From IMG/VR virus record IMGVR_UViG_3300001598_000005, positions 361-64,360 of that record: a DNA stretch of 64,000 nucleotides. One strand, 5' to 3'. Of this stretch, positions 1 through 64,000 are shown piece by piece. The stretch is from a virus. The translations under genes were made by a program, and so were the position numbers. Every line of letters starts with the position of its first letter. Positions within the stretch are counted from its first letter, which is position 1. The notes below the pieces were generated by a model. It saw only the letters and a list, made by a program, of their open reading frames with translations, had not been told where the DNA came from and searched no databases.

Positions 1-2
1 TT

Positions 3-1331
3 GCTGTAGGAACGTATCAGGCAGATAATGGTGGAGACTATTCTGAATTCTGGGGAAAGATACAGTCAGGATTCATGCAGCAAGCCATCGGATTCAGGTG
101 GTATACAGCATTGAAGCAGACACTTTCTTATCCTGCATTCTGGGCATACTCTTCTGATCTCGGGTTCCAGGCAAGGGTACATGGGTATTTCTTTACACCG
201 TGGATCAACTATAAGTGGGCAATGGACAACCTTCCATCTTTCCGACAGCGCGTTGCTAAAGGAGATATGGGCGTTGAGGGGTTGAACGAAAAGACATTCC
301 TCGACGCAATAACAGGAAAGATTAGTAAGTGGGGTATGTCTGCCAACAAGCTTGTCGATGCGCTGACTGTAGCTGCCGGTTCCAGAGCTGTCTTTGAGTC
401 TGACTTTGCCAAGTACAAGAAGATGGGAAAGAGTGAGGCTGAGGCAAGGCGTCTTGCAATAATCAATGCAGAGATCTGCTTCAATGAGTCACAGCAATCA
501 TCTCGACCAGAGTTCTCTGCTCCAATACAAAAGAACAGAGATCTTCTTTCTCGATGCTTTAATGCATTCCAGAATTCAAATATATCTTATCGTAGGGCCA
601 TTATTGAAGGATGGATGGACGTGAGCCGTGCCGGTGACATGTATAAGCGTGGAAAGATCGGAAAGAAGGAGTTTTCAAATACCGTTTGGAGGGGTGTACG
701 AAAGATTGTTACATTCGCTGTAATACTTCCTGGTTTATGGCAGTTCGGAATCGATCCATCAATTATCTTTGGTCAAGGTGGTGATGACGATGACGAATGG
801 TTAGAGAAGAAGATAAACTGGTGGATAGATATGGCTACTGCTATCATAGAAGGAATGTTTACCAATGGAATTAATGGAGGTACGTTTATTAATTCTTTGA
901 TAGACTATACTAAATCGAAGGTAGTTAAGAAAGATTCATTTGTCCAGGAGTATGATCCTTTACAGGGATTCAAGATAATGACTGACGCAGTAAAGGATAT
1001 ATCTAAGGATGTCAACAACGAAGACTATTTCAAGATTGCCAAGGACGTCGGATTGCGTACATTGCAGGCTAATGGCGTTAATATCGAAACATTCAATAAC
1101 ATCGGCCTTGGTGTATGGGATGTCATTGACAATGGAGACTTAGAGCTGCTTGACTTCATGCTTGTGCTGAATATGGCCAAGTCAAAGCGTATCGAATGGG
1201 TAAACCGTCACTACAGCGACATGAGCTATGATGAGATCGGTGATCGCATGTCGAGGGCAATGGGCAACTGGCCAAAGTACGATGACATGGATTATGATGA
1301 ACAAGAAAAAGTCGATAATCGAATGAAATAA
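3..1331 (+). CDS. C-terminal part of a large internal virion protein, 5'-truncated; probably the end of the giant gene starting at 50503
   Basis: Frame is open from position 3 through the 75..1331 ORF. Helical content and AIGFRxxTALKQ resemble C-termini of phage giant ejection proteins, and the 50503 frame runs off the other edge. Confidence 0.7.
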   Translation, partial: AVGTYQADNGGDYSEFWGKIQSGFMQQAIGFRWYTALKQTLSYPAFWAYSSDLGFQARVHGYFFTPWINYKWAMDNLPSFRQRVAKGDMGVEGLNEKTFLDAITGKISKWGMSANKLVDALTVAAGSRAVFESDFAKYKKMGKSEAEARRLAIINAEICFNESQQSSRPEFSAPIQKNRDLLSRCFNAFQNSNISYRRAIIEGWMDVSRAGDMYKRGKIGKKEFSNTVWRGVRKIVTFAVILPGLWQFGIDPSIIFGQGGDDDDEWLEKKINWWIDMATAIIEGMFTNGINGGTFINSLIDYTKSKVVKKDSFVQEYDPLQGFKIMTDAVKDISKDVNNEDYFKIAKDVGLRTLQANGVNIETFNNIGLGVWDVIDNGDLELLDFMLVLNMAKSKRIEWVNRHYSDMSYDEIGDRMSRAMGNWPKYDDMDYDEQEKVDNRMK

Positions 1332-1355
1332 TATCTGTTGAAAATCTACTGTTAG

Positions 1356-1392
1356 GAGAGGCGTTGCTGAGAAGCACCGTCTCTTTTATTTT
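1356..1392 (+). terminator. Intrinsic terminator
   Basis: Imperfect stem (GAGAGGCGTTGCT / AGCACCGTCTC) with GAGA loop followed by TTTTATTTTT. Confidence 0.65.
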
Positions 1393-1395
1393 TAT

Positions 1396-1439
1396 GTGAA
1401 CAAATAAGGCAGTGAAGATTAGGCCAAATGTTACATTTG
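1396..1439 (+). promoter_or_regulatory. Putative late promoter GTGAACAAATAA-N24-TACATTTG
   Basis: One of six copies of the same 12-mer exactly 24 nt upstream of a Bacteroidetes -7 box (TAnnTTTG). Confidence 0.75.
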
Positions 1440-1456
1440 CAGCAAATTTACGAACA

Positions 1457-2239
1457 ATGACTATCGACTACGAAGATATTAAGAAACAGGTCAGGATCAT
1501 CCTTGATGAAAACGAGGATGTCAGTCCATTGTTGTCTGCTACTGACGGAATCGAAGACTATGACGCATTGCAGACCGACAAGATCACAGAGTCTATGATA
1601 CTTCAGGCCGTTGACAGGGTGCATCGCATTGCACCCATAGACATGATCATGGATGCGGCAGAAATTGCACATGTAGACTGGACGTTATATAATCTCGTGC
1701 AGCGTTGCAAGCTACCTGATGATTATCTTAGGCTGGTATCTGTCAGGCTGATGAATTGGGACGTGACGGTCAATGAGTTCTGCGAAGATGGATCTGCTGA
1801 ATATCTGACTATGTTCGGAAGGTTCGCTGCTATCAGACCGACTGCGTTGAGGCCAAAGGTAGGACTGTCATTCATCGCAAACAGCGTGTATATAGTAGCG
1901 GCACCAGTGCGTACTGAGAAGCTAAAGGTAAGCATGAATGACTCATGGAAGGATGATCTGATAGAGAAAGGACTGCTTACAGATACAGACAACAGGTGGC
2001 CATCAGCTGAAAAGCCAGCGATTCCGGAGAATCAACTCGACATGGGTGTTGTGTGGTATATAAAAAAGGCTGAGGAAGGTGGTAAGATTGCCAGGCTATG
2101 TGAGCAGGCAGTTCTTTATATGATCGCCAACTTGTACTACACTACGATCAATGAGAGCCAGAGAGCAATAATGATGGCCCAGGAGGTTGCAGATCTGCTT
2201 GGATTAAAGGTTAACAACAATAATATCGATCAAGCATGA
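1457..2239 (+). CDS. Putative head-tail adaptor / virion structural protein
   Basis: ATG 1457 lies just after the promoter; LPDDYLRLVSV..MNW motif; first gene of a structural operon. Confidence 0.5.
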   Translation: MTIDYEDIKKQVRIILDENEDVSPLLSATDGIEDYDALQTDKITESMILQAVDRVHRIAPIDMIMDAAEIAHVDWTLYNLVQRCKLPDDYLRLVSVRLMNWDVTVNEFCEDGSAEYLTMFGRFAAIRPTALRPKVGLSFIANSVYIVAAPVRTEKLKVSMNDSWKDDLIEKGLLTDTDNRWPSAEKPAIPENQLDMGVVWYIKKAEEGGKIARLCEQAVLYMIANLYYTTINESQRAIMMAQEVADLLGLKVNNNNIDQA

Positions 2240-2877
2240 TTTACAGGATATACGACGAAGATGGCACATTCATAACTGAGGGTGTAGGTGGAGCATCATG
2301 CTGCATTCGACCGTTTGTGCCAAAGATGAGGCATTTCAGGCTTTGTCTGATATGGGATCTCAATCAGCTTTCCGGTGATATTGACAAGATGCTTGCAGCG
2401 TCATCAGAGACTGACAAGCTCAGGGTACAGTCAGAAGGTATTTCCGAAGGTGAGGTAAAAGAGGCGAGGATGAAGATACTTGAGATGTGGGCCTCTCTGG
2501 CTACGGATCCAGAGCTGAAATCACATATGCTTAACTATCTCTATAACTCGTTTACAGAATGTGAAGAGTCTCTTTATAGCTTGCATAGGTATGGCAGCTA
2601 TGGAGATCTGAGTGCTGACAACACAATACACGACAAGCATGAGATGCTCATGGAGCTTCGGATACCATCTCATATGAGCCGAAATATCACATGGACGTTG
2701 ATTCGCGCTGTGGATGAATATATCAAGTGCAGGACGATCGCACTGTGGAGCATGGACGTACTTCCTGAGAAGGCAGATTTGTTTACATCACGATGTACGT
2801 TAGAGATGGAAAAGCTTGCAACTGTAGTAAAGCACAGGAATGTAGGCAGGTGTGAAAGGAATATCAATATCTTATGA
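2236..2877 (+). CDS. Hypothetical, probably structural, protein
   Basis: 213 aa ORF with ATGA coupling on both sides. Confidence 0.6.
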   Translation: MIYRIYDEDGTFITEGVGGASCCIRPFVPKMRHFRLCLIWDLNQLSGDIDKMLAASSETDKLRVQSEGISEGEVKEARMKILEMWASLATDPELKSHMLNYLYNSFTECEESLYSLHRYGSYGDLSADNTIHDKHEMLMELRIPSHMSRNITWTLIRAVDEYIKCRTIALWSMDVLPEKADLFTSRCTLEMEKLATVVKHRNVGRCERNINIL

Positions 2878-3344
2878 TCATGGAAGAATATAAGCCAAGA
2901 TATTTTACGATCAGGGAACTAACAATAAGCGCAACGGCAAGGAACTATGGCATAAATAACGATCCGAATGAAGCTGTGCTCGATAACCTGCTGAAGCTAT
3001 GCAAATATGTACTTGATCCCATCCGTGAGATGTGGGGAGGTCCGGTTTATGTTTCGAGTGGTTATAGGTCTCCAGAACTTAATGCGAAGCTCGGCACTCT
3101 CGGTCACTATGTAGCAAAGAATTCAAGCCATATGCGCGGACTCGCTGCCGATATTAAGGTGGGTAACTCAGATGACAACAGGAAGTTGTTCTATGCAATA
3201 GTCAACAGCGGAATACCTTTCGAGAAACTCATTGACGAAGAGGATTGCAGGTGGCTTCATATCTCGTTCAATCCGAACGATCAGAAACCTAAACAGATTG
3301 TCTATATCGGAAAGAAAGGAAAATACACAGTCTATAAGAAATGA
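2874..3344 (+). CDS. Endolysin, peptidase M15A (Zn D-Ala-D-Ala carboxypeptidase-like)
   Basis: SSGYRS, SSHMRGLAADI and WLHISF motifs. Confidence 0.88.
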   Translation: MIMEEYKPRYFTIRELTISATARNYGINNDPNEAVLDNLLKLCKYVLDPIREMWGGPVYVSSGYRSPELNAKLGTLGHYVAKNSSHMRGLAADIKVGNSDDNRKLFYAIVNSGIPFEKLIDEEDCRWLHISFNPNDQKPKQIVYIGKKGKYTVYKK

Positions 3345-3625
3345 AGAGATATCTTATCAATGAGCTTAAGAGACTGCTCGATGACCTGGAGAATGATCGA
3401 GTTGAGTGTGATCCTGAGAGAATAAGCCTTGGGTTGTCAATGATCTCTCATCGTCCTGTATCATCATATGAAGCATATACAAACATACTTCATATCTCAA
3501 GAAGCTCATTCTATGAGTATATCGATCAAAAAAAGCTTCCTGCCGGTAGAAAACGTCAAGGATTCAAGGAACTGATCTGGTATGAAGATGAGCTTATTGC
3601 TGCAAAGAAGAAACTTAAACAATAA
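3341..3625 (+). CDS. Small HTH DNA-binding protein (AlpA/excisionase-like)
   Basis: ILHISRSSFYEYIDQKKLPAGRKRQGFKELIW. Confidence 0.65.
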   Translation: MKRYLINELKRLLDDLENDRVECDPERISLGLSMISHRPVSSYEAYTNILHISRSSFYEYIDQKKLPAGRKRQGFKELIWYEDELIAAKKKLKQ

Positions 3626-3636
3626 TAACAATATAA

Positions 3637-5385
3637 ATGGAAACAGTAACAAGAACTATTGGCGGTCTTGGTGGCAAACTTGGCAGGGTGGCAATCGAAC
3701 TGCCTGCCAACGTGAAGGCGTTGCTGAGAAATGGCACACTGACCGTATATGACCTGTTGGAGCTTGCCATAAATACCATCAGTGTATTGGTAAGCAAGAA
3801 CGACAAAAACGTGGATGCACTGGAGGAGTGGACAGCGAACCTTGCAGAGTGGAGCGAGGAGCTGAAGAATGCAGTGACAGAAATGCTATACAATGCGCTC
3901 CTCGATGCTGATTTTACTATCAAGAATGGCACGATAGGGTTTGATAAACTATCTGAATCTGTAAAGGAGTTCTTGATTAAGGATATTAGTCTTGAGAACG
4001 AGAATGGCACATGGTACTTGGTGTTTACTACACTTGGAGATGATGGCTTCGTAGAACTGCTTGAGAAGAAGGTAAGTCTTGATGAACTTGTGGAATACCT
4101 GAAGACAAAGAAAGGCAATGCCATTGAAAAGTTGGAGGTGGATGATAAGGGTACGATTAAGATTTATATCATAGACGAAGAGAATCCTATCAAAGCTACT
4201 ATTCCATACGCAAAGGACGTGATTGGTACAAGTATGGATTTTGTGTTGGGTGGACTTATGACAACAGGTCAGAGCAAGAAGGTGGATGGTCTTGGAGCAG
4301 GACGTGGACTGACGATGAGCAGCGACTACAAGCTGAACATCAACGTGGATGATAATGGTGTATTGACTATCGGTGACAAACGATATCAACTTGAGGAGAT
4401 TGAGGACAATCTTACCTACGAATATTCATACCCAATCATCACAGCATTCAGCTACCCATCGATGCCAAGCGAAGGTGGAACGATTAAGCCGGACGTTCTT
4501 TCGTTTACACAGACAAAGAACACATACAGGAATGGAGAGAAGGTAGATTCAGAGACTATCTATGGTTCACTCAGCGACATGAAGGGTGCTACCGTAGGCT
4601 ATGTGGCTCAGTTTGCTGGTACTGGAGTAAAGGTTGGAATTGACGGAAAGGTGACATGTGAAGGTTCACTCCTATCTTATGACAACGACATTGCTGAGGT
4701 TGTTCCAAGGCTGACGATGAACGACAAGCAGGCAATGAACGGAAACGAAAAAAAGGTAACTATCACCCAAAGCGGAGCTACTGCCACTTTGGAATCAAAC
4801 ACATTGTCTGTTAAGAGTTCAGCGTCATCTACCACTATATCACTTAGCAAGAAGACGAACAGCAAGATTAATATTACCAGTGTTGAGATAAGCGGTTCGG
4901 GTGCAAACTACAGCCTATCGAGTGATAAGAGGTCTGTTGTTGTTATTGTACTTGCAAATACTACAACTTCGAAGAAGACATACGGAGTAACTCTTACTAC
5001 GAACATCAAGAATTCGGATGGCAGCTATGTGAAGCTGAATGCTACAATCACTCAGGCAGAAGGTGGAGAAACACCAGTACCATCATATAACATCTACTAT
5101 GGAAAGTCACTTGCATTGCCTGTAGATGTAACCATCGGAGATAAGTTGTCGACCAGCGACTCGTCGTTTGAGGTAAGTGTAGAGTCTGCGTTTGCAGACA
5201 AGGTTAAGTGCCACTGGATAGCAATCAGCAATACAAGTGGTTATACTGTAGAAAAGGCAACAGACCAAGATGGAGACGAGGTAACATTGACTACATATAC
5301 ATCAATAGACGGATATAAGCTATACTGTAGGGAGTCTGCTGGAGCATATTATAACTCAAAGACAATATTCAAAATTAAAAAATAA
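3637..5385 (+). CDS. Virion/tail-associated protein with Ig-like (BACON-like) domains
   Basis: Ser/Thr-rich beta-type C-terminal half; VTITQSG and ANTTTSKKT..ATITQAE motifs. Confidence 0.55.
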   Translation: METVTRTIGGLGGKLGRVAIELPANVKALLRNGTLTVYDLLELAINTISVLVSKNDKNVDALEEWTANLAEWSEELKNAVTEMLYNALLDADFTIKNGTIGFDKLSESVKEFLIKDISLENENGTWYLVFTTLGDDGFVELLEKKVSLDELVEYLKTKKGNAIEKLEVDDKGTIKIYIIDEENPIKATIPYAKDVIGTSMDFVLGGLMTTGQSKKVDGLGAGRGLTMSSDYKLNINVDDNGVLTIGDKRYQLEEIEDNLTYEYSYPIITAFSYPSMPSEGGTIKPDVLSFTQTKNTYRNGEKVDSETIYGSLSDMKGATVGYVAQFAGTGVKVGIDGKVTCEGSLLSYDNDIAEVVPRLTMNDKQAMNGNEKKVTITQSGATATLESNTLSVKSSASSTTISLSKKTNSKINITSVEISGSGANYSLSSDKRSVVVIVLANTTTSKKTYGVTLTTNIKNSDGSYVKLNATITQAEGGETPVPSYNIYYGKSLALPVDVTIGDKLSTSDSSFEVSVESAFADKVKCHWIAISNTSGYTVEKATDQDGDEVTLTTYTSIDGYKLYCRESAGAYYNSKTIFKIKK

Positions 5386-5391
5386 ACTAAG

Positions 5392-5916
5392 ATGAAAGAA
5401 CCAAAAGTAAAAGATCAGGGACTTTATAATAACGACGGACCGAATATTGATGGCAACTTCGGACCTTGGGCTTCGACTTCTGCTTACGAATCATGGCTGA
5501 ATGATACGGCAGGCGTAAGCACTCCAAAGGTTGGAACAATCATTGGCGTAGATGCGAATGGATATGTAACTCGCTACATCTATACCAAGACTGGAACAAG
5601 CACGTTTGAATGGCGCAACATGAATTATGTTACTGAGCTTTCAGTTGACAGCAACACTTCAAATGTTTTGCTCTATGCAGACAAGGCGGCTTCTGTTGGT
5701 CTTCACAATTTCAATAATGCCATTCAGCTTCCTGCTGCCACCGCTACCAAAGCAGGCGTTATGACTGCTGCTGACAAGTCAAAGCTCGACTCTCTTAGCA
5801 ACAACAACAGCGGAACACAGGTAACTGGTACTGTTTCGATTTCTCTTGCGTCGTTCAACGAAAAGAAGGCGGCAGGCACACTTGATGCTAATACAATCTA
5901 TTTCGTATCATTATAA
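5392..5916 (+). CDS. Tail fibre-related protein
   Basis: IQLPAATATKAGVMTAADKSKLD fibre motif; C-terminal GTLDANTIYF. Confidence 0.6.
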   Translation: MKEPKVKDQGLYNNDGPNIDGNFGPWASTSAYESWLNDTAGVSTPKVGTIIGVDANGYVTRYIYTKTGTSTFEWRNMNYVTELSVDSNTSNVLLYADKAASVGLHNFNNAIQLPAATATKAGVMTAADKSKLDSLSNNNSGTQVTGTVSISLASFNEKKAAGTLDANTIYFVSL

Positions 5917-5928
5917 ACTTTACGAGAC

Positions 5929-8900
5929 ATGATATTTCTGAAATACAGGACATCTGACAGTAGGTATGTTCCCCTTGTTCCTTTCAAGGGGGGCAAACCT
6001 ATTTTGAAAGTAACGGAAGGTTCTCATGGAGTATTCGGATATACCAACGTAGAGAACCAGTTAGTAAGGGATTTTATCCATGACAAGACCTATCCAGAAG
6101 GAAACGGAATAGATGCAGAAGAGTCGCATGTAAATGATTATATGAATATAAAATACAGCGACAAATCTGCTTATAATAAATTTACCTATCCTGTATGGAC
6201 AGAGTGGGGAAATCCATACATGCTTGAGACAAATGGAGGAAAGTATGTAAAGTTCAACATCAAAGGAAAGACGGAAACGGTACGATTCGACTTCAAGAAT
6301 GTATCGGTAGGAAGCAACGGATTTGAACCTATCTATAATCTCATTCCTCAGCAGGAGTATGAATATACCATTTACAACAATTCAAATACTGCTGTATATT
6401 CTGGAACTATAAAAACCACTGGTCAGTGCCGAATGATAAAGACCAACAGGGTAAGCAATATCCGAGACATTGGAGGTTGGACATGTGACAACGGAAAGCG
6501 CATGTCGTATGGAAAGATATACAGGAGTGCATGGATAGAGAACATACACGAAGCGTTAAAAGGCACAAACGCTACAGATAAATCACAGGCACAGGAAGAT
6601 GTTGCTACAATGCACGATGTGCTGAAGATTGGAGCTGAGATATACTTCTTTGGAGGATATCAAAATTCTGACGAAACAAAGAAGATCAACCAGACAACCA
6701 CAACGTCAATCATTGGTTCTGATGTTCATTATTATGGACCATATTGGGAAACAGGCAAGACAACGGTTAGTTATTCTGGAAAAGAGTGGGATTCTGCATT
6801 GGCAAGCATTGGAGCTGACAGTTCATTTAATCTGGGTGCTTTTGATTCTTTCTTTGATAAGACTGGAAGCAGTTGGATTGCTCCAAGAGTTGAGAGGGTG
6901 CTTGAGGTGATAATGTACGAACTAAGTCAAGGACGAAATGTGTACTACCATTGTCAAGGTGGAATGGATAGGACCGCAGCGATTACATTCGTACTCATGG
7001 CTCTTTGCGGATGCAGTGAAGATGCGCTTATCAAAGAATGGGAACTTACATCATTTGCTTCATCTCAACGTAAAACTATAACAAACACTACTGATAAACG
7101 AAACATTAAGTACGCTTTCAAGACACTGAAAGATACATGGGGTGCTGATGGGAAGAATGATACAATTAAGAGTCAAGTGACAAGCTGGCTTAGAGCAAAG
7201 GTTTGGAAATCTTCTAATTATACAGCAGCTCAGTTTGAAGATAAGCTGAATAAGCTGATAGGACTTATTACAGAAGATGACGTAAGAGTTGAGCCTGATG
7301 AACCAAAAGAGAAGGAGCTGTATGAGGTAGAGATTGTAGACAATGGAAAGGATGCGTCGAACATCTACTCATATACCGTAAATTCAAAGTATACAGATGG
7401 TTCGATTGTAACGACAACAGAAGAGATAACTGAAATCAACAAAGGGTATCATGACGAGGATGGAGTGTTCCAAGAATCGACTACAGTATACTCGACAAAC
7501 ATGATTCCTTGCTATGGATTCAAGAGTCTGATATGCGACAAGAACACCACAGCATCACAGCTTATAGCTTCGTTCTTTGACGAGGAGGGCATTGAGTTTA
7601 TCAGCACTGCAACAAGCACAGGAACAGAGAACTTCACAGTCGCAGTACCAGAGAATGCGTACTATGTTAAGTATATCATTGACAAGGACAAGAACTATCG
7701 TGCTGTGCTGAGTGGATATGAAGCACCTGAGCCAGAACCTGACCCAGAGCCAGAACCTGACCCAGACGAACCACAGAAGGATGCGGTATTGGCAACAGTA
7801 ACAGACCTTGGAAAGCAGGACAACACCTACTGCTATGCTGTGGACGACCAAGTGGAGAGCAAGGCATATACAAAGCATGAATCTACGAACAGGACAATTA
7901 TCAACCGCGAGACTGGCGAGAACGAATCGCAAGACGCGACTGTATCGACAGATTACATCCAGGTAAGAAGCAGCGACGGAAAGCGTTATGCCACAAAGAT
8001 AATCACCAACGTGTCGAGCTATACTATGGCTGCATGCTACGATGCAAACAAGAACTATCTTGGATATATAGCAGGCAAATTCTCTCCGGCAGACACTACC
8101 GATGGATGGTGCGAGAAGGTGGAGAATCTTGGAGAGGAGTATACATTGTACAACGTGATTGACGGCACTGTGTATATGCGCTTTGTCTTCGTTAAGGGGC
8201 AGAATACTGAGTATACCATCATTGGTGATATTACTGATGTAGAAAAGCCAAGCAAGCCAACCATAACCATCGACGAAGAGAAGAAATCGATAACGATGAG
8301 TGTGTCTGGCGACCATGATATTTACTATGTGATATATACTGACGCAAGCGAATATCATCTGCCAACGACAAACGACTCGCACTATGCAGGAGGATTCTCG
8401 CTGACTAAGACATGTTATATTGCAGCAAGGTCATACAACAGCACCACCAAGGCATACAGCGACGAACAGAAAGTAACCTACACCTACAACGGAGGTGGAA
8501 GTGAAATCAAGTCGATTGGCGTAAAGGAGGGTGCAAGGTCTGGAAACACAGTTCAGTTCTCATGGTTCCAAGTGGGTGGAGTAACAGGCACTCCTTCATG
8601 GAAGGTAAGTGATACGACCAACTTCAGCATCTCGACGAGTGGACTGATGACTATCAAGCAGACTGCAAACAATAATGCTGTGACCGTCACATGTACTGTT
8701 GGAGGATATACTGGAACACTCAAGAAGAGCTATTCGTATGTAAGCAGTGGAAGCATAGAACTTGGCAAGGAGTATAAGAATGCTGAATCTCCGTTTGTTG
8801 TCGTAGAAAAATATCTCAGCTCAGCAACAGGAAGCGTAAATGGAGAAAAAGAACCAGATTTTGTATACATGAAGATTGACAAGGCTTCGTATACTCAAGG

Positions 8901-10095
8901 ACTTACGATGACTGTTACTGGAACCGCTACGAAGACGAGGTATTATTCATTGCTTAAATCATCGTTCTTAGATGCTGATGGAAACATAAGCATTAAGGTT
9001 TCGGCAGTTGCAGACGGATTGATGGCAGATGGCTTTACGTCAGATTATGATGGAAGATTCTCTCGTCATATCGGAAAGGCAGCAAGTGTGTATACAAACA
9101 ACAAGCTGACAGAGACCATCGACGTTCCGACAAGCACATCGAATGGAGATTGCATGTACCTGCTTGTATACAAGCCAAGTGACAGCACATCTGATGTCAC
9201 CATTGTATTCAACAAGAAGGAACAGGGCGGTTCGGACACACCATCAGAACCAACAGCAAAGACTCCTTTTGTTGTGGCAACGTGGAATATCAAGGGTGGA
9301 TCGAAGAAGAGCAGCTCGAATGTAAGTTCGCTGAAGAATGTAATTACTGAGGCTGGAAATCCTATGATTATAGGAGTGCAGGAATACAGAGACCTATATG
9401 AAGATAGCGGTGTAACATTGCGAGACGGAATCTTTGGTGGATATACCAATGCCAACATCGAGACTCCAAACAGCACAAGTTTTAAAGTCTTTGCAAATGC
9501 TCTGTTTATGAATAACGTATCGAATCAAGTAGATCAGGTTAAGTTCGGTGCAGGCTCAAAGAGTATTACTGCCGTATCAAGCATAGTAAACATTCAGGGT
9601 GTAGATGTTCTTGTGATTTCATATCACGCATATCTTGGAATTGGAGCATCTGGAACGCTGAGTGAAACGACTGCTAATTCTTGCAAAATCAGGCAGACGC
9701 ATTCAATCAATCTGAGAAAGTACATTGAGTCAAAGGGCTTTGGAGATGCAGATAAACCTGTCATCATCCTTGCTGATATGAATGCCACTGGAACATTCGT
9801 TGCTGACTCAACAGATACAACGAAACTTACAGGTACGCATTCGACAGACACGGTTCTTGACGGAGTTTATTACGGACAAGGATGGGGAGATGCAGGCTAT
9901 GAGATTGCAGCAGCTGTAGAGCCATGGAATACATCAGGATGGCGAAATACGTTGATGGACGAGACTGGATCAAATTCCTTCCCTATTGACAACATCATTG
10001 TCAAGGGCTTTACGATAAGCAATGTTGTATTTGCCGACAAGACCAAGAGTTATTCTGACCATAGGATGCTATTGGCTACATTAACATTTAAGTAA
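5929..10095 (+). CDS. 1388-aa multidomain protein: protein-tyrosine/dual-specificity phosphatase, Fn3/Ig-like repeats and a C-terminal EEP (exo/endonuclease/phosphatase) domain
   Basis: NIRDIGGW, IYRSA and HCQGGMDRT (CX5R); VATWNI, GVQEY, ILADMN, IDNIIV and SDH. Confidence 0.8.
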   Translation: MIFLKYRTSDSRYVPLVPFKGGKPILKVTEGSHGVFGYTNVENQLVRDFIHDKTYPEGNGIDAEESHVNDYMNIKYSDKSAYNKFTYPVWTEWGNPYMLETNGGKYVKFNIKGKTETVRFDFKNVSVGSNGFEPIYNLIPQQEYEYTIYNNSNTAVYSGTIKTTGQCRMIKTNRVSNIRDIGGWTCDNGKRMSYGKIYRSAWIENIHEALKGTNATDKSQAQEDVATMHDVLKIGAEIYFFGGYQNSDETKKINQTTTTSIIGSDVHYYGPYWETGKTTVSYSGKEWDSALASIGADSSFNLGAFDSFFDKTGSSWIAPRVERVLEVIMYELSQGRNVYYHCQGGMDRTAAITFVLMALCGCSEDALIKEWELTSFASSQRKTITNTTDKRNIKYAFKTLKDTWGADGKNDTIKSQVTSWLRAKVWKSSNYTAAQFEDKLNKLIGLITEDDVRVEPDEPKEKELYEVEIVDNGKDASNIYSYTVNSKYTDGSIVTTTEEITEINKGYHDEDGVFQESTTVYSTNMIPCYGFKSLICDKNTTASQLIASFFDEEGIEFISTATSTGTENFTVAVPENAYYVKYIIDKDKNYRAVLSGYEAPEPEPDPEPEPDPDEPQKDAVLATVTDLGKQDNTYCYAVDDQVESKAYTKHESTNRTIINRETGENESQDATVSTDYIQVRSSDGKRYATKIITNVSSYTMAACYDANKNYLGYIAGKFSPADTTDGWCEKVENLGEEYTLYNVIDGTVYMRFVFVKGQNTEYTIIGDITDVEKPSKPTITIDEEKKSITMSVSGDHDIYYVIYTDASEYHLPTTNDSHYAGGFSLTKTCYIAARSYNSTTKAYSDEQKVTYTYNGGGSEIKSIGVKEGARSGNTVQFSWFQVGGVTGTPSWKVSDTTNFSISTSGLMTIKQTANNNAVTVTCTVGGYTGTLKKSYSYVSSGSIELGKEYKNAESPFVVVEKYLSSATGSVNGEKEPDFVYMKIDKASYTQGLTMTVTGTATKTRYYSLLKSSFLDADGNISIKVSAVADGLMADGFTSDYDGRFSRHIGKAASVYTNNKLTETIDVPTSTSNGDCMYLLVYKPSDSTSDVTIVFNKKEQGGSDTPSEPTAKTPFVVATWNIKGGSKKSSSNVSSLKNVITEAGNPMIIGVQEYRDLYEDSGVTLRDGIFGGYTNANIETPNSTSFKVFANALFMNNVSNQVDQVKFGAGSKSITAVSSIVNIQGVDVLVISYHAYLGIGASGTLSETTANSCKIRQTHSINLRKYIESKGFGDADKPVIILADMNATGTFVADSTDTTKLTGTHSTDTVLDGVYYGQGWGDAGYEIAAAVEPWNTSGWRNTLMDETGSNSFPIDNIIVKGFTISNVVFADKTKSYSDHRMLLATLTFK
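7729..7764 (+). repeat. 18-nt tandem repeat encoding a PEPEPD linker
   Basis: GAGCCAGAACCTGACCCA x2. Confidence 0.85.
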
Positions 10096-10100
10096 AAAGT

Positions 10101-13100
10101 ATGAGCGATATTCGTAATATCAAATTCACAAGAATGGGTGGTGGGGAGAATACTCCTCATCATCCTGTTCGTTGCCAAGGTATGCCACCTGCTGTTGTGG
10201 TTAGTGAAAAACTTCCTAATGACGCGCGCAGTGTAATTGAACTTGCAAAGAGTACGGCTGAAGAGGCTGTACGACTTATGGGACACTCTATAGAAGATAT
10301 AGAGCAGACTACCATATCTAATACAAGCCATGGCGAGAATGTGCTTACCATTACTTTGAAGGATGGACATATTAGGAAGTTTGTTGTGCGAAATGGTACA
10401 GATGCTGATATTGCAGGTGCTTCTGCTGCGCGCGATGCTGCAAATAAGGCTGCTAATGATGCAATGAAGGCGAAGAGTGAATCTGTAGCTCAGACTAATA
10501 TTGCGGTTGCTGCAACAAATTCTGCAAATAGCGCTGCAGAGTCTGCAAGAAACGCATCAACAGAAGCAATAGGAGCAGCAAATAATGCAAACGATGCTGC
10601 TTCTTCTGCAAGAACAGCTGCGTCGGCTGCAAATACTGCAAAGAACAACGCAGAAACTGCAACTACTGATGCAAACGAAGCAAAAACATTGGCAAATGCT
10701 GCTGCAGAAAAGGCAAATGCCAGTGCTGGAGTTGTAGAAAGTTTGCTTGGAGATTTATATGGAGAGTCTGGCGTGCTATCAACTGGCAGTATTTATATGG
10801 ACATAACGACACTTGAACTTTCTTCTTCTAATAATGGTCCTACTATAGAAACTAATTCTCCTTTTGTTCTCAACCCTGGAGATAGCTTAACAATAAAGAG
10901 TAATGGCGGCGGCATGCTCGATTTGTACGAGGTGGAATCTTACGAGAACGGTAAACGCGCAACACATTTAAAATATCAAAGCGTAAACTACGATGAAAAC
11001 TGCTCTTATATTGAATACAAGAATAATAAAGGATATTCTATTGTTGTATTTACTACTTCAGAAGAGGATGCTCCAAGCGGAACATATAAAATAATCAAAA
11101 GTAAAAACATCGTTGAGCGGGCGCAAGAAATAATCGACACTTTTGAATCTAACGAATCGCAGCGTCAAGCAACATTTGAGGAAAGTGAAGCAAGCAGAGC
11201 AACCACATTTACGCAGAGTGAAGCAAGTAGGACTACAACGTTTGAGCAAAGCGAGGCAAGCCGCAACACTACATTCCAAGCGAGCGAAGCAAGCCGAAAT
11301 ACTACATTCCAAGCGAGCGAAGCAAGCCGAAATACTACGTTTGAAGCAAAGGAGGCAGAGCGAGATGCGGCAAATGAGGCTGCTACTAATGCTGCTGCGC
11401 AACTAAGTGAGTTAGCCCAACAAGTCAATACCGCGATAGAGGAGGTGAAAAAACTCAATGACCTATTTGGCAATGGTGTGGAGGGATATGTAAGGGTAAG
11501 TGGCACAAGCGACCCTGCGTTTAACTACCTGGAGTACAAGCATACGGTTGGCACGGAGTCGGTGTTTGATTGCCTTAAACCTTGCTTGGTGGGTAACAAC
11601 TTTACTGGGCATGTGGGCGAGATACTTCATGTGCTTAACCCGCTGAATTGGTATGTGGATGAGCATGGCGATGCGCGGAAGATTGACGGCAGCGAGGGTG
11701 AGGTGCTGATATGCAATGTGCGCTCGGTGTGGGAGATTGCGCAGCACGTTACGGTTGGCGCGGTGACTTATGATGTGTTCTTGCGCTCATACACTCCTTT
11801 TGAGTGGATGGGTACACCAGCAAGTGAGATTAAGCCGATGGGTATTGCTCCTCACTTCTGCGTGGCACATAAGGATGAGGATAATGTGACTCGTATGCAC
11901 TCGGCGTACAACATGGAGTGGGATGGGTCTTATCAGGCACAGCACTCGGTGGTGGGCAAGTATGTGCAGACTCAGGAGGAGGATGGCAGCATCAGCGAGG
12001 AGTATGATGCTGATGGGGCTATCTTCGGTGGGGCTGGTGGTCTGCATACTACTGACTTGTCGCTGATGACGGGGGAGCAATATGCGATGAATATCAACGA
12101 GGACACGACCAAAACTTATCCTTACTTCAACGCTACAGCTCGCGCGGAGGAGCTGATGTATGCGGCGATGGTTGCGGAGGGCGGCACGTTCGACGCACAC
12201 CATCCATTGCTGATGGGTAGTGGCTTTTGCTGCAATGATGCGACAACGAGTGATGCGCATTGGGCGGAGACGGAGGCTTCGGCGCGTAATGGGTTTAGAT
12301 ACCAAAAGGCGGATGGGACTTGGGTCAATCTCAATATCTCTAAGCGAGGTAACGAAGGCTTTAATGCAGCCATGACTGGCGATAATCAATGCACTTGCTG
12401 CTATCTCAATTTTTGGCGCAGTCCGTGGCGCGTGATGGAGCAGCAGCGGGTGATGATATATGCGATAGAGCATAATGTGCCTGAGTTGACTTGGTTCGCG
12501 TTTGAGGGGAACAAATATAAGTGGCGGCACGTTGAGGGATTCGCTGGTCCTTCGGAGGGTGCGATGACTTGTGTGGTATGGAAGTGCTTTGCAAGTAAGT
12601 TCGGTGAGGGGTGTGTGGATACTACGACAAGCCTCGATGTGAGTGGTCTGCGATGCGAGTATCTGTTCTGCTCGGCTATCTATCGAGGTAGGATTACTGA
12701 TGTGTCTCCGTCGTGGTGGACATCGGGACTTATCTTTACTGAGGATTCCGATGGAGCATATCAAGCCTATATGCAGAGAGACCAGCGTAAGTTGATTAAG
12801 AGTATCTCGCAGACGAGAGCGGAGACTGATGCACGGTGGGCGTTTGAGGACGAATATGACCATGTGGGCGAGTTCAACTACGGTATGGGTTATCGAAAGG
12901 ACTATAATGATGGTGCGCTGATGCTGCCTAACAATAAAGCAACTCAAACGGGTGCTAGCTTGCATACTTATGTGGGCGGTTATCAAAATTTGTCAGGCAA
13001 AAAGCCTTCAGTTGGTTCCTTGATCGTGCGTGGCTTCCGCCGTGGCAACTACGCTATCTACGCGGCCTTGTCTCCGCTTTACGTTTACGGCCTCTACACG

Positions 13101-13166
13101 CCTACGAGCGCGGCCTCGAGCATCGCTTTCGGCATCTGCTGCGCAATCGAGACCAGCGGCTCGTAG
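10101..13166 (+). CDS. Tail fibre / receptor-binding protein, DGR target with C-terminal CLec-like variable region
   Basis: Ala-rich coiled coil and 11-aa repeats; C-terminus RGFRRGN...P...IAFG encoded by the variable repeat. Confidence 0.85.
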   Translation: MSDIRNIKFTRMGGGENTPHHPVRCQGMPPAVVVSEKLPNDARSVIELAKSTAEEAVRLMGHSIEDIEQTTISNTSHGENVLTITLKDGHIRKFVVRNGTDADIAGASAARDAANKAANDAMKAKSESVAQTNIAVAATNSANSAAESARNASTEAIGAANNANDAASSARTAASAANTAKNNAETATTDANEAKTLANAAAEKANASAGVVESLLGDLYGESGVLSTGSIYMDITTLELSSSNNGPTIETNSPFVLNPGDSLTIKSNGGGMLDLYEVESYENGKRATHLKYQSVNYDENCSYIEYKNNKGYSIVVFTTSEEDAPSGTYKIIKSKNIVERAQEIIDTFESNESQRQATFEESEASRATTFTQSEASRTTTFEQSEASRNTTFQASEASRNTTFQASEASRNTTFEAKEAERDAANEAATNAAAQLSELAQQVNTAIEEVKKLNDLFGNGVEGYVRVSGTSDPAFNYLEYKHTVGTESVFDCLKPCLVGNNFTGHVGEILHVLNPLNWYVDEHGDARKIDGSEGEVLICNVRSVWEIAQHVTVGAVTYDVFLRSYTPFEWMGTPASEIKPMGIAPHFCVAHKDEDNVTRMHSAYNMEWDGSYQAQHSVVGKYVQTQEEDGSISEEYDADGAIFGGAGGLHTTDLSLMTGEQYAMNINEDTTKTYPYFNATARAEELMYAAMVAEGGTFDAHHPLLMGSGFCCNDATTSDAHWAETEASARNGFRYQKADGTWVNLNISKRGNEGFNAAMTGDNQCTCCYLNFWRSPWRVMEQQRVMIYAIEHNVPELTWFAFEGNKYKWRHVEGFAGPSEGAMTCVVWKCFASKFGEGCVDTTTSLDVSGLRCEYLFCSAIYRGRITDVSPSWWTSGLIFTEDSDGAYQAYMQRDQRKLIKSISQTRAETDARWAFEDEYDHVGEFNYGMGYRKDYNDGALMLPNNKATQTGASLHTYVGGYQNLSGKKPSVGSLIVRGFRRGNYAIYAALSPLYVYGLYTPTSAASSIAFGICCAIETSGS
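11140..11357 (+). repeat. 33-nt tandem repeats (about 6 units, EASRNTTFQAS); coiled-coil stalk
   Basis: GCGAGCGAAGCAAGCCGAAATACTAC repeated at a 33-nt period, degenerating 5'-ward; boundaries approximate. Confidence 0.8.
13013..13147 (+). repeat. DGR variable repeat (VR) with IMH
   Basis: Aligns to 13271-13404 at offset 258; core mismatches lie at codon positions 1-2, mostly of NNC codons; at the 3' end of the target gene. Confidence 0.88.
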
Positions 13167-13172
13167 AGCCGC
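13156..13172 (+). promoter_or_regulatory. DGR homing hairpin/cruciform downstream of IMH
   Basis: GCGGCTC-GTA-GAGCCGC perfect 7-bp stem overlapping the target stop codon; absent after the TR copy. Confidence 0.75.
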
Positions 13173-13270
13173 CGCGACAACAAATGAAAATCCTATGTAG
13201 CACAGTTAAACACGAATGTATAGTAGTGGGCGCGGCTGATGGTTGAAAGATGGCTGTCTTGATTCCCGAA

Positions 13271-13404
13271 TGGTTCCTTTGTCGTTCGTGGCTTCCGCCG
13301 TGGCGTCGGCGCTTACTACTCGTCCTTGTCTCCGCTTTACGTTTACGGCCTCTACACGCCTACGAGCGCGGCCTCGAGCATCGCTTTCGGCAACTATGCG
13401 CAAT
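13271..13404 (+). repeat. DGR template repeat position (TR + IMH*), atypically adenine-poor
   Basis: Non-coding copy of the VR (in-frame TGA at 13260) between target and RT; ends GGCAACTATGCGCAAT versus VR GGCATCTGCTGCGCAAT. Confidence 0.75.
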
Positions 13405-13545
13405 AATAAATGATGAAATCAAGAGGCCAGACACAAGAGGTCGAACAATTCTGAAAATGTAGTGTAAGAACTATGGCAGACCGCCAATATAAGGTGAGGT
13501 AGGCTGCAGGATAGTCAGAAGCCTGCAATCGGCGCAGCAGATAAT

Positions 13546-14550
13546 ATGAAGAAGTCAACGAGAGAATATATATTGAACCCGTGGAACCTGCGGAATGCGG
13601 TGCTGAAATCGTATAGGCGAAAGACGAAACGGCAGAGAGAGAAGCGAGAGGTGAAGGAGGTGATGGATAACTTCTGGAGCTTCGTGGAAGCGACCAACAA
13701 GGAGCTGGTGGATGGTACTTATAGGGTGGGCGAGTACAGACACTTTGTGATACATGACAAGAAGGACAGGAACGTGTCGGTGCTTCCATACAAGGACAGG
13801 TGCGTGCAGAACTTGGTGAAGGATGCCATAGAACCTATCATCATGAACAAGATGACGGATGATATGTATGGTGGTCTGCCTAAACGTGGCATCGTGACGA
13901 AGCGAGGCAACAGGAGCATGACGAGAAGGATGCGCTCGATTGTATCATCAGGCAAATACGGGTGGTATTGGATGGGCGACATCAAGAAATTCTATGACTC
14001 GCTGAATAATGCTGTCATCATGAAGCGTGTGGAGCGGTGCATACACGACCCGTTCACGGTGGGGCTGATCAGGCAGTTTGTGTGGGCTCAGCCTACATTG
14101 GCTATCGGTGACCCGTTCAGCCATTTGCTGGCGAACCTCTGCATGAGTGACTTGGTAAGATATATAAAGTGCAAATATCCAGAGTGCGAGATAGTAAACT
14201 TTGCCGATAACATAATAGTATTTGCAAAGTCGAAGGATGAAGCGAACAATGTAGGTAAAGATGCAAGGTCTTTTGCTGCAACGAAATTGAGGCTTCATTT
14301 CCACGATGGAGACCATTCAGCACCTATTGATACTATAAATGGAATACACTTCTGCGGAAGGGTGTATTTCACGAATGGAAAAGTTAAATTAAGAAAAGGG
14401 ACGAAAGAGAATATTTCAAGAGCGAAGGACAAGCCATTGAGCACAGCTTCGTATAAAGGAATTCTATGTTCGGCTAATTGTAAACATTTAAGTAAGGTTA
14501 TATATGGCAAAGCAACGTACACCATTTGCAGGAAGGCAAGTAAAGGCTGA
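13546..14550 (+). CDS. DGR reverse transcriptase with variant motifs (FADN, IGDPFSH)
   Basis: KDRNVSVLPYKDRCVQ, GDIKKFYDS, LAIGDPFSHLLAN, NFADNIIV, GIHFCGRV; adjacent to TR/VR. Confidence 0.9.
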   Translation: MKKSTREYILNPWNLRNAVLKSYRRKTKRQREKREVKEVMDNFWSFVEATNKELVDGTYRVGEYRHFVIHDKKDRNVSVLPYKDRCVQNLVKDAIEPIIMNKMTDDMYGGLPKRGIVTKRGNRSMTRRMRSIVSSGKYGWYWMGDIKKFYDSLNNAVIMKRVERCIHDPFTVGLIRQFVWAQPTLAIGDPFSHLLANLCMSDLVRYIKCKYPECEIVNFADNIIVFAKSKDEANNVGKDARSFAATKLRLHFHDGDHSAPIDTINGIHFCGRVYFTNGKVKLRKGTKENISRAKDKPLSTASYKGILCSANCKHLSKVIYGKATYTICRKASKG

Positions 14551-14842
14551 CGGACTGCTCGGAATAAAACATACCATTGTTGCGAAAGAGCGAAAGCAAT
14601 CTAAGCAGCGTGGCAGAGAGGGTGAGTTCTATTATGATGTGCAAGCTATAGCGGAAGGTCTTGGATTGATTCGTTATTCTACATCTGCAAAGCAGCTTGT
14701 TGCACATTTAGAGAGCGAGAGCATTCCAATTCGTGACTTGTATATAGACCACGATTGGCGAGGTCTATACTATCGAGGAACGGTGTATAGTGACCAGGAA
14801 GAAGCTGACATGATAAGGCAACAATTCAATATTGAATACTAA
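14504..14842 (+). CDS. Small protein overlapping the RT end; candidate DGR accessory factor
   Basis: 112 aa; overlaps the RT 3' end; does not resemble the helical Avd. Confidence 0.55.
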   Translation: MAKQRTPFAGRQVKADGLLGIKHTIVAKERKQSKQRGREGEFYYDVQAIAEGLGLIRYSTSAKQLVAHLESESIPIRDLYIDHDWRGLYYRGTVYSDQEEADMIRQQFNIEY

Positions 14843-14843
14843 T

Positions 14844-15353
14844 ATGTGGCAAGAAACATTTGACGAGAAGCACAAGCAAGGCTTTGAGCGACTCACAGGC
14901 GGTAACAAATATCGCCTCTACATCAACGAGAGTGAGAACGATGGGCAATACACATACGATGTGTATGAGTTCCAAACTAAACCAACTGATGAGCATATAA
15001 AGTCGGTTATCATCGCTGACAACTATACGTTGGAGGAGGAGGTAAAGATTATCCGCAAGACTATTTCTGCGCTGCTTAATGCAAATTCAGTCGAGGTTGA
15101 GGAGTTTGCCGCTTACAACGATAAGGTTGAGAGCATTACCTTTGCAGTTGATGAACTTGGAAAGGTGGTGCAGACTGCGCAAGGTAGCGGTACTGCTTTT
15201 GACCCTTACAAGGTTTGGAAGGTCGGCATGAGTGTCGTAGAAGGCGATTGGTGGATGACACAAGATGGCTACCTTTGGCAAGCGAATAAGTCTGGTGTTC
15301 CAGCATCATCTACTGATGCCGAGTATTGGGATATTCCAGAGGGTGCGATATGA
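14844..15353 (+). CDS. Tail fibre assembly-like protein with C-terminal carbohydrate-binding-like module
   Basis: YTLEEEVKI helix and WKVGMSVVEGDWW..DGYLWQA motif; ATG 14844. Confidence 0.5.
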   Translation: MWQETFDEKHKQGFERLTGGNKYRLYINESENDGQYTYDVYEFQTKPTDEHIKSVIIADNYTLEEEVKIIRKTISALLNANSVEVEEFAAYNDKVESITFAVDELGKVVQTAQGSGTAFDPYKVWKVGMSVVEGDWWMTQDGYLWQANKSGVPASSTDAEYWDIPEGAI

Positions 15354-15523
15354 TTTGCAAGGACTACAAGGAGGCTTGTGATGACAAAGCTGACTATCAA
15401 GACGTGATTGCTACCGTGTTTGGTGGGATGATTGCGGCTATGGTGTTCTTGCTTAGAGAGGCATTTCTTGGATTCTATATTATGAGTTATCGCCCTAAGT
15501 CACTGGGTTGGACAACGCGCTGA
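15350..15523 (+). CDS. Small membrane protein, possibly a truncated remnant
   Basis: KE..D...DYQDVIATVFGG followed by a hydrophobic helix. Confidence 0.4.
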   Translation: MICKDYKEACDDKADYQDVIATVFGGMIAAMVFLLREAFLGFYIMSYRPKSLGWTTR

Positions 15524-15570
15524 TGCGCGATGAACTGTGGTAAATGAAATGAAGAAAGGAGATGTCTGTT

Positions 15571-15630
15571 ATGGCATGCGGAGGTAAGAAGAAAGGCAAG
15601 GGTACTGGTCGCGGTACTGGTAAGTGCTAA
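15571..15630 (+). CDS. 19-aa basic Gly/Lys micropeptide MACGGKKKGKGTGRGTGKC
   Basis: AAGGAG upstream; clean ATG..TAA; missed by the ORF track. Confidence 0.55.
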   Translation: MACGGKKKGKGTGRGTGKC

Positions 15631-15664
15631 AACGCTTAGGCGTGAGTAAAAAGTTCCCGATATG

Positions 15665-15696
15665 TTTGGTCATGTCGGGGATTTTTTGTACCTTTG
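15665..15696 (+). promoter_or_regulatory. Bacteroidetes housekeeping promoter
   Basis: TTTG-N20-TACCTTTG, 4 nt before ATG 15701. Confidence 0.75.
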
Positions 15697-15700
15697 CGGC

Positions 15701-15946
15701 ATGAATAACGTAGATCATCCTATGCACTATAACGGACACCCATCTGGTGTGGAGTGCATAGACATAGTTAGGCACTATAACTTTGACATAGGGTGCGCGA
15801 TAAAATACCTGTGGCGTGCTGGTCTTAAAACAGAAGAGGGTATGGACAACCTACAGAAAGAGGTGGAGGATTTGAAGAAGGCAATATGGTATATAAATGA
15901 CCACATTGAGACGATAGACCCTGAACATAAGTATCACGAACAATGA
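15701..15946 (+). CDS. DUF3310-like protein
   Basis: VDHPMHY..SGVECID..F..G.AIKYLWRAG.K...EDLKKAIWYI. Confidence 0.85.
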   Translation: MNNVDHPMHYNGHPSGVECIDIVRHYNFDIGCAIKYLWRAGLKTEEGMDNLQKEVEDLKKAIWYINDHIETIDPEHKYHEQ

Positions 15947-16182
15947 ACGAGAAGGAATTGAATGGGTGGTTCTGCTCCCTGCCTACGAAACGAAAGGAGC
16001 ATATTGCGGCTAAGATTCTGCTGAAAGATGGTGGAGACGTGCATCTGGCAAAGTACCCTAACTGCACTGCTATATGGCTACAGATAGACAAGGTTCTGAA
16101 GGAGAGGATATATGACCACTGCACTAACAAGCATGGTGACTGTGTGGATGACTGGCAGGAGGGTGATGTGTTTAGCTTCTGA
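15943..16182 (+). CDS. Hypothetical protein
   Basis: 79 aa with ATGA overlap. Confidence 0.6.
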   Translation: MNEKELNGWFCSLPTKRKEHIAAKILLKDGGDVHLAKYPNCTAIWLQIDKVLKERIYDHCTNKHGDCVDDWQEGDVFSF

Positions 16183-16222
16183 TACAGCGCAGGAGACTTA
16201 TGTGTGGACTCTTTTGTATTGG

Positions 16223-16258
16223 ATAAGTGACTGGTAATCGGTCACTTATTTTTATTTC
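16223..16258 (+). terminator. Intrinsic terminator
   Basis: ATAAGTGAC...GTCACTTAT stem followed by a T-run. Confidence 0.65.
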
Positions 16259-16335
16259 TGGACTTGTTGTGAACGACCTATAAATAGTATGTATCTTTGC
16301 ACCGTCGAAAGACAAAGAATTTAATACATATTACT

Positions 16336-17139
16336 ATGGGTGAAACAATGAACACTGAACACATCGTCTGTCATGACGGAGGGTGTAACGCAGCAACAAT
16401 GGCTGCATTGATGAACAACAAGTCGAGTGACCCTGCTGTATGGGCATCTCTGATGAACAATGGTGGTAACAACTGGATGAACAATCCATGGATTTACTTT
16501 GTATTCTTGGCTATGTTTGGAGGTAATGGGATTTTCGGCAACAGGAATGGCGAGATGGAGAATGCCAACAGCAGGGCTATTGCATCGCTGTCGAACCAGA
16601 TCTCTGATAATCATAACAACGATCTTGCATTGCAGGCAATAAACGGCAATAGGGCTGCATTAGGTCAGTTGGCACAGACATTTAATTGCGACATTAACCA
16701 GTTGCAGACTGCTGTTTGTGGAGTGAAGAGTGCAATCGAGCAGGTAGGTGGAGCTGTAGGTTATTCTGCTGAGAGCGTAAAGAATGCCATTGCTCTTGGT
16801 AACAATTCAATCATTCAGCAGATGTGTAACTGCTGCTGCACGCAAAAGGAACTGATTCAGCGGATGGGTTATGAGGCTCAGCTACAAAATTGTCAGAATC
16901 AGGGGCAGACAATGGCAAGGATTGATCAGTTGGCAAATGGCGTACAACAGGGATTCTCATCTATTGGCTACCAGAGCGAGAAGAACACATCGTCTATCCT
17001 GCAAGGTCAGTCAGCACAGACACAGACAATCTTGGCTGCACTAAACAACCACTGGACTCAGGATTTGAGAGACAAGCTGTTTGATATGTCGCAGCAGGCA
17101 CAGACTGCAAGCATCGTAAGTCAGCTCAAGACAACCTAA
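16336..17139 (+). CDS. Conserved phage protein with N-terminal TM helix, Gln/Asn-rich coiled coil and CNCCC motif
   Basis: WMNNPWIYFVFLAMFGGNG; QQMCNCCC; TATCTTTG -7 box at 16292. Confidence 0.65.
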   Translation: MGETMNTEHIVCHDGGCNAATMAALMNNKSSDPAVWASLMNNGGNNWMNNPWIYFVFLAMFGGNGIFGNRNGEMENANSRAIASLSNQISDNHNNDLALQAINGNRAALGQLAQTFNCDINQLQTAVCGVKSAIEQVGGAVGYSAESVKNAIALGNNSIIQQMCNCCCTQKELIQRMGYEAQLQNCQNQGQTMARIDQLANGVQQGFSSIGYQSEKNTSSILQGQSAQTQTILAALNNHWTQDLRDKLFDMSQQAQTASIVSQLKTT

Positions 17140-17190
17140 ACATTAACCTTGGCTCATCTGTAACAGGGTGAGCCTTTATGATTTGTTGCT

Positions 17191-17676
17191 ATGACGTTCA
17201 AAGATGTAAAAGCAGGATATCTTGTATATCTTCTGCATAGGAAGGACAACGAGATAAAGGTAACGACTGGCAAGGTCACAGCCGTATCGCTGCCAAGAAT
17301 ACAAGTTCCACAGCAGTTTGTACCTGCTCAGACACAGCAGCTTGTAGTAGATGTAACAATAGATGACGAAGGGATAACAAAGAGTTATACGATACCAGAG
17401 ACGCACACAACGACCTATGCCGGGAATGACCTTGTACTATCGACTACTAAGGATGGTATATTGAGAGAGGTTGAGGCGATGAAAGCGAGTGCTGAAGAGG
17501 TGCTTGCAAGCGTGGATAAAAACAAGGCTGTAGTGTCTTCGTGTGACAAGATACTTACTGAGTGGAATCCAGTATTCAAGGAGAAGAAAGAGACAGAAGA
17601 GAGATTTGGCAAGATAGAGAATGCCTTGTCAGACATGAGTAATATACTTAAAGCTATTAGTGATAAAGTATTGTAG
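17191..17676 (+). CDS. Hypothetical protein, partner of the upstream gene
   Basis: 161 aa; MTFKDVKAGY N-terminus; C-terminal coiled coil. Confidence 0.65.
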   Translation: MTFKDVKAGYLVYLLHRKDNEIKVTTGKVTAVSLPRIQVPQQFVPAQTQQLVVDVTIDDEGITKSYTIPETHTTTYAGNDLVLSTTKDGILREVEAMKASAEEVLASVDKNKAVVSSCDKILTEWNPVFKEKKETEERFGKIENALSDMSNILKAISDKVL

Positions 17677-17732
17677 ATGGCTATAATTTTAGCAGCAGAC
17701 CAAACGGAGTGGCAGGCGTTGACGAGCGTCTG

Positions 17733-18128
17733 TCACTTTTTGCTTGTTCGATAGAAAAGATAGATACAGTAAATGATACCGATCAGGAATACCATCCCAT
17801 GAAAGTGATGAATGTATTTTCCGAAAGCACCATATTGTCCTTCTGGGTATCTTGTAAGCCATAGGCATATGACAAACAGATAAGTATATATTATTCCAAA
17901 AAGCTGTCTCCAGCACATTCCGATGATCCAGGAGAAACAGAATACGAGAAAGAATCCTGATGATACAACGATGCATTCATACATGATCTTCAATTCATCT
18001 ACTGATCCAGATGCTTTCAAAAGATCTAAAACGAGCAGCATTCCGGTCATTACACATGCAGATACGGCAGAGATAATAGGGATATGCTGAGCAGACTTAA
18101 TAGATACTTTCCTGAATGAATATCTCAT
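17733..18128 (-). CDS. Multi-pass membrane protein
   Basis: Four hydrophobic segments; ATG 18128. Confidence 0.55.
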   Translation of the reverse strand: MRYSFRKVSIKSAQHIPIISAVSACVMTGMLLVLDLLKASGSVDELKIMYECIVVSSGFFLVFCFSWIIGMCWRQLFGIIYTYLFVICLWLTRYPEGQYGAFGKYIHHFHGMVFLIGIIYCIYLFYRTSKK

Positions 18129-18248
18129 AGAAATAGCAGGTTTTAATGGCACAAATATATACTCAATTTGATTTCACACCAAACAATTAGACCGTTTTAA
18201 CACAAAAATGCTGCTATCTTCGCAGACAACAGCATAAAAATAAATAGT

Positions 18249-18401
18249 TTATTCAGATTCGCTTATTAAAAGACTAACAAAATATTCGCAATCATCGAGG
18301 TCGACATATTCGACGTATCTATTACGCTTTGTACAATATCGACCGTTAATACAGTTTCTTCCAATATTGCATCTGTGGCACAATGTATTATCTTTTTCCA
18401 T
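18249..18401 (-). CDS. 50-aa Cys-rich protein (CHRC..RNCINGRYC..VEY..C)
   Basis: Manual translation; missed by the ORF track. Confidence 0.6.
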   Translation of the reverse strand: MEKDNTLCHRCNIGRNCINGRYCTKRNRYVEYVDLDDCEYFVSLLISESE

Positions 18402-18522
18402 ACATACTAATATCAAGTACGAATATAAGCCATGATATCATAACTTCTGAAAGATCAGCACAGACACATACTGATGGAATTAACTCTATCGTATATGGTG
18501 TCAAGAAAAACTTTATCCTCAT
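18388..18522 (-). CDS. 44-aa hydrophobic protein
   Basis: Manual translation MRIKFFLTPY...YGKR; ATGA-coupled to the upstream gene. Confidence 0.45.
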   Translation of the reverse strand: MRIKFFLTPYTIELIPSVCVCADLSEVMISWLIFVLDISMYGKR

Positions 18523-18860
18523 TGATCCGGAAGCATCTCAATGTCTGCCAATGTTATGTTTGTAGAAACAACAGTCCTGTTGTCATTTCGATTATAGCTT
18601 CTTGTATTGAAGCGAACGTCTGCAAAGACTCTGGAACCTGGTTTTATTTCGATAAAATCAATCTTCTCTACGGTCTTGTTGAGAGCAGTAACCTGAAGCT
18701 TTGATGTCAAATACGAACTGTCGTTATTTACGATAAGATTTCCTTTCTTGTCACATTCATAGTATTCCAGGACAAGATCTTGACGCATATAGTCGTTACC
18801 GGCAGCAGAAACACCTTTCTCAGCCTTGTTGACCACTTTGACTAAACATTGTATCCACAT
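18519..18860 (-). CDS. DUF3127-like OB-fold (SSB-like) protein
   Basis: GVSAAGNDYMRQDLVLEY ... FNTRSYN; ATG 18860. Confidence 0.65.
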   Translation of the reverse strand: MWIQCLVKVVNKAEKGVSAAGNDYMRQDLVLEYYECDKKGNLIVNNDSSYLTSKLQVTALNKTVEKIDFIEIKPGSRVFADVRFNTRSYNRNDNRTVVSTNITLADIEMLPDQ

Positions 18861-19115
18861 ATTGATATGAAATAAAAAACTGCCAGAGAGAGGATTGCAG
18901 TCCTGACTCTCTGACAGGGAGATTATTTTCTTAGACTCGATAGAAAAAATCGCTTGTTTATGTGATGTCTGCAACCATCATTTGTGGTGCAAATGTACTA
19001 ATTTTGTTCTGGTGTTAATGATTTTCATATACTTATTTTTTAAAAATAAAAAACGCGGACATGAACTGCACAGGTATCATGTCCGCAAATCTATCATTGA
19101 AAGTTAAGGATTACA

Positions 19116-19727
19116 CTAACGTACTTTATTCTGAAGCTTCAGCTCGTATTCTATCGTAAGTCTCGACAAGCTTTCTCCGTCTTTCAAGTGTGTAATAAGG
19201 CCTACCCTGAAGTATCTGTATGGTGTACCATGCTTGCTTACAATACGTGGTCCTTTTGATGATGCTATAGTAAACCAGTTGTACATATCTCTCGATCCAT
19301 ACAGGATCATATCGACAGGATAGCCATCTGATCCGTCGTTGTTAGTTCGCCTGCTTGGAGAGAAATTACCCCTTGCGACCACAGTACGTATCGTCTTCAA
19401 TGAGTCAGGCTCATCGAGCTTTATCGGACGAGTAAGTATATATCCATCGTATGGCATACCGATGCTTTCTGATGATCCATCAATGGTAAAGTCGATAAGC
19501 AGGTTGTCATCTTGCATGGTTGCCATTGCATATGCCTGAGGATATGAGTTGATCGCAGACAGTACATTGACATCCATCGTTGTCCACACCTTGTCCTTCA
19601 TGTTGAAGACAAAGCAAACATCATATTCCGGATTGCTTACTATGATACGCTGATGAGTATAGTCGTAATGCATATGTCCGGTCTTGATAAAATCCTTGAA
19701 TGATGGGAATAGATCAATATTTTCCAT
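19116..19727 (-). CDS. Tail nozzle/stabilization protein, C-terminal part
   Basis: YDYTHQRIIV, LTRPIKL, LYGSRD, GTPYRYFR. Confidence 0.65.
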   Translation of the reverse strand: MENIDLFPSFKDFIKTGHMHYDYTHQRIIVSNPEYDVCFVFNMKDKVWTTMDVNVLSAINSYPQAYAMATMQDDNLLIDFTIDGSSESIGMPYDGYILTRPIKLDEPDSLKTIRTVVARGNFSPSRRTNNDGSDGYPVDMILYGSRDMYNWFTIASSKGPRIVSKHGTPYRYFRVGLITHLKDGESLSRLTIEYELKLQNKVR

Positions 19728-19729
19728 TG

Positions 19730-22405
19730 TTATTCTGATTTTTCAATATACACAGGGGTATTTGCTGTACTTGTCATATCTCCAATAGATACAACGACGA
19801 AAACAGTTGCTGACTTGCGTTCTGTGCTTGTATTTTCTTTTGCAGTAACGATACCTGTATTTCCGTCAATTGAGAATAATGATGACGTGTCAGAAATCAT
19901 ATATTCGACATTTGCACCAGTAGTACATTCCTTTACTGTGCCATCTTCGTATACTGCATTGTATTTGTATTTTAACGTAGGAGAAAGCTGTCCGCCTGAA
20001 GATGGTATTACAGATGTTCCGCCACCTCTATACGACAGAGTCACTGTTGGAATGGTATAAGATATTATGCCTGGTTCTTTTTTGCCTGCTGTAAAGATAT
20101 CTGTGTGCTTTGTCAACAAAGCTTGCACATGCTCCTTGTAAAGATCGACAAACATATCACTTGTTCCATCAAAGATCTCGCTTATGCATGTCACCTGTGA
20201 TCCGCTGATCTCCATTAGACCACGGGCTGTTGCAAAGATGACAGATTGGTTGAGCTGCAGGATGGCGTCTGCGCTAAGTGCTACGTCGCGGCTGATCGGC
20301 TGCTTCGATGCCCATCCTCCTGTATTGTTAGGATATAGTGCCCACACTCCATCTTCGCTGAATGCATACATAGGGTATTCACCGAACTGGCCCTGTGAGA
20401 GTGCTTGCACGGCAGGAACCATGGCGATCAGGTTTGCGCTGATAGACTCTACGTTCTCGCTTCGGAATGACCATGGATTATCAACGTCTGAAGTATATAT
20501 TGTGTTAAGTTCGTACACTACATTATCGTCAGTAGGCAAAAGCTGTGGAGAAACGCTGCTTCCTATGATATCCTCCTGTATGCTTTCGAATCCTTCAAAA
20601 GCTACCGAAGCATTCAGTCCGTTATGCTCTTTCAGCGTAATGTTGGATGATCTCTTGTCAGTATATTTGCTGTAACATACCTGTAGCATCTTTGCAGATG
20701 GATTAGGATAGCAGATATATGGTATATAATAATTCTCGATCGTAGGCGTCTTTTCTGATTCGCTTGTCAGTACAATGCTCTTTCCGTTCTCCACGATCTT
20801 GATGTTAGTATCTGGATATGCCCAATAAGGATCTATCGGATCCTGATATGTAACCATATATTTTATCGAAGGTGCATATTTTAGCTCCCTGAAAACGCCA
20901 GAATAATTGATCCTGTTGTTGTATTCCTTTGTCTCCTTTGGGATAATATTCTCGTGGGAATAGTATTCTCCTGTCATAGCCTCTTTTGTAGACAGGTTGT
21001 TAAGTGCTCCTTCAAGATCAATCTCTTCTCTCTCCTCAGTCTGTAGTTTGTCAATTGGTATTGACTTGACAAAATAGAATGTGCTGCATTCGCGTATTTC
21101 GTTGCTTATATACTCTTTAGATTTCAAAGGAAGGGCAAATTCAATACATGGTGGAGGAAGTAGAGCAGTTCCTTCCTCTGTTGGAGTATAAAATCTATTT
21201 CCATTCCATAAGATTCTTCTTGCATCTACATTAAAATGAGATGTATCGTATATCGATTTCTTCTTGTATATATCATATTGTGACGAATCTTTCATTGTAT
21301 CTTCGTCAAAGTATGATTTAGATACCGTATAATTCTTCTTTTGCTTTAGATAAGCAAATTCGTAGTTTATATCATCCATGTACGTTTCTCCATAAATCTG
21401 AATTACATCGTCTCCGTTTATGCGAAATCCCTTGATTTCACCGTCCTGTTCGTATGGGTAGAATGGATTAGATACAAAGATGTCAACGCTCTTTATGATA
21501 TCCGACCAATTTGAAAGGTTTTGACTTACTTTTGCTTGGTAGTCCAATGAATAAGATTGAGCTTCGAGATAGTATTTGAACTTTTGAGGCTTATCTCTTG
21601 TTTCGAACCAGTATATATAATCAACAGCAGCCACCGGTGAGCAACCTGTATTTGTAACCATCAAAACAGGGCATGAATGCATCGTCAATGTGTTGTCGTA
21701 TAACCTGTATGCATACCTAATGATAAATGGATGTACAAAACGGCCCTTCTTCGTTTCATCATTGATATATTCAGCAATACGAGCCATCACGGAGTCGGTT
21801 ATTGATTTTCTGTTAGAGAAAGACTTATCTAACGTAGCTTCATCTTCTAACTCTGCTGTAGTGAAAAAGTCTATATCGTAAAAGCTTAAAAAGCCTTTTT
21901 CGTAGTCTTTTGTGTTTCTGTTTATTCTGCTATGCTGTATGAGGCCAAAAGAAAGATATACTTCAGGAAGGTGATCTCCAAGCTCTTTATATTTCCATTC
22001 TGTCCACAGACAATAGAACACTGAGCCAGTCGAATGGAAAACAAGAGAGTTTCCGACAGCAGATATCTTGTAATCCGTTTCTGGATCTAAGTTCTCTTTT
22101 GTAAAATTTCCTGTATATCCAGTTTCAGTGTTTACCTTACCATCGGTAAGTGACACCCAATAATAAGATCCATCCTCACCACTTCGGCAGATCAGATGGT
22201 TGTATTCCTGGTTCTTGTGCTGGAACAATACTGTGTCTTTGCCAAAGTTGTGCATAACCAATGGAGCAGAGCTGCTTGATGATATAACGGATCCATCATT
22301 GTGCAGTACGTTAAGTGCTGCCGACAGATGACCGTCCTGCACCTCATAGTCCGATGGAGACGTGCTGAGGCCAAGGAGTGATATTTCGTTTATCTTTGTA
22401 GGCAT
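19730..22405 (-). CDS. Tail nozzle/stabilization protein (P22 gp10-like), N-terminal part with appended Ig-like domain
   Basis: PSDYEVQDG, PFIIRYAYRLYD, ALSQGQFGEYPMYAFSEDGVWAL. Confidence 0.7.
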   Translation of the reverse strand: MPTKINEISLLGLSTSPSDYEVQDGHLSAALNVLHNDGSVISSSSSAPLVMHNFGKDTVLFQHKNQEYNHLICRSGEDGSYYWVSLTDGKVNTETGYTGNFTKENLDPETDYKISAVGNSLVFHSTGSVFYCLWTEWKYKELGDHLPEVYLSFGLIQHSRINRNTKDYEKGFLSFYDIDFFTTAELEDEATLDKSFSNRKSITDSVMARIAEYINDETKKGRFVHPFIIRYAYRLYDNTLTMHSCPVLMVTNTGCSPVAAVDYIYWFETRDKPQKFKYYLEAQSYSLDYQAKVSQNLSNWSDIIKSVDIFVSNPFYPYEQDGEIKGFRINGDDVIQIYGETYMDDINYEFAYLKQKKNYTVSKSYFDEDTMKDSSQYDIYKKKSIYDTSHFNVDARRILWNGNRFYTPTEEGTALLPPPCIEFALPLKSKEYISNEIRECSTFYFVKSIPIDKLQTEEREEIDLEGALNNLSTKEAMTGEYYSHENIIPKETKEYNNRINYSGVFRELKYAPSIKYMVTYQDPIDPYWAYPDTNIKIVENGKSIVLTSESEKTPTIENYYIPYICYPNPSAKMLQVCYSKYTDKRSSNITLKEHNGLNASVAFEGFESIQEDIIGSSVSPQLLPTDDNVVYELNTIYTSDVDNPWSFRSENVESISANLIAMVPAVQALSQGQFGEYPMYAFSEDGVWALYPNNTGGWASKQPISRDVALSADAILQLNQSVIFATARGLMEISGSQVTCISEIFDGTSDMFVDLYKEHVQALLTKHTDIFTAGKKEPGIISYTIPTVTLSYRGGGTSVIPSSGGQLSPTLKYKYNAVYEDGTVKECTTGANVEYMISDTSSLFSIDGNTGIVTAKENTSTERKSATVFVVVSIGDMTSTANTPVYIEKSE

Positions 22406-22406
22406 G

Positions 22407-22844
22407 TTATTTTTCGTTAAGTTCTACTTCTGTGAATTTCTTAGTAAGCGCATCTTCGAGTGGTGGCTTGCGTTTAGGGCATGAGTATACATCGCATCTT
22501 GAAGAGTGGTATAATCCTGCATACATGGCGCATTTTGCGTCGTTTTCGAGTGAGCTCTCGAGTTTCTTGCGTAGGTCTGCAATCTCTTCATCGTGCTTGT
22601 TCTGCATCTCGTGTTTCCCTTCCCACATTCTTTCTATCTTCTCGTTGAGGCGTTTGCATTCCTGGTTACGTTCGTCTACGAGTTTTCTCCATTCGTCGTT
22701 TGACGTTGATTCGTTCCTGATCTGCTGAGCCATATTCTCGAGTTCTCTTTTCTGTTTCTCCTGCCTACGATACATGAAGATACTTGCCAATGATACAATA
22801 GCCGCTACTATGTAGCCAAGCCATGAGCTGATGATGATGTCCAT
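22407..22844 (-). CDS. Holin-like membrane-anchored coiled-coil protein
   Basis: One N-terminal TM helix, coiled coil, C..C..R.PP tail. Confidence 0.5.
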   Translation of the reverse strand: MDIIISSWLGYIVAAIVSLASIFMYRRQEKQKRELENMAQQIRNESTSNDEWRKLVDERNQECKRLNEKIERMWEGKHEMQNKHDEEIADLRKKLESSLENDAKCAMYAGLYHSSRCDVYSCPKRKPPLEDALTKKFTEVELNEK

Positions 22845-22869
22845 TTCTTTTTATATTAAAAATTTGTCG

Positions 22870-22913
22870 CAAAAATATCCATTAGATATTGCATCTTAAT
22901 GTTATTTGTTCAC
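22870..22913 (-). promoter_or_regulatory. Putative late promoter, leftward
   Basis: Reverse complement reads GTGAACAAATAA-N24-TATTTTTG. Confidence 0.75.
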
Positions 22914-22926
22914 TCAGCAAAATGGT

Positions 22927-22970
22927 GTGAACAAATAAAGGGATAATGGTTACCGTGTTTTTTATTTTTG
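22927..22970 (+). promoter_or_regulatory. Putative late promoter, rightward (portal)
   Basis: GTGAACAAATAA-N24-TATTTTTG. Confidence 0.75.
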
Positions 22971-22993
22971 CGCAAAAACATAAAAGAAAGAAT

Positions 22994-25030
22994 ATGGCAG
23001 ACAAGATATCTACAAGGGCATTCCGCAGGCTTAGCCGCGTGACTCAGCAGTCAACGATAGGTGGGGCAGGAGTGCTCGACAGCGTGCAGTCGCAGATGTC
23101 ACTGTACGAGACAGATCATCGTTTCATGCCGCTGCTGATGGCCGCAGAGCATGATTGGCAGATGATGCGCAAATTCCGCAACGAGCGAGAGCGTAATAAG
23201 CGTATGTATTTTGGTGATCAGTGGTCGGATATCGTGCATGTAGGAAACAAGACGATGAGGATGGACGAATATCTCAAGCAGCAGGGATCCATACCTCTAA
23301 AGACAAACCTTATTCGTAGGCTCGGCAACTCAGTGCTCGGTGTACAGATCGGACAGCACCTGGAACCTACATGCATTGCACGAGATAGAGACGAGCAGCG
23401 TCTTGGAGAGATGATGACAACGGCACTTGAGTATGTGCGTACCAACAATGACATGGAGCTGCTTGAGATGGAGCAGTTTCAGGAGTTCCTGATCGGTGGA
23501 CTTGCCTTGGAACGCAAGCGTTTCGGGTGGAAGGATGGAGAGTACGACGTATGGACAGAGGCGTGTGACCAGCGTTATTTCTTCTGCGACTCGAACATGA
23601 AGGATCCTCGTCATCGTGATGTGCGTAGGCTTGGATATATGCATGACTTCACTTGGGGTGAGCTTGTGCATGAGTTCGCATTCGGCAAGGATGGCCGTAA
23701 GATGATCAACAGGCTACAGAAGATCTATGAGGTGGCACTGAACCGTGAGCTTATCTTCCAATGCTGTGAGGAGTTCGGTCACAAGCGGTTGTCAAGCATC
23801 AATTTCCTGGTACCTAACGATCCTTCACTCTACCGTGTCATCGAGGTGTGGACAAGAGAGACAAAGGAAAGGTATCGTTGTCATGATGATGCTACTGGCG
23901 AAACATATCGCATCAACAAGGAAGATCTGTGGGAGATAGATGAGGAGAATGCAAATAGGATCAGCATGGCACGAGCTGAGGGCATACCTGAAGATGATGT
24001 GGCATTGATCGAAGCAGAGTGGTTTGTAGATGACTATTGGTATTGCCGGTGGCTGGCTCCCACAGGAGAGGTTCTTAAGGAGTACGAATCTCCGTTTGAC
24101 CACAAAGAGCATCCGTATGTATTCATCTTCTATCCTTTTGTCGATGGCGAGACACACAGCTTCATATCAGATGTGGTGGATCAGCAGATCTACGTAAACC
24201 GACTGATCACAATGCAGGATTTCATCATGCGTGCATCGGCAAAGGGTGTTCTGCTTGTTCCTGAGGAGTGCATACCTGACAATATGGATGTCAATGATTT
24301 CGCAGATGCATGGACAAAGTTCAATGGCGTTCTGCTCATCAGTCAGCGTGCCGGCAACAAGCTGCCAACACAGGTATCGCAGAATGCAACGAATATAGGC
24401 ATAGGAGAGCTGCTTAACCTGCAGCTTAAGTTCTTTGAGGACATCTCAGGCGTACATGGAGCGTTGCAGGGACAGACTCCAACGAGTGGCACATCAGGCA
24501 GACTGTACGAACAGCAGATGGCCAATGGTGCTACTGCATTGCTTCCTATCCTGCAAGCATTCACATGGTTCATAAAAGAGGGATCGAGAAAGGATGTAAG
24601 CAACATACAGCAGTGTTACGACGATAATCGAATGATAAACATCGGCGGAAAGTCTGTATACTATGAGGCTTGGAAGATGCAGGATCTTAAGTTCGATCTT
24701 AAGATAGGCGAATCACAGAATACTACTGTTTACAGACAGATGGCCGACGAGATGCTACAGATGCTGTTCGAGAAGGGTGTCATCACAGTTCAGGAGCTGC
24801 TCAAGCATTGCTCTTATCCTATGGCAGACGCCTTGCTTCAGGATGTTGACTCTCGCATGCAGCAACAGCAGGAAGCACAGCAGATGGCCGGTGCTTCAGG
24901 TGGAGGCATGAATGGGGTTCCTGTAGACGTCAATCCGCAGCTCTTGCAGGCTGCTCAGGCTGAGGCCAGGCAGAACGCAGACATGAATGCAGTAGAAATG
25001 GCCAAGAGGACAATGCAAAATATAGCCTAA
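22994..25030 (+). CDS. Portal protein (P22-like)
   Basis: YFGDQW, PLKTNLI, PYVF..YPFVDGE, DQQIYVNRL, ISGVHGALQG; Gln-rich tail. Confidence 0.85.
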   Translation: MADKISTRAFRRLSRVTQQSTIGGAGVLDSVQSQMSLYETDHRFMPLLMAAEHDWQMMRKFRNERERNKRMYFGDQWSDIVHVGNKTMRMDEYLKQQGSIPLKTNLIRRLGNSVLGVQIGQHLEPTCIARDRDEQRLGEMMTTALEYVRTNNDMELLEMEQFQEFLIGGLALERKRFGWKDGEYDVWTEACDQRYFFCDSNMKDPRHRDVRRLGYMHDFTWGELVHEFAFGKDGRKMINRLQKIYEVALNRELIFQCCEEFGHKRLSSINFLVPNDPSLYRVIEVWTRETKERYRCHDDATGETYRINKEDLWEIDEENANRISMARAEGIPEDDVALIEAEWFVDDYWYCRWLAPTGEVLKEYESPFDHKEHPYVFIFYPFVDGETHSFISDVVDQQIYVNRLITMQDFIMRASAKGVLLVPEECIPDNMDVNDFADAWTKFNGVLLISQRAGNKLPTQVSQNATNIGIGELLNLQLKFFEDISGVHGALQGQTPTSGTSGRLYEQQMANGATALLPILQAFTWFIKEGSRKDVSNIQQCYDDNRMINIGGKSVYYEAWKMQDLKFDLKIGESQNTTVYRQMADEMLQMLFEKGVITVQELLKHCSYPMADALLQDVDSRMQQQQEAQQMAGASGGGMNGVPVDVNPQLLQAAQAEARQNADMNAVEMAKRTMQNIA

Positions 25031-25070
25031 GATTTGTTGTTTTTATGTGTGTGGTAATAATAATAGGTTA

Positions 25071-25110
25071 GAAGAATGCAGCCCGTCGTGAGACGAGCTG
25101 CATTCTTTTT
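25071..25110. terminator. Bidirectional terminator between convergent genes
   Basis: AAGAATGCAGC.CGTC-GTGA-GACG.GCTGCATTCTT followed by a T-run. Confidence 0.75.
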
Positions 25111-25447
25111 ATTCACAGTACCATTTATAGAAGAATCTCTTTCGCTGATCGTATACCGATGGTGGAATTGAGTGACGCCATGCTCGTTTAGACTTTCGGC
25201 TTGACGTGTAGTATATTGCCTGATTCATGAGCGTTGCAGGATGCTTATAGTCTGGACGTATCACTCGAGTAAATCTAATGCCCTGGTTGTGCGTCTCTTC
25301 TATCGACGATGTAACGATCAGCTTTTTGCTCGTAGAGCTTGGTATTACATACTGTCTGTTGCCTGTCTTCAGGTATCTCGCATTTGCTTCGATGATGGCC
25401 TGCCTGAGAACAAGGCATGCTTTTAGTTTTCTTAGGATCTTGAACAT
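25109..25447 (-). CDS. Basic hypothetical protein
   Basis: 112 aa directly downstream of terL. Confidence 0.6.
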   Translation of the reverse strand: MFKILRKLKACLVLRQAIIEANARYLKTGNRQYVIPSSTSKKLIVTSSIEETHNQGIRFTRVIRPDYKHPATLMNQAIYYTSSRKSKRAWRHSIPPSVYDQRKRFFYKWYCE

Positions 25448-25458
25448 ATGATAATAAG

Positions 25459-27759
25459 TTAAAGTGTTGCTTCATTCATCTCCGATGCCTTGATGCTGCT
25501 TCCGGTATACATAGATTGCGCATCGATGATCTTTGGCAGAGGCATTTCGTTGAAACAGATATGCAGCGTGAATGCTCTTGTCATCAGTAAGTCATCGTGA
25601 TGTCCTTCTGCTGCTGCAAACGATCCGTTTTTTGCACGTTGGTAGGTGTTGTATTCCTCCAACACACGAATGTCTCTTTCTACATACAGCTGCTCTCTTA
25701 CGTATACGACGAGACCGGAAATGATCAGTGGCTTTGTAAGCGTGTTTGTATGGAAACCATATCTTACTGCCTGATCTCTGTTGTTCACCTCCTGATCAGT
25801 CTGTCTTCTTGCATACAGGTTGTTGTAGCATCGCTTAAGCACATTGAGTATATATGCCGACTGATCGCCATCGAGCCCGTTGTCTGAGCTGTGTGTCTCG
25901 AGAGTGTTGCTTTCGATCACCAACAGTGCATTATCGTAAAACATGGCAATCTGTGCTGCTTTCCACGCCAGAAGATCGTGATCTATATGGCCACGCCATT
26001 GTGCTACGACTTCAGGGCGTCCTCCGTCGATCATGTTAAGCCTGTCGATGACAACAATAACAGACCAGTCGGCCTTATTGCTACGTCCTCCGATATCCAC
26101 ACCAACGACATAACGATCTGTAACCTTGAAATCGCGTGCAGATCGAGGATCTTCCCAACTGAGAGGGAACTCCCATATCCACAACTCACCCTGGTGATCC
26201 TCGACGAACTTCAGATTCTTAAGGCATGCTGCATTGCGATCTGTCTCACGAAGATCCGGAAGAGCTTCTCCGTATATGTCACCGACAACCTGTGGTGGCC
26301 GGCATGCAGGCCTGAACTTATCTACGTGGTATTGGTCGAATACATTGGCTCCACTGTTGACAAAAGCCTCAATATCGTCACTCGGATACTCCGCTGCCAT
26401 GCTGTCATGGCCTGACGGAAATTCTGTTCGTTTTAGTATGTACCACAGAATACCTTCGAGTGTTGCTCCCGATTGCCATAGCTTCCACAGATAGATGCCA
26501 GGCTCATGCAGGTTGTCTGATACGCTTCTGTTCTCTCGGTTGTCATACAGCCACTGTGCGAATTCGATCATGGTAGATGGGCATCCTGCGGCCTTGAATA
26601 GCTCAACCTGAGCAGGAAGCATCACTGGTTTCTTCGCTTTTGTGCTGAGGCGAGACTTCGATTTCTGTCTTGTGCTCTTTGCAGGCATGTCAAAGAACTG
26701 CTGCTGATATCTCTCGATGTGAAACCATGGGATGAACAATGACCTGAATACAGACTTGCCTGCCTTTGCAGCATGATAGATGTTATAGAAGAAATCGTTA
26801 ATGCCATTTGCCGTACTCTCGTACACAATCAACGTGTTGGGTTTTGTCTGTACGGAACCAGAGATGTCGCGCACCATCTTTTCTGGAGAATTGTTTGGCG
26901 TATTTGGCCAGAATGCCACCTCAGAACAGTGTACAAGTGCAAAGTTTGATCCTCGAAGAGAGTCTGGCTCCTGAGCTGTTCCAATCTGTATAGAGCAGGA
27001 TCGTGCCGGTATGAGATGTATGTTGTGCGAATGGCGGTCACCTCTCATCTTTGGCTGCTTTTGGTCGAATGGCTCGCCTGGGGTATGCAGCATCTCTGCC
27101 GGAAGGTTGTCCATTGCTCTGACATACATTGCCTCAATGACTGAAGCTGTCTGCTTGACCTGTGCTGCAATAAGTACGTTGAGGCCAAAGTTTACGATGT
27201 TCTGGAGCCATGACATATATAGCTGTACTGCTGTCGATCCACCGAACTGTCGCGCCTTTAAAAACACGAGTCGAATCGGAAGATCCGCAAGTCTCATCTG
27301 CTCGAGCTCCCATATAAGCTCTCGCTGAGGAAAGGTAAGTACAAAACGAATATATGGTCCACCGTCCTTATTCTCGATGAATATATAGCTTGCAGCGTAA
27401 TATGCAAAATCATACCTGCATCTTACATAGTCGAACAGACGCTGCACGAAGAGGCAGTTTTCGTCAAAATCAAGATTCGATGTATCTACACCTGTTTTCT
27501 CCATTCGCTGCCATTCTTTCTTTACATACAACTCAACGGAGTGACATCTTATGAGCTGCTTTGCCCATGCATCCTTCATCATTGCATCCGGAAGCCAGAG
27601 ATCTTCGATGGGTAGTCCATTGATCCTGACATGATGCCTTGGACCAATGCTTCCACGTCCGCTGTATGGGTTATACGGAGCCTTGATTACCGATTGGCGT
27701 CTGTCGTTCTCTTTAACTATCGTCTCTGCTATCGTCATGAATATGGCATTGATCGTCAA
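25459..27759 (-). CDS. terL: Terminase large subunit
   Basis: LKARQFGGST Walker A, HCSEVAFW, YESTANG, VDIGGRS..DWS, HDDLLM. Confidence 0.93.
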   Translation of the reverse strand: MTINAIFMTIAETIVKENDRRQSVIKAPYNPYSGRGSIGPRHHVRINGLPIEDLWLPDAMMKDAWAKQLIRCHSVELYVKKEWQRMEKTGVDTSNLDFDENCLFVQRLFDYVRCRYDFAYYAASYIFIENKDGGPYIRFVLTFPQRELIWELEQMRLADLPIRLVFLKARQFGGSTAVQLYMSWLQNIVNFGLNVLIAAQVKQTASVIEAMYVRAMDNLPAEMLHTPGEPFDQKQPKMRGDRHSHNIHLIPARSCSIQIGTAQEPDSLRGSNFALVHCSEVAFWPNTPNNSPEKMVRDISGSVQTKPNTLIVYESTANGINDFFYNIYHAAKAGKSVFRSLFIPWFHIERYQQQFFDMPAKSTRQKSKSRLSTKAKKPVMLPAQVELFKAAGCPSTMIEFAQWLYDNRENRSVSDNLHEPGIYLWKLWQSGATLEGILWYILKRTEFPSGHDSMAAEYPSDDIEAFVNSGANVFDQYHVDKFRPACRPPQVVGDIYGEALPDLRETDRNAACLKNLKFVEDHQGELWIWEFPLSWEDPRSARDFKVTDRYVVGVDIGGRSNKADWSVIVVIDRLNMIDGGRPEVVAQWRGHIDHDLLAWKAAQIAMFYDNALLVIESNTLETHSSDNGLDGDQSAYILNVLKRCYNNLYARRQTDQEVNNRDQAVRYGFHTNTLTKPLIISGLVVYVREQLYVERDIRVLEEYNTYQRAKNGSFAAAEGHHDDLLMTRAFTLHICFNEMPLPKIIDAQSMYTGSSIKASEMNEATL

Positions 27760-28225
27760 CAGTGAATATAGGAGTCATAAGAAGTGCTGAGGCCAAAGCT
27801 GATGCGAAACAGCATAAATGGAAAGAAACTGATACGCTGCCCAATATTAGCTGAAATAGAGTCATGACAGCGAAGATGATCAGGAAATATCTCTTGTTCG
27901 ATGAATATATGAAGATAAATCCAGAAAGAGCGTAAAGCATTCCGCTGATTCCGACTATTGGCAAGTGCGATATAGATGGCATTGTCACAGCTATGACAAA
28001 TGATGTTATCCACATTCCAGGCGTCAAAGTCTTTCCTCTGAATGCAAAATCGGCAAGATACCATACATTGCAAGCAAGATGCAGGAAAGATCCGTGTACG
28101 AACAAGTATGTTATATGGTGTATAAGATTCGGATCGTTACGGATCAATCCGTATTCTGACGGATCTTCTACAATGATCCAAGCAAGCACAAGTATGATAA
28201 TTGCTATAATAGACAAGTCTTTCAT
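27713..28225 (-). CDS. Rhomboid-family intramembrane serine protease
   Basis: YLFVHGSFLHLACN, catalytic GISG and a distal His (SFHLCCF); about 6 TM segments. Confidence 0.8.
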   Translation of the reverse strand: MKDLSIIAIIILVLAWIIVEDPSEYGLIRNDPNLIHHITYLFVHGSFLHLACNVWYLADFAFRGKTLTPGMWITSFVIAVTMPSISHLPIVGISGMLYALSGFIFIYSSNKRYFLIIFAVMTLFQLILGSVSVSFHLCCFASALASALLMTPIFTVDDQCHIHDDSRDDS

Positions 28226-28713
28226 TTGTTTCTTTTGTTAATGAATGATGCATGATGACGTAGCTTTTCCATGATCGAGTTGCATCTTCGTTGTTGTAGT
28301 ATGAATTTCTTGGCACTGTAAGGTGTAAGGTAGAATCTTTTGGCAGGATGCGAACATGCCCTGCATATCTGGTCGAAGTACGTTATGTTTGGATATTCCT
28401 GCCTTATCATGCAGAATACATCATACAGATCGCGTACCATCTCCTTATACACAGTCCTCGATTTTGACTTGCACCTGTAGTTGCTGTGACCACGAACGAT
28501 ATCGTCTATGCTCTTGCCTCTCTCTATGAGGTTTATTAGGTCACGTGCTCTTTCCTCACTGATCCAGAACCTGGAACATGGCATATCTACTACGAGCTGA
28601 TAGATGTCGTTTTTCCGTACAATCTTTGCTTCAGACAGCAACTTAAGATATGCTGAGTAAAGTTCCTTGTTCCGCTGATTTGAATAAATAAATTTTGAAC
28701 CAATATGCCTCAT
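28222..28713 (-). CDS. Basic helical protein; candidate late-gene transcription regulator
   Basis: ATG 28713; PCSRFWISEERA and PAKRFYLTP repeats; regulatory role inferred from position only. Confidence 0.5.
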   Translation of the reverse strand: MRHIGSKFIYSNQRNKELYSAYLKLLSEAKIVRKNDIYQLVVDMPCSRFWISEERARDLINLIERGKSIDDIVRGHSNYRCKSKSRTVYKEMVRDLYDVFCMIRQEYPNITYFDQICRACSHPAKRFYLTPYSAKKFILQQRRCNSIMEKLRHHASFINKRNK

Positions 28714-28758
28714 TAGCAGGGTTATTGATATTAAGGGCGATACAAAGATAATGAAAAA

Positions 28759-28802
28759 GTGAACAAATAAGAAGAACAGGTGTTTGAAATGTTCTATTTT
28801 TG
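28759..28802 (+). promoter_or_regulatory. Putative late promoter (scaffold/capsid)
   Basis: GTGAACAAATAA-N24-TATTTTTG. Confidence 0.75.
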
Positions 28803-28831
28803 CGAAAAATTTATAAGAAATAGTATTTTTT

Positions 28832-29704
28832 ATGGCTGAAAATAAAAACAAAGAAATGGAAGATCAGCAGACACAATCTGTTGATACTGAAACTGCTGCC
28901 ATTCAAGATGCTCAATCACCTGTTGCTGCTGAGGCAGAGATGCCTGCCGGCCCTACGATGAGGCAGCGGCTCAGGGAGCGTTTTAAGAAGCGTTATAAGG
29001 AGGATGACTACGAGTCTGATGAGGATGGAGAGTTGCTTGGCGGAAGGATCATGAGCCAGCTTGATGAGAATGAAGCTGCTCTTGACAAGTATCGTGAGAA
29101 GGACAGCAAGCTGCGTGACATGTTTGTAGGCAATCCATCTACTGCGCGTTTCTTCACACGTTGGGGCGCAGGCGAGGATCCGCTGAATCTCTTTGCCGAG
29201 ATCTTCGGTGACAAGCTTCGTGAGACTCTTGACAGTCCTGATGCTGAGCAGAAGATGAAAAGCGGAATGCAGAAATACTTCGACAACATCAAGCGCAACA
29301 AAGATGCTGAGGAAGAGTTTCAGAACAACAGCGAACAGACCTTAGCCATGATCCAGGAGCGCACCGACAAAGGTGCAAGCTTTGATGAGATGAAGAGCGC
29401 AATTGATCTGCTTACAGGCATGGCTGTCGATCTCGTCGTAGGCAAGGTTACCCCTGAGACTCTCGACATCGTACTTAAGGCAGTAAATCATGACAAGAAC
29501 GTGACCAATGCACGTGAAGAGGGACTTGCAGCAGGACGAAACGAGCGTTATCAAGAAAAGATGAGGCAGAGGCAGAAGGGTGACGGGCAGCCTGCTGCCG
29601 CAAGCGGATCTACACAGCGTGCCAATCCAGACCGTCAGGTGTCTCGACCAGGCGAAGGTCGAAGAAGCGCATGGGATGCAGATGAGAAGCGCGTTACATG
29701 GTGA
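28832..29704 (+). CDS. Putative capsid scaffolding protein
   Basis: Charged helical 290-aa protein immediately upstream of the capsid gene. Confidence 0.6.
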   Translation: MAENKNKEMEDQQTQSVDTETAAIQDAQSPVAAEAEMPAGPTMRQRLRERFKKRYKEDDYESDEDGELLGGRIMSQLDENEAALDKYREKDSKLRDMFVGNPSTARFFTRWGAGEDPLNLFAEIFGDKLRETLDSPDAEQKMKSGMQKYFDNIKRNKDAEEEFQNNSEQTLAMIQERTDKGASFDEMKSAIDLLTGMAVDLVVGKVTPETLDIVLKAVNHDKNVTNAREEGLAAGRNERYQEKMRQRQKGDGQPAAASGSTQRANPDRQVSRPGEGRRSAWDADEKRVTW

Positions 29705-29747
29705 AAACTATAATCAAACATAATATTAACCAATCCAAACAAATTCA

Positions 29748-31232
29748 ATGAAGAAGATTAGCAATCTTTTCGGAAAGTTCTTTGGCTTATTGCTGGCTTT
29801 CCTTGCTGTTAGCGTAGGTGCTAACGCAGATGTGATGTTTGCTGCCGGTTCGGGTGTCGCTGATAGCGGTGACGTTCCTGAAGGTGGTGTTGATTCTCTT
29901 GGTGCTGAGGAGGAAATTGCAGACCCAGAATGGATCCAGAAGCATGTTGAGGCCGAGATCACTAAGATCTCACCTATGTCTACTCCATTCCTACAGATTT
30001 CGAACTATGCACAGAAGGGCAGCTGTGATGCTCAGGTAGTAAAGTATTATTCGATGGGAACTCGTCCTCTGAAGACTACTCTCGCTACAGCAATCACACA
30101 AGCTACCGGTTCAACCGATCGTACTCCAATCATTCCAACCGATCCAGGCATCTTTACCCTCGACGATACCATACTGGTACAGGGCGTAATGGGCTACGAG
30201 GAGGATGGCACCACACGATCAACCACTCAGGAACTTGTACTCTCAGTATGTGCAGTTGATGAGAATACCGGCAACTTCTCTGTGTATGCAGTCAACGGCT
30301 TCAAGTCAGGCACTTCGGAGAACATCTATTGGCCAGCCATCTCGCAGGGTGCTACCCTTGTACGAATGGGCAAGGCTTGTGCTGAGAAGGATGTAACCAC
30401 CGATCGTTACTTTGGCCTTCCTGATGCAGAGGAGCAGTATTGCCAGAACTTCATGATCATGGTAGAGCAGTCAACCTTCAACAAGATGACCAAGAAAGAG
30501 GTTAACTGGACCTTCTCTGACATTGAGGAGCAGGCAGTAGCTGATGGCAAGCTCACTCAGGAGATGTCGTTCCTCTTTGGTGCAAAGGGCAAGCATAAGC
30601 ATCGTGGCAAGAAGGGTGACAACGTATACTTTACCGGTGGCATCTGGTATCAGGCAGGCAAGCAGACCGACGTAGGTACTTATGATTCCACATCGCAGGA
30701 GACTACCATTACCGACAAGCAGCTTGTTGACATGATGCAATTCCTCTACAGCAACACCGGTATCGGTGGCAAGGAGAAGGTAGTATGCGCAGGTTCAAAA
30801 TTCCTTGCAGCTCTCGCAAAGATCGACAGCTCAAGCAAGATGATCCAGCGTCAGTCAGCAACCAAGTGGCAGCTCGAGTTCAGCGGTTTCCGTTCTAACT
30901 TCGGTTCGATCCTCGTAGTGCTCGACGAGCAGCTTGATCTTGCAGGCAAGTCTGATTGGGCATATGCAACCGATCCTGACTACATGAAGAAGCGTACCTT
31001 CAAGTCATGGTCACGCTCTATCTATGACATGAAGGAGCTTGCAATCCGCAATACTGAGGCAGTAGTAATCCAGGAGGTGTGCTGCTTGTTCCTCACTAAC
31101 CGTTGCGCTCATGCCCGTCTGCATCTCGCTGGTGCTACTCCTGTAGCTACCGTAGATCTGGCTCCTGCTCGTGGCAAGATCGATATGAGCCATACCGGTT
31201 CACTCAACTACAGTGACAACGGCCATGCATAA
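29748..31232 (+). CDS. Major capsid protein with N-terminal hydrophobic leader
   Basis: PMSTPF, QYCQNF, EMSFLFG.K, FTGGI; strongly biased codon usage; position after scaffold. Confidence 0.75.
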   Translation: MKKISNLFGKFFGLLLAFLAVSVGANADVMFAAGSGVADSGDVPEGGVDSLGAEEEIADPEWIQKHVEAEITKISPMSTPFLQISNYAQKGSCDAQVVKYYSMGTRPLKTTLATAITQATGSTDRTPIIPTDPGIFTLDDTILVQGVMGYEEDGTTRSTTQELVLSVCAVDENTGNFSVYAVNGFKSGTSENIYWPAISQGATLVRMGKACAEKDVTTDRYFGLPDAEEQYCQNFMIMVEQSTFNKMTKKEVNWTFSDIEEQAVADGKLTQEMSFLFGAKGKHKHRGKKGDNVYFTGGIWYQAGKQTDVGTYDSTSQETTITDKQLVDMMQFLYSNTGIGGKEKVVCAGSKFLAALAKIDSSSKMIQRQSATKWQLEFSGFRSNFGSILVVLDEQLDLAGKSDWAYATDPDYMKKRTFKSWSRSIYDMKELAIRNTEAVVIQEVCCLFLTNRCAHARLHLAGATPVATVDLAPARGKIDMSHTGSLNYSDNGHA

Positions 31233-31324
31233 GCATAAGATTTTTTTCATGTAAATAATAGTGTGGAAGGCACGGGCTATCGATAGTTATCCCGTGCCTA
31301 TTTCCATTTATAACAGTAGATATT

Positions 31325-31843
31325 ATGGTAAAGAGATATATTGCCAAATGTCAACTAAGGATCATCGTCGATGGTATTGGCTATTCGTTCAATACTACAA
31401 GTGGAGGAAAGTCAGAATTGGTCACTGTCGACGAGAGGGTGCAGAATGCCATTGAGAGACATCCTGATTATGGCCACTCGTTCTTCCTTGATACGACATT
31501 GATGGCTGAACAGAAAGCACGCGAAGAGGCTGCTGAGGCTAAGGCAAGAGAGATTCAGGAAAAGAAAGATGCTCTTGAGAAGATGCGAATCGACAAGATG
31601 ATAGAGAAGACTGCTCCGGTAAACAAGACAGGTGATGAAGAGGAAATAAAGCAGAATGTACCAATTCAGGAGGTTGAGGTTACCGATGACGGATTTACCG
31701 TAGTTGAGGCAGCATCAATAACAGATGCACGAAATTATCTTTTCCAGCAGTTTGGTATTGCCAAATCGAGAATGATTAAGCGAAACGATCTTTTTGACCG
31801 TGCTCGTGAATGCTCGATAAAGTTTATCGGCAAAGACTTCTGA
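31325..31843 (+). CDS. Hypothetical head-associated protein
   Basis: 172 aa downstream of the capsid gene. Confidence 0.6.
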   Translation: MVKRYIAKCQLRIIVDGIGYSFNTTSGGKSELVTVDERVQNAIERHPDYGHSFFLDTTLMAEQKAREEAAEAKAREIQEKKDALEKMRIDKMIEKTAPVNKTGDEEEIKQNVPIQEVEVTDDGFTVVEAASITDARNYLFQQFGIAKSRMIKRNDLFDRARECSIKFIGKDF

Positions 31844-31858
31844 TCTATATATAAGCGA

Positions 31859-31897
31859 AGAGTGACTGCCCTCACGGGTGGTCACTCCTCTTTTTTA
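31859..31897. terminator. Bidirectional terminator between late and early operons
   Basis: GAGTGACTGCCC-TCAC-GGGTGGTCACTC followed by a T-run. Confidence 0.75.
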
Positions 31898-31979
31898 TTA
31901 ATATGAAACCAAATTTCTATCCATACACAAACATGGAAAGATATCTTTGAATATGCATTCTTCACAATTGTATCTCATA

Positions 31980-32399
31980 TCACATGAAGAACACGTCAAT
32001 AATATTCGTTTCAGCTATCGATGCAATCTCGTAATCATACATCGATCCTGCCATATACTCTTTAATCTTTGGCAGTGTGCTTTCAAAGCTCGATGCCTTG
32101 ACAAGTATCTTCGAAGGCTTTTTCTTGATTGAACCAGTCTTCTCTTCGATAGTCAAAAGGTTTATCTTCACAGCATACCATTTGTCACCATCCACACTGT
32201 TTACGATATCTGAGATATTAAGTCTCTTGACTGCTGACGCTTCAAATTCGCATGAGATATAGGGCTTCATGTATTCAATGATCCTATACTCAGCCTCAGA
32301 GAATGTCATAGCGTCTAAGATGTATGACTCTGTTACCTTTTTTGATATACAGTTTTCGAGTTTCTCGTATTTGATACGGCATTCAAACCACATTTTCAT
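31980..32399 (-). CDS. DUF4494-like protein
   Basis: WFECRIKYEK..KKVTESY..DAMTFSEAE; IAETNIIDVF. Confidence 0.85.
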   Translation of the reverse strand: MKMWFECRIKYEKLENCISKKVTESYILDAMTFSEAEYRIIEYMKPYISCEFEASAVKRLNISDIVNSVDGDKWYAVKINLLTIEEKTGSIKKKPSKILVKASSFESTLPKIKEYMAGSMYDYEIASIAETNIIDVFFM

Positions 32400-32401
32400 A
32401 A

Positions 32402-32650
32402 TTACTTATATTTTTTATTGTCATTAATGAATTGTTGTATTGTCTCTTGTAGCGAATCGAATCTAAGTTGTTCCGAACTGCTCGGTAACTCTCCGGTCGA
32501 TACTTTTTGCATTGTACTTACTGAAAGCTTCAACGCCTCGGTTACGTCATTATAACTTGGCATCTTCACTTTTTCAGAATCTCTCCATTTCATGTAATTT
32601 TCGATCACATAAATTGCTTTCTCGTATGTCATATTTTTTATTAGTGTCAA
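32402..32650 (-). CDS. Hypothetical protein
   Basis: ORF in the tightly packed early operon. Confidence 0.55.
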   Translation of the reverse strand: MTLIKNMTYEKAIYVIENYMKWRDSEKVKMPSYNDVTEALKLSVSTMQKVSTGELPSSSEQLRFDSLQETIQQFINDNKKYK

Positions 32651-33063
32651 TTGTTCATTGCGTTACGGAATGCGTTTACTAATTCATCGACCGTCCAATA
32701 AGTACGGCTTGAGATGTCTGTTGGGTGTCGAGGGTCTATCGTGGACTCATCGTACAACTCTCCTTTCAGCCACTCGCAAGCCTTGTCGATGTCGATGGAT
32801 TGCTGCCATTCAAGGAATTCCTCTATTGTAGGATGTCGATTATTCTCTCGCTTAAAATTGCTTAACTCAAGCTGTGGTGTGCAATGTAGCTTGTACCATT
32901 CAGCTCCATCAATGTATGCTTGTTTAATATCTCCATAACAAAGATATTTTCGATAATGACCATCAGCCTTATCTTGCTTGATTTTTTCATTCCTATATGC
33001 GGTAGCCGCTTCAACTATTTCTTTGTTCGTCATATATGTAGTACAATTAGGGGCATAAGTCAC
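32647..33063 (-). CDS. Hypothetical protein
   Basis: AYIDGAEW and IDKACEWL motifs; start uncertain. Confidence 0.6.
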   Translation of the reverse strand: MTYAPNCTTYMTNKEIVEAATAYRNEKIKQDKADGHYRKYLCYGDIKQAYIDGAEWYKLHCTPQLELSNFKRENNRHPTIEEFLEWQQSIDIDKACEWLKGELYDESTIDPRHPTDISSRTYWTVDELVNAFRNAMNN

Positions 33064-33070
33064 TGGGTTG

Positions 33071-33370
33071 TTAAAGGTGTCCTTCGTGCTTCAACACAGA
33101 ATTAACCTCGTCTATCACTCTCGTCAGCTTCTGCTTGTTTCGCTTCGTAAACCTCTTATTCGGATGCTCGATAAAGTTAACTTGCAGAGCTTCTCTGTGA
33201 GGAATATGGCGCATATCAAGATACTTTATGAGGTTCTTCGGGTTCAAACCATCCAGCACCTCAAACCAATCTTCCTCGTCCATATTGACCTTGATGATTC
33301 GCTTCGTTGCATCGTTTGGATCGGGCAGGACATCTGCTATAGATGCGTTCTTTAATGTTAGCTGTGGCAT
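33071..33370 (-). CDS. Hypothetical protein
   Basis: ATG 33370 in the operon. Confidence 0.55.
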   Translation of the reverse strand: MPQLTLKNASIADVLPDPNDATKRIIKVNMDEEDWFEVLDGLNPKNLIKYLDMRHIPHREALQVNFIEHPNKRFTKRNKQKLTRVIDEVNSVLKHEGHL

Positions 33371-33371
33371 A

Positions 33372-33581
33372 TCATATATCAATTTGAATTTCACCGCTAC
33401 CAATCTTTGCCATCGTCTTGAAGATATTCGTGCATTGTGTGCATAGTCTTGGATTGCAGTTTGACCTTCCTACCTTAGAGCAATACGAAAATATACCTTC
33501 ATCCACTCTCCACATACAATCGTATGCGAGTGCAGCAATGATGAGGTCTTTCGTGATCTTCGTTCCTTTTGGTTTTGCCAT
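33372..33581 (-). CDS. Small Cys-rich hypothetical protein
   Basis: ATG 33581; five Cys. Confidence 0.5.
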   Translation of the reverse strand: MAKPKGTKITKDLIIAALAYDCMWRVDEGIFSYCSKVGRSNCNPRLCTQCTNIFKTMAKIGSGEIQIDI

Positions 33582-33727
33582 ATCATTTCTTGGTTGCTTT
33601 ATTGTCTTTGTCCTCACCAGCTATCTTCAGTCCTTCGATTTTAACGATGCCGTTTTTGCCAAAGATAATCTTACCAATACTGGCATTTCCATCGATGATA
33701 ATGCCGTTGTTCTGTTTAATTTTCATA

Positions 33728-34168
33728 TCACTTGATTTTGAAGTTGTCAGCCAGTTCTGTCAATCCACACAGACGTAGGGCGTGCTGAAATTGATGAACA
33801 TACTTGCAAGGAAAGTGTGAATTATCAAGCACGAACTCGTCTTTTTTCACTTCTGCAAGATTCATATAATATCTTTTACGAGGATTTTCTATGCTTTCGC
33901 AAGTCCAGATGTAGTAATAATCTTTCCATTCTTCGTAATATATATCGACAAATGTAGGTTCATAATAACTTTTTGTAAGCATATAATACCCATTCGCCTT
34001 GAGTATTTCCTCTGTCAGCGGAATAGGCTTCAAATCGCCTATCTCAACCTCTAAACCGTCTTCGTCTGTTACAACGTATGGGTCTTTGTTGTAGATTCCA
34101 GTTATGCGGAATGGAGTCGGGTCAGTGCATACCACCCAATCACCTGTCATTAGTTCTTGTGGTAGCAT
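33728..34168 (-). CDS. YopX-like phage protein
   Basis: ELMTGDWV..LKPIPLTEEILKANG..YVHQFQHALRLCG. Confidence 0.65.
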   Translation of the reverse strand: MLPQELMTGDWVVCTDPTPFRITGIYNKDPYVVTDEDGLEVEIGDLKPIPLTEEILKANGYYMLTKSYYEPTFVDIYYEEWKDYYYIWTCESIENPRKRYYMNLAEVKKDEFVLDNSHFPCKYVHQFQHALRLCGLTELADNFKIK

Positions 34169-34169
34169 A

Positions 34170-34598
34170 TCACTTAATATTTGGGTTGTTTGGTAATCTC
34201 ATCCAGTGAGTAATACGATAGTCAGCATAGTCACTAACGTGGTTATCTCCGTCTGGGTCGTGACCAACACTATCTGCATCACACCAATACTTTGATAGGT
34301 CATCATAAACATAGATGCACCATTCGCATAAGAACTTGTCGTAGCATAAGCATCTCTCAAGGTGCTTTGGCTTATTGCTTGTCTTCGATTCGTTTATCTT
34401 TAATTGTTCATCAACAAGTCCTTCGTTCAAACGATCTATCTCATAACGAAGAATCTTGTTCTCGTCTAATGCTCTGTCAGCCTTGCGATTTATATCAAAG
34501 ATATAATCTCTCATGTCTCGCAGTCTTGACAAGCAAGTGCTATACATTGCAGCGACAAGAACTGCAAGAAGTGTTATTGCTATATATTCGTAGTTCAT
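34170..34598 (-). CDS. TM-anchored protein with DUF551-like C-terminus
   Basis: N-terminal TM; ITHWMRLP. Confidence 0.6.
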   Translation of the reverse strand: MNYEYIAITLLAVLVAAMYSTCLSRLRDMRDYIFDINRKADRALDENKILRYEIDRLNEGLVDEQLKINESKTSNKPKHLERCLCYDKFLCEWCIYVYDDLSKYWCDADSVGHDPDGDNHVSDYADYRITHWMRLPNNPNIK

Positions 34599-34600
34599 AT

Positions 34601-34792
34601 TTACTTTATTATTGATTTTTCAACCTCATTGTTCATGCGCTCTATTGCGACATCGATTGCCTCGCCAATTTCCTTCGGTAGGTACGGACAGCCACGATAA
34701 GTCTCTGGAGTCTCGCCATCGTAAGGATGTTCGCCACGTCTCCACTTGTTAAACTCGGTTAAAATCGTTATTGCTTCTCGTATTGTCAACAC
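34601..34792 (-). CDS. Hypothetical protein
   Basis: FNKWRRG..PKEIGEAIDVAI. Confidence 0.6.
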   Translation of the reverse strand: MLTIREAITILTEFNKWRRGEHPYDGETPETYRGCPYLPKEIGEAIDVAIERMNNEVEKSIIK

Positions 34793-34806
34793 TTTCGATA
34801 AGACCT

Positions 34807-34947
34807 TTAATAGTTATGTGTATCATACTTTTCTTCGTTATCCTCTCCGTAGGTGCAATGCCCGACCTCTATCTCTGCGTATGGGCATCTATGTGGTCTT
34901 GGGCATTGATCTACTGGTGTGGTTTGGAATTTACAGATGTGTTTCAT
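34807..34947 (-). CDS. 46-aa Cys/His-rich protein
   Basis: Manual translation MKHICKF...; ATGA-coupled to TRD module 7. Confidence 0.45.
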   Translation of the reverse strand: MKHICKFQTTPVDQCPRPHRCPYAEIEVGHCTYGEDNEEKYDTHNY

Positions 34948-35102
34948 AAGTCTTCTTCATTAATAATTAGTATTTTGGGGCAATTTCCGTGACCAGAGGT
35001 GTGGCAGTCGCTTATTCCTCTTGGATCGATGACTGCACCATCCTGAGAGGAGTTGATGTGACAGACAATTCGTATTCGATGATGACCATCGAGCCTGAGC
35101 AT
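34944..35102 (-). CDS. Stand-alone TRD-like module 7 (52 aa, intact, no internal G tract)
   Basis: MLRLDGHHRIRIVCHINSSQDGAVIDPRGISDCHTSGHGNCPKILIINEEDL; missed by the ORF track. Confidence 0.65.
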   Translation of the reverse strand: MLRLDGHHRIRIVCHINSSQDGAVIDPRGISDCHTSGHGNCPKILIINEEDL

Positions 35103-35223
35103 GGGAAATGCCCCCCCCTCGCGTCAGTCCAGACAAGCAAGCGACATCGTGGTATCTTGCACGAATTGCGAATGAACATCCGTCAGCGGTGGTGTTCTGT
35201 GGGATATGAAATTCTTGCTTCAT
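35012..35223 (-). CDS. TRD-like module 6, frameshifted at G8 (35111-35118); in frame at G9 or G6
   Basis: Corrected: MKQEFHIPQNTTADGCSFAIRARYHDVACLSGLTRGGGHFPCSGSMVIIEYE... Confidence 0.65.
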
Positions 35224-35357
35224 TGATTTCTAATATACACGTTCCAGATGTTCCGTACTGACCATAGATAAGCGTTGCACCTCCGTATTTGTAGTAGCCA
35301 GATGTGATTGTGACTGCTGCCCCCCGAATCTGCGTTAAGTGGAAATAGCTTCTTCAT
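35183..35357 (-). CDS. TRD-like module 5, frameshifted at G6 (35320-35325); in frame at G5 or G8
   Basis: Corrected: MKKLFPLNADSG(G)AAVTITSGYYKYGGATLIYGQYGTSGTCILEINE... Confidence 0.65.
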
Positions 35358-35503
35358 ATTCTTCTGCATAGGCAATACCAGCATCGCTTACATTCGCTTT
35401 TAAGCATCTTGAAATGTTTTCATACCCCCCCCCTAAAAAACTTTTGAGAGGCATTTGTGTATACTCCAGACGGAATAATGCATTTGTATATTGGATTGCC
35501 CAT
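35335..35503 (-). CDS. TRD-like module 4, frameshifted at G9 (35425-35433); in frame at G8
   Basis: Corrected: MGNPIYKCIIPSGVYTNASQKFFRGGYENISRCLKANVSDAGIAYAEEYEEAIST; ATG overlaps the MTase TGA. Confidence 0.7.
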
Positions 35504-36675
35504 CAGAACTCGAACTCTAAAAGACCTTGACCTCTGTTGTCTGTTCTCGTCTCGATGGTTGCATCGTACTCTGGATAGAAGAGGTTGTTGAAGATATGGA
35601 CCATACATCCTACTACGATGGAGTTGCCTGCCATCTTGTATAACTGCGACTTGGAGATGACGAGCCGCTCGACCATGTCGGTGCTACCTTTCTTAGCAGG
35701 GACAATCTCGGTGGTCATCAGCTGGTCGATGCGGTTGTCTTGCACGTCCATCAGACGGAAGCATTCACGCGGTGTGAGCTTGCGGATGCGGAAGCGGATG
35801 CCGTACTTGTGCTGCACTCCGTTGTCGTCTGTTTCGTAGCGAATCCACTTGGGCTGGTCGTCTTCGTAGGTGAGGTCGTATATATTTCCTGACGGCGCTG
35901 TGACGTGGATAGGGAGACCGTTGGCGTCTTTTTCTTCGTCTGGCGCGTCTGCGCTTTTCTTTGGGTTGTCGCTGAAGTCGTGGTTGTTGGTGAACTCGCT
36001 GCTGTTTCGTAGGAAGCCATCAACAGCCTTGTCGGAAAGGTAGTATGACTCATCGACTTCTTGCTCAAGTATGTCGGCAAGTACCCGCTCAAGTGGGAAT
36101 GGCTTGTGGAACTGGTAGCGGTTGGCAATGTCGTCGCGGATGGAGATCATGAACATTCGCTCTCTGTTCTGCGGCACTCCGTAGTCCTTCGCGTTCATTA
36201 CTGCCCAGTAGTTCTTGTATCCGTATGACTCTACGCGGTCGCACCACGATTGGAACATTGGCATGAATTTCTTGCTGACGATAGCCTTGACGTTCTCTTG
36301 CATCAGATACTTAGGGCGAAGGTCGCGGATAGCTTTCTCGGTGTGCCAGAGGATTCCGCTTCGTGTGTCGCTTCCCTCGTCGAATCCTCGCTGCTTGCCT
36401 GCCTGACTGATGTCTTGGCAAGGTGTGGAGTAGGTAAGTAGGTCGATGCCTCCTTCAATCTTTCCGAGTGAAAGCCAATCTACCTTCGTCATGTCTCCAA
36501 GATTACGGTCAGCATACTGAGGAAATAGCAGGTTGTGACCTTGGATTGCGTACTTGTCGATTTCGCACCACGCGATGAGGTCATAGTCGAAATCTGGATG
36601 TTGATTCTTGATCTGGTCAAGAGCGAGGAATTGGCTATCATAGCCGCTGCAAAGTGTTACTACGTTAAGTTTCAT
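35503..36675 (-). CDS. C5 DNA cytosine methyltransferase core
   Basis: Motif I LCSGYDS, IV STPCQD, VI ENV, VIII QNRER, IX RKLTPRECFRLM, X KMAGNSI. Confidence 0.95.
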   Translation of the reverse strand: MKLNVVTLCSGYDSQFLALDQIKNQHPDFDYDLIAWCEIDKYAIQGHNLLFPQYADRNLGDMTKVDWLSLGKIEGGIDLLTYSTPCQDISQAGKQRGFDEGSDTRSGILWHTEKAIRDLRPKYLMQENVKAIVSKKFMPMFQSWCDRVESYGYKNYWAVMNAKDYGVPQNRERMFMISIRDDIANRYQFHKPFPLERVLADILEQEVDESYYLSDKAVDGFLRNSSEFTNNHDFSDNPKKSADAPDEEKDANGLPIHVTAPSGNIYDLTYEDDQPKWIRYETDDNGVQHKYGIRFRIRKLTPRECFRLMDVQDNRIDQLMTTEIVPAKKGSTDMVERLVISKSQLYKMAGNSIVVGCMVHIFNNLFYPEYDATIETRTDNRGQGLLEFEF

Positions 36676-36823
36676 ATTTCGTGTTCTGATATTTCTGTTA
36701 CGAATCTGCCGAAGCTGCCATCAACTCTTGTGTGCAGTGTTCCGCAGATGGAATCGTTGGTTGCTCGGTCATATGGGTCGAGGTACTGCCCCCCCTAATG
36801 GGGACTATCCTTTTGGATAGCAT
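36672..36823 (-). CDS. TRD-like module 3, frameshifted at G7 (36789-36795); in frame at G8
   Basis: Corrected: MLSKRIVPIRGGQYLDPYDRATNDSICGTLHTRVDGSFGRFVTEISEHEI; corrected TGA overlaps the MTase ATG. Confidence 0.7.
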
Positions 36824-36824
36824 C

Positions 36825-37019
36825 TCAGCGAGTTGCCATGGGAATGGGTATTTCATCTATTATGAATACATAAGGTGTTGTGTTTGCCATCTCGCTTCCG
36901 TTGCAGCACACGCCCCCCCCTGCGAATGTTGTGATGCTGTTGCAGATGTCGCGCATCGGTCTTGGTGGGTTGTTGTGGTGCCCTTCACCACGGCTCCATG
37001 ATAGTATCTTGAATTTCAT
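36825..37019 (-). CDS. TRD-like module 2, in frame (ON) with G8 (36913-36920)
   Basis: MKFKILSWSRG...DICNSITTFAGGGVCCNGSEMANTTPYVFIIDE. Confidence 0.7.
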   Translation of the reverse strand: MKFKILSWSRGEGHHNNPPRPMRDICNSITTFAGGGVCCNGSEMANTTPYVFIIDEIPIPMATR

Positions 37020-37153
37020 ATTCGATTGTTGTTTCGTATAGAAGCACTCCGTTGCTTTCGCTTGTTAGTGCAGGATGAATATTCCCGAAGCATTGTACTC
37101 TTGCTCGTCTGTAAGTAGATGAAGGATAGCTGCTGTCGAATACCCCCCCCCAT
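36985..37153 (-). CDS. TRD-like module 1, frameshifted at G9 (37143-37151)
   Basis: G8 gives MGGVFDSSYPSSTYRRARVQCFGNIHPALTSESNGVLLYETTIEYE...; G7 or G10 would fuse it to the upstream ORF. Confidence 0.65.
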
Positions 37154-37427
37154 ATAGCACTTTGTTGAACCTGACAAACCTTTTGTCGTAGCAGCAGTTT
37201 TGCAGTAGTTGCTTTATCTTGTCCGTACGATCGATCATTGAATCATAGCTTAATGTGATCTTTGAATTTGCATGAATGCCTAATACATTGATATCGTACC
37301 CCAAATTCTCAAGAGTACATGCAATCTCATCAATGCTGCTTTTCTTGAATACTTTGTATCCGTGCTCTTATATGTATTCAACAATTTCGTAAATGTTGAA
37401 ATCGGATAAGTCTACTTCTATTCTCAT
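37065..37427 (-). pseudogene. Hypothetical gene with in-frame TAA at codon 20
   Basis: MRIEVDLSDFNIYEIVEYI*EHGYKVFKK...; TAA at 37368-37370, and the frame continues into ORF 37065..37304. Confidence 0.55.
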
Positions 37428-37452
37428 AATATTTTGTTAGCTGCAATGAGTA

Positions 37453-38757
37453 TTACTTAGATATGCTCAATATCCTGATCTTTGTCTCTTCAAGATCGAG
37501 TTTTTCGATGCTGTATGCAATTTGTCCGTATTGATAGTCAAATGGGATCTTGCTGGTTATAAATTCAACCATGCTCTTCGATTGCAAAGATGCATTAGTC
37601 TCGTTGAATTTCACCATGCCACTGCACATACCTTCTTTGTCGTATTTCACAAACGATATAAACACAGAGTTTGAACCATTTACAGTGTATACACGATATC
37701 CGTCATGTGCTCTTTTTCCGAGTATTGAACTGAAATCCTTGCTGAATGTAATAAGATACATACTCCTTGGCTTGTTGATGCGTATGGAGGCCATTGTCAT
37801 TGTAAGTCGAGGAATAAACTTTTTAGGATCTACACACTCTTCGCATATAGTTTCTTCTTCTTCCTTTTCCGGCTCTGGATTTCCTACGAAATTGATTGCT
37901 ATATCAGCCATCTTAATGATCGTATCAGCCACAAGCTGGTAATGATAATTGTTAACGTATGTCTTTAGGTCAGCTGCCAACTTATTGATGCCAGTCAGGT
38001 TCCATCGTTCTCTTTTCAGCCTGTTAGCCTCCTTCTCTTCCTTTTTCTTCTCTTCAATAGCAATCTGTATTTCCTTTTCTATTTTGTCTTTTTTATTGAC
38101 AACAGGCTTATTAAGACTGTCGAGATCGATATGTCCGGTAACAACCAGGCCATATTTTGGCAGAGGTATATGCTCGGCATTTTTAATTCCTATTGATTCG
38201 GCAGTCGATGACTCAATCCTTGCCTCTTGGTCGTATGACGATACGCATTTAGTGCGATATCTTACGATTGCTTCATCTGCAAGCTTCTTGACTGATTCGT
38301 AGTTTTCACAAGTAAGTTTGCCATCCCAAACGCCCTGCTTAATGGCTGCATTGAGCACCTTTGAAACAATAAGGATATCATCTATATCAAATGCAGGATT
38401 TGATTCTTGTGGCTGTATCTGGTTAAATCCCCAGATAGTCCTCATTGCACAGCACACTACATCGAGCGAGATATTATCTTCCTTCAGTCTCTTTGGCTGC
38501 CATCCGTATTCGTAGCACATCTCCATCCATCGTTGGTTAATTGCCAATACAGCATCTATGTCTGTATTTCCACGACTTATTGGATGTGAGCATATGATTG
38601 CGAATAGTGCAGGTATATCCTTATACCAGTTTCCATAGAATGCAACACACGGCTGGTGCCATTCCTTACCTAATGCCAATTGGTCTTTTCTGAAACTCAC
38701 TATGATTCCTGCTCTCCCTATCTCAGAGATCAGTATTTTCTTCTGTTCGTAATTCAT
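37453..38757 (-). CDS. Hypothetical protein (434 aa)
   Basis: Long ORF in the early operon; no motif recognised. Confidence 0.7.
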   Translation of the reverse strand: MNYEQKKILISEIGRAGIIVSFRKDQLALGKEWHQPCVAFYGNWYKDIPALFAIICSHPISRGNTDIDAVLAINQRWMEMCYEYGWQPKRLKEDNISLDVVCCAMRTIWGFNQIQPQESNPAFDIDDILIVSKVLNAAIKQGVWDGKLTCENYESVKKLADEAIVRYRTKCVSSYDQEARIESSTAESIGIKNAEHIPLPKYGLVVTGHIDLDSLNKPVVNKKDKIEKEIQIAIEEKKKEEKEANRLKRERWNLTGINKLAADLKTYVNNYHYQLVADTIIKMADIAINFVGNPEPEKEEEETICEECVDPKKFIPRLTMTMASIRINKPRSMYLITFSKDFSSILGKRAHDGYRVYTVNGSNSVFISFVKYDKEGMCSGMVKFNETNASLQSKSMVEFITSKIPFDYQYGQIAYSIEKLDLEETKIRILSISK

Positions 38758-38775
38758 TGCGTAGTTATTGATAGT

Positions 38776-39633
38776 TCAACAGCTTCTAACATTGTCACCA
38801 CCTGTTGCCTTCTTCTTTTTCTTCTCGGCCTGACGTGCAGCTATCTGCTGTCTCTTCTGCTTGGCCATTTTCGAGAAATTGGGCTGAGGCCTCTGTGCAT
38901 TCTGCTGTTTCAGCCTTGCTATACGGTCTAATTTGAGTTGCTTATTGCGAGCCCATGCTTTTTCCAGGTTCTTCTTCCATATGGCATGTCGCGTCTGAAT
39001 GCGCTGTATCAAGCTGAGCTCTTCCTCGAGGTTCCTGACATCGTCGAATTTACCCTGACGCTTCGACACCTTTATCTTGTCTGCTATCACTCGTGCAGCA
39101 ACATCTAACTTCCTTAGCGACCGGAGCCTCTGTAGCTCCCTCTTCACTATTAGTATATGCTCGTCGAGATCTGCGAACGATACTTGCTGTCCTATTACAT
39201 GAGTCTCCTTTTGCTTTGGTTCTTCTCGTACGATACGTCTTGTCTCTACACTTTTCTGGTATCCTTCTATGTTTAGGTTGATATCCTTGGCATAGTCGAT
39301 ACATGCGTTTCGCATTCGCTTTAGACTTTCATACTTTATCATGTGAGGATCAAGGCTAACGATGGAGTTCATGTATACATTCTCACAGAAATATCTTGGC
39401 CTTGACTGAGACAATGCTATCCTTGTTCCCATCATGTCGAGCAGCTTAGGATCTCCGTACTCACCAAAAGATACTAACCAATGCTCTGAGTCTATTGTCG
39501 CATCATCGCAGGCAAAGTATAAGAACAAAGAGTTGGGATATATCTTTTTCAGGCTGAGCTTGATCTCTTTTGCAAGCTCGTGTATGTTCTGGTAATCGTC
39601 TTTGATAGTCTTGTTTATAAGTTCGTCTTCCAT
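38776..39633 (-). CDS. Hypothetical protein with basic coiled-coil C-terminus
   Basis: 285 aa ORF. Confidence 0.7.
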   Translation of the reverse strand: MEDELINKTIKDDYQNIHELAKEIKLSLKKIYPNSLFLYFACDDATIDSEHWLVSFGEYGDPKLLDMMGTRIALSQSRPRYFCENVYMNSIVSLDPHMIKYESLKRMRNACIDYAKDINLNIEGYQKSVETRRIVREEPKQKETHVIGQQVSFADLDEHILIVKRELQRLRSLRKLDVAARVIADKIKVSKRQGKFDDVRNLEEELSLIQRIQTRHAIWKKNLEKAWARNKQLKLDRIARLKQQNAQRPQPNFSKMAKQKRQQIAARQAEKKKKKATGGDNVRSC

Positions 39634-39644
39634 TTTAGTTTGCG

Positions 39645-40046
39645 TTATAATGCTTCGCAGTAGTTATCAATATCAACGTGACTGAATGCAAATATACGTT
39701 TGTAACAGTCCCATCGAATGTTGTAGTACATGATTCTTACTCCATTCTCTTTGTGGTATCTTGTTCCTGTGATTGTTCCGGTCATGGATGAACGTCGAAG
39801 GAAATACGACCAATAGCATGGCTTAGACAGACGTATGCGCTGCCCTTCCTGGAATAGTGGTGCTTTATCTTCATCGAACATTACCAACTGGCGTCTGTCG
39901 TTTTCTTGCGTGTTCTCGTCATCGATGATCTTCTTCAGTTCACTCATCGTTGAGGCCAGCATCATGATTCCATTTACAGGATCCTTCGTAAATTCGGACC
40001 ATGCGTTTACTACTGCCACTGCCTTTGTCTTGACGGTAGGTTTCAT
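39645..40046 (-). CDS. Hypothetical protein
   Basis: ATG 40046 is ATGA-coupled to the upstream stop. Confidence 0.6.
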   Translation of the reverse strand: MKPTVKTKAVAVVNAWSEFTKDPVNGIMMLASTMSELKKIIDDENTQENDRRQLVMFDEDKAPLFQEGQRIRLSKPCYWSYFLRRSSMTGTITGTRYHKENGVRIMYYNIRWDCYKRIFAFSHVDIDNYCEAL

Positions 40047-40636
40047 TTTGTCATCTTCTTGGCTTTGCCAACATTGTCCTGGTATCTGAATATGCATCTC
40101 CATATCAGCCATGAGAATGGCTTCCACCAGATGCGCACGGATGATGGGTTGGAGATTTTGAAGCATTCACAGTGGTGAGTCGTATCCTGCTCTATCCTTA
40201 CAGGCAATACAACATGTGCATCAGTCATCATCTTCCATTCGTGCAGCATCATCATTACCGATGGAGTGCATGGCTGAAAACCGATCGTGTGCCACTGAGG
40301 ATCGAACATGACAGGCGAAAGAATTGGCCTTCGTGTATACCCCTCCAAGTCAGGATTTACGGAAAAGCAGTATTGTCCTCTGTCCTTGTATGTGAGCGTA
40401 ATATATTCAGATCCCTTCTTGTCAGTGTTTGGAATGGCATCTTCAAGTATGTCCATGTAGATTCTACAAGACAGCGTGATGCCTGCGTTGCTTACCGGCC
40501 AGTCGCCAAGAGCATCAGGATGTGTGGTGTCTCCTTCGATCACTACAAAACGCATGTGGTCGTTTACGAGCGTATACAGGTTATACAGGATCTTTTCCTT
40601 AAGGTTGCTAAACATTGCCTTTATATTCATCTTCAT
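40043..40636 (-). CDS. Hypothetical protein
   Basis: 197 aa with TGATG coupling. Confidence 0.65.
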   Translation of the reverse strand: MKMNIKAMFSNLKEKILYNLYTLVNDHMRFVVIEGDTTHPDALGDWPVSNAGITLSCRIYMDILEDAIPNTDKKGSEYITLTYKDRGQYCFSVNPDLEGYTRRPILSPVMFDPQWHTIGFQPCTPSVMMMLHEWKMMTDAHVVLPVRIEQDTTHHCECFKISNPSSVRIWWKPFSWLIWRCIFRYQDNVGKAKKMTK

Positions 40637-40920
40637 CAGTTGTTGAATTTTGAGAAATCAAGATGCGAACGGTTACGTACATAGTCACCTGGCAATGGTG
40701 TCTTGCTGCGGAAAGAATAGATTCCTACTTCGTCATATGTGGCATTGAGCGACACCGACGTTGTGATGTAATGCTCTGCATCGTCCTTTGACCGGAAGAT
40801 GTAGCTGCTAAGAATGCATCGATGAGGCGATACGTTGTCGATCTTCAGTTTGAGTGCTACGAAATAATACTTCTCACCAAACAGATGATCGATGATCATT
40901 GATAAGAGCGATTTTTTCAT
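40636..40920 (-). CDS. Hypothetical protein
   Basis: 94 aa; SSYIFRSKDDA..YSFRS. Confidence 0.6.
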   Translation of the reverse strand: MKKSLLSMIIDHLFGEKYYFVALKLKIDNVSPHRCILSSYIFRSKDDAEHYITTSVSLNATYDEVGIYSFRSKTPLPGDYVRNRSHLDFSKFNN

Positions 40921-40926
40921 TTTGTT

Positions 40927-41421
40927 TTAGTTATGTGATCTTGTTAATACTATCAGTGCTGCATCTCTCTGCTCCTGGTTAGACCGGTTCTTGTGTACAG
41001 TGTCAATGTCGATCTTCCTTGTCTCGATGATATGCTTCAGCTGCTCGTGCGATACCTTTCCGTCGTTGTGGAATCCCCATATCTTGCGAAGCGGAAGCAC
41101 CTCCTCGTATTGTATGTTGTTGATGCGGCAATAGTCGCACAGCAGTATTCCTACCTCGTGACATCGACCTACCGAATATCCCTTCTTTGCTGCTGTCGTA
41201 GGTTTCTCGCCTTGCTTCAGGTGCCAGTTGTTGGTAATCTTGTGTGATGCCTCGATGAATACCTTCATGTTCTGGTCGATAGTATGCATCGACTCAATAA
41301 AGTCCATCGTATCTATCGGGCAACGGTCATGCAGCGTAATCAGGTTCTGCTCGACATCGTAAACAGCAATTCCGCATTTGTCTACGTCTGGATCGATGCC
41401 TATGTAGTAGCTGTATTTCAT
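40927..41421 (-). CDS. RuvC-like Holliday junction resolvase
   Basis: YIGIDPD..GIA, VFIEA, NQEQRDAAL. Confidence 0.75.
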   Translation of the reverse strand: MKYSYYIGIDPDVDKCGIAVYDVEQNLITLHDRCPIDTMDFIESMHTIDQNMKVFIEASHKITNNWHLKQGEKPTTAAKKGYSVGRCHEVGILLCDYCRINNIQYEEVLPLRKIWGFHNDGKVSHEQLKHIIETRKIDIDTVHKNRSNQEQRDAALIVLTRSHN

Positions 41422-41957
41422 CAGTTGTATCTTTTTATTTTCTTCTTCCAGTCCTTTCTCGTCTTGTTGTACTCGTATTTCCTTCGTGCAGCTTCCATGA
41501 TGTCTATGCCAAGGTGATTAGACCATGCATATATGTAAACTATAGAAAAATTCAACCTTTCTTTAATAGGGATGAAGTGAGACGTAATGAAATTGACTAA
41601 ATGAAATGCCGTTTCGGTAAATGAATCAATTTTTACATCTTTCATTACTTCGTCATACAAATCAAGATAAATCTCAACGTCAAGTGACCGGATATGCATC
41701 AGGTTAAGTATGCGAAGGAATGCGTCAGCCAACTCGTCAGATACCGTATCCTTGTACTGGTATTCTTCGTTATCGTTTATGTATAGACCTATACGGTCAG
41801 CATTGATAGCCTCGCATATCTCATCTACAATCATGATGACATAATGGCAGTCGCTAAGCGAAGGATCTGTCCATCCATACTTCTTCATCATATTGTATTG
41901 ACGCTTCATCAGCCTTTCGGTTGCCAGCTTAAAGTCGATCCATTCAGTCACCTTCAT
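41421..41957 (-). CDS. MazG-like NTP pyrophosphohydrolase
   Basis: EICEAINADR, DELADAFLRI, GIDIMEA..K.EYN..R. Confidence 0.7.
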   Translation of the reverse strand: MKVTEWIDFKLATERLMKRQYNMMKKYGWTDPSLSDCHYVIMIVDEICEAINADRIGLYINDNEEYQYKDTVSDELADAFLRILNLMHIRSLDVEIYLDLYDEVMKDVKIDSFTETAFHLVNFITSHFIPIKERLNFSIVYIYAWSNHLGIDIMEAARRKYEYNKTRKDWKKKIKRYN

Positions 41958-42303
41958 AGTGCGTACCAGGTTTGTATGTTGCGTTGATTGACGGAGGTGC
42001 ATACTTGAGCGTGCAGTTGTCTATCATTCTCTTTAGCACCGATGCAGGCTCCTCGTGTGTACCGTTGAGCTCAAGGTCCCAATTGACAAGGAATGCAATG
42101 AACAGTGCCTTTGCAAGCAGCTCACTCGACTTCTCTTGTATCGTCTTCAGTGCTGTCATGTTCTTGCATCGAGAGGCTGCATATGCATTGGCTGCCCTGT
42201 CGAGCTGATCGGTAAGGTATGGCAGTCCTTTGGTTGCATCGCATATGCGGTGGCCAAATTCCTTCTCCATGCTTTTGATAAGGTTGTTTGTTACTTCATC
42301 CAT
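41944..42303 (-). CDS. Hypothetical protein
   Basis: ATG 42303 overlapping the end of the initiator gene. Confidence 0.55.
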   Translation of the reverse strand: MDEVTNNLIKSMEKEFGHRICDATKGLPYLTDQLDRAANAYAASRCKNMTALKTIQEKSSELLAKALFIAFLVNWDLELNGTHEEPASVLKRMIDNCTLKYAPPSINATYKPGTHYEGD

Positions 42304-43036
42304 TTTGTTTGTTCTTTTTTGATTGTGACATAATGTAATCTGCAATACTACCTGTTATGCCATTTTCCCTGCGGAACTGGTCTGCCGACACACATTTAAC
42401 TTGTTCTGGTGCTTGTTTCTTCTCGCTGAGGCGGTACTTCTGCTTCCTTTCCTGCTTTGGTGCAGGATTGGTCCTGCGTTCTGCCCATTTTGAGCATTTG
42501 TAGTGCCAGTCGGATATCGGCTCACCGTTGATCTTCCAACCTATTTCGGCATAGTAGTTCCAGAACTCGGCTGCGTTGATTATCAGGTTTAGCTTCTTCT
42601 GCTTCAGATACTCTTCGACGTCACTCAGCGTTGGTGGGAATTTCCTCGCCTGCTCGGGTGTTGTCTCTGCTATCAACCGGTATTCTCTCAGTGTTATCTG
42701 CGTTCCATCTGGTATCAATGTAAGATACCTTCGCTGTATGCTTGCCGACGTAAGTACATACGGTTTACCTTCGATGGGGTAGAACAGGCCTATCTTTCGG
42801 CAGGATGCTATCACCTCGTGGACAAACGATGTCTTGCATCTGACAAGTATGGCTATGTCAATAATCTGCTCGTTGTTGAGCTCTATATAATACCCTGACA
42901 CTGATGCGTAGATCCGCGAAAGCAATATGATATAAACAGACAAACTAAGACCACCTTGCTGTGCTATCAGTGATCGTATTCGCTCATCTTCGAAGAAATC
43001 TACGTCGAGTGCGAAATAATCAAGTCTGCTGTCCAT
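42296..43036 (-). CDS. Replication initiator (DUF4373-like N-terminus)
   Basis: LDYFALDVDFFEDERIR, LTSASIQRRY; FPPTLSDV..FWNYY..GW. Confidence 0.75.
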   Translation of the reverse strand: MDSRLDYFALDVDFFEDERIRSLIAQQGGLSLSVYIILLSRIYASVSGYYIELNNEQIIDIAILVRCKTSFVHEVIASCRKIGLFYPIEGKPYVLTSASIQRRYLTLIPDGTQITLREYRLIAETTPEQARKFPPTLSDVEEYLKQKKLNLIINAAEFWNYYAEIGWKINGEPISDWHYKCSKWAERRTNPAPKQERKQKYRLSEKKQAPEQVKCVSADQFRRENGITGSIADYIMSQSKKNKQNG

Positions 43037-43042
43037 GTCCGA

Positions 43043-43330
43043 CTATGTTCTGAGGTAGTCCTGTACGTCGTTCGACAGTGCCAACAGGTCGCGCGAGTTG
43101 TAGAATACGCATCCACCGCTTCGTATCGGTGTAATAAGGTCGAGCTCTACCCATCGCATGACTCTCTTCCTTCCGAATTCCTGATATGCCTTACGCTGGT
43201 TGATCTGTATTGGCAACCGGTTGAGCTTGTCCTGGGCCAAGGCTATTGCAGTCCCCATCATTCTGATGTATCTCTCGAGGGGTATGCGAGTGTTTTCGCC
43301 AAGAGTTACTGTTTCTTGCATTTGTGCCAT
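43043..43330 (-). CDS. Excisionase-like winged-HTH protein
   Basis: INQRKAYQEFGRKRVMRWV..LITP. Confidence 0.55.
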   Translation of the reverse strand: MAQMQETVTLGENTRIPLERYIRMMGTAIALAQDKLNRLPIQINQRKAYQEFGRKRVMRWVELDLITPIRSGGCVFYNSRDLLALSNDVQDYLRT

Positions 43331-43379
43331 ATTTGTAGGTTTTAGTGATCGTAACATCATTATCCTCAATGCCTGTCGG

Positions 43380-43453
43380 TGAACTGAGCAGGGCTCGAAC
43401 CTGCGACCTAAAGTTTAGGAAACTTTTGCTCTGTCCAACTGAGCTATCAGTTC
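43380..43453 (-). tRNA. tRNA-Arg(CCT)
   Basis: Cloverleaf: acceptor GAACTGA/TCAGTTC, D stem GCTC/GAGC, AAAGT-TTCCTAA-ACTTT, GCAGG-TTCGAGC-CCTGC; CCA not encoded. Confidence 0.93.
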
Positions 43454-43516
43454 ATTAGCCGCACCATGTATCACTACATAATACGGCATTGAAAATCAAA
43501 ATCTGGCTATCTCATC

Positions 43517-43630
43517 GGGATGATGGCCGGACTCGAACCGGCAATGACCGAACCAACGATATCTACTCATGAATTAACTGTATTAAAAATTTCGTTGTCA
43601 GCATAGCTTCACCATTTGCATACATCATCC
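43517..43630 (-). ncRNA. tRNA-like RNA A with long hairpin replacing the anticodon arm
   Basis: Acceptor GGATGATG/CATCATCC, D-like TATGCAAATGGTGAAGCTA, T arm GCCGG-TTCGAGT-CCGGC. Confidence 0.75.
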
Positions 43631-43644
43631 TTTTCACACTCTGA

Positions 43645-43765
43645 AAGATGCAGTCGGATTCGAACCGACGTGACTGAACCAGCTTGTATTTTTGTCATTA
43701 GATCTTGCCATATTACAGAAAAATACATAGCTGTCAGCGTAGCTTCGCCACTTGCATATGCATCG
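43645..43765 (-). ncRNA. tRNA-like RNA B, paralogue of A
   Basis: Acceptor GATGCA/TGCATC, TATGCAAGTGGCGAAGCTA, inner stem TGTATTTTT/AAAAATACA, T arm GTCGG-TTCGAAT-CCGAC. Confidence 0.75.
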
Positions 43766-43981
43766 ATCTTCGTGCTAATTCTTTTCTTTGACATCATGCA
43801 ATTAACAATCCGGTAGCATCAGCCTTTGGGCCAACACCTTAGCCGGTAAGCCTCCCACGCTTTTCTGGAACCTCACACCTGCATGCAATTTCCTTTCGGA
43901 GAGTCACAGTACCGGTAGCGGATGTGGTCGATGATTATCAAAAAGATGACATTGAGATTTTATGATGTCAAAGATCGTTGT

Positions 43982-44087
43982 TGGCGGCAAGCAACGGAGT
44001 CGAACCGTTATTTCTGTGCTACAATGAAAATACCCCTTATTCAACCAAAAGATGCAGCAGCGTTCTACCTTATTGAACTACCTTGCC
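43982..44087 (-). ncRNA. tRNA-like RNA C with enlarged anticodon loop and encoded CCA
   Basis: GGCAAG/CTTGCC acceptor + GCCA, D stem GTTC/GAAC, TGCTGCA/TGTAGCA stem with 29-nt loop, AACGG-TTCGACT-CCGTT. Confidence 0.75.
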
Positions 44088-44095
44088 ATGTAGTA

Positions 44096-44446
44096 TTATT
44101 TTTGTGCTTGCCTGTCGATTTGCAGATTATAATGCAAGAATTCTGAGTTGAAGTTTTGTATTACCGTATTTCCAGACTTTGTTGCTGTGTTGAGATATTC
44201 CTGTATCAATTCTTCGCTTCTGACGGTTTTTATCTCGCAGTCCGCTATGTATACGTACTCTCGTATCCTGATCACGTATATCACGTTTGGCGAGTATATA
44301 AACGATGCATAAATAGCCCCTGAACTTGTGACTCTCGATGCTATACCTCGGTGCCTGAGCCATTCCTGCACCTGGTAGTCGTTGAAGCCGTCGTACAGGA
44401 TGTATCTCGTATCGATGTCAGCATTTGTAATAAGCTTGTTTGCCAT
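44096..44446 (-). CDS. Hypothetical protein
   Basis: 116 aa ORF. Confidence 0.55.
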   Translation of the reverse strand: MANKLITNADIDTRYILYDGFNDYQVQEWLRHRGIASRVTSSGAIYASFIYSPNVIYVIRIREYVYIADCEIKTVRSEELIQEYLNTATKSGNTVIQNFNSEFLHYNLQIDRQAQK

Positions 44447-44753
44447 ATTTGTTGAGTAAGAAATTGTAGATTGACCGCTTCTCTATTACGGACAGATTCT
44501 GGTATGGTATGATCTTGTGCTTCGACGCTGTAAACGAATCAATGCCGAAAAGATTAAACTTGAATTTATATCCGAATGGTTTCGGAAACACATTGAAGCT
44601 TACAAGATTCCACATTCCCATCCCGTAGTTGATCATTATCGAGTTAACTGGAAATGTAATTATTTTGGCATCTTTTGGCAGCTCACCTACGAAAGTGAGG
44701 AGATCTTCGATATCGGTGAGTGTTGGGATCCTGTGTGGCGTTGGAGCATCCAT
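44418..44753 (-). CDS. Hypothetical protein
   Basis: 111 aa ORF. Confidence 0.55.
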   Translation of the reverse strand: MDAPTPHRIPTLTDIEDLLTFVGELPKDAKIITFPVNSIMINYGMGMWNLVSFNVFPKPFGYKFKFNLFGIDSFTASKHKIIPYQNLSVIEKRSIYNFLLNKYGKQAYYKC

Positions 44754-44757
44754 TGTA

Positions 44758-44919
44758 TTAGTTGTTGTAAATCTTTGATATTCGGTACATGTTATAGCCT
44801 ATGTATCCCCATGCGAATAGAATAAACTCTATGCTGTGACACATGATACACAATAAGGCAAAAGCAGCAATAGACTTAAGCAGCAGGCATATAGCCTTGG
44901 TGTTTTTGATTTTTTTCAT
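44758..44919 (-). CDS. 53-aa membrane protein, first gene of the early operon
   Basis: Manual translation MKKIKNTKAICLLLKSIAAFALLCIM... Confidence 0.5.
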   Translation of the reverse strand: MKKIKNTKAICLLLKSIAAFALLCIMCHSIEFILFAWGYIGYNMYRISKIYNN

Positions 44920-44991
44920 AAACGATTTTTCTTTTAGTGAGTCTAAAAAGCATAAATAATGTGAAATGCACGTATTTTATGCTCGTAAATA

Positions 44992-45023
44992 TTTGGAATG
45001 ATGGAGAAAATGACTTATATTTG
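44992..45023 (+). promoter_or_regulatory. Rightward (repressor) promoter
   Basis: TTTG-N20-TATATTTG. Confidence 0.7.
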
Positions 45024-45049
45024 CAGCGCATTTCACCAGATTCGCGGTG

Positions 45050-45081
45050 CAAAGATAGAGTGTTTACTACAATTTGCCAAA
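45050..45081 (-). promoter_or_regulatory. Leftward (lytic early) promoter
   Basis: Reverse complement reads TTTG-N20-TATCTTTG. Confidence 0.7.
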
Positions 45082-45118
45082 TTAATTGTGGTAAAATTGC
45101 TATCTTTGTGGTAAAATT
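45063..45118. promoter_or_regulatory. Putative repressor operators
   Basis: TTGTGGTAAAATT at 45086 and 45106, plus inverted variant TTTACTACAA at 45063. Confidence 0.55.
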
Positions 45119-45148
45119 TAACATATATATTTAACATTGTTAATTCTT

Positions 45149-45592
45149 ATGGAGAGTTCTGTAAAAAATAGACTCATGGAGTTTATCGCGTCTCAGGGAT
45201 TGAGTCAGCGAGAATTTGAACGCTCAATAAATGCTTCTAATGGTTTTGTGAAATCAATCAGAAAAGGAATTGGTGGAGCAAGAATACTAAAGATTAAAGA
45301 GCAATATCCGCACTTGAACATAGAGTGGTTGCTGCATGGAACGGGAGAGATGATTAAGCCTATTAACGCGAATGTAGCAAACATTGATACCAATAACGGA
45401 ACATTGAACCAGGGAACATCCAATGTAGGTAATCAGCAAAACGGAGAGAAAGCTCTTTACGAGAAGATCATTGAGTTACTTGAAGAGAAGATTGCAAATT
45501 TACAGAGAGAAAAGGATGAGCTATTGCGTAGGCACAACTGTCCTACAATGGAAGATCTGGAAAGAAAACTAAATGAGCTGACAAATGGTTGA
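45149..45592 (+). CDS. CI-like HTH repressor
   Basis: VKNRL..F....GLSQREFERSI..SNG.V; YPHLNIEWLLHGTGEM; C-terminal coiled coil, no S24 peptidase. Confidence 0.8.
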   Translation: MESSVKNRLMEFIASQGLSQREFERSINASNGFVKSIRKGIGGARILKIKEQYPHLNIEWLLHGTGEMIKPINANVANIDTNNGTLNQGTSNVGNQQNGEKALYEKIIELLEEKIANLQREKDELLRRHNCPTMEDLERKLNELTNG

Positions 45593-45908
45593 TACTTTGT
45601 TTTTTATTCTAATGATTATCTTCTTGCTATTCGGTTTGTATAAAAGAGAAGAGATATTGAAAGAAAAGCATAAAAAGGAATTGAAAAAATATGTATTACG
45701 TGAAAGAAGTTATGCTCAAAATTTGTTAATATCTGAAGTAATTAATATCAGATCAAAAAATCCGGATATATCAAGCGAAGAGTTTTATTATCTTCTTAAA
45801 CAATTCATGGAACAATACAACAAAGAAAATAAAATAGAAGATGTTTTATTCAGATTTGAAGATCCAATAGGGACTCTATCCCCATATGATATGTATTATG
45901 ATATATAA
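45585..45908 (+). CDS. AT-rich single-TM protein; lysogeny/superinfection-exclusion candidate
   Basis: N-terminal TM; co-transcribed with the repressor. Confidence 0.55.
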   Translation: MVDTLFFILMIIFLLFGLYKREEILKEKHKKELKKYVLRERSYAQNLLISEVINIRSKNPDISSEEFYYLLKQFMEQYNKENKIEDVLFRFEDPIGTLSPYDMYYDI

Positions 45909-45919
45909 AACATACATAA

Positions 45920-46160
45920 AAGTTTACAACAATAATCGTAAGTGGTTCAGATTCAGTGATTAATGAGCAGCCGCACAGGCCTCGGTCGAAGAATAATCTA
46001 AGTCTTTGATAATCAATTAATTTGAGCCATTCAAAAACATAAATTAGTGTTTTGAGTGGCTCTTTTTAGTGCCAAAAAGCATGGTTTTTGTGCAGTTTTT
46101 GCCCAAAAAAATCGCATTTGTTTACAAGTTTTTGGACCGCTGTTTACAAGTGTTTACAAT
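45920..46160. mobile_element. attP region
   Basis: GTTTACAA arm-type repeats (near 45923, 46120, 46142, 46152) flank a GC-rich core at 45960-45990, immediately upstream of the integrase. Confidence 0.65.
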
Positions 46161-46166
46161 AAAATT

Positions 46167-47666
46167 ATGAGCGTTACATTCAAACCTGTGGTCAGGAACC
46201 AGCATAAGGATGGTTTATGGCCTGTATTCATCAGATTGACTTTTAACAGGAGTATTGGTTACATCAAGACCAATAAGCTTGTAAACAACAAAGGGCTCGA
46301 TAGCTCCGGTGCAATCATTGACCAGATTGTGCTTAAATATTGCTACAAGATGATTGACATGTGGGTATCTATGCTGAACAGAACAAATTATGATGCATGG
46401 ACGATCAAGGACATCATCGATTATATCAACAAGGCTGATGCCGAAGTGAGCTTCACTGACTATGCAATGAAGCACATATACAAGATTGAAGCGGAAGGTC
46501 GTATGAGAACGGCAAAAAACTATCGTCTGTCCCTGGCACACCTTCAGCGTTACATGGGTACTACTGATTTCAGCTTCAGCAAGCTTACTGTGAACATACT
46601 TACTGCATGGATAGATACGATGGTCAGTGCTGGCAATAAGAGGTGCAAGGAGATGTATCCAGTATGCATCCGTCAGATATGGAGAGCTGCCATGAGAGAG
46701 CTGAACGATGACGAGAAGGAGATTTTCAGGATCAAGACAAATCCTTGGATCAAGATAGACATACCGAAATCTGATGAGGCTGATGAACAGTCTATTGAAC
46801 CTGTAGTGCTGAGGCAGTTCTTCTCTGTACCATTGCCTGAAAGCAAGTTCAAGATGTCTTTGATGGAATTCGGACGTGACGTTGCAAAGATTGCTTATTG
46901 CCTTGGTGGGCTGTATGCTGTCGATCTTTATGAGCTGCAGGCTGAAGATTATCAGGATGGCATAATACGTTACAGGCGTGCCAAGACGCGCGATACGCGC
47001 AAGGATGGTGCATACATGGAGATGAGAGTTCCTGATATCATCCTTCCATTGCTCGACAAGTACAAGCCAAAGAGATTCAAGAAGGACAGGCTCTTCTCGT
47101 TTGCCGAGATGTATGGTACGGAGGACAGCTTCTGCGCCAATGCCAACATAGGCATCAGAAAGATCTGCACTGACGTGCTTAAGATGAAGAAGGAGAATAC
47201 ATTCAGCATAAAGACATTCAGGCACACATGGGCCACCATAGCAAGGAACAACATTGAAGGAGTGTCGATGGCTGACGTGGCATTTGCACTCAACCACAGC
47301 TCAGGCCATCCGATCACTGAGATCTATGTAGACAAGGATTACAGTCCTGCATGGGAGCTGAATGACAAGGTAATCATGTTCACTTTCTTCAGTGACGATC
47401 CAGGAACAAGGAAACAGAGGGTGAAGCAGCTCGACACGGACAGGATATCAAAGAACAATGTGATCTCAGGAACAATCTTCTACAAAGGAAGGATGATAGG
47501 AGAGATACGAGACAGCGGATTCAGCAACAAGAAGGAGGTTATTGCGAAACTCGTAGAGCTGATGCCAAACAACATACCAGACCGTGCAATAGTACAATTC
47601 ATGATCGAGAATACGGACAAGAAACAGAAATGGATGTACGAGCACCAGAAGGGAAAAGGCTTTTAA
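46167..47666 (+). CDS. int: Tyrosine integrase (Bacteroidetes arm-binding + SAM-like type)
   Basis: PVFIRLTFNR, RTAKNY, YRRAKTR, FRHTWATIA, ALNH..ITEIY. Confidence 0.9.
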   Translation: MSVTFKPVVRNQHKDGLWPVFIRLTFNRSIGYIKTNKLVNNKGLDSSGAIIDQIVLKYCYKMIDMWVSMLNRTNYDAWTIKDIIDYINKADAEVSFTDYAMKHIYKIEAEGRMRTAKNYRLSLAHLQRYMGTTDFSFSKLTVNILTAWIDTMVSAGNKRCKEMYPVCIRQIWRAAMRELNDDEKEIFRIKTNPWIKIDIPKSDEADEQSIEPVVLRQFFSVPLPESKFKMSLMEFGRDVAKIAYCLGGLYAVDLYELQAEDYQDGIIRYRRAKTRDTRKDGAYMEMRVPDIILPLLDKYKPKRFKKDRLFSFAEMYGTEDSFCANANIGIRKICTDVLKMKKENTFSIKTFRHTWATIARNNIEGVSMADVAFALNHSSGHPITEIYVDKDYSPAWELNDKVIMFTFFSDDPGTRKQRVKQLDTDRISKNNVISGTIFYKGRMIGEIRDSGFSNKKEVIAKLVELMPNNIPDRAIVQFMIENTDKKQKWMYEHQKGKGF

Positions 47667-47882
47667 GAAAAAAAGTTTTCCCCCACACCCCTATTTAAAA
47701 AAAGAACCAAAATACCATAAAACCAGAACCAAGAACTACGACAAATGCGTGTGTACGCACGTACGTGAGGCCGGTATGGTTTAGTGGTTTTTTGGTTTAG
47801 TGGTTTTTAAAATTTTTGAAAAATTTTTAGAGGCATCTGAGTGGTTCAGATGCCTCGTCTATTGTAGTGGAGCAATAGAGGA

Positions 47883-48371
47883 TCATGAGAAGAGCTTTCG
47901 CACGCATGAGAAAAATGACCTGAATTCATTGCGGAAGACAATAAAAAATGCAATAATCAGCAATCCGGAAAGCGCACGAATGAAATTTGTCCATGATTCG
48001 ACGATGTTCTTTGTTTCGGAAACCGTCTCTTCTTCTTTCTTCTCTTCGATCTCTTCTTTGGCTTTCGACGATGACGAAAGTGCTGTATCTTCTGACCTGG
48101 ATACGGTTACAGAATCTCTCTCAGTGATCTTTTCAAACGTCTCTCGTATGATTGAAGGAGTTTTTGTTGATGATGTGTCAGACGGTGGAGCATATTCGAT
48201 CGTATGGATCTCTAATACCTTGTTTGAGCCTTTATATATTTCCTGAGTCATTCCCATGACAATCGAGACAGTATCTGTCATGGCAATTGCCTTGTGCGTG
48301 TTCACTGTCCTACGACGTGAAGAGCAGGATACAAGTATCAATGCGGAAACGAAAACAACGAAGTATCTCAT
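47883..48371 (-). CDS. Lipoprotein with C-terminal TM; unimolecular spanin-like
   Basis: Lipobox LVSC after a signal peptide; C-terminal hydrophobic helix. Confidence 0.6.
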   Translation of the reverse strand: MRYFVVFVSALILVSCSSRRRTVNTHKAIAMTDTVSIVMGMTQEIYKGSNKVLEIHTIEYAPPSDTSSTKTPSIIRETFEKITERDSVTVSRSEDTALSSSSKAKEEIEEKKEEETVSETKNIVESWTNFIRALSGLLIIAFFIVFRNEFRSFFSCVRKLFS

Positions 48372-48372
48372 G

Positions 48373-48786
48373 CTATCTGTCTTTATCGTCGATCTTCTGG
48401 CTCAGTCCTGCAATGTCTCTCATGTGCGATGTGAATGGGTTCTCGGCATCACCGTCACCGTTTATTGTCTCGATGGCTGCAAGGGCAGGCACGTTGAACT
48501 GAGCAAGCTTGATGATGGCATCCAGATAATACTTTGGGTTGTCCTGGTACAGCTGGTCAAGCGCATCCTTGATGTGGTCGTTCTCGATTTCCTCGCACAG
48601 TATCACTCCGAAGAACTGACGCAGTTGTGTGGAGCTACGGTTGGGTGTGCCCTTCTTGCGTCCTGATCCTTCAACCTTTCCAGTTCCCTTTTGGAATGTT
48701 CCGTCCTTTGATCTCTTTACGTTTGGCTCCTGAGGTTTTTCCTCCTTGGAGCCTTTCTTTTTTTCTGTAGTCTGTTCTTTCTTCAT
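48373..48786 (-). CDS. Terminase small subunit-like protein
   Basis: GTFQKG...SGRKKGTPN motif; ATG 48786. Confidence 0.6.
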   Translation of the reverse strand: MKKEQTTEKKKGSKEEKPQEPNVKRSKDGTFQKGTGKVEGSGRKKGTPNRSSTQLRQFFGVILCEEIENDHIKDALDQLYQDNPKYYLDAIIKLAQFNVPALAAIETINGDGDAENPFTSHMRDIAGLSQKIDDKDR

Positions 48787-48802
48787 GCTTAGTATCTTTA
48801 GT

Positions 48803-48846
48803 GTGAACAAATAAAATGTCGGTGCAAATATAGCCGGTTATATTTG
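48803..48846 (+). promoter_or_regulatory. Putative late promoter, rightward
   Basis: GTGAACAAATAA-N24-TATATTTG. Confidence 0.75.
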
Positions 48847-48868
48847 CGCAATTAAAATATTTGTTCAC
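48825..48868 (-). promoter_or_regulatory. Putative late promoter, leftward and overlapping
   Basis: Reverse complement reads GTGAACAAATAT-N24-TATATTTG. Confidence 0.72.
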
Positions 48869-48882
48869 AAAAGCGATAAGAA

Positions 48883-49476
48883 ATGAGTCTATTAGTAGCA
48901 GGAATAGCTGCTGCTGTATCGGCAGCGGCAAGTGCGATAGGTGCTGTGGCTTCGTCGGATGCAGAGAAACGCAAGCAACGTGCATTGGAGCATGCAGCAG
49001 AGCAGAAGCAGAAGCGTCTGGATGATTGGTACGACAGGACCGTCAACGAGAATCCCATGGAGAGGGCTACGGCACAGCAGTCGATGACCAAGCTCCAGGA
49101 GCTATTACGTAACAACAACAAGGCTGTGGCAGGAACACAGTCTGTCATGGGTGGAACCACTGCGGCAGCGGCTGCACAGAAGGAGCAGAGCAATAAGATC
49201 GTATCAGATACGGCAAGTACAATCACGGCACAGGCAGATGCACGCAAGGACAATGCAGAGAGTGCATATCTTCAGGGCAGCATGAACATCGATGACCAGA
49301 ATGCTCAGATCACTGCACAGCAGGCAGCAGCACAGAGCCAGGCAATACAGCAGGCAGCCAATGGAGTGAGCAACTCGGCAGCATCGTTCACAAGTGCCTA
49401 TTACATGCCAAACGGTGGAACAGCATCGGACAAGGCAAGGCTGCATCAGAAAATAACAACAGATAATCAATCGTGA
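48883..49476 (+). CDS. Internal virion (pilot/ejection) protein
   Basis: Ala/Gly hydrophobic N-terminus; Ala/Gln-rich helices. Confidence 0.65.
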   Translation: MSLLVAGIAAAVSAAASAIGAVASSDAEKRKQRALEHAAEQKQKRLDDWYDRTVNENPMERATAQQSMTKLQELLRNNNKAVAGTQSVMGGTTAAAAAQKEQSNKIVSDTASTITAQADARKDNAESAYLQGSMNIDDQNAQITAQQAAAQSQAIQQAANGVSNSAASFTSAYYMPNGGTASDKARLHQKITTDNQS

Positions 49477-50483
49477 CTATGGAATATGACGATAATAAGA
49501 TTGAAGAGGTAGGGCAACAGATTAATGATCTGACGAATCAGTATAATCAGATTTCTCAGACTCCTGCTTCCGGATACGACGAGTTGCTGAGTGGAATTGA
49601 GTCTCACAAAAAGTCAATGGAGACTCCTGAGCAGGTACAGAAACGACAGCGAGACATGCGCAATGCTGCCATGTGGTCGAGTGTAACGGAGGGTATTGGC
49701 AATATCTTCCAGCTGACGCATGCTGCTACAAACCAAAATGCTGTACCTATGCAGGCTCCTTCGGTAACTACGTCACAGGCAGTACAGCAAGCTGCCGACA
49801 AAGCGGATGCAAGATACGAGCAGCAGAAGGACAAGCTTATGCAGCTACAGCAGCAGATGGCAGGGCTGAGCTTGCAGCAGCGACAGCAGCAGATGTCATC
49901 GTTACAGAACCAGATTGCCGGTCTCAGGGATGACCGCAAGACGATGTATGGCAGGCAGGATGTTGCATGGAACAAGCAGAACACGCTTGACCAGCAGGCT
50001 CAGCATAAGGTGGAAGCTGACAGGAATTATCAGTTGCAGTTGGATAACATGGCAGAAAATATCCGACATAACAAGCAAAGTGAATCTTTGTCTTGGGCAT
50101 CACATAATGAATCGAAGAGGCATAATACTGAATCTGAGAGGATCTCACAGCAGAATGCAGACTCTGAGAGAATCAGGGCTCAGCATGCAGGACAGGATAC
50201 GAATCAGATCTCGACGATTGATCCAGGTGGTGGAAATCCGAAGCTTGCGGTTCCTGCAGGTGGCATTGATCAAATTGTTAAGGATCTCCCTGAAGAGCAG
50301 AAGAAGCAGTTTGACAAGTTGCTAAAGGCTAAGACAAAGTCGAGGAAGGGATCTGCAACGAGCACGGAACAGGATAAGAAAGACAGACGTGATGCGCTGG
50401 AGCAGGTATTGCGTGAGAATGCTGAAGCATGCAAGGGCGTCATTGACAAATATAAGAGTAGTTCAGCAACCATTGGTTGGTAA
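49473..50483 (+). CDS. Internal virion (ejection) protein
   Basis: Gln-rich coiled coil; ENIRHNK and ESKRHNTE motifs. Confidence 0.6.
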   Translation: MTMEYDDNKIEEVGQQINDLTNQYNQISQTPASGYDELLSGIESHKKSMETPEQVQKRQRDMRNAAMWSSVTEGIGNIFQLTHAATNQNAVPMQAPSVTTSQAVQQAADKADARYEQQKDKLMQLQQQMAGLSLQQRQQQMSSLQNQIAGLRDDRKTMYGRQDVAWNKQNTLDQQAQHKVEADRNYQLQLDNMAENIRHNKQSESLSWASHNESKRHNTESERISQQNADSERIRAQHAGQDTNQISTIDPGGGNPKLAVPAGGIDQIVKDLPEEQKKQFDKLLKAKTKSRKGSATSTEQDKKDRRDALEQVLRENAEACKGVIDKYKSSSATIGW

Positions 50484-50502
50484 AAAAATAGATATAGATA
50501 TT

Positions 50503-53500
50503 ATGGCGATCGATTATTTGGCTAATAGGCGTAAGCTCTATGATGCCTTGGCAGGCAGATTTGGTGATCTCGGAACATTCGATGAGTTTAACCAGAAGAT
50601 TGACGATCCTGCAAAGAGAGAAAAACTTTACAATGCTATTTCAGGCAGCTTTGGTGATGTCGGTGACTACGACAGCTTCAATGCAAAGCTTGGCAATGTG
50701 GTCAATGCTACCGACGTGGCAGGAGATCAGGCAAGTGCAGCCCAGCAGCAGGTAAGCCAGATGACAGGTACTGAGAATGCAAACACACTTAATACCTATC
50801 AGCCAATGGCTGGTCCTGGAGGTACTGAGCAGGACAGGCAGAGCGTTCAGCAGGCACAGCAGTCAACAGCCAATACAGGCACACAGCAGAACGTGGGTGG
50901 CATCCCTATGGTCGGACAGTGGCCTCAGGTACAGCATGATTTCATCAAGGAGTTCCATGACATGTATGCTTTGGAGAAAGAACAGCTCGAAGCAAACGCG
51001 GAAGCAGGAATGCCACTGAGTTACTCTGAATACAATGACAGAGTAAATGATCTTTCGTATGCTGACAACTTCATGCAGTTCGTCGTTGATCCTGACAGCA
51101 TGACTGATGAGGAATATGCTGCTGAGTATGCAAAGACCAACGGCCATGCGTATGGCATGCTATGGGGTGACAAGGTGTCTCCTGCTACAGTGTCAATCAA
51201 TGGAAAGGGAATAACCTTCGAGCAGGAGAGCGAGCTCAGGAGCCTGCTTCAAGGAGCATTGGCAACCTACGAGAATGGTGATGCAAACTCTTATATTGAG
51301 GCGATGTATAAGTACATGGAGCGTGCCAATGAGCTGCTTGGCGAAGGTGGTGCAGACAAGTACAATGCATATCTACAGCGAGAGCAGGCCAATGCCATGG
51401 AGAAGGATGTAGACCGAAAGATTGCTGAGTATGAGAAGGAATATGAAAAGGCTGAGGCAAAGAAGATTTATCTGACTACTAAGTCATCATTGTTCAATTA
51501 CGGCATGGTGGTGAGCTACACACAATGCAACTCTGGCGAGAAGGTTAAGTTCGATCTGGCCAAGACCATGATGGAGGAGGCAAAGCATCATATTAAAGAA
51601 TACAAGCTCGAGCAGGAGAACCTTAAGGGGCAGAGCGAATTTGAGCAGAAATATCTTCCATCTGCCACTGCTTTTTGGCGAGGCGTGAGGGATAAGCTCC
51701 TTGACATAAGCACATGGGATTTCGGTTTCAGTGATGCACGTGAATTCTCCATGCTGCTATCAGCTGTGAACAAGGCAGATAAGGATGAAGAGCTTACTCC
51801 TGGCGAGACCGCCATTCTGGATGCTGCTGCCACAAGGCTTGCAGTACAGGTTGGAATGGAACTGAATGGAAGCTACCGTTCAGGTGAGGTAACGGCAGAG
51901 ATGGTTCCATTCATGATCGAGATAGCAATAAATCCTCTGTCTGCAGTCGGAGAGACGGTAGCATCTAAGGTAGCCCGTTGGGGAATAAAGAAGGGAATGG
52001 GAAAGATAAGCCGCAAGATTCTGAGTGGATCTGCACGAGTGCTTACCGACGCTCTTGTTACTGGTCCTGCTATGTCTGTCACCACAGGAGCTTTCAAGAC
52101 GATGTCATCGATCGAACAGCGAGAGATTGGCAATATACAATTCAATGTAGATGACAATGGACGGTTCTATTACGATGGCACAGATGGTCGTGAGGATGCC
52201 ACTGAGGCAGTAATCAAGGGCATCGCTTCACAGTCGATAGAATACCAGTCGGAGATGGTAGGCGAGTATTTCAAGCCTCTGTCTCGCATGGTAGGGAAAT
52301 ATGCTGTGCGTGCTCCACTGTACAATGTGCTTGGAGAAGAATACTACAAGAACATGTACAGGTTGATGACCGGTGTTGGTGATGGTGCGTTTACTACAGT
52401 GGTAAGGAATACCAGGAAGACACTTTCGACGGTAAGGGACAAGAGCAAGGTATCCGGTTGGGTAGGTGAGACTGCTGAGGAGATCGTAGGCGGTCTTGAA
52501 AACTCTATGTTAGGTACTACTGACCAGAACATGATCGAGGGTGATGATGCAGTATTGTCTTGGAACAACATCAGCGAGACAGGACTCATGATGTTGCCAT
52601 CACAGGTAATGTTTGCTCTCCTGCCTATCGGAATGGGTGGCGTGTCGTACGGCTACGATCGTGCAAAGGCATATCATAGGGAGATCACCACGAACAGCCG
52701 CGCATCAAGTCTTCTCGGACGTGACCGTTGGGCAGAGATAAAGATCCGTGTCAACGAAGCAAAGGCAGAGGATCTTATCGGACTGGTGAAGGAGATCACT
52801 GCTGATGAGTCGATGAGCAACAGGCAGAAGGTAGCCATTGCACAGTATGTCATAGCTATGCAGTATCGACGCGGTGCTGACATGGCAAAGAACCTCGCCA
52901 GGGCTCACAGCCTAAATGAGATGGTATATGGCAATTCGCGTGACTTAGGATACAACATGCAGGATCCAAGTGACGTGAGCGATTACTGCGTGCTTAACTA
53001 TGCGGATGAGCAGGCACTGCGAAATTCTGGCATTGCTGATGTAGATGCATGGATTCGTCAGATCATTGCCAATCCTGCTGCTGCGATGGAGAAGATGTAT
53101 CGCAATGCAAAAGACTACAATGGCAATGTTCTTATCACAGATGAACAGCTCAGGGCTTCCGAGAACTATGCACGTTCGCGTGCAGTGATCAATGGAGCAC
53201 AGGAGAGGATATCTGCCGAGAGTCTTGAGAAGCGTAGCGAGTTTGAGGAGAATGTCAAGGCGTCTACCCATGACGATGGACAGCTGCATCCTGTTAAGCT
53301 GAGAGATGGCAGCATAGCATATGTAAAGCGTGGAAAGATATTTGGAAATCCTGACGGTACGGTAGACATGACAAACAGCGATGCTGTGGTTCCTGCCATG
53401 ATCGAGGGTAAGGAGAGGATGGTATCTGTAAAAGAGATAGCAACGGTACAGATGCTGCAGGATCCTAAGTTTGCCATTGAGGGGAACAATAAAGCTCTCG

Positions 53501-56500
53501 AGCAGGCTAACAAGACTTCATGGGAGTCTATTGCCAATGGAAATGTTGATACGTCGGTCGGTGCTGACGTTACTTTACAGATGAGCGATGGAAGCTTTGA
53601 GTCGTTCAAGGTCGTTGGACCTGGCAACAATCCGGGTGAGTTCGCTGTTGAATCGAGCGATGGACAGGTATTTGTCGTTACTGACCAGATCATACAGATG
53701 TCTGCACAGAATGCACGAATGTCGCGTGTGCAGGAGATGATCGATAAGCGTGACGGTAAAAAGGCACCTGCTGTAGATCAACAGCAGCAGGCTCCTGTGG
53801 ATGATGTACAACAGGAAGACGAGCAGCAACAGCAGCAGACACAGATGCGTGAAGATCCTCGCAAGTCGCTGACATGGGAGGATGAGGATGGAAATACGCA
53901 TACCGGAAAAGGAATGAATGATGGGACCGGATGGATCATCACTGATGATGCCACCGGCAATGTCGTTACTATCGATCCGGACTATGACGTCCGACCATAT
54001 ACACCACAGCAAGCAAATGCACAGACAGAGAACGTAGCAGCAGAACCTGCCGCACAGGAAGAGGATCTCAGCCAACCTGTCACTTTCGACAAGGATGGCA
54101 ATCCAAAATGGAGCGAGATGAGCACGAAGAGAGCTGCCAAGTATCTTGCTTCCGAGTCAGGCCTTGAGCTTAACGATGCGCTGGATTTCGTACAGAAGAA
54201 AGTGGAAGAGGCCAAGAAGGGCAAGGAGAAATGGGATGGTAAGACAGCTGAGATGGGAACCGATCTTGCAAAGTACCAGAAGGAGAAGCAGAAGATCGAG
54301 GCCAACCGTCAGATGTATGACAGCATGATCACTTATTGGCAGGGCGTACTGGATGGAGTGAAGGAGATACAGCAGGAGGAGTACCAGCGCATGCAGAAGA
54401 GTGCTGCCAGGGATGCTTCTACAGCTGCCCATCAGCGTCGAAGCAGGATGACGAACAGCAGGAGGATTGCTGATATCGAGTCTATGGGCCTGAGCAGTGA
54501 CAGCCCAAGCAACGCAGAAGAGGCCGTACTGTGGCGCATCGCTACCGGTAACCTGAAGCTTACTACTGAGTCGATCATGTCTGAGAAGGGAAGCAATCAC
54601 AGCGTACGTTCTGAGAGATGGCAGGATAAGGTGCGTACAGAGGAGAAGGGTGGCATGAGCATACAGCGTGTTGCTGAGGATATTGCTGATTCAAGCAATG
54701 GTCTTATTGACGAGCAGGATGCACGAAACGCAATCAACGATCTCATATCGCTTACACGTGAGCAGGCCATCGAGCGTTTGGAGAAGATCTCAGGAGTCTG
54801 GGCAGCAGATGAGCAGTCCGGACAGGCTGCATTGGACCAGGCACTGGCTGAGCGTGACCGTCTGAACCGTGACAGGGAGATGCGTAACAGGCTTCAGGAG
54901 ACACTTAGCAACTATGAGGTGCCTGTAATGTATGGAGATGCTGTTGAAAATGGGAAAATCTTTGTTATAGATGCATATGAACAGGGATCGTATGTAGGTA
55001 GCCGTGTTGCTTATGGTTTCAGGAGCAATGCTGAGGCAGAGCAGGCATATAGGGATTCGTTTGGAGATAATGCTGTTATTACTTCTGTTTTGGAAAATCC
55101 TGAGAATATTGAGCGATGGGCAATGTCTCCAAACAGGGATTCTATGCCTTTCTCTAACTTTGTCTATGGATCTCAAGAACAGAATGCAGATGGATTCCTG
55201 GCTCCTGAAGAGGAGGCCCCGTTCTCAGTTACAGAGGCTCCACCAGTAGGATCGAGCGCAGAGTGGCAGGACAGGATCAAGATGCTTGAGGAAATCTATG
55301 GAGTGAATGTAAAGTTCCAGGGTGGATTCAATGCAGGTGAGAATGGATTCTATGATGCCAAGTCTCGTACGATCGTAGTAAGCAAGGATATTCCTGCAAA
55401 CAGGGCTCTTGGATGGGTGATCGGACATGAGATGACTCACCACATGAAATCTGTTGGAGGACTGTACGGAAAGTATGCACAGTCTGTCATGGATTATTAC
55501 GGTGCAGATGCTTTCTTCAGTGAGGTGGCATTCCGTGTGAAGCTATACAAGGAGCACAACAAGGAGCTGAGCATGAATGATGCCATCGAAGAGGTTTGCG
55601 CTGACTTTGGTGGCAACCTGCTCCGTGATGGAAAGCTCGTGGACAAGTTTGCTGCACGTCAGGACATGAACTTTATACAGAAGCTGTATGCTGACCTGAT
55701 GGATACTATCAATAAGGCACGTAAGATCATCACTGAGGGTGGATTGTCTGAGATGGATAAGGCTATCATCAGCATGGAGAAGTTCTTGGAGTCATCGGCT
55801 GAGGCAAAGAATGAGGCCAACACGATATCAGAAAATACAGATTCATCATTTAATAATGACAATTCGCAAAGTGAAGGTGTCAATAATGGGGATGTAATAA
55901 AGTATTCTATCGTCGATGACAGCAATGCTACAGCATATGACAGGCAGGTGATGCAGGAGATTGCTGATGGCAATACGAGGACCGTATATCGAGGCATGCA
56001 GATGGTGGAGATTGACGGTAATCGTTATGCTCTTCCTCCAATGGCATCGAAGGTCAATGGCGAGTGGGTGCTTGGCATCGAGATCCGTGAAGATGGAACC
56101 TTGGAACCTTTACTGCTGAAGGCTGACGAGCATCCTGAGCTTGCAAAGAATGGAAAGTTCTATCTCGACAAGGGCAACGACAAGGGACTGTGGGCTTCGT
56201 ACAATCCATATTGGCACGTAGGACAGGGTATGCTGAACGATCAGTTCGCTGAGGCACAGGATCGATCTAACCTTATCACAGTTGAAGGAATCATACCTAT
56301 TTCAGAGCTCACATCCGGCTATAAAGCAGAAAAGGCCAAGGATGGAGTTGGAGCACATGAGTGGAAGGCAGGCATCATTCAGGGGCAATTGTCTGGTACG
56401 AGAGAGGTGATCCTGTCGCGTTATTTCCAGGGCATGCGTGTGGTACCTGATGCTGAGGTGGCTAAGAACATCTTCGACCAGATCAATGGTCATGTGGATT

Positions 56501-59500
56501 ATATGCCTACCAATGTTGTTCCTCCTGGAATCCGTGCGGAGCTCGAGAAGCTTGGAGTAAAGTTCGTTGCAACGAACAACAAGAACGAGCTGCTTGAAGG
56601 AGAGCATTCCGGTGACCGATATACCTGGTGGTATGGTAACAATGCAGAGAAGAACCGTGCCAAGAAATTCAAGGAGTCATCCAAGGAAGCTGGTATGAAG
56701 CTGTCTGACTGGATGAGGGAGAATGGACGTGAAGGGCAGCTTCCGGCCGAGATCGTAAACAGAGCAGATCGTCTGTTTGAGAAGAACAGCAGGAAGGTGA
56801 ATGAATTCGGCATTCAGGTGGAGAATGGTATTGTTACTGATGCAGACAATGCACTGAAATTCTCGATCACTACAGAGCGTGGTCTTGAGCAGTCTATTCT
56901 GCAGTTTGCAGACAGCAAGGAAGCCAACCGACTTGGATGGATGAAAGAGCAGGTAGCCGACATCGTAAAGGAGACATCAGATCTTATCGAATTCATCCAT
57001 AAGGGCATTGCAGGTGACGTCAATTATGATGATTTTGCAAAGAAGGATCCTACCGTACGCATCGACTGGCGTGATGGAGTGGAGAAGCCTGTCGTGACAT
57101 GGGTACGAAATAACGTAGAGTACAAGTACGACATGTCGGCAGATACGTTCTGTATCAACAACGAAGGACTCGAGACGGTGCTTGCCTCTCCTGTAATGGC
57201 TGATCTCATGGTGCATATGGCTGATTTCGGATATGTGCCTAACAAGGAAGGTAAGACCGGATTCGATTCTGATGACTATCTCAGGCTGTATGAGACGCTT
57301 CGTGATCTTGGATTTGTAGTACCATGTAAGGGTTGTTTCGATGCTGCCGCACGATTCAAGATGCTTCCTTCTACGTCGCAGAAGTTCGTGAAGCTCGTGA
57401 ATGAGACGATCGATGAGCGCAATAAGGATCCTGAAGCCTTTGACAGCAAGCTCAGAGAGTTAGGAAAGAAGAGCAAGGAGACAACCGTAAACGGTTTCCC
57501 TGCCGGTGCTGACAACAAGGAGCTTGCTGTAAAGATCGGTGTTGCTGGTGACAATCTCACTGAGCATATCGAGTGGACTCAGCTCATGTCTGCAGAAGGA
57601 CAGACTAAGGCCCTGAGTGATTGGGGTGGCATCTTCCGTGCATGGCAGAAGACTGGTGCTGGACGTCCTAAGGATAAGCTCATGCCTGAACCTTACACCG
57701 GACAGATCATGTCGACTGTAAGCACCATCATTGCACCAATGGGAGAGAAAACACCATCTTTCCGCGACTTGGATGTCAATGTAGGTACAGGACTGAGGCG
57801 TAACTCTCACTCTGAGTTCCGTCCGGTGCTTGCCATCGACGAGATACAATTCCTTCGTGATGCATGGCTGAAGAAGCTGTGTGTGTTCAAGTACATGAAG
57901 GAGCTTGATGATGTCAGGCTGTTCGGAAACATGGGCATCAAGTTCAATATGTCGGCATTTGCTGCATTCCATCCGGATGGCAGGGCTGCAGGATTGGACG
58001 CTAATGGTGACTATGCATTCGCTGAAGAGTCGGTAGGCGGCAGGGAGTACGAATATGTCGGTGAGGATGGAAAGACTCACTACGATGGAAAGAAGGGATT
58101 CGAGGAGGCTAAGAAGCACATCAACAAGGACTGTTCTCTGTCATCGGTGGCATTCTCTATTCCACACCTGATCAAGCTTTTGACCGATGTACCTACACCA
58201 TCAGACAAGAGTGGTACTTTCGGATCTATCATCCCATTCCATGCATCAGGAGCTACGACTCATGCGCTTAGGACGCAGGGCCTTGGCGTTGCCCGTGCCA
58301 ACGGTGAGCAGGGACATCCATTCATGGTTGAGGCTATGACTGACTACGATAAGGGCGTGACCTGTTTCGAGCAGGTGCAGAATGACCGTTTCGGTGATGG
58401 ATGGAGAGTTCTTGCAGGAAAGAGGAAGGGTACAGATGTCAATTATGGACATAAGATAGAGTTTGCCAATGGCACTATCTATCGCAATGACAAGCTTGGT
58501 ATCACTTATTATGCATCAGTAATCACATACGAGAAGAACGGAGGAAAGAAAGGTAAGTATAAAGGCGTCAAAGGACCATTCTATACACTCGACTCTGAGA
58601 AAGAAAAGGTTGCTCACCCATTGAATGTGGACTATAACGACAAAGTGCGTGAGCTTGGTGGCAAGTATGCATACAAGGAAGCTGCCGACTTCTATGTAGA
58701 CGAGCTTCGCAAGCGTGGGTTCCTTCCACGTTTCGACTTCGACGTTCCTGAGGATTTATTCTTGAAGATGTGCTCGGATGCAAATGTAGATCCTAACCAT
58801 CCTAAGCTTGGATGGAAGGGAGAAGGGAACAGTTGGAGCCCATGCGACGCAGAGTCTTATTATTCTGTGTTCTGCGACTATGGCATGACGGATCCTGCAA
58901 CCGGTGAGCTGTCTCAGCATCGACCTGTATTGGACGGTCAGACAGCACCTGACGCATTCGAGAAGGCCCTTCCGGAGAATTACATTGAGGTGATTCAGGA
59001 CGGAATTAGAAGATACAGCAATCGCATGGCAAAAGAAGATGCACGCATCAATGAAGCCATCGTAGAATATTGCAAGCGAAGCATCGAGGCAGGGAAGATG
59101 TCTAAGCAGGTTGCTGAGGATATTCTTGACCGTCATGGCATCAAGATGTCTATCACTCCGGATGTGACCAGGACAGAAAGCTTCAAGCAATGGTTCGGTG
59201 ATTGGGAGCAGGATCCTGAGAATGCATCTAAGGTAGTGGATGAGGATGGTAAGCCAATGGTTGTCTATCATGGTACAGACAACTATGGATTCACTGTGTT
59301 CAATACGGCAAGTGATTGGAACAAGGACAATATCGGTTCTCATTTCGGTCCTTCAGACGTTGCAGAAGGGTTTACGTCATTCGACGATTACTATGCTGTA
59401 TATCTCGACATAAAGAAGCCTTGGGAAACTTTCGACTTCTTTGCTGATGTAAATCATAATGCATACGTCGAGGCTTTGATGGATCTGATGAACGAGATAG

Positions 59501-62500
59501 GCACAGAGGAGGCAAGGAAGATGTTCGCTGAAGGGATAAAGAAAATCTTCCCATCCATTGCCAGCCTGAATGTTGATCGTTACTCTTTCTCTTCGCTGAA
59601 AAGATTTATTGACGATGAGCAGGAAGAGGCAGAAAACAAGCTTCACACCAATTCTGAAGGAAAGATAATAAATGACGCGTATGACAAACAGCGAATGGGG
59701 CTTGTTTTCCTGATCCGCGACATGATGAAGCTCGGTGGATACGATGGCATCAAGTACGAGAATTGGTATGAAGGTAAAGACAATCCTGTATGCTGGATTG
59801 CTCTTGAACCTAACCAGGTCAAGTCTGCTGAGACTGAAGGTGACATGGCCAACAACGGTGACTTCGATCGTAACAATCCGGATATTAGATTTTCTATTAG
59901 TGGCTCAAATAGCAGGTCTCGAGATCTGTCCTATCAGACAGAGATGTACAACAAAGGCCGTATCTCTGAGAACAATTGGCTCGAATTCATCTATCGTTTC
60001 AATGGCATGTATCGTCGCATGACGAGTGATGCTGTTTCGTATGCTTACAACAAATATGTTGGTGCTTATAATAGCAGGATCGACAGCGGTGAGATCGATG
60101 GTGAAAAGATGGCAGTCTATTCTAATGAAACATTCGGCAAGGCCAACTATCAAGCACCATTGTACATACCGATGGACACAGAGGAGGGTAGGCAGTATTA
60201 TCAGGATCTGTGGAATGAGATGAGGCCTATTCTTGACGATTATGTAAATGAGGTAAATAAGATGGTCAAGAATAACTCTTGGTACAGACTTTCAGCTGCT
60301 TTGATGCCAAGGATTATCCAGATGAAGGAGCGTGTAGAGTATGACCGTTGGTTCTATGAGCAGATGGCCAATGGCAATGACGTCTATAAGAACGGGCGCG
60401 GTGCCATGGGTCCTTTCTTCCACAGGCAGTCTGACTATGATCTCGATGAGAGTCAGATGACAGACGAGCATGTAGATGAGGTAGTGAAGGATCTATCTGA
60501 AAGGCTTAACACGAAAGTATCTGTCCGTCACACCATCGACGAGGTGAAAAATCCATATGCACGCAAGGAGATCGAGCGTAATGTATTCTCCAAGCTCAAT
60601 GGCAAGTCTGGAGGCTATGCCAAGGCATGGTTTGATCCTGAAACCGGAGAGATAGAGGTATATTCTCCCTATGCAGAGAATGTAGATGATCTTACAAGAT
60701 CGGTGATGCATGAGGTGGTAGGCCATAAGGGATTGCGCGACATACTTGCAGGAAACGAGCAGGAATATCGCAATGCTATGATGGATATCTATGAGCTACT
60801 GCCAACAAGCCAGCGCAGGCGTGTGATTGAATATGCTGAAAAGAACGGATACGACATAGCCACTGCTACAGATGAGTGCCTGGCAGATGCTGCCATGGTC
60901 GAGTCAACACCAGCATGGTGGCAGCGTGTTGCATCAGTATTCCGCAACCTGCTTCGTAAGGTCGGCATTAATGTCAGTCTTTCTGAAACTGATATCAAGT
61001 ACATGCTGTGGAGGTCGAGAAAGACTCTTGAGAATGCCGGAAAGGATGGATTCGTTGACATGGCAGAAGAGTCTCTGATGCGCTGGCAGAACGGTATTGG
61101 CCGTGAGCGCAAGCAGGCACCTTTGTACGAGACATATACGCCTGCTTTCCGTTTCATCGGAGAGAAAGGTGCTATGGCCCATGAGGGGATGAACGACATG
61201 CTCGAATGTGCCAAGGATGTGGAGAAACTGTTCACACCAGAACAACTGAAGAGCCTCACAGGATGGGAGAGAGGAGCTGACGGTAAGTGGCGTTATGAAA
61301 TCGTGGATGACTTTGATAAGGCAGGATGGCTTAATCCTATGCCAATGATCGAGACGCTTGAAAAAGAAATCGAGGATTTGAATGCGCAGTTAAATAAAAG
61401 TTCATCAAAGATCAAGTCAGTACGTCTTGCCATGCAGATCGACAATACCAGACGTACGATCGAAGATATCAGGAAAAAGTCAGGTAACATTCCTATGACT
61501 ACCGTGATCGGAGAGAAAAATCCGCTGTTTGAAGAATATCCGCAGCTCAGTGATATGTCTGTTGAGTTTAACATTACCGAAAACGGAAAGGTCGTAGGCG
61601 AGTTCTATGCTGAGAGAAATAAGTTGGTAATCAACGTAAGGTCACTTGACAATATCCTGAAGTCGAAAAACGTAGATGACATTGCTTCGATGCGCAGGAT
61701 GTGGGTATGCAGAGTGCTTGCACATGAGATACAGCATGCGATCCAGAGCATTGAAGGATTTGCCAGGGGAGGATCTCCGTCTTCAATTGAGAAAATGAAG
61801 AAGGATGCTATTGACCGTGTCGGTGACGTAACGGTAAAGAGCATGCTGTCTGTACTTACCCCGTCTGATCTTTCGCTGATGAGCAACCAGTCTATCAAAG
61901 ATACCTATTCAATCTTTGACGAATGGATGAAGGATTTAGATGTCAATGATTCAGATCCAATGACGAAAGCAATGGTTTCGCTTCTGACCAAACAGAGCTA
62001 CATGGCATCAAATGGTGACATGAAGTATCTCGATGAATGGAACGATGCAATGGAAAAGGCATTGCGGTTCTCACAGAAATGGTCAGGATCTAATGTTGAG
62101 CTCTATCGCAGGCTTATGGGAGAGGTAGAAGCGAGGGTTACCCAGGAAAGCTACGGCATGACATCGGAACAGCGTGCGCAGTCTACGTCTGAATCTCGTG
62201 AGGATGTACGAAGGGGGTTGCAGATCAACTATAATGGTGCTACAGCAGAGAGCAGGTTCAGCATCACTCCTGATGATCGTGAGCGCAGGCGTCTTGAGGC
62301 TGAGGTGCGTGATGCAAACAGAGAGGTTGACCGACTGAAGCGTGAGGTGCAACGCCTGAAGGGATCTCGTGAGAAACTCGATGAGGTGCGTGCTAAGGCA
62401 AGCGAGATAGTCAATCAATTGCTTACTCCAGAAGCCGGTCAGGTGATGACGTCAACGCAGATCCATACCATCATCAATACGATCAATTCGGCTACCAACG

Positions 62501-64000
62501 CATCTGATATAGACAAGGCATTGAGCAATGTGATTTCTACTATCAACAGGAGCCAGCTAAAGGCAGAGATGATCCGCATGGAACACTACCTGAACACTAA
62601 GACACAGAGCTTGAATAAGCGTGGACAGGCAAAGGGTGTGTTTGTAGATAGCATGACAGCCAAGATCCTTGAGTCTGTGAGAGGTACTTTCAAGCAGCTT
62701 GTTGTCACAAATATTGATGCTCAGCTGAAGGAGACCAGGGGTAAGATCAACAAGCTCGGAAGCGAGATTGCTTCTCTCCGCGAGTCTGGAAATACAGCCC
62801 GTGCTGACGAGCTGCAGGCTGAGCAGGATGCTCTGAAGCAGGAACGTGACAATCTCAATGAGGTTAGACGATCGTTTATAGAAAGCAACATTGAAGAAAC
62901 GATAGAAAATCTTGTTCAGGCCAATGAGGCACTTGATCAGCAGATCAATGATCTTATTGCTGAAGGCAAGGAGGTACCAGAAGATCTCATTCAGGAAAAG
63001 ACTGCATTGCCACTTCGCATCAAGCTTGCACAGATGAGGGCAATGCTTAACGAACTGAACAGGTTGGACGGTGAGCGTGTGAAGAATTATCAGAAAGCTG
63101 GTCTGTCAACCGACTGGCAGGAGCGAGCACGACTCTATGAGGAGAGTGATCGAAATGGAGCTGATGCAGAACTTGCAAGGCGTAATCTCATCCATATGGT
63201 ACGAGATATTGCCGATGAGCTTAAAGATCTACTTGACGAAGGAAGAAGCAAGCGATCTGAGATGATCAAGAATGAGATTGAGCATCGTAAGAAGATCATC
63301 AGCATGGGTATTGATGCTGTTAAGAAAAATCCTGCATGGGATCCTAATATTCCAGTATCAGAAAAAGAGAAGAGCAGGCAGAAATCCGACAGATTCATTA
63401 ATTCTCTGAATGCTACTGCTCTAAGCTTCAATCACATGCTAAAGAAGATAGATGTAAATCATCCTGGTGGCGAAGGTCCTCTATATGATTACTTCATGAG
63501 GGGAGAGCATGGAGCAGTGGCATCGAATAACATGCACGAAGATGGAATGTTAGAATTCGGTCGCAGGGTAGATGAAAAAGCAATTGAGATCTTCGGAAAG
63601 ACATTGAAGGATGTAATGAAGGAATGCAGGGATGTTGATGATTCTGTAAACATACCTATCGTGCGTACTGAGACATCTAATTCTGGCAGTAAGGGTGATA
63701 TTATTTATACACACTTATCAAAAGGTCAGGCATTGTATATCTGGCTCACTTGGAGACAGGATGCAGGACGTGTTAAGCTTCAGCGTCAGGGTTTCAATGA
63801 ATTGAGCATGGATGCAATAGAGGGATTCATTGGAGAGGATATGATCAAGTTCGGAGAGTGGGCATCTGATGAGTTCCTTGTAGAACTTCGTGAAGACAAG
63901 TACAGTCCTACGCATGAAAGGGTGTTTGGAGCACCTCTTCATAAGGCAACGCATTATTTCCCGATTAAGATCTTCGGTGGTTCGATAGCAGATAAGGATG
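50503..64000 (+). CDS. Giant polyvalent internal virion protein (>4499 aa, 3'-truncated; absent from the ORF track)
   Basis: ATG 50503; frame open at every point spot-checked up to the window end. GHEMTH (~55423), FKQWFGDW..SKVVDEDGKPMVVYHGT (~59180, ART-PolyVal-like), MHEVVGH (~60707), TGWERGADGKWRYE (~61258, LPD23-like), AHEIQHAIQ (~61720). Confidence 0.85.
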   Translation, partial: MAIDYLANRRKLYDALAGRFGDLGTFDEFNQKIDDPAKREKLYNAISGSFGDVGDYDSFNAKLGNVVNATDVAGDQASAAQQQVSQMTGTENANTLNTYQPMAGPGGTEQDRQSVQQAQQSTANTGTQQNVGGIPMVGQWPQVQHDFIKEFHDMYALEKEQLEANAEAGMPLSYSEYNDRVNDLSYADNFMQFVVDPDSMTDEEYAAEYAKTNGHAYGMLWGDKVSPATVSINGKGITFEQESELRSLLQGALATYENGDANSYIEAMYKYMERANELLGEGGADKYNAYLQREQANAMEKDVDRKIAEYEKEYEKAEAKKIYLTTKSSLFNYGMVVSYTQCNSGEKVKFDLAKTMMEEAKHHIKEYKLEQENLKGQSEFEQKYLPSATAFWRGVRDKLLDISTWDFGFSDAREFSMLLSAVNKADKDEELTPGETAILDAAATRLAVQVGMELNGSYRSGEVTAEMVPFMIEIAINPLSAVGETVASKVARWGIKKGMGKISRKILSGSARVLTDALVTGPAMSVTTGAFKTMSSIEQREIGNIQFNVDDNGRFYYDGTDGREDATEAVIKGIASQSIEYQSEMVGEYFKPLSRMVGKYAVRAPLYNVLGEEYYKNMYRLMTGVGDGAFTTVVRNTRKTLSTVRDKSKVSGWVGETAEEIVGGLENSMLGTTDQNMIEGDDAVLSWNNISETGLMMLPSQVMFALLPIGMGGVSYGYDRAKAYHREITTNSRASSLLGRDRWAEIKIRVNEAKAEDLIGLVKEITADESMSNRQKVAIAQYVIAMQYRRGADMAKNLARAHSLNEMVYGNSRDLGYNMQDPSDVSDYCVLNYADEQALRNSGIADVDAWIRQIIANPAAAMEKMYRNAKDYNGNVLITDEQLRASENYARSRAVINGAQERISAESLEKRSEFEENVKASTHDDGQLHPVKLRDGSIAYVKRGKIFGNPDGTVDMTNSDAVVPAMIEGKERMVSVKEIATVQMLQDPKFAIEGNNKALEQANKTSWESIANGNVDTSVGADVTLQMSDGSFESFKVVGPGNNPGEFAVESSDGQVFVVTDQIIQMSAQNARMSRVQEMIDKRDGKKAPAVDQQQQAPVDDVQQEDEQQQQQTQMREDPRKSLTWEDEDGNTHTGKGMNDGTGWIITDDATGNVVTIDPDYDVRPYTPQQANAQTENVAAEPAAQEEDLSQPVTFDKDGNPKWSEMSTKRAAKYLASESGLELNDALDFVQKKVEEAKKGKEKWDGKTAEMGTDLAKYQKEKQKIEANRQMYDSMITYWQGVLDGVKEIQQEEYQRMQKSAARDASTAAHQRRSRMTNSRRIADIESMGLSSDSPSNAEEAVLWRIATGNLKLTTESIMSEKGSNHSVRSERWQDKVRTEEKGGMSIQRVAEDIADSSNGLIDEQDARNAINDLISLTREQAIERLEKISGVWAADEQSGQAALDQALAERDRLNRDREMRNRLQETLSNYEVPVMYGDAVENGKIFVIDAYEQGSYVGSRVAYGFRSNAEAEQAYRDSFGDNAVITSVLENPENIERWAMSPNRDSMPFSNFVYGSQEQNADGFLAPEEEAPFSVTEAPPVGSSAEWQDRIKMLEEIYGVNVKFQGGFNAGENGFYDAKSRTIVVSKDIPANRALGWVIGHEMTHHMKSVGGLYGKYAQSVMDYYGADAFFSEVAFRVKLYKEHNKELSMNDAIEEVCADFGGNLLRDGKLVDKFAARQDMNFIQKLYADLMDTINKARKIITEGGLSEMDKAIISMEKFLESSAEAKNEANTISENTDSSFNNDNSQSEGVNNGDVIKYSIVDDSNATAYDRQVMQEIADGNTRTVYRGMQMVEIDGNRYALPPMASKVNGEWVLGIEIREDGTLEPLLLKADEHPELAKNGKFYLDKGNDKGLWASYNPYWHVGQGMLNDQFAEAQDRSNLITVEGIIPISELTSGYKAEKAKDGVGAHEWKAGIIQGQLSGTREVILSRYFQGMRVVPDAEVAKNIFDQINGHVDYMPTNVVPPGIRAELEKLGVKFVATNNKNELLEGEHSGDRYTWWYGNNAEKNRAKKFKESSKEAGMKLSDWMRENGREGQLPAEIVNRADRLFEKNSRKVNEFGIQVENGIVTDADNALKFSITTERGLEQSILQFADSKEANRLGWMKEQVADIVKETSDLIEFIHKGIAGDVNYDDFAKKDPTVRIDWRDGVEKPVVTWVRNNVEYKYDMSADTFCINNEGLETVLASPVMADLMVHMADFGYVPNKEGKTGFDSDDYLRLYETLRDLGFVVPCKGCFDAAARFKMLPSTSQKFVKLVNETIDERNKDPEAFDSKLRELGKKSKETTVNGFPAGADNKELAVKIGVAGDNLTEHIEWTQLMSAEGQTKALSDWGGIFRAWQKTGAGRPKDKLMPEPYTGQIMSTVSTIIAPMGEKTPSFRDLDVNVGTGLRRNSHSEFRPVLAIDEIQFLRDAWLKKLCVFKYMKELDDVRLFGNMGIKFNMSAFAAFHPDGRAAGLDANGDYAFAEESVGGREYEYVGEDGKTHYDGKKGFEEAKKHINKDCSLSSVAFSIPHLIKLLTDVPTPSDKSGTFGSIIPFHASGATTHALRTQGLGVARANGEQGHPFMVEAMTDYDKGVTCFEQVQNDRFGDGWRVLAGKRKGTDVNYGHKIEFANGTIYRNDKLGITYYASVITYEKNGGKKGKYKGVKGPFYTLDSEKEKVAHPLNVDYNDKVRELGGKYAYKEAADFYVDELRKRGFLPRFDFDVPEDLFLKMCSDANVDPNHPKLGWKGEGNSWSPCDAESYYSVFCDYGMTDPATGELSQHRPVLDGQTAPDAFEKALPENYIEVIQDGIRRYSNRMAKEDARINEAIVEYCKRSIEAGKMSKQVAEDILDRHGIKMSITPDVTRTESFKQWFGDWEQDPENASKVVDEDGKPMVVYHGTDNYGFTVFNTASDWNKDNIGSHFGPSDVAEGFTSFDDYYAVYLDIKKPWETFDFFADVNHNAYVEALMDLMNEIGTEEARKMFAEGIKKIFPSIASLNVDRYSFSSLKRFIDDEQEEAENKLHTNSEGKIINDAYDKQRMGLVFLIRDMMKLGGYDGIKYENWYEGKDNPVCWIALEPNQVKSAETEGDMANNGDFDRNNPDIRFSISGSNSRSRDLSYQTEMYNKGRISENNWLEFIYRFNGMYRRMTSDAVSYAYNKYVGAYNSRIDSGEIDGEKMAVYSNETFGKANYQAPLYIPMDTEEGRQYYQDLWNEMRPILDDYVNEVNKMVKNNSWYRLSAALMPRIIQMKERVEYDRWFYEQMANGNDVYKNGRGAMGPFFHRQSDYDLDESQMTDEHVDEVVKDLSERLNTKVSVRHTIDEVKNPYARKEIERNVFSKLNGKSGGYAKAWFDPETGEIEVYSPYAENVDDLTRSVMHEVVGHKGLRDILAGNEQEYRNAMMDIYELLPTSQRRRVIEYAEKNGYDIATATDECLADAAMVESTPAWWQRVASVFRNLLRKVGINVSLSETDIKYMLWRSRKTLENAGKDGFVDMAEESLMRWQNGIGRERKQAPLYETYTPAFRFIGEKGAMAHEGMNDMLECAKDVEKLFTPEQLKSLTGWERGADGKWRYEIVDDFDKAGWLNPMPMIETLEKEIEDLNAQLNKSSSKIKSVRLAMQIDNTRRTIEDIRKKSGNIPMTTVIGEKNPLFEEYPQLSDMSVEFNITENGKVVGEFYAERNKLVINVRSLDNILKSKNVDDIASMRRMWVCRVLAHEIQHAIQSIEGFARGGSPSSIEKMKKDAIDRVGDVTVKSMLSVLTPSDLSLMSNQSIKDTYSIFDEWMKDLDVNDSDPMTKAMVSLLTKQSYMASNGDMKYLDEWNDAMEKALRFSQKWSGSNVELYRRLMGEVEARVTQESYGMTSEQRAQSTSESREDVRRGLQINYNGATAESRFSITPDDRERRRLEAEVRDANREVDRLKREVQRLKGSREKLDEVRAKASEIVNQLLTPEAGQVMTSTQIHTIINTINSATNASDIDKALSNVISTINRSQLKAEMIRMEHYLNTKTQSLNKRGQAKGVFVDSMTAKILESVRGTFKQLVVTNIDAQLKETRGKINKLGSEIASLRESGNTARADELQAEQDALKQERDNLNEVRRSFIESNIEETIENLVQANEALDQQINDLIAEGKEVPEDLIQEKTALPLRIKLAQMRAMLNELNRLDGERVKNYQKAGLSTDWQERARLYEESDRNGADAELARRNLIHMVRDIADELKDLLDEGRSKRSEMIKNEIEHRKKIISMGIDAVKKNPAWDPNIPVSEKEKSRQKSDRFINSLNATALSFNHMLKKIDVNHPGGEGPLYDYFMRGEHGAVASNNMHEDGMLEFGRRVDEKAIEIFGKTLKDVMKECRDVDDSVNIPIVRTETSNSGSKGDIIYTHLSKGQALYIWLTWRQDAGRVKLQRQGFNELSMDAIEGFIGEDMIKFGEWASDEFLVELREDKYSPTHERVFGAPLHKATHYFPIKIFGGSIADKD

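Follow-up and report, generated by a model that had tools for sequence, protein, structure and literature searches.

Introduction

Can a phage keep the sequence specificity of one DNA methyltransferase (MTase) in a set of small separate genes, and can it turn each of these genes on and off? The question is raised by a C5 MTase gene in the window, i.e. the whole stretch of 64,000 nucleotides of phage DNA analysed here. The first-pass annotation, made from the sequence alone, described seven mini-genes around it and read them as TRDs that act in trans and are switched by poly-G tracts. We favor an explanation of the same kind: a core without a TRD, served by trans-acting TRD mini-genes under poly-G control. 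Its probability is put at roughly 0.6. The phage population would then probably be able to vary the sequences that it methylates and so dodge host restriction.

Results

Layout of the locus and its poly-G tracts

When all 64,000 bases were scanned, six of the seven G/C runs of at least 6 were found within 2.1 kb around the C5 MTase gene, and these six are all on one strand, with G on the coding strand (Table 1). The sole run outside the cluster is a G6 at 5988. The run scan thus bore out the earlier statement that the tracts gather around the MTase and that no other G/C run of 7 or more is present.

Table 1. Core gene and modules M1 to M7, with the G tracts of the coding strand (C runs on the + strand) and the tract lengths that would place each module in frame.
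Feature	Positions	Strand	G tract	In-frame tract length	Remarks
M1	36985..37304	-	G9, 37143-37151	G10/G7 (TTG 37304 / ATG 37238 frame) or G8/G11 (TTG 37177 / ATG 37153 frame)	Putative TRD of 'SYPxS..RRxRVQ..P(A/T)LT' type; out of frame at the present G9 from either usable candidate start
M2	36825..37019	-	G8, 36913-36920	G8 (current)	64 aa, intact; tract read in frame as Gly-Gly-Gly
M3	36672..36856	-	G7, 36789-36795	G8 or G5	Out of frame
C5 cytosine DNA methyltransferase core	35503..36675	-			390 aa; PF00145 E=2.5e-54, residues 4-365
M4	35335..35503	-	G9, 35425-35433	G8 or G11	Out of frame
M5	35183..35384	-	G6, 35320-35325	G5 or G8	Putative 'GYYKYG' type TRD; out of frame
M6	35012..35223	-	G8, 35111-35118	G9 or G6 (by-eye inference, see text)	Out of frame
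M7	34944..35102	-	None		52 aa, intact; putative TRD of 'INSSQDG..HTSGHGN.PKI' type

Three units lie upstream of the core gene and four downstream, and all seven are chained by overlapping starts and stops, the start codons being embedded in the hydrophobic-x-Glu tail of the preceding module. The stop of M3 overlaps the MTase start (ATGA), the ATG of M4 overlaps the MTase stop (TGATG), and the stop of M7 overlaps the ATG of the next gene. For M5 the likely start is ATG 35357, within the tail of M4. Internal promoter and terminator signals were sought in the locus and occur at no more than chance level.

Frame inspection agreed with the first-pass annotation that the units overlap the start or stop of their neighbours, and that only M2 and the tract-less M7 are intact, M3 to M6 being broken at their tracts. 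Five of the seven units are frame-broken in the present assembly (M1, M3, M4, M5 and M6). Homopolymer length decides the reading frame in the modules, judging by the in-frame lengths in Table 1 and the split-frame alignments given below, which is what a contingency locus requires. Because the seven TRD units are outside the 390-aa core ORF, in other frames and with their own starts and stops, the locus does not meet the definition of an in-cis array of the SPR type.

The methyltransferase core

The core gene matched PF00145 with 185.3 bits (cut-off 22), and positions 2-322 of the 324 in the profile were covered, including both the I-VIII and the IX-X motifs. PCQ, ENV, QNRER, RKLTPRE and GNSI could be read directly in the ORF. 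The enzyme had been called a 'split' C5 methyltransferase, and this is a misnomer because motifs I-X all sit in one 390-aa ORF in the canonical order.

Between motifs VIII and IX no TRD could be recognised, as the alignment with solved MTases is limited to residues 38-215 and 296-365. The region 216-295 was unmatched by any solved C5 MTase, and a search for module-like sequence within the core gave no match. The earlier remark that the VIII-IX region of this MTase has no TRD signature therefore stands, since that region matches no known TRD. In the AF2 model of the core (pLDDT 62.5), residues 188-246 score below 50 and strands are placed at 257-293. Residues of about 188-246 are predicted to be a disordered linker, and 257-293 is modelled as a small beta platform that replaces the TRD. 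The variable region is common to P0002 and P0003, and 257-293 is conserved in P0002 to P0005. This conserved platform could be an unrecognised TRD. Nothing shows that the core is inactive on its own.

Homology of the modules to TRDs

M1 to M6 were searched against a local library of 27,758 ORFs and found mini-ORFs and in-cis TRDs. By sequence comparison, each of the seven flanking units has single TRDs as homologues and is one TRD of a different family. Relatives elsewhere are either in cis within multi-TRD phage methylases or stand-alone ORFs of 50-60 aa. The first-pass annotation had proposed comparing the frame-corrected peptides with C5 MTase TRDs, and homology was indeed found, e.g. for M7 with P0086 and for M1 with L020 and L023.

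M7 shares 64% identity over 36 aa with an in-cis TRD in P0086, an MTase of 520 aa (E=2e-15). It has 79 matches among library proteins at E up to 1e-3, and 47 of the 79 are 130 aa or shorter. According to a crude motif count of these 79 matches, 45 carry the TRD motif without MTase motifs, while 26 carry both in one chain. P0125, P0149, P0178, P0188, P0189 and P0197 also came up as relatives of M7; they lack the TRD motif, being long repeat proteins, and were treated as unrelated. Natural fusions of M7-like TRDs also occur, with the N-half in P0132 and P0160, with the C-half in P0123 and P0143, and at the end of a permuted core in P0088. The post-tract piece of M1 matched in-cis TRDs of full-length MTases in L020 and L023 (about 3e-6) and mini-ORFs in L007 and L027 (2.4e-6 to 7.6e-6 for the four together). 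The N-terminal frame of M1 is ambiguous, with z no higher than 1.9 when five homologues were compared with three frames.

For M2 to M6, the matches are mini-ORFs located next to other phage MTases. Full-length homologues of M2 are mini-ORFs of 56-73 aa in L017, L008, L056, L058, L050, L059, L069 and L072, the best at 1.9e-8. M3 aligns to a single-frame 77-aa ORF of L007, with a change at the tract from frame 2 to frame 1. M4 aligns likewise to 47-aa ORFs of L090 and L039 in frame 2 and then frame 3, among 14 library entries at E up to 0.01, and M5 to its homologues in L041 and L101 in frame 1 and then frame 2 (best match 6.7e-10). As these homologues are read in a single frame and align to two frames here, the three modules are therefore out of frame in the present sequence. 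The N-part of M6 matched L022 (4.7e-7), L003 and P0163, and its post-tract piece found no match in the local ORF library. A tract of G9 or G6 would give M6 an in-frame form with a tail containing VIIEYE, and G7 or G10 would fuse its N-part to M7. The in-frame form rests on a resemblance to L022 noticed by eye, and its tail is without a detectable homologue.

General resources did not recognise the modules. Pfam gave only chance-level matches for nine module pieces, and ESM Atlas returned no usable match for M2, whose own model had a pLDDT of 0.34. No significant match came from sequence searches of the PDB with M5, M1 and the M7 profile, i.e. no solved structure with these TRD families was found.

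Co-fold of the core with M7

Co-folding of the core and M7 gave ipSAE values of 0.84, 0.83 and 0.76, and the best of 3 controls reached 0.02. As for the pass mark, 58 of 80 solved complexes reach it, as do 2 of 110 mismatched pairs. The runs share at least 70% of contacts, and partner pLDDT is at least 69. The predicted contacts connect M7 residues 44-48 with core 294-298, and M7 24-30 with core 168-170 and 198-200, and the hydrophobic tail of M7 is placed against the strand preceding motif IX. A co-fold of the MTase with each module and DNA had been suggested by the first-pass annotation. It was run here for the core and M7 only, with no DNA and with shallow custom alignments, and within that scope it passed (0.83 vs 0.02), M7 occupying the TRD position. 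The prediction supports a physical binding of M7 to the core, although it is a model without binding data. Moreover, the pass may lean on the likeness of the two chains to single-chain C5 MTase structures.

Tract lengths and gene layouts in related phages

The same layout was found in related IMG/VR phages. The confirmed IMG/VR loci number 232. Loci L077 and L079 were compared over 9005 nt and differ by 0 mismatches and 3 indels, all in poly-G, so that the expected differences in tract length between close relatives did appear. Between 37 near-identical locus pairs, 43 of 188 indels fall in G/C tracts. As the source is metagenome assemblies, part of these length differences could be consensus errors at homopolymers. 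On the MTase strand of 105 loci, 229 G runs of at least 7 were counted vs 32 C runs. A G7 within the core gene is constant in length in 19 of 21 related loci while the module tracts vary, and the 4 loci with a TRD inside a full-length MTase have no tract.

The core itself differs in build among the relatives. Permuted cores occur in 79 of 80 related loci, and L017 has tracts on both sides of such a core. In L007 the catalytic motifs are divided between two polypeptides, and 13 G runs occur in a row of mini-ORFs between the N-half ORF and the C-half ORF. No close relative of the present phage was found: blastn against phages found no more than three matches, each about 60 nt long, a single-protein scan of viral contigs gave nothing, and M7 had no match among phages by tblastn. 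Matches below 60% identity were all that tblastn returned for the core and for P0088. Dulem virus 40 has a two-ORF MTase, with no mini-gene array in its annotation.

Discussion

The overall observation of the first-pass annotation is confirmed by these results, and its interpretation is supported, with trans action and switching being inferred only. Of the four checks that it proposed, three could be run in some form, and each gave the predicted outcome. According to the proposed mechanism, the locus would be a single operon, read leftward, in a complete tailed phage of 64 kb. Its C5 MTase core would be catalytically complete and would have a linker and a small beta platform in the VIII-IX region instead of a TRD. 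Each in-frame module would be made as a protein of 50-70 aa, which is presumed in the absence of translation data. The module would dock in trans, with a strand of its tail joining the core strand that runs into motif IX and with its loop region lying over motif VIII and the catalytic cleft. Once docked, it would give the core one specificity, a step for which there are no methylation data. Polymerase slippage in the G tracts would turn every module on or off independently of the others, with the result that a phage burst would carry mixed methylation patterns. Such mixed patterns may hedge against hosts with different restriction enzymes, perhaps methyl-dependent ones too. The specificities switched on in the present assembly would be those of M2 and M7.

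If the homopolymers were miscalled, the true tracts would all be in frame and the phage would make seven constitutive stand-alone TRD proteins without any phase variation. Runs of G6-G9 are error-prone on some platforms, the differences between relatives derive from assemblies, and read support from the present phage is lacking. Nevertheless, this is unlikely. The corrections needed have mixed sign (+1, -1, -2), A/T runs of 6-7 sit in intact frames of 582, 1024, 897, 771 and 536 aa in the same window, the G7 of the core gene keeps its length where module tracts do not, and the one-strand G enrichment inside modules is a genomic feature whatever the exact lengths are. Slippage might also act at the level of expression. 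RNA polymerase or the ribosome would then produce every module at a low level, and the tracts would tune dosage rather than serve as heritable switches. It is established that transcription can slip on long homopolymers in bacteria, and such slippage would account for most tracts being out of frame. Slippage is however best documented for A/T runs, and the DNA tract lengths do differ between near-identical relatives, so we regard this reading as improbable.

The modules themselves might be remnants of an array of TRDs that was once in cis and has become pseudogenised, and the methylase would then work alone with its own variable region and a fixed or relaxed specificity. The five broken units fit such decay, as does the conserved stretch 257-293 of the core, which could bind DNA. 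Yet the chained layout, with starts in tails and module-specific G tracts, recurs across many diverged phages, many homologues of 51-61 aa stand alone and are intact, the breaks occur only at the tracts instead of being scattered, and the co-fold puts M7 in the TRD position. Decay is hence given little credence. An array of variant modules that adjoins an expression site also recalls the silent cassettes of pilin genes or hsdS shufflons, from which modules are recombined into the expressed gene, here that of the methylase. This was rejected, as hardly tenable, because direct or inverted repeats flanking the modules are absent except for the tracts themselves; in addition, every module has its own start and stop, and within the core there is no TRD that could be exchanged.

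A TRD-less core with switched modules shares features with several known systems. In multispecific C5-MTases, one core carries several independent TRDs of about 40-60 aa with one specificity each and protects against several host restriction systems; all TRDs are in one polypeptide between VIII and IX and are always expressed. Trautner in 1996 and Wilke in 1988 reportedly described such enzymes from Bacillus phages. M.SPRI, M.Phi3TI, M.Rho11sI and M.H2I are multispecific C5-MTases of Bacillus phages (PMC12707154). Our modules show homology to TRDs from in-cis arrays of this kind (P0086, L020, L023), but each is an ORF of its own outside the core gene, with a separate start, and six of them have a poly-G tract. 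The two-chain or permuted C5-MTases M.AquI alpha/beta, M.EcoHK31I and M.BssHII are assembled from separate chains, with divided catalytic motifs, and M.phiBssHII is said to have TRDs at separated locations. Relatives of the present locus are similarly split or permuted, whereas in our locus one chain holds the catalytic motifs and the TRD is the separate, multiple part.

Phase-variable bacterial MTases (phasevarions) are simple-sequence contingency loci that provide stochastic, reversible on/off bet-hedging. For phage genes, poly-G tracts are reported in Fletchervirus receptor-binding proteins, a BPP-1 methylase gene and a PB1-like baseplate gene (bioRxiv 10.1101/2025.10.21.683753). As in such loci, a homopolymer within the coding sequence sets the frame. 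Unlike the known cases, where a whole enzyme or receptor-binding protein is switched, up to six specificity modules of one enzyme each have their own switch in the window. The HsdS specificity subunits of Type I R-M are also separate and exchangeable on a common methylase (PMC12707154). This is an analogy only, as folds and chemistry are unrelated (HsdS: adenine N6, M2S1 complex). No description of stand-alone C5 TRD genes or of poly-G-gated TRD arrays was found in the literature covered, from which subscription journals are mostly missing.

Taken beyond this one phage, the evidence leans modestly towards a class of C5 MTases in gut and rumen phages that would resemble Type I enzymes in one respect, combining a TRD-less core with interchangeable specificity subunits of 50-70 aa. 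These would be added by strand addition next to motif IX, and each subunit gene would be its own poly-G contingency locus, giving a combinatorial, heritable and reversible methylome switchboard. The present locus would be the form with an unsplit and unpermuted core. If true, this is a new build of C5 methyltransferase with a separate, exchangeable recognition subunit, and phage contingency loci would be extended from receptor binding to anti-restriction. The modules would constitute a natural library of minimal TRDs whose specificities can be read singly, useful for TRD-to-motif rules and for methylation tools. Gut phage methylomes would be mixed by design, which would bear on host-range prediction and on methylation-based host linking.

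Units and tracts around the methylase

The source record (64,360 bp; window at bases 361-64360) has direct terminal repeats and is rated complete. As listed in the table, the whole window contains only six plus-strand C runs of at least 6, all of which read as G on the minus strand, where a long block of leftward genes is encoded; the sole other G/C run of at least 6 is a G6 at 5988. This listing agrees with the first-pass annotation, which had described G tracts clustered around the methylase with no G/C run of 7 or more elsewhere. Three-frame reading around the C5 methylase (MTase) gene defined seven mini-gene units, three upstream (M1-M3) and four downstream (M4-M7). Every unit ends in a hydrophobic-x-Glu tail, and the ATG of the next unit is embedded in the tail of the preceding one (..ATGAA..). 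Stop and start codons overlap where M3 meets the methylase (ATGA), where the methylase meets M4 (TGATG) and where M7 meets the following gene, so the overlapping unit ends reported earlier were seen again. Within the array, signals resembling promoters or terminators did not exceed chance level.

Features of the array, with tract lengths from an in-silico scan and matches of each piece in the local ORF library
Feature	Position (nt)	Strand	Present tract	In-frame lengths	Product	Library matches (best)
434-aa ORF, brackets array	37453-38757	minus			434 aa	
M1	tract 37143	minus	G9	G10 or G7, versus G8 or G11, by candidate start frame	N-part ambiguous	37 (in-cis TRDs of full-length MTases in L020 and L023)
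M2	tract 36913	minus	G8	G8	64 aa, intact; tract read Gly-Gly-Gly	35 (56-73 aa mini-ORFs, 1.9e-8)
M3	tract 36789	minus	G7	G8 or G5		2
C5 MTase core	35503..36675	minus			390 aa; PF00145, E=2.5e-54	
M4	tract 35425	minus	G9	G8 or G11		14
M5	tract 35320	minus	G6	G5 or G8		10 (6.7e-10)
M6	tract 35111	minus	G8	G9 or G6		N-part: 6 (4.7e-7)
M7		minus	none		52 aa, intact	
46-aa Cys-rich ORF, brackets array	34807-34947	minus			46 aa; start coupled to M7 stop	

Three-frame reading and the scan agree that only M2 and the tract-less M7 are intact at present, as first noted, and the claim that a change of 1-2 nt restores the other frames held in silico for M3-M6 and, from either candidate start frame, for M1. 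The frame that is open across the M1 tract contains no ATG, GTG or TTG. At G7 or G10, the M6 tract would fuse the N-part of M6 to M7. Single-frame homologues switch window frame at the tract of M3 (2 then 1), M4 (2 then 3) and M5 (1 then 2); hence, at their present lengths, these three tracts throw the conserved protein out of frame. We also observed that G8 is an in-frame length common to M2, M3, M4 and M5 (tracts 36789-37151, 35320-35433), and to M1 if it is started in the frame of TTG 37177 or ATG 37153, the latter (37153-37151) sharing its G with the M1 tract.

Neither bracketing ORF has a Pfam match. At 37368-37427 and on to 37304 (minus strand), a 19-codon ORF closes with a module-like tail (..IYEIVEYI) followed by TAA. 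It shares its frame with an open frame running into a 79-aa ORF upstream of the M1 tract, and may be what is left of an eighth module or of a longer first gene.

A contiguous methylase core without a recognisable TRD

M.AquI and M.EcoHK31I are C5 MTases of two polypeptides, and the methylase of the window had likewise been called split. Because one ORF matches nearly the whole PF00145 profile and bears the motifs PCQ, ENV, QNRER, RKLTPRE and GNSI in canonical order, that description has to be withdrawn. The observation that region VIII-IX lacks a TRD (target-recognition domain) signature was borne out: the solved enzymes M.MpeI, M.HhaI and M.HaeIII align only to core residues 38-215 and 296-365. 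In a modest AF2 model (pLDDT 62.5), residues 188-246 are predicted to be disordered and 257-293 to form a small sheet, and P0002 to P0005, the closest relatives, keep this variable region. Judged from alignment and model, the core is without a recognisable TRD. The best 120 core relatives listed comprised 103 circularly permuted proteins (IX-X before I-VIII; about 432-440 aa, likewise without an in-cis TRD), 7 N-halves and 10 in canonical order. The window contributes a form whose core is undivided and canonical in motif order.

Resemblance of the modules to TRDs

Pfam found nothing in any module piece. M7 matched a single unit within the tandem variable region of the 520-aa C5 MTase P0086, with 64% identity over 36 residues (E=2e-15), and the best M1 matches were in-cis TRDs in two related phage loci (L020, L023), which upholds the proposed likeness to TRDs of tandem phage MTases. 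A full HMMER pass over 1.84 billion representatives returned 79 proteins for M7 at E up to 1e-3, 47 of them 130 aa or shorter. By a crude motif count, 45 have the TRD motif without an MTase motif, many of them 51-58 aa long, starting with Met and closing with tails such as ILIEYE; 26 carry both in one chain; and the motif is absent in 8, mostly unrelated repeat proteins. Fused forms included an N-half plus TRD (P0132, P0160), a TRD plus C-half (P0123, P0143) and full multi-TRD enzymes (P0138, P0174), while P0088 has an M7-type TRD at the end of a permuted core. That such fusions occur in nature is an argument for module and core acting together. The other modules were searched against 27,758 ORFs, a local library drawn from 105 related loci plus individual proteins (E up to 0.01; see table), where the post-tract piece of M6 gave no match. 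In the 92-aa P0163, an M7-like module is preceded by an M6-like N-part that is out of frame; M6 and M7 (window 34944-35223) are therefore neighbours in the same order in another phage too.

Predicted docking of M7 on the core

When core and M7 were co-folded with own alignments for both chains, ipSAE values of 0.84, 0.83 and 0.76 were obtained, against 0.02 for the best control; contacts agreed by at least 70% between runs, with partner pLDDT of at least 69. The calibration mark is reached by 58/80 solved complexes and 2/110 mismatched pairs, counts that are only approximate here because own alignments were used. Among the best-defined predicted contacts, M7 residues 44-48 (hydrophobic tail) pair with core 294-298, the strand into motif IX; residues 24-30 contact core 168-170 (motif VIII) and 198-200. 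Docking of this kind would account for the tail being retained in every module. M7 was thus placed, as anticipated, at the TRD position of single-chain enzymes, and for that very reason the result may reflect likeness to those enzymes. No solved chain contains the M7, M5 or M1 TRD families. Binding is supported by the model, not shown.

Related phages

An M7-family profile led to 25 IMG/VR loci. In four (L010, L020, L023, L025) the TRD is part of an open frame of 550-841 aa that also has MTase motifs, and G/C runs of at least 6 are absent, whereas such runs are present in 19/21 of the others. L007, whose N-half is 62% identical to the window core, has 13 G runs across a row of mini-ORFs between N-half and C-half ORFs, with tails and embedded starts as in the window; L017 has a permuted core with five tracts upstream and six downstream, the layout of the window. 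A core-family profile gave 232 confirmed loci, 80 of which were kept; IX-X precedes I-VIII in 79, and the remaining one (L031) is cut by the contig end. Over all 105 loci, MTase-strand runs of at least 7 numbered 229 G versus 32 C, with at least one such G run in 87.

Several loci showed peculiarities. In L007, an A9 at about 4965-4975 lies at the end of the N-half ORF, directly before a TRD-like frame (..ANSLTSR..); whether the first TRD is fused to the N-half may be gated by this A tract. The N-half match of L003 (3483-4549) is interrupted between the motif I region and motif IV, its two pieces lying about 1 kb apart, which suggests intron-like sequence or an inserted element. A G22 run at 66-87 of L068, 180 nt upstream of its permuted core and at the contig end, may be an assembly-end artefact. 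Dulem virus 40 (L002, PP511379.1; 2980-4920) has its C5 MTase annotated as adjacent 258- and 373-aa ORFs, a two-chain form, with no mini-gene array in the annotation.

Tract lengths were compared in 37 locus pairs (at least 97% identity over at least 3 kb; 236,677 aligned bases), and they differ, as the first-pass annotation would have it. Indels in G/C tracts of at least 6 came to 43/188; over 9005 nt, the only differences between L077 and L079 are three indels, all poly-G. In the lineage L032-L047, L052, L054, L055 and L057, a G7 inside the permuted core gene (position 4546) keeps its length in 19/21 loci, and flanking-module tracts vary. L047 has G6 there with unchanged match coordinates, probably by substitution, and L049 lacks the run.

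Interpretation

In-cis multispecific phage MTases are established (PMC12707154). Among phage genes, poly-G tracts are described for a methylase gene of BPP-1, a baseplate gene of PB1-like type and Fletchervirus receptor-binding proteins (bioRxiv 10.1101/2025.10.21.683753), with a further mention in PMC12823448. No literature on stand-alone C5 TRD genes or individually gated TRD arrays was found in a search that left subscription journals mostly uncovered and excluded supplements.

The tract-length differences are the pattern expected of contingency loci, so far as assemblies of relatives, not reads of the window phage, can tell. Homopolymer miscalls could be suspected, but A/T runs of 6-7 elsewhere in the window lie in open frames (up to 1024 aa) that are intact; the assembly thus reveals no general homopolymer problem, and we consider miscalling unlikely. 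It is also improbable, in our estimate, that the modules are decayed remnants beside a self-sufficient core; frame breaks in the homologue alignments of M3, M4 and M5 are confined to the tracts. Slippage at the level of expression has only a slim chance of being the explanation, and recombination cassettes are very improbable, as repeats were not found. We favour, at a probability of roughly 0.62, a core that lacks a TRD and is supplied in trans with separate modules: the core would take its specificity from whichever modules are in frame, and each tract would act as an independent slippage switch for its module.

What the first reader, a model, noticed from the sequence alone, without database searches (positions are those of the whole stretch)
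43517..43765. Tandem pair of tRNA-scaffold RNAs whose anticodon arm is replaced by a long variable hairpin
Seen: two adjacent minus-strand units of about 115-120 nt. Each has an acceptor stem, U8-A9, a GG-containing D-like loop and a perfect T arm (GGTTCGA.TCC), but about 60-70 nt lie where the anticodon and variable arms belong. They covary. Acceptor stems differ yet pair (GGATGATG/CATCATCC vs GATGCA/TGCATC), T stems show a compensatory change (GCCGG/CCGGC vs GTCGG/CCGAC), and the inner stems differ yet pair (AACGA/TCGTT vs AGCT/AGCT plus TGTATTTTT/AAAAATACA). Flanking motifs are shared (TATGCAA.TGG.GAAGCTA.GCTGACA ... TGGTTC.GTCA). The inserts are far too short for group I introns. Unit A has a G-1:C73-like 8th pair as in tRNA-His. 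Inference: a family of RNase P/Z-processed RNAs using a tRNA body to display a variable AU-rich loop. Possible roles are antisense guides, decoys for anticodon nucleases or other tRNA-sensing defences, or protein sponges.
Basis: partly seen in the sequence, partly recalled or inferred. Interest (0 to 1): 0.8.

Follow-up and report, generated by a model that had tools for sequence, protein, structure and literature searches.

The report
Anticodon-less tRNA-shaped phage RNAs
Two neighbouring genes in this phage's tRNA cluster encode RNAs that keep the ends and elbow of a tRNA but carry a long bulged hairpin where the anticodon should be, so they cannot read codons. They are a new variant of the little-understood tRNA-like stable RNAs long known from phages T4 and T5.

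Summary
Units A (43518-43630) and B (43646-43765), on the minus strand, each have a paired acceptor stem, U8, a D loop with A14/G18/G19/A21, and a perfect T arm. A 61- or 70-nt bulged hairpin stands in place of the anticodon and variable arms. ARAGORN calls neither unit. Rfam's tRNA model reaches 31.9 bits for A only, with the middle left unaligned.

A related phage (capsid protein 77% identical) has one 155-nt homologue at the same position. Across these three sequences 97.5% of 79 pair cells are paired and 13 of 27 pairs changed on both sides. The 15:48 tertiary pair also covaries.

These are selected RNA genes, not decaying tRNAs and not intron-bearing tRNAs. A and the homologue carry the histidine-type G-1:C73 end.

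The design is not new in kind. T4 species 1 RNA and T5 RNA1/RNA2 are tRNA-like stable RNAs of unknown function. My own IMG/VR scan found 89 distinct leucine-tRNA-framed shells with unrelated inserts. This scan's earlier notes report the same class many times on other DNA.

Processing, stability and function are inferred only. I could obtain no RNA data. No antisense target was found in the phage genome, and neither phage encodes a Ro60-like protein.

The parts
43518..43630 (-). Unit A, a 113-nt tRNA-shaped RNA. Acceptor 5' strand 43623-43630 pairs with 43518-43525 (8 bp, outermost pair G-1:C73). U8 A9 at 43621-43622. D region 43605-43620. 61-nt arm 43543-43603. T arm 43526-43542.
   Evidence: Sequence; pair table; RF00005 31.9 bits; R1 130.4 bits; MFE fold
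43646..43765 (-). Unit B, a 120-nt tRNA-shaped RNA. Acceptor 43759-43764 pairs with 43647-43652 (6 bp; the outer C43765.U43646 is unpaired). U8 A9 at 43757-43758. D region 43741-43756. 70-nt arm 43670-43739. T arm 43653-43669.
   Evidence: Sequence; pair table; R1 136.2 bits; MFE fold, z -3.01
43547..43602 (-). Arm of unit A. The conserved base helix is GCUGA (43598-43602) paired with UCGGU (43547-43551), followed by a 2-nt GU bulge (43552-43553) and the helix CAACGA/UCGUUG. The distal part is AU-rich and variable.
   Evidence: MFE fold; the same base helix and GU bulge occur in B and, with changes on both sides, in the homologue (helix 3: 9 pairs, 100% paired, 4 with changes on both sides)
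43378..43453 (-). Canonical tRNA-Arg(CCU), next downstream in the same cluster
   Evidence: ARAGORN; RF00005 69.4 bits
43982..44087 (-). Element C, a third tRNA-shaped RNA. It has a normal D arm and T arm, discriminator G plus an encoded CCA, and 41 nt where the 7-nt anticodon loop should be. Its scaffold differs from that of A and B.
   Evidence: RF00005 39.1 bits with a 41-nt unaligned insert; sequence; fold; not called by ARAGORN
43805..43852 (-). Conserved hairpin of about 48 nt in the 220-nt spacer between C and B. It probably belongs to the same non-coding transcript.
   Evidence: Alignment with the related phage; in the RNAalifold consensus, 15 of its 28 pairs lie in this hairpin and 4 of those 15 changed on both sides. 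Only two sequences.

Best explanation
Units A and B are genes for small non-decoding RNAs that keep the acceptor/T-arm minihelix and the D-loop/T-loop elbow of a tRNA (of histidine type in A). The anticodon and variable arms are replaced by one long helix with a conserved base and a GU bulge.

The inferred pathway is as follows.
1. The RNAs are transcribed with element C and tRNA-Arg from the minus-strand gene block.
2. They are cut out by the host tRNA-maturation enzymes: RNase P at the 5' end, 3' trimming, and CCA addition (A and B encode no CCA).
3. Their tRNA fold makes them stable.

They cannot take part in decoding. They have no anticodon loop, and their acceptor/T stacks are 13 bp (A) and 11 bp (B) instead of 12.

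Between the tandem copies the stems have drifted apart by compensatory change, while three blocks stay nearly fixed: the D loop, the T loop and the arm base. The arm base is therefore the likely functional contact. I take it to be a docking site for a protein, with the tRNA body supplying processing and stability.

They are the same kind of thing as T4 species 1 RNA and T5 RNA1/RNA2, whose function is also unknown.

Shown: the shape, the covariation, conservation in one relative, and the location in a tRNA cluster. Inferred: transcription, processing, stability, and the binding partner.
For: - Shape and tertiary marks: U8, A14, G18 G19, A21 and the T loop UUCGA are present. The 15:48 pair is A:U in A, G:C in B and A:U in the homologue.
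- Covariation: 13 of 27 pairs changed on both sides, 97.5% of 79 cells paired, 0 of 500 shuffles as high, slid controls at most 47.1% paired.
- A homologue (L024:1814-1968) lies at the same position, upstream of the tRNAs and the rep gene, in a phage with 77% capsid and 52% rep identity.
- The D stem also covaries in the tRNA register: U.U, G:C, C:G in A and B against A:U, C:G, A:U in the homologue.
- No anticodon: ARAGORN calls none of A, B or C, and Rfam leaves the middle of A unaligned.
- Precedents checked in records: T4 rnaC and rnaD lie next to tRNA-Arg and are annotated 'small, stable RNA'; rnaC ends in a T arm. T5 RNA1 and RNA2 are annotated 'tRNA-like stable RNA with unknown functions' and fold with a closing stem of the two ends and a T arm.
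- Generality of the design: of 100 distinct closed elements recovered with one tRNA-Leu D-arm word, 11 are normal tRNA-Leu, all 11 called by ARAGORN. The other 89 are shells of 81-246 nt with unrelated middles, and ARAGORN of them.
- R1's best match outside the family in the T4 and T5 loci is the T5 tRNA-His gene (25.7 bits), with the A/B arm base aligned to its anticodon stem. This fits an origin from a tRNA-His gene.
Against: - I have no transcript, end-mapping or stability data of any kind (one search listed no run).
- There are only three family members in two phages. Pattern scans of IMG/VR, JGI metagenomes and GTDB genomes found no further member. The covariation statistics therefore rest on n = 3 and on a model-fitted alignment.
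- MFE z-scores are weak for A (-1.60).
- The D stem has only 2 standard pairs in A and B. An alternative 5-bp hairpin (AUGGU-GAA-GCUAU) fits the same letters and also covaries (helix 2), so the core fold is not settled.
- B lacks the G-1:C73 pair and has an 11-bp stack, so the two units are not equivalent.
- No partner protein was identified. No TROVE or DUF2828 gene is present in either phage (0 of 2 each).
- Conservation of the arm base between A and B could partly reflect gene conversion rather than function.
Confidence: 0.6

Rival explanations
1. Processing punctuation only. The tRNA-shaped bodies exist solely so that host RNase P and 3' tRNA-trimming enzymes cut the long phage transcript at these points. 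The released RNAs have no function of their own, and the middle is free to drift and grow.
For: - The cluster lies between co-oriented genes on the minus strand (ORF 44096-44446 upstream; ORF 43043-43369 and the rep gene 42296-43036 downstream).
- Only the parts that RNase P and tRNase Z read (acceptor/T stack and elbow) are universally kept, and the distal arm is variable.
- The hypervariable middles in the leucine-framed shells fit relaxed constraint.
Against: - Four tRNA-shaped units in 0.73 kb are redundant as cutting signals. tRNA-Arg alone would do.
- The arm base (GCUGAC... / ...GGUUCRGUC with its GU bulge) is nearly identical in A and B although their acceptor stems differ at most positions. 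In the homologue it is kept with changes on both sides (helix 3). This argues for constraint beyond the minihelix.
Confidence: 0.2
2. Y-RNA-like partner of a Ro60/Rsr ring protein. The bulged helix at the arm base is the Ro-binding site and the tRNA body is the effector module. This would be a back-to-front relative of YrlA that uses the host's Rsr.
For: - YrlA RNAs mimic tRNA, occur in phages, and the M. smegmatis RNA is cut by RNase P and receives CCA (PMC4201824; passages and a section heading seen).
- The arm base is a bulged helix. The 3' strand GGUUCGG in A loosely resembles the GGUCCGA contacted by Ro60, and the homologue has CGAAAG, which is part of the GNCGAAN0-1G motif (motifs, sequences).
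- The TROVE control rings in Bacteroides thetaiotaomicron, so a Bacteroidota host could supply Rsr.
- Earlier notes of this scan link histidine-type tRNA shells to phage Ro60-like genes (e1-6045137, e1-5951843).
Against: - No TROVE or DUF2828 gene in this phage or its relative (0 of 2 each).
- RF02553 gives only 15.7 bits (gathering score 69, E 9.7), and that match straddles tRNA-Arg and unit A.
- The topology is opposite to YrlA: the ends are at the acceptor stem, not at the Ro stem.
- B has neither CGAA nor GGUYCGR intact, and the ACAGCAA 'handle' of the earlier notes is absent from A and B.
- The host is unknown. The hint of Bacteroidota rests on two weak partial rep matches.
Confidence: 0.08
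3. Intron-bearing or otherwise interrupted tRNA genes. The 61- to 70-nt middle is removed to give a working tRNA, perhaps tRNA-His.
For: - The arm base aligns with the anticodon stem of the T5 tRNA-His gene.
- A and the homologue carry G-1:C73.
- The phage has no tRNA-His of its own.
Against: - No 7-nt loop with U33 and a purine at 37 can be restored from the flanks. The letters after the stem are CA..., and GU precedes the 3' strand.
- The inserts are far shorter than group I introns, and no intron family of Rfam matches at E up to 10.
- I saw no bulge-helix-bulge motif. The arm continues the stem directly, with one 2-nt bulge.
- Acceptor/T stacks of 13 and 11 bp do not fit the 12-bp branch that elongation factor Tu recognises (background stated in PMC5389517, passage seen).
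- The arm length differs threefold among homologues: 61, 70 and about 100 nt.
Confidence: 0.04
4. Decaying pseudo-tRNAs, or a protein-coding reading of the stretch (ORF 43609-43797, 62 aa, minus strand).
For: ARAGORN rejects them. An ORF of 62 codons overlaps B and part of A. The family is very rare.
Against: - Stems are kept through changes on both sides in 13 of 27 pairs.
- The T loops and D loops are intact, and the 15:48 tertiary pair covaries.
- The element is retained in a relative whose neighbouring rep protein is only 52% identical.
- The 62-codon ORF spans the spacer between two repeats and was not examined further. I ran no homology search on it.
Confidence: 0.05

Closest known systems
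Phage T4 species 1 RNA (rnaC), with species 2 RNA (rnaD), in the T4 tRNA cluster
   Same: Two small stable RNAs lie directly beside tRNA-Arg in a phage tRNA cluster: T4 has tRNA-Arg, rnaD (119 nt), rnaC (139 nt). rnaC ends in a perfect T arm, and its two ends can pair. It has no anticodon arm. The function is still unknown ('their biological roles are unknown', PMC3014915; 'RNAs of yet unknown functions', detected by Northern blot, PMC9697503; passages seen).
   Different: There is no sequence relation: R1 gives nothing on rnaC or rnaD. The order is reversed, since here the two RNAs precede tRNA-Arg. rnaD shows no T arm. A and B have a recognisable D loop, and A has a histidine-type end. The host phage is an unrelated 64-kb phage with a P22-like portal and an SU10-like capsid protein.
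Phage T5 RNA1, RNA2 and RNA3 ('tRNA-like stable RNA with unknown functions', NC_005859)
   Same: They are annotated stable RNAs of 144, 125 and 73 nt among the T5 tRNA genes. RNA1 and RNA2 fold with a closing stem formed by the two ends, a T arm, and a large structured middle instead of an anticodon arm.
   Different: There is no homology to A or B: R1 gives only an 8.6-bit T-arm fragment in RNA2. T5 RNA1 carries a leucine-type D arm like the shells, not the A/B D region. The conserved GU-bulged arm base is not seen there.
Leucine-tRNA-framed phage shells with unrelated middles
   Same: A constant tRNA body carries a non-anticodon middle of variable length, inside phage tRNA arrays. There are 89 distinct shells of 81-246 nt, and ARAGORN of them. 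Rfam lists them as RF00005 at 35-41 bits beside normal tRNAs.
   Different: The scaffold is different (leucine-type D arm, discriminator A73), and that scaffold is near-identical across many contigs while the middles differ. In A and B the acceptor stems differ while the arm base is conserved. Of the 89 inserts, 3 contain GGUUCR and none contains the A/B arm-base arrangement.
YrlA-type bacterial and phage Y RNAs (Rfam RF02553) with Ro60/Rsr
   Same: These are non-decoding tRNA mimics that tRNA enzymes recognise, and they are also found in phages (PMC4201824, passages).
   Different: The topology is circularly permuted relative to A and B. They are encoded next to a TROVE gene, which is absent here. 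The model score is far below threshold.
tmRNA tRNA-like domain
   Same: It has an acceptor stem and T arm without an anticodon, with a long helix replacing the anticodon stem.
   Different: A and B have no G3:U70. I looked for no tag reading frame or pseudoknots and did not test for them. A and B are about 115-120 nt. RF00023 matches only an 18-nt T-arm piece of B at 12.1 bits. Two other phage contigs do carry 113-nt mini tmRNA-like RNAs with G3:U70; these are a different scaffold.

Membership tests
Canonical decoding tRNA (Rfam RF00005) | 7-bp acceptor stem and 5-bp T stem with a T loop | tested here: inconclusive
   The T arm is perfect in both units. The acceptor has 8 bp in A (7 plus G-1:C73) and 6 bp plus a C.U mismatch in B.
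Canonical decoding tRNA (Rfam RF00005) | Anticodon arm: 5-bp stem and 7-nt loop with U33 and an anticodon | tested here: not met
   61 and 70 nt of bulged helix stand in its place. ARAGORN makes no call. Rfam leaves the region unaligned.
Canonical decoding tRNA (Rfam RF00005) | Score at or above the gathering threshold (29 bits) | tested here: inconclusive
   A reaches 31.9 bits in the 2.4-kb search but is not listed in the whole-window gathering run. B is not matched in either.
tRNA-His type acceptor end | Encoded G-1 paired with discriminator C73 | tested here: inconclusive
   Present in A and in the homologue; absent in B, which has C.U. R1 matches the T5 tRNA-His gene at 25.7 bits, but not at E up to 1 in 2 Flavobacteriales genomes. 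Charging by HisRS cannot be tested here.
Phage tRNA-like stable RNAs (T4 species 1; T5 RNA1/RNA2) | Encoded within the phage tRNA gene cluster, on the same strand | tested here: met
   The order on the minus strand is C, B, A, tRNA-Arg. Compare.
Phage tRNA-like stable RNAs (T4 species 1; T5 RNA1/RNA2) | tRNA-like ends (closing stem plus T arm) without an anticodon arm | tested here: met
   for A and B; for T4 rnaC and T5 RNA1/RNA2.
Phage tRNA-like stable RNAs (T4 species 1; T5 RNA1/RNA2) | Accumulates as a discrete stable RNA in infected cells | not testable with these tools
   No sequencing run was listed.
Phage tRNA-like stable RNAs (T4 species 1; T5 RNA1/RNA2) | Sequence or model homology to the T4 or T5 RNAs | tested here: not met
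   R1 on the T4 and T5 loci gives no match in rnaC, rnaD or RNA1, and an 8.6-bit fragment in RNA2. The likeness is one of design, not of descent.
YrlA / Y RNA (RF02553) | Neighbouring or co-encoded Ro60/TROVE protein | tested here: not met
   PF05731 matches 0 of 2 phage records, while the control rings in 2 of 14 genomes. PF11443 matches 0 of 2.
YrlA / Y RNA (RF02553) | Model score, and ends placed at the Ro-binding stem | tested here: not met
   15.7 bits against a gathering score of 69, misplaced. The ends are at the acceptor stem.
tmRNA (RF00023) | G3:U70 alanine identity and a model match | tested here: not met
   Pair 3:70 is U:A in A and A:U in B. Only a 12.1-bit T-arm fragment matches.
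Group I intron in a tRNA gene | Intron of about 200 nt or more with a matching Rfam intron model, leaving a restorable anticodon loop | tested here: not met
   The inserts are 61 and 70 nt. No intron family matches at E up to 10. No loop is restorable.
   None of these is among the 10 matches at E up to 10 in window 42800-45200.

The most novel reading that the evidence does not exclude
Phage anticodon-less tRNA shells are built on exactly those tRNA identities that synthetases read without the anticodon. Seen here: the histidine type (G-1:C73) in unit A and its homologue; the leucine type (leucine D arm plus A73) in the 89 shells; the alanine type (G3:U70) in the two mini tmRNA-like RNAs. On this reading A is charged with histidine by the host HisRS and acts as a charged but non-decoding tRNA. 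It might serve as an amino-acid donor or sink, or as a mimic that reports a false charging state to host sensors. The conserved bulged arm would recruit the partner.
Probability: 0.1. Interest if true: 0.8.

Novelty: new variant of a known kind. Interest (0 to 1): 0.45.

Why it matters
The role of tRNA-like stable RNAs in phage tRNA clusters has been open since they were found in T4 and T5. Two papers I consulted still call the T4 RNAs' roles unknown (PMC3014915, PMC9697503).

This locus adds a compact, well-defined variant: a histidine-type shell in which tandem copies have diverged everywhere that pairing allows. That divergence exposes a short conserved bulged helix as the candidate functional site.

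Together with the many leucine-framed shells, it shows that 'tRNA body plus foreign middle' is a recurrent phage design and not an oddity of two model phages. tRNA finders and Rfam largely miss it, or label it as tRNA.

The claim is testable with simple experiments: a Northern blot, pull-down with the arm, and in-vitro histidylation.

Tried and rejected
Searches for further members
- Two exact-motif scans of IMG/VR gave only chance hits in a coding gene or nothing.
- The same 5' motif gave 0 hits in JGI metagenome contigs and 0 in GTDB genome contigs.
- A looser 3' motif in IMG/VR gave 6 stretches. One was the known relative, two were mini tmRNA-like RNAs, one a minihelix-like element, one a normal long-arm suppressor-type tRNA, and one coding.
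- Protein routes to more relatives:
  - The rep protein has 7 hits including itself, the nearest at 45-46% identity on contigs under 2 kb.
  - ORF 43043-43369 has only itself.
  - In the metagenome scan with a rep alignment, 594 stretches matched a pattern and none was a relative.
  - GTDB genomes gave 2 weak partial matches in Flavobacteriales.
  - The capsid protein found 2 IMG/VR loci.
- megablast against the phage records found nothing, and blastn found only tRNA-Arg look-alikes.
- R1 over 151 Bacteroidota genomes gave 1 weak hit (25 bits) without a T arm, which I judge to be chance. R1 over 2 Flavobacteriales genomes gave none.
- These genome searches are weak negatives. The same tool missed the true homologue in G001, which cmsearch later found.

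Expression: no run was listed for the stretch and no RNA holder was listed.

Antisense idea: nothing beyond chance in the phage genome.

Ro60 idea: no TROVE or DUF2828 gene.

MAFFT misaligned the long homologue, so I used the model-fitted alignment A7 and a hand-anchored pair table instead.

Literature: searches found no paper describing a tRNA body with the anticodon arm replaced by a variable hairpin in phages. PMC10690425 (passages) lists tRNA-like candidates, and the word 'anticodon' occurs 0 times in its main text. Its supplementary tables, which I could not open, may hold such motifs.
Full report
WHAT IS THERE

The window is a complete 64,360-bp virus record with direct terminal repeats. 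It encodes a P22-like portal, an SU10-like major capsid protein, a C5 methylase and an integrase-like protein. G+C is about 40-49%.

A 0.73-kb stretch without convincing genes lies on the minus strand. It sits between ORF 44096-44446 and the pair of ORF 43043-43369 and a replication-initiator gene 42296-43036 (PHROG and Pfam PF14297). In order of transcription this stretch holds:
- element C (44087-43982);
- a 220-nt spacer;
- unit B (43765-43646);
- a spacer of about 15 nt;
- unit A (43630-43518);
- a 64-nt spacer;
- a canonical tRNA-Arg(CCU) (43453-43378).

ARAGORN calls only tRNA-Arg. Rfam at gathering thresholds lists tRNA-Arg and C.

THE OBSERVATION

A script that anchors on the T loop and the D-loop UGG gives the following.
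- Acceptor stems: A has 8 of 8 standard pairs including G-1:C73. B has 6 pairs plus an outer C.U.
- T stems: 5 of 5 pairs in both, with one pair changed on both sides (C:G against U:A).
- Conserved positions: U8, A14, G18 G19, A21 and the T loop UUCGA are in place.
- D stem: only G:C and C:G are standard pairs, flanked by U.U and A.A.
- The middle: 61 nt (A) and 70 nt (B) lie between position 26 and the T stem.

RNAfold folds these middles into one long arm. In A, GCUGA pairs with UCGGU. A 2-nt GU bulge follows on the 3' strand, then CAACGA pairs with UCGUUG, and the arm ends in an AU-rich tip. In B, GCUGA pairs with UCAGU, followed by the same GU bulge, then CAGCU pairs with AGCUG, then a 9-bp AU helix.

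Rfam's tRNA model scores A at 31.9 bits (threshold 29) with the middle unaligned. B yields only a T-arm fragment.

IS IT MORE THAN CHANCE, AND IS IT SELECTED?

I built a covariance model (R1) from A and B with the structure above. In the window it finds only A and B.

The capsid protein led to one related IMG/VR record, G001 (58 kb, 77% identity). G001 has the same layout: an aberrant tRNA-like gene, a spacer, tRNA-Met and tRNA-Arg(CCU), a small ORF, and a rep gene 52% identical to ours. Reading the spacer, I found one 155-nt unit (L024:1814-1968). It has:
- an 8-bp acceptor including G-1:C73;
- the same D loop, AAUGGUGA;
- a T arm GCAGG/CCUGC;
- an arm of about 100 nt whose base again has a GU bulge.

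cmsearch with R1 recovers it full length at 30.5 bits. The whole-record search tool had missed it.

On the model-fitted alignment of the three sequences:
- 97.5% of 79 cells are standard pairs;
- 13 of 27 pairs changed on both sides;
- no shuffle out of 500 reaches either value;
- sliding the partners by 1-3 columns gives 25-47% paired.

Per helix, the pairs with changes on both sides number 6 of 8 in the acceptor, 4 of 9 in the arm base and 2 of 5 in the T stem.

Outside the model's structure, two tRNA-specific features also covary. The tertiary 15:48 pair is A:U, G:C, A:U. The D stem in tRNA register is U.U/G:C/C:G in A and B and A:U/C:G/A:U in the homologue.

The caveats are real. There are three sequences, an alignment fitted to the structure, modest folding z-scores, and an alternative 5-bp hairpin over the D region that also fits (helix 2). 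Even so, decay of dead tRNA genes would not keep every stem paired while changing most of its letters.

WHAT IT IS NOT

- Not a decoding tRNA. It has no anticodon loop, and the acceptor/T stacks are 13 and 11 bp.
- Not an intron-bearing tRNA. No intron family matches. The inserts are short and differ threefold in length among homologues. No 7-nt loop can be restored from the flanks.
- Not tmRNA. There is no G3:U70, and only a 12-bit fragment matches.
- Not YrlA. The score is 15.7 bits against a threshold of 69, and the match is misplaced. The topology is opposite. Neither phage has a TROVE or DUF2828 gene.
- Not an antisense RNA against the phage's own genome. The longest complements are 11-12 nt, no better than shuffles.

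HOW IT COMPARES WITH WHAT IS KNOWN

T4 carries tRNA-Arg, rnaD and rnaC in a row, annotated as small stable RNAs. rnaC ends in a T arm. Two papers still call their roles unknown (PMC3014915 and PMC9697503, passages).

T5 carries RNA1, RNA2 and RNA3, annotated as tRNA-like stable RNAs of unknown function. RNA1 and RNA2 fold with closing stems, T arms and large middles.

None of these is homologous to A or B. The likeness is one of design and of genomic place.

R1's only good hit in the T4 and T5 loci is the T5 tRNA-His gene (25.7 bits). There the A/B arm base is aligned to the anticodon stem. Together with G-1:C73, this suggests that the A/B shell descends from a tRNA-His gene whose anticodon loop was replaced.

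THE DESIGN IS GENERAL

Two contigs with distant rep relatives (L014, L017) each carry the same two tRNA shells, each with a different middle in each contig. One shell has a leucine-type D arm.

I scanned IMG/VR for that D-arm word. Of 125 occurrences, 113 could be closed by a T arm and a complementary 3' strand, giving 100 distinct elements.
- Eleven are ordinary tRNA-Leu of 79-85 nt, and ARAGORN calls all 11.
- The other 89 are 81-246 nt long (median 111), and 75 of them begin with one identical heptamer. They have unrelated middles. ARAGORN calls only 13 of the 89, several of these with impossible anticodons.

In the seven of these loci that I scanned, the shells sit among normal tRNA genes, and Rfam lists them as RF00005 at 35-41 bits. 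Their middles share no handle with A and B: 3 of 89 contain GGUUCR and 0 contain ACAGCAA.

After I had found this, the notebook of earlier findings showed that this scan had reported the same leucine-framed class, and histidine-type shells, many times on other DNA. Those notes gave me the T5 lead and the Ro60 idea. I checked both here: the T5 annotation holds, and the Ro60 link is not supported at this locus.

HOW IT MOST LIKELY WORKS

- Shown: the fold-defining letters, the covariation, the conservation in one relative, and the place in a tRNA cluster.
- Inferred from established knowledge of tRNA maturation: RNase P reads the acceptor/T stack and elbow, and an encoded G-1:C73 pair shifts its cut by one base. 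The units would therefore be excised from the cluster transcript, trimmed, given CCA, and would persist as stable RNAs.
- Inferred from the pattern of conservation: the tandem copies have diverged wherever pairing allows but keep the D loop, the T loop and the bulged arm base. The arm base is thus the best candidate for a specific contact, probably with a protein.

I put 0.6 on this reading, 0.2 on a pure processing-signal role, and small odds on a Y-RNA-like role with host Rsr, on splicing, and on decay.

VERDICT

This is a real and well-described feature. The functional guesses are untested, and one of them (antisense within the phage) is unsupported.

It is a new variant of an old, unexplained kind rather than something categorically new, and this scan has met the kind often. 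Interest is moderate.

Noticed in passing
window 43982-44087 (-); L024:1501-1580: Element C is a third tRNA-shaped RNA. It has a normal D arm, T arm and encoded CCA, but 41 nt where the anticodon loop should be. Its positional counterpart in the related phage has a 5-bp stem with a 13-nt loop, which ARAGORN mislabels tRNA-His.
   Followed up: partly
window 43805-43852 (-); L024 about 1725-1775: The spacer between C and B holds a conserved hairpin of about 48 nt. In the RNAalifold consensus, 4 of its 15 pairs changed on both sides between the two phages. It contains a conserved AAGGUG. No Rfam match.
   Followed up: partly
window about 43962-43972 (-); L024 about 1590-1600: An 11-nt word (UCUUUGACAUC) lies 7-9 nt after the 3' end of the first tRNA-like element and is identical in both phages. 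It is not a good sigma-70 promoter. It may be a processing or promoter element.
   Followed up: no
L027:2633-2744 (-); L030:3168-3279 (-): Two IMG/VR contigs carry a 113-nt RNA with tmRNA-like ends. RF00023 scores 31.5 bits for L027, with the whole middle deleted; L030 was scanned too but is not listed. They have a G3:U70 pair and an acceptor change on both sides between the two copies (G:C against A:U). They look like mini tRNA-like domains without a tag region.
   Followed up: partly
L034-L150 (IMG/VR), e.g. L050:3679-3815: There are 89 distinct leucine-tRNA-framed shells. 75 start with the same heptamer, their middles are unrelated, they are 81-246 nt long, and ARAGORN of them. Some middles look pseudoknotted. 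They sit in phage tRNA arrays, sometimes several per array.
   Followed up: partly
L014:112-225 and L017:1723-1803: The same non-leucine tRNA shell carries a 7-bp stem with a 13-nt purine-rich loop in one phage and an insert of about 63 nt in its relative.
   Followed up: no
L075:1518-1779: A phage contig has a match to the permuted tmRNA family (RF04321, 51.1 bits, above its threshold of 47) next to tRNA genes and a leucine-framed shell.
   Followed up: no
L029 about 1990-2070: An element consists of an 8-bp acceptor-like stem, about 28 nt, and a T arm, with no D or anticodon arm. It looks like a minihelix.
   Followed up: no
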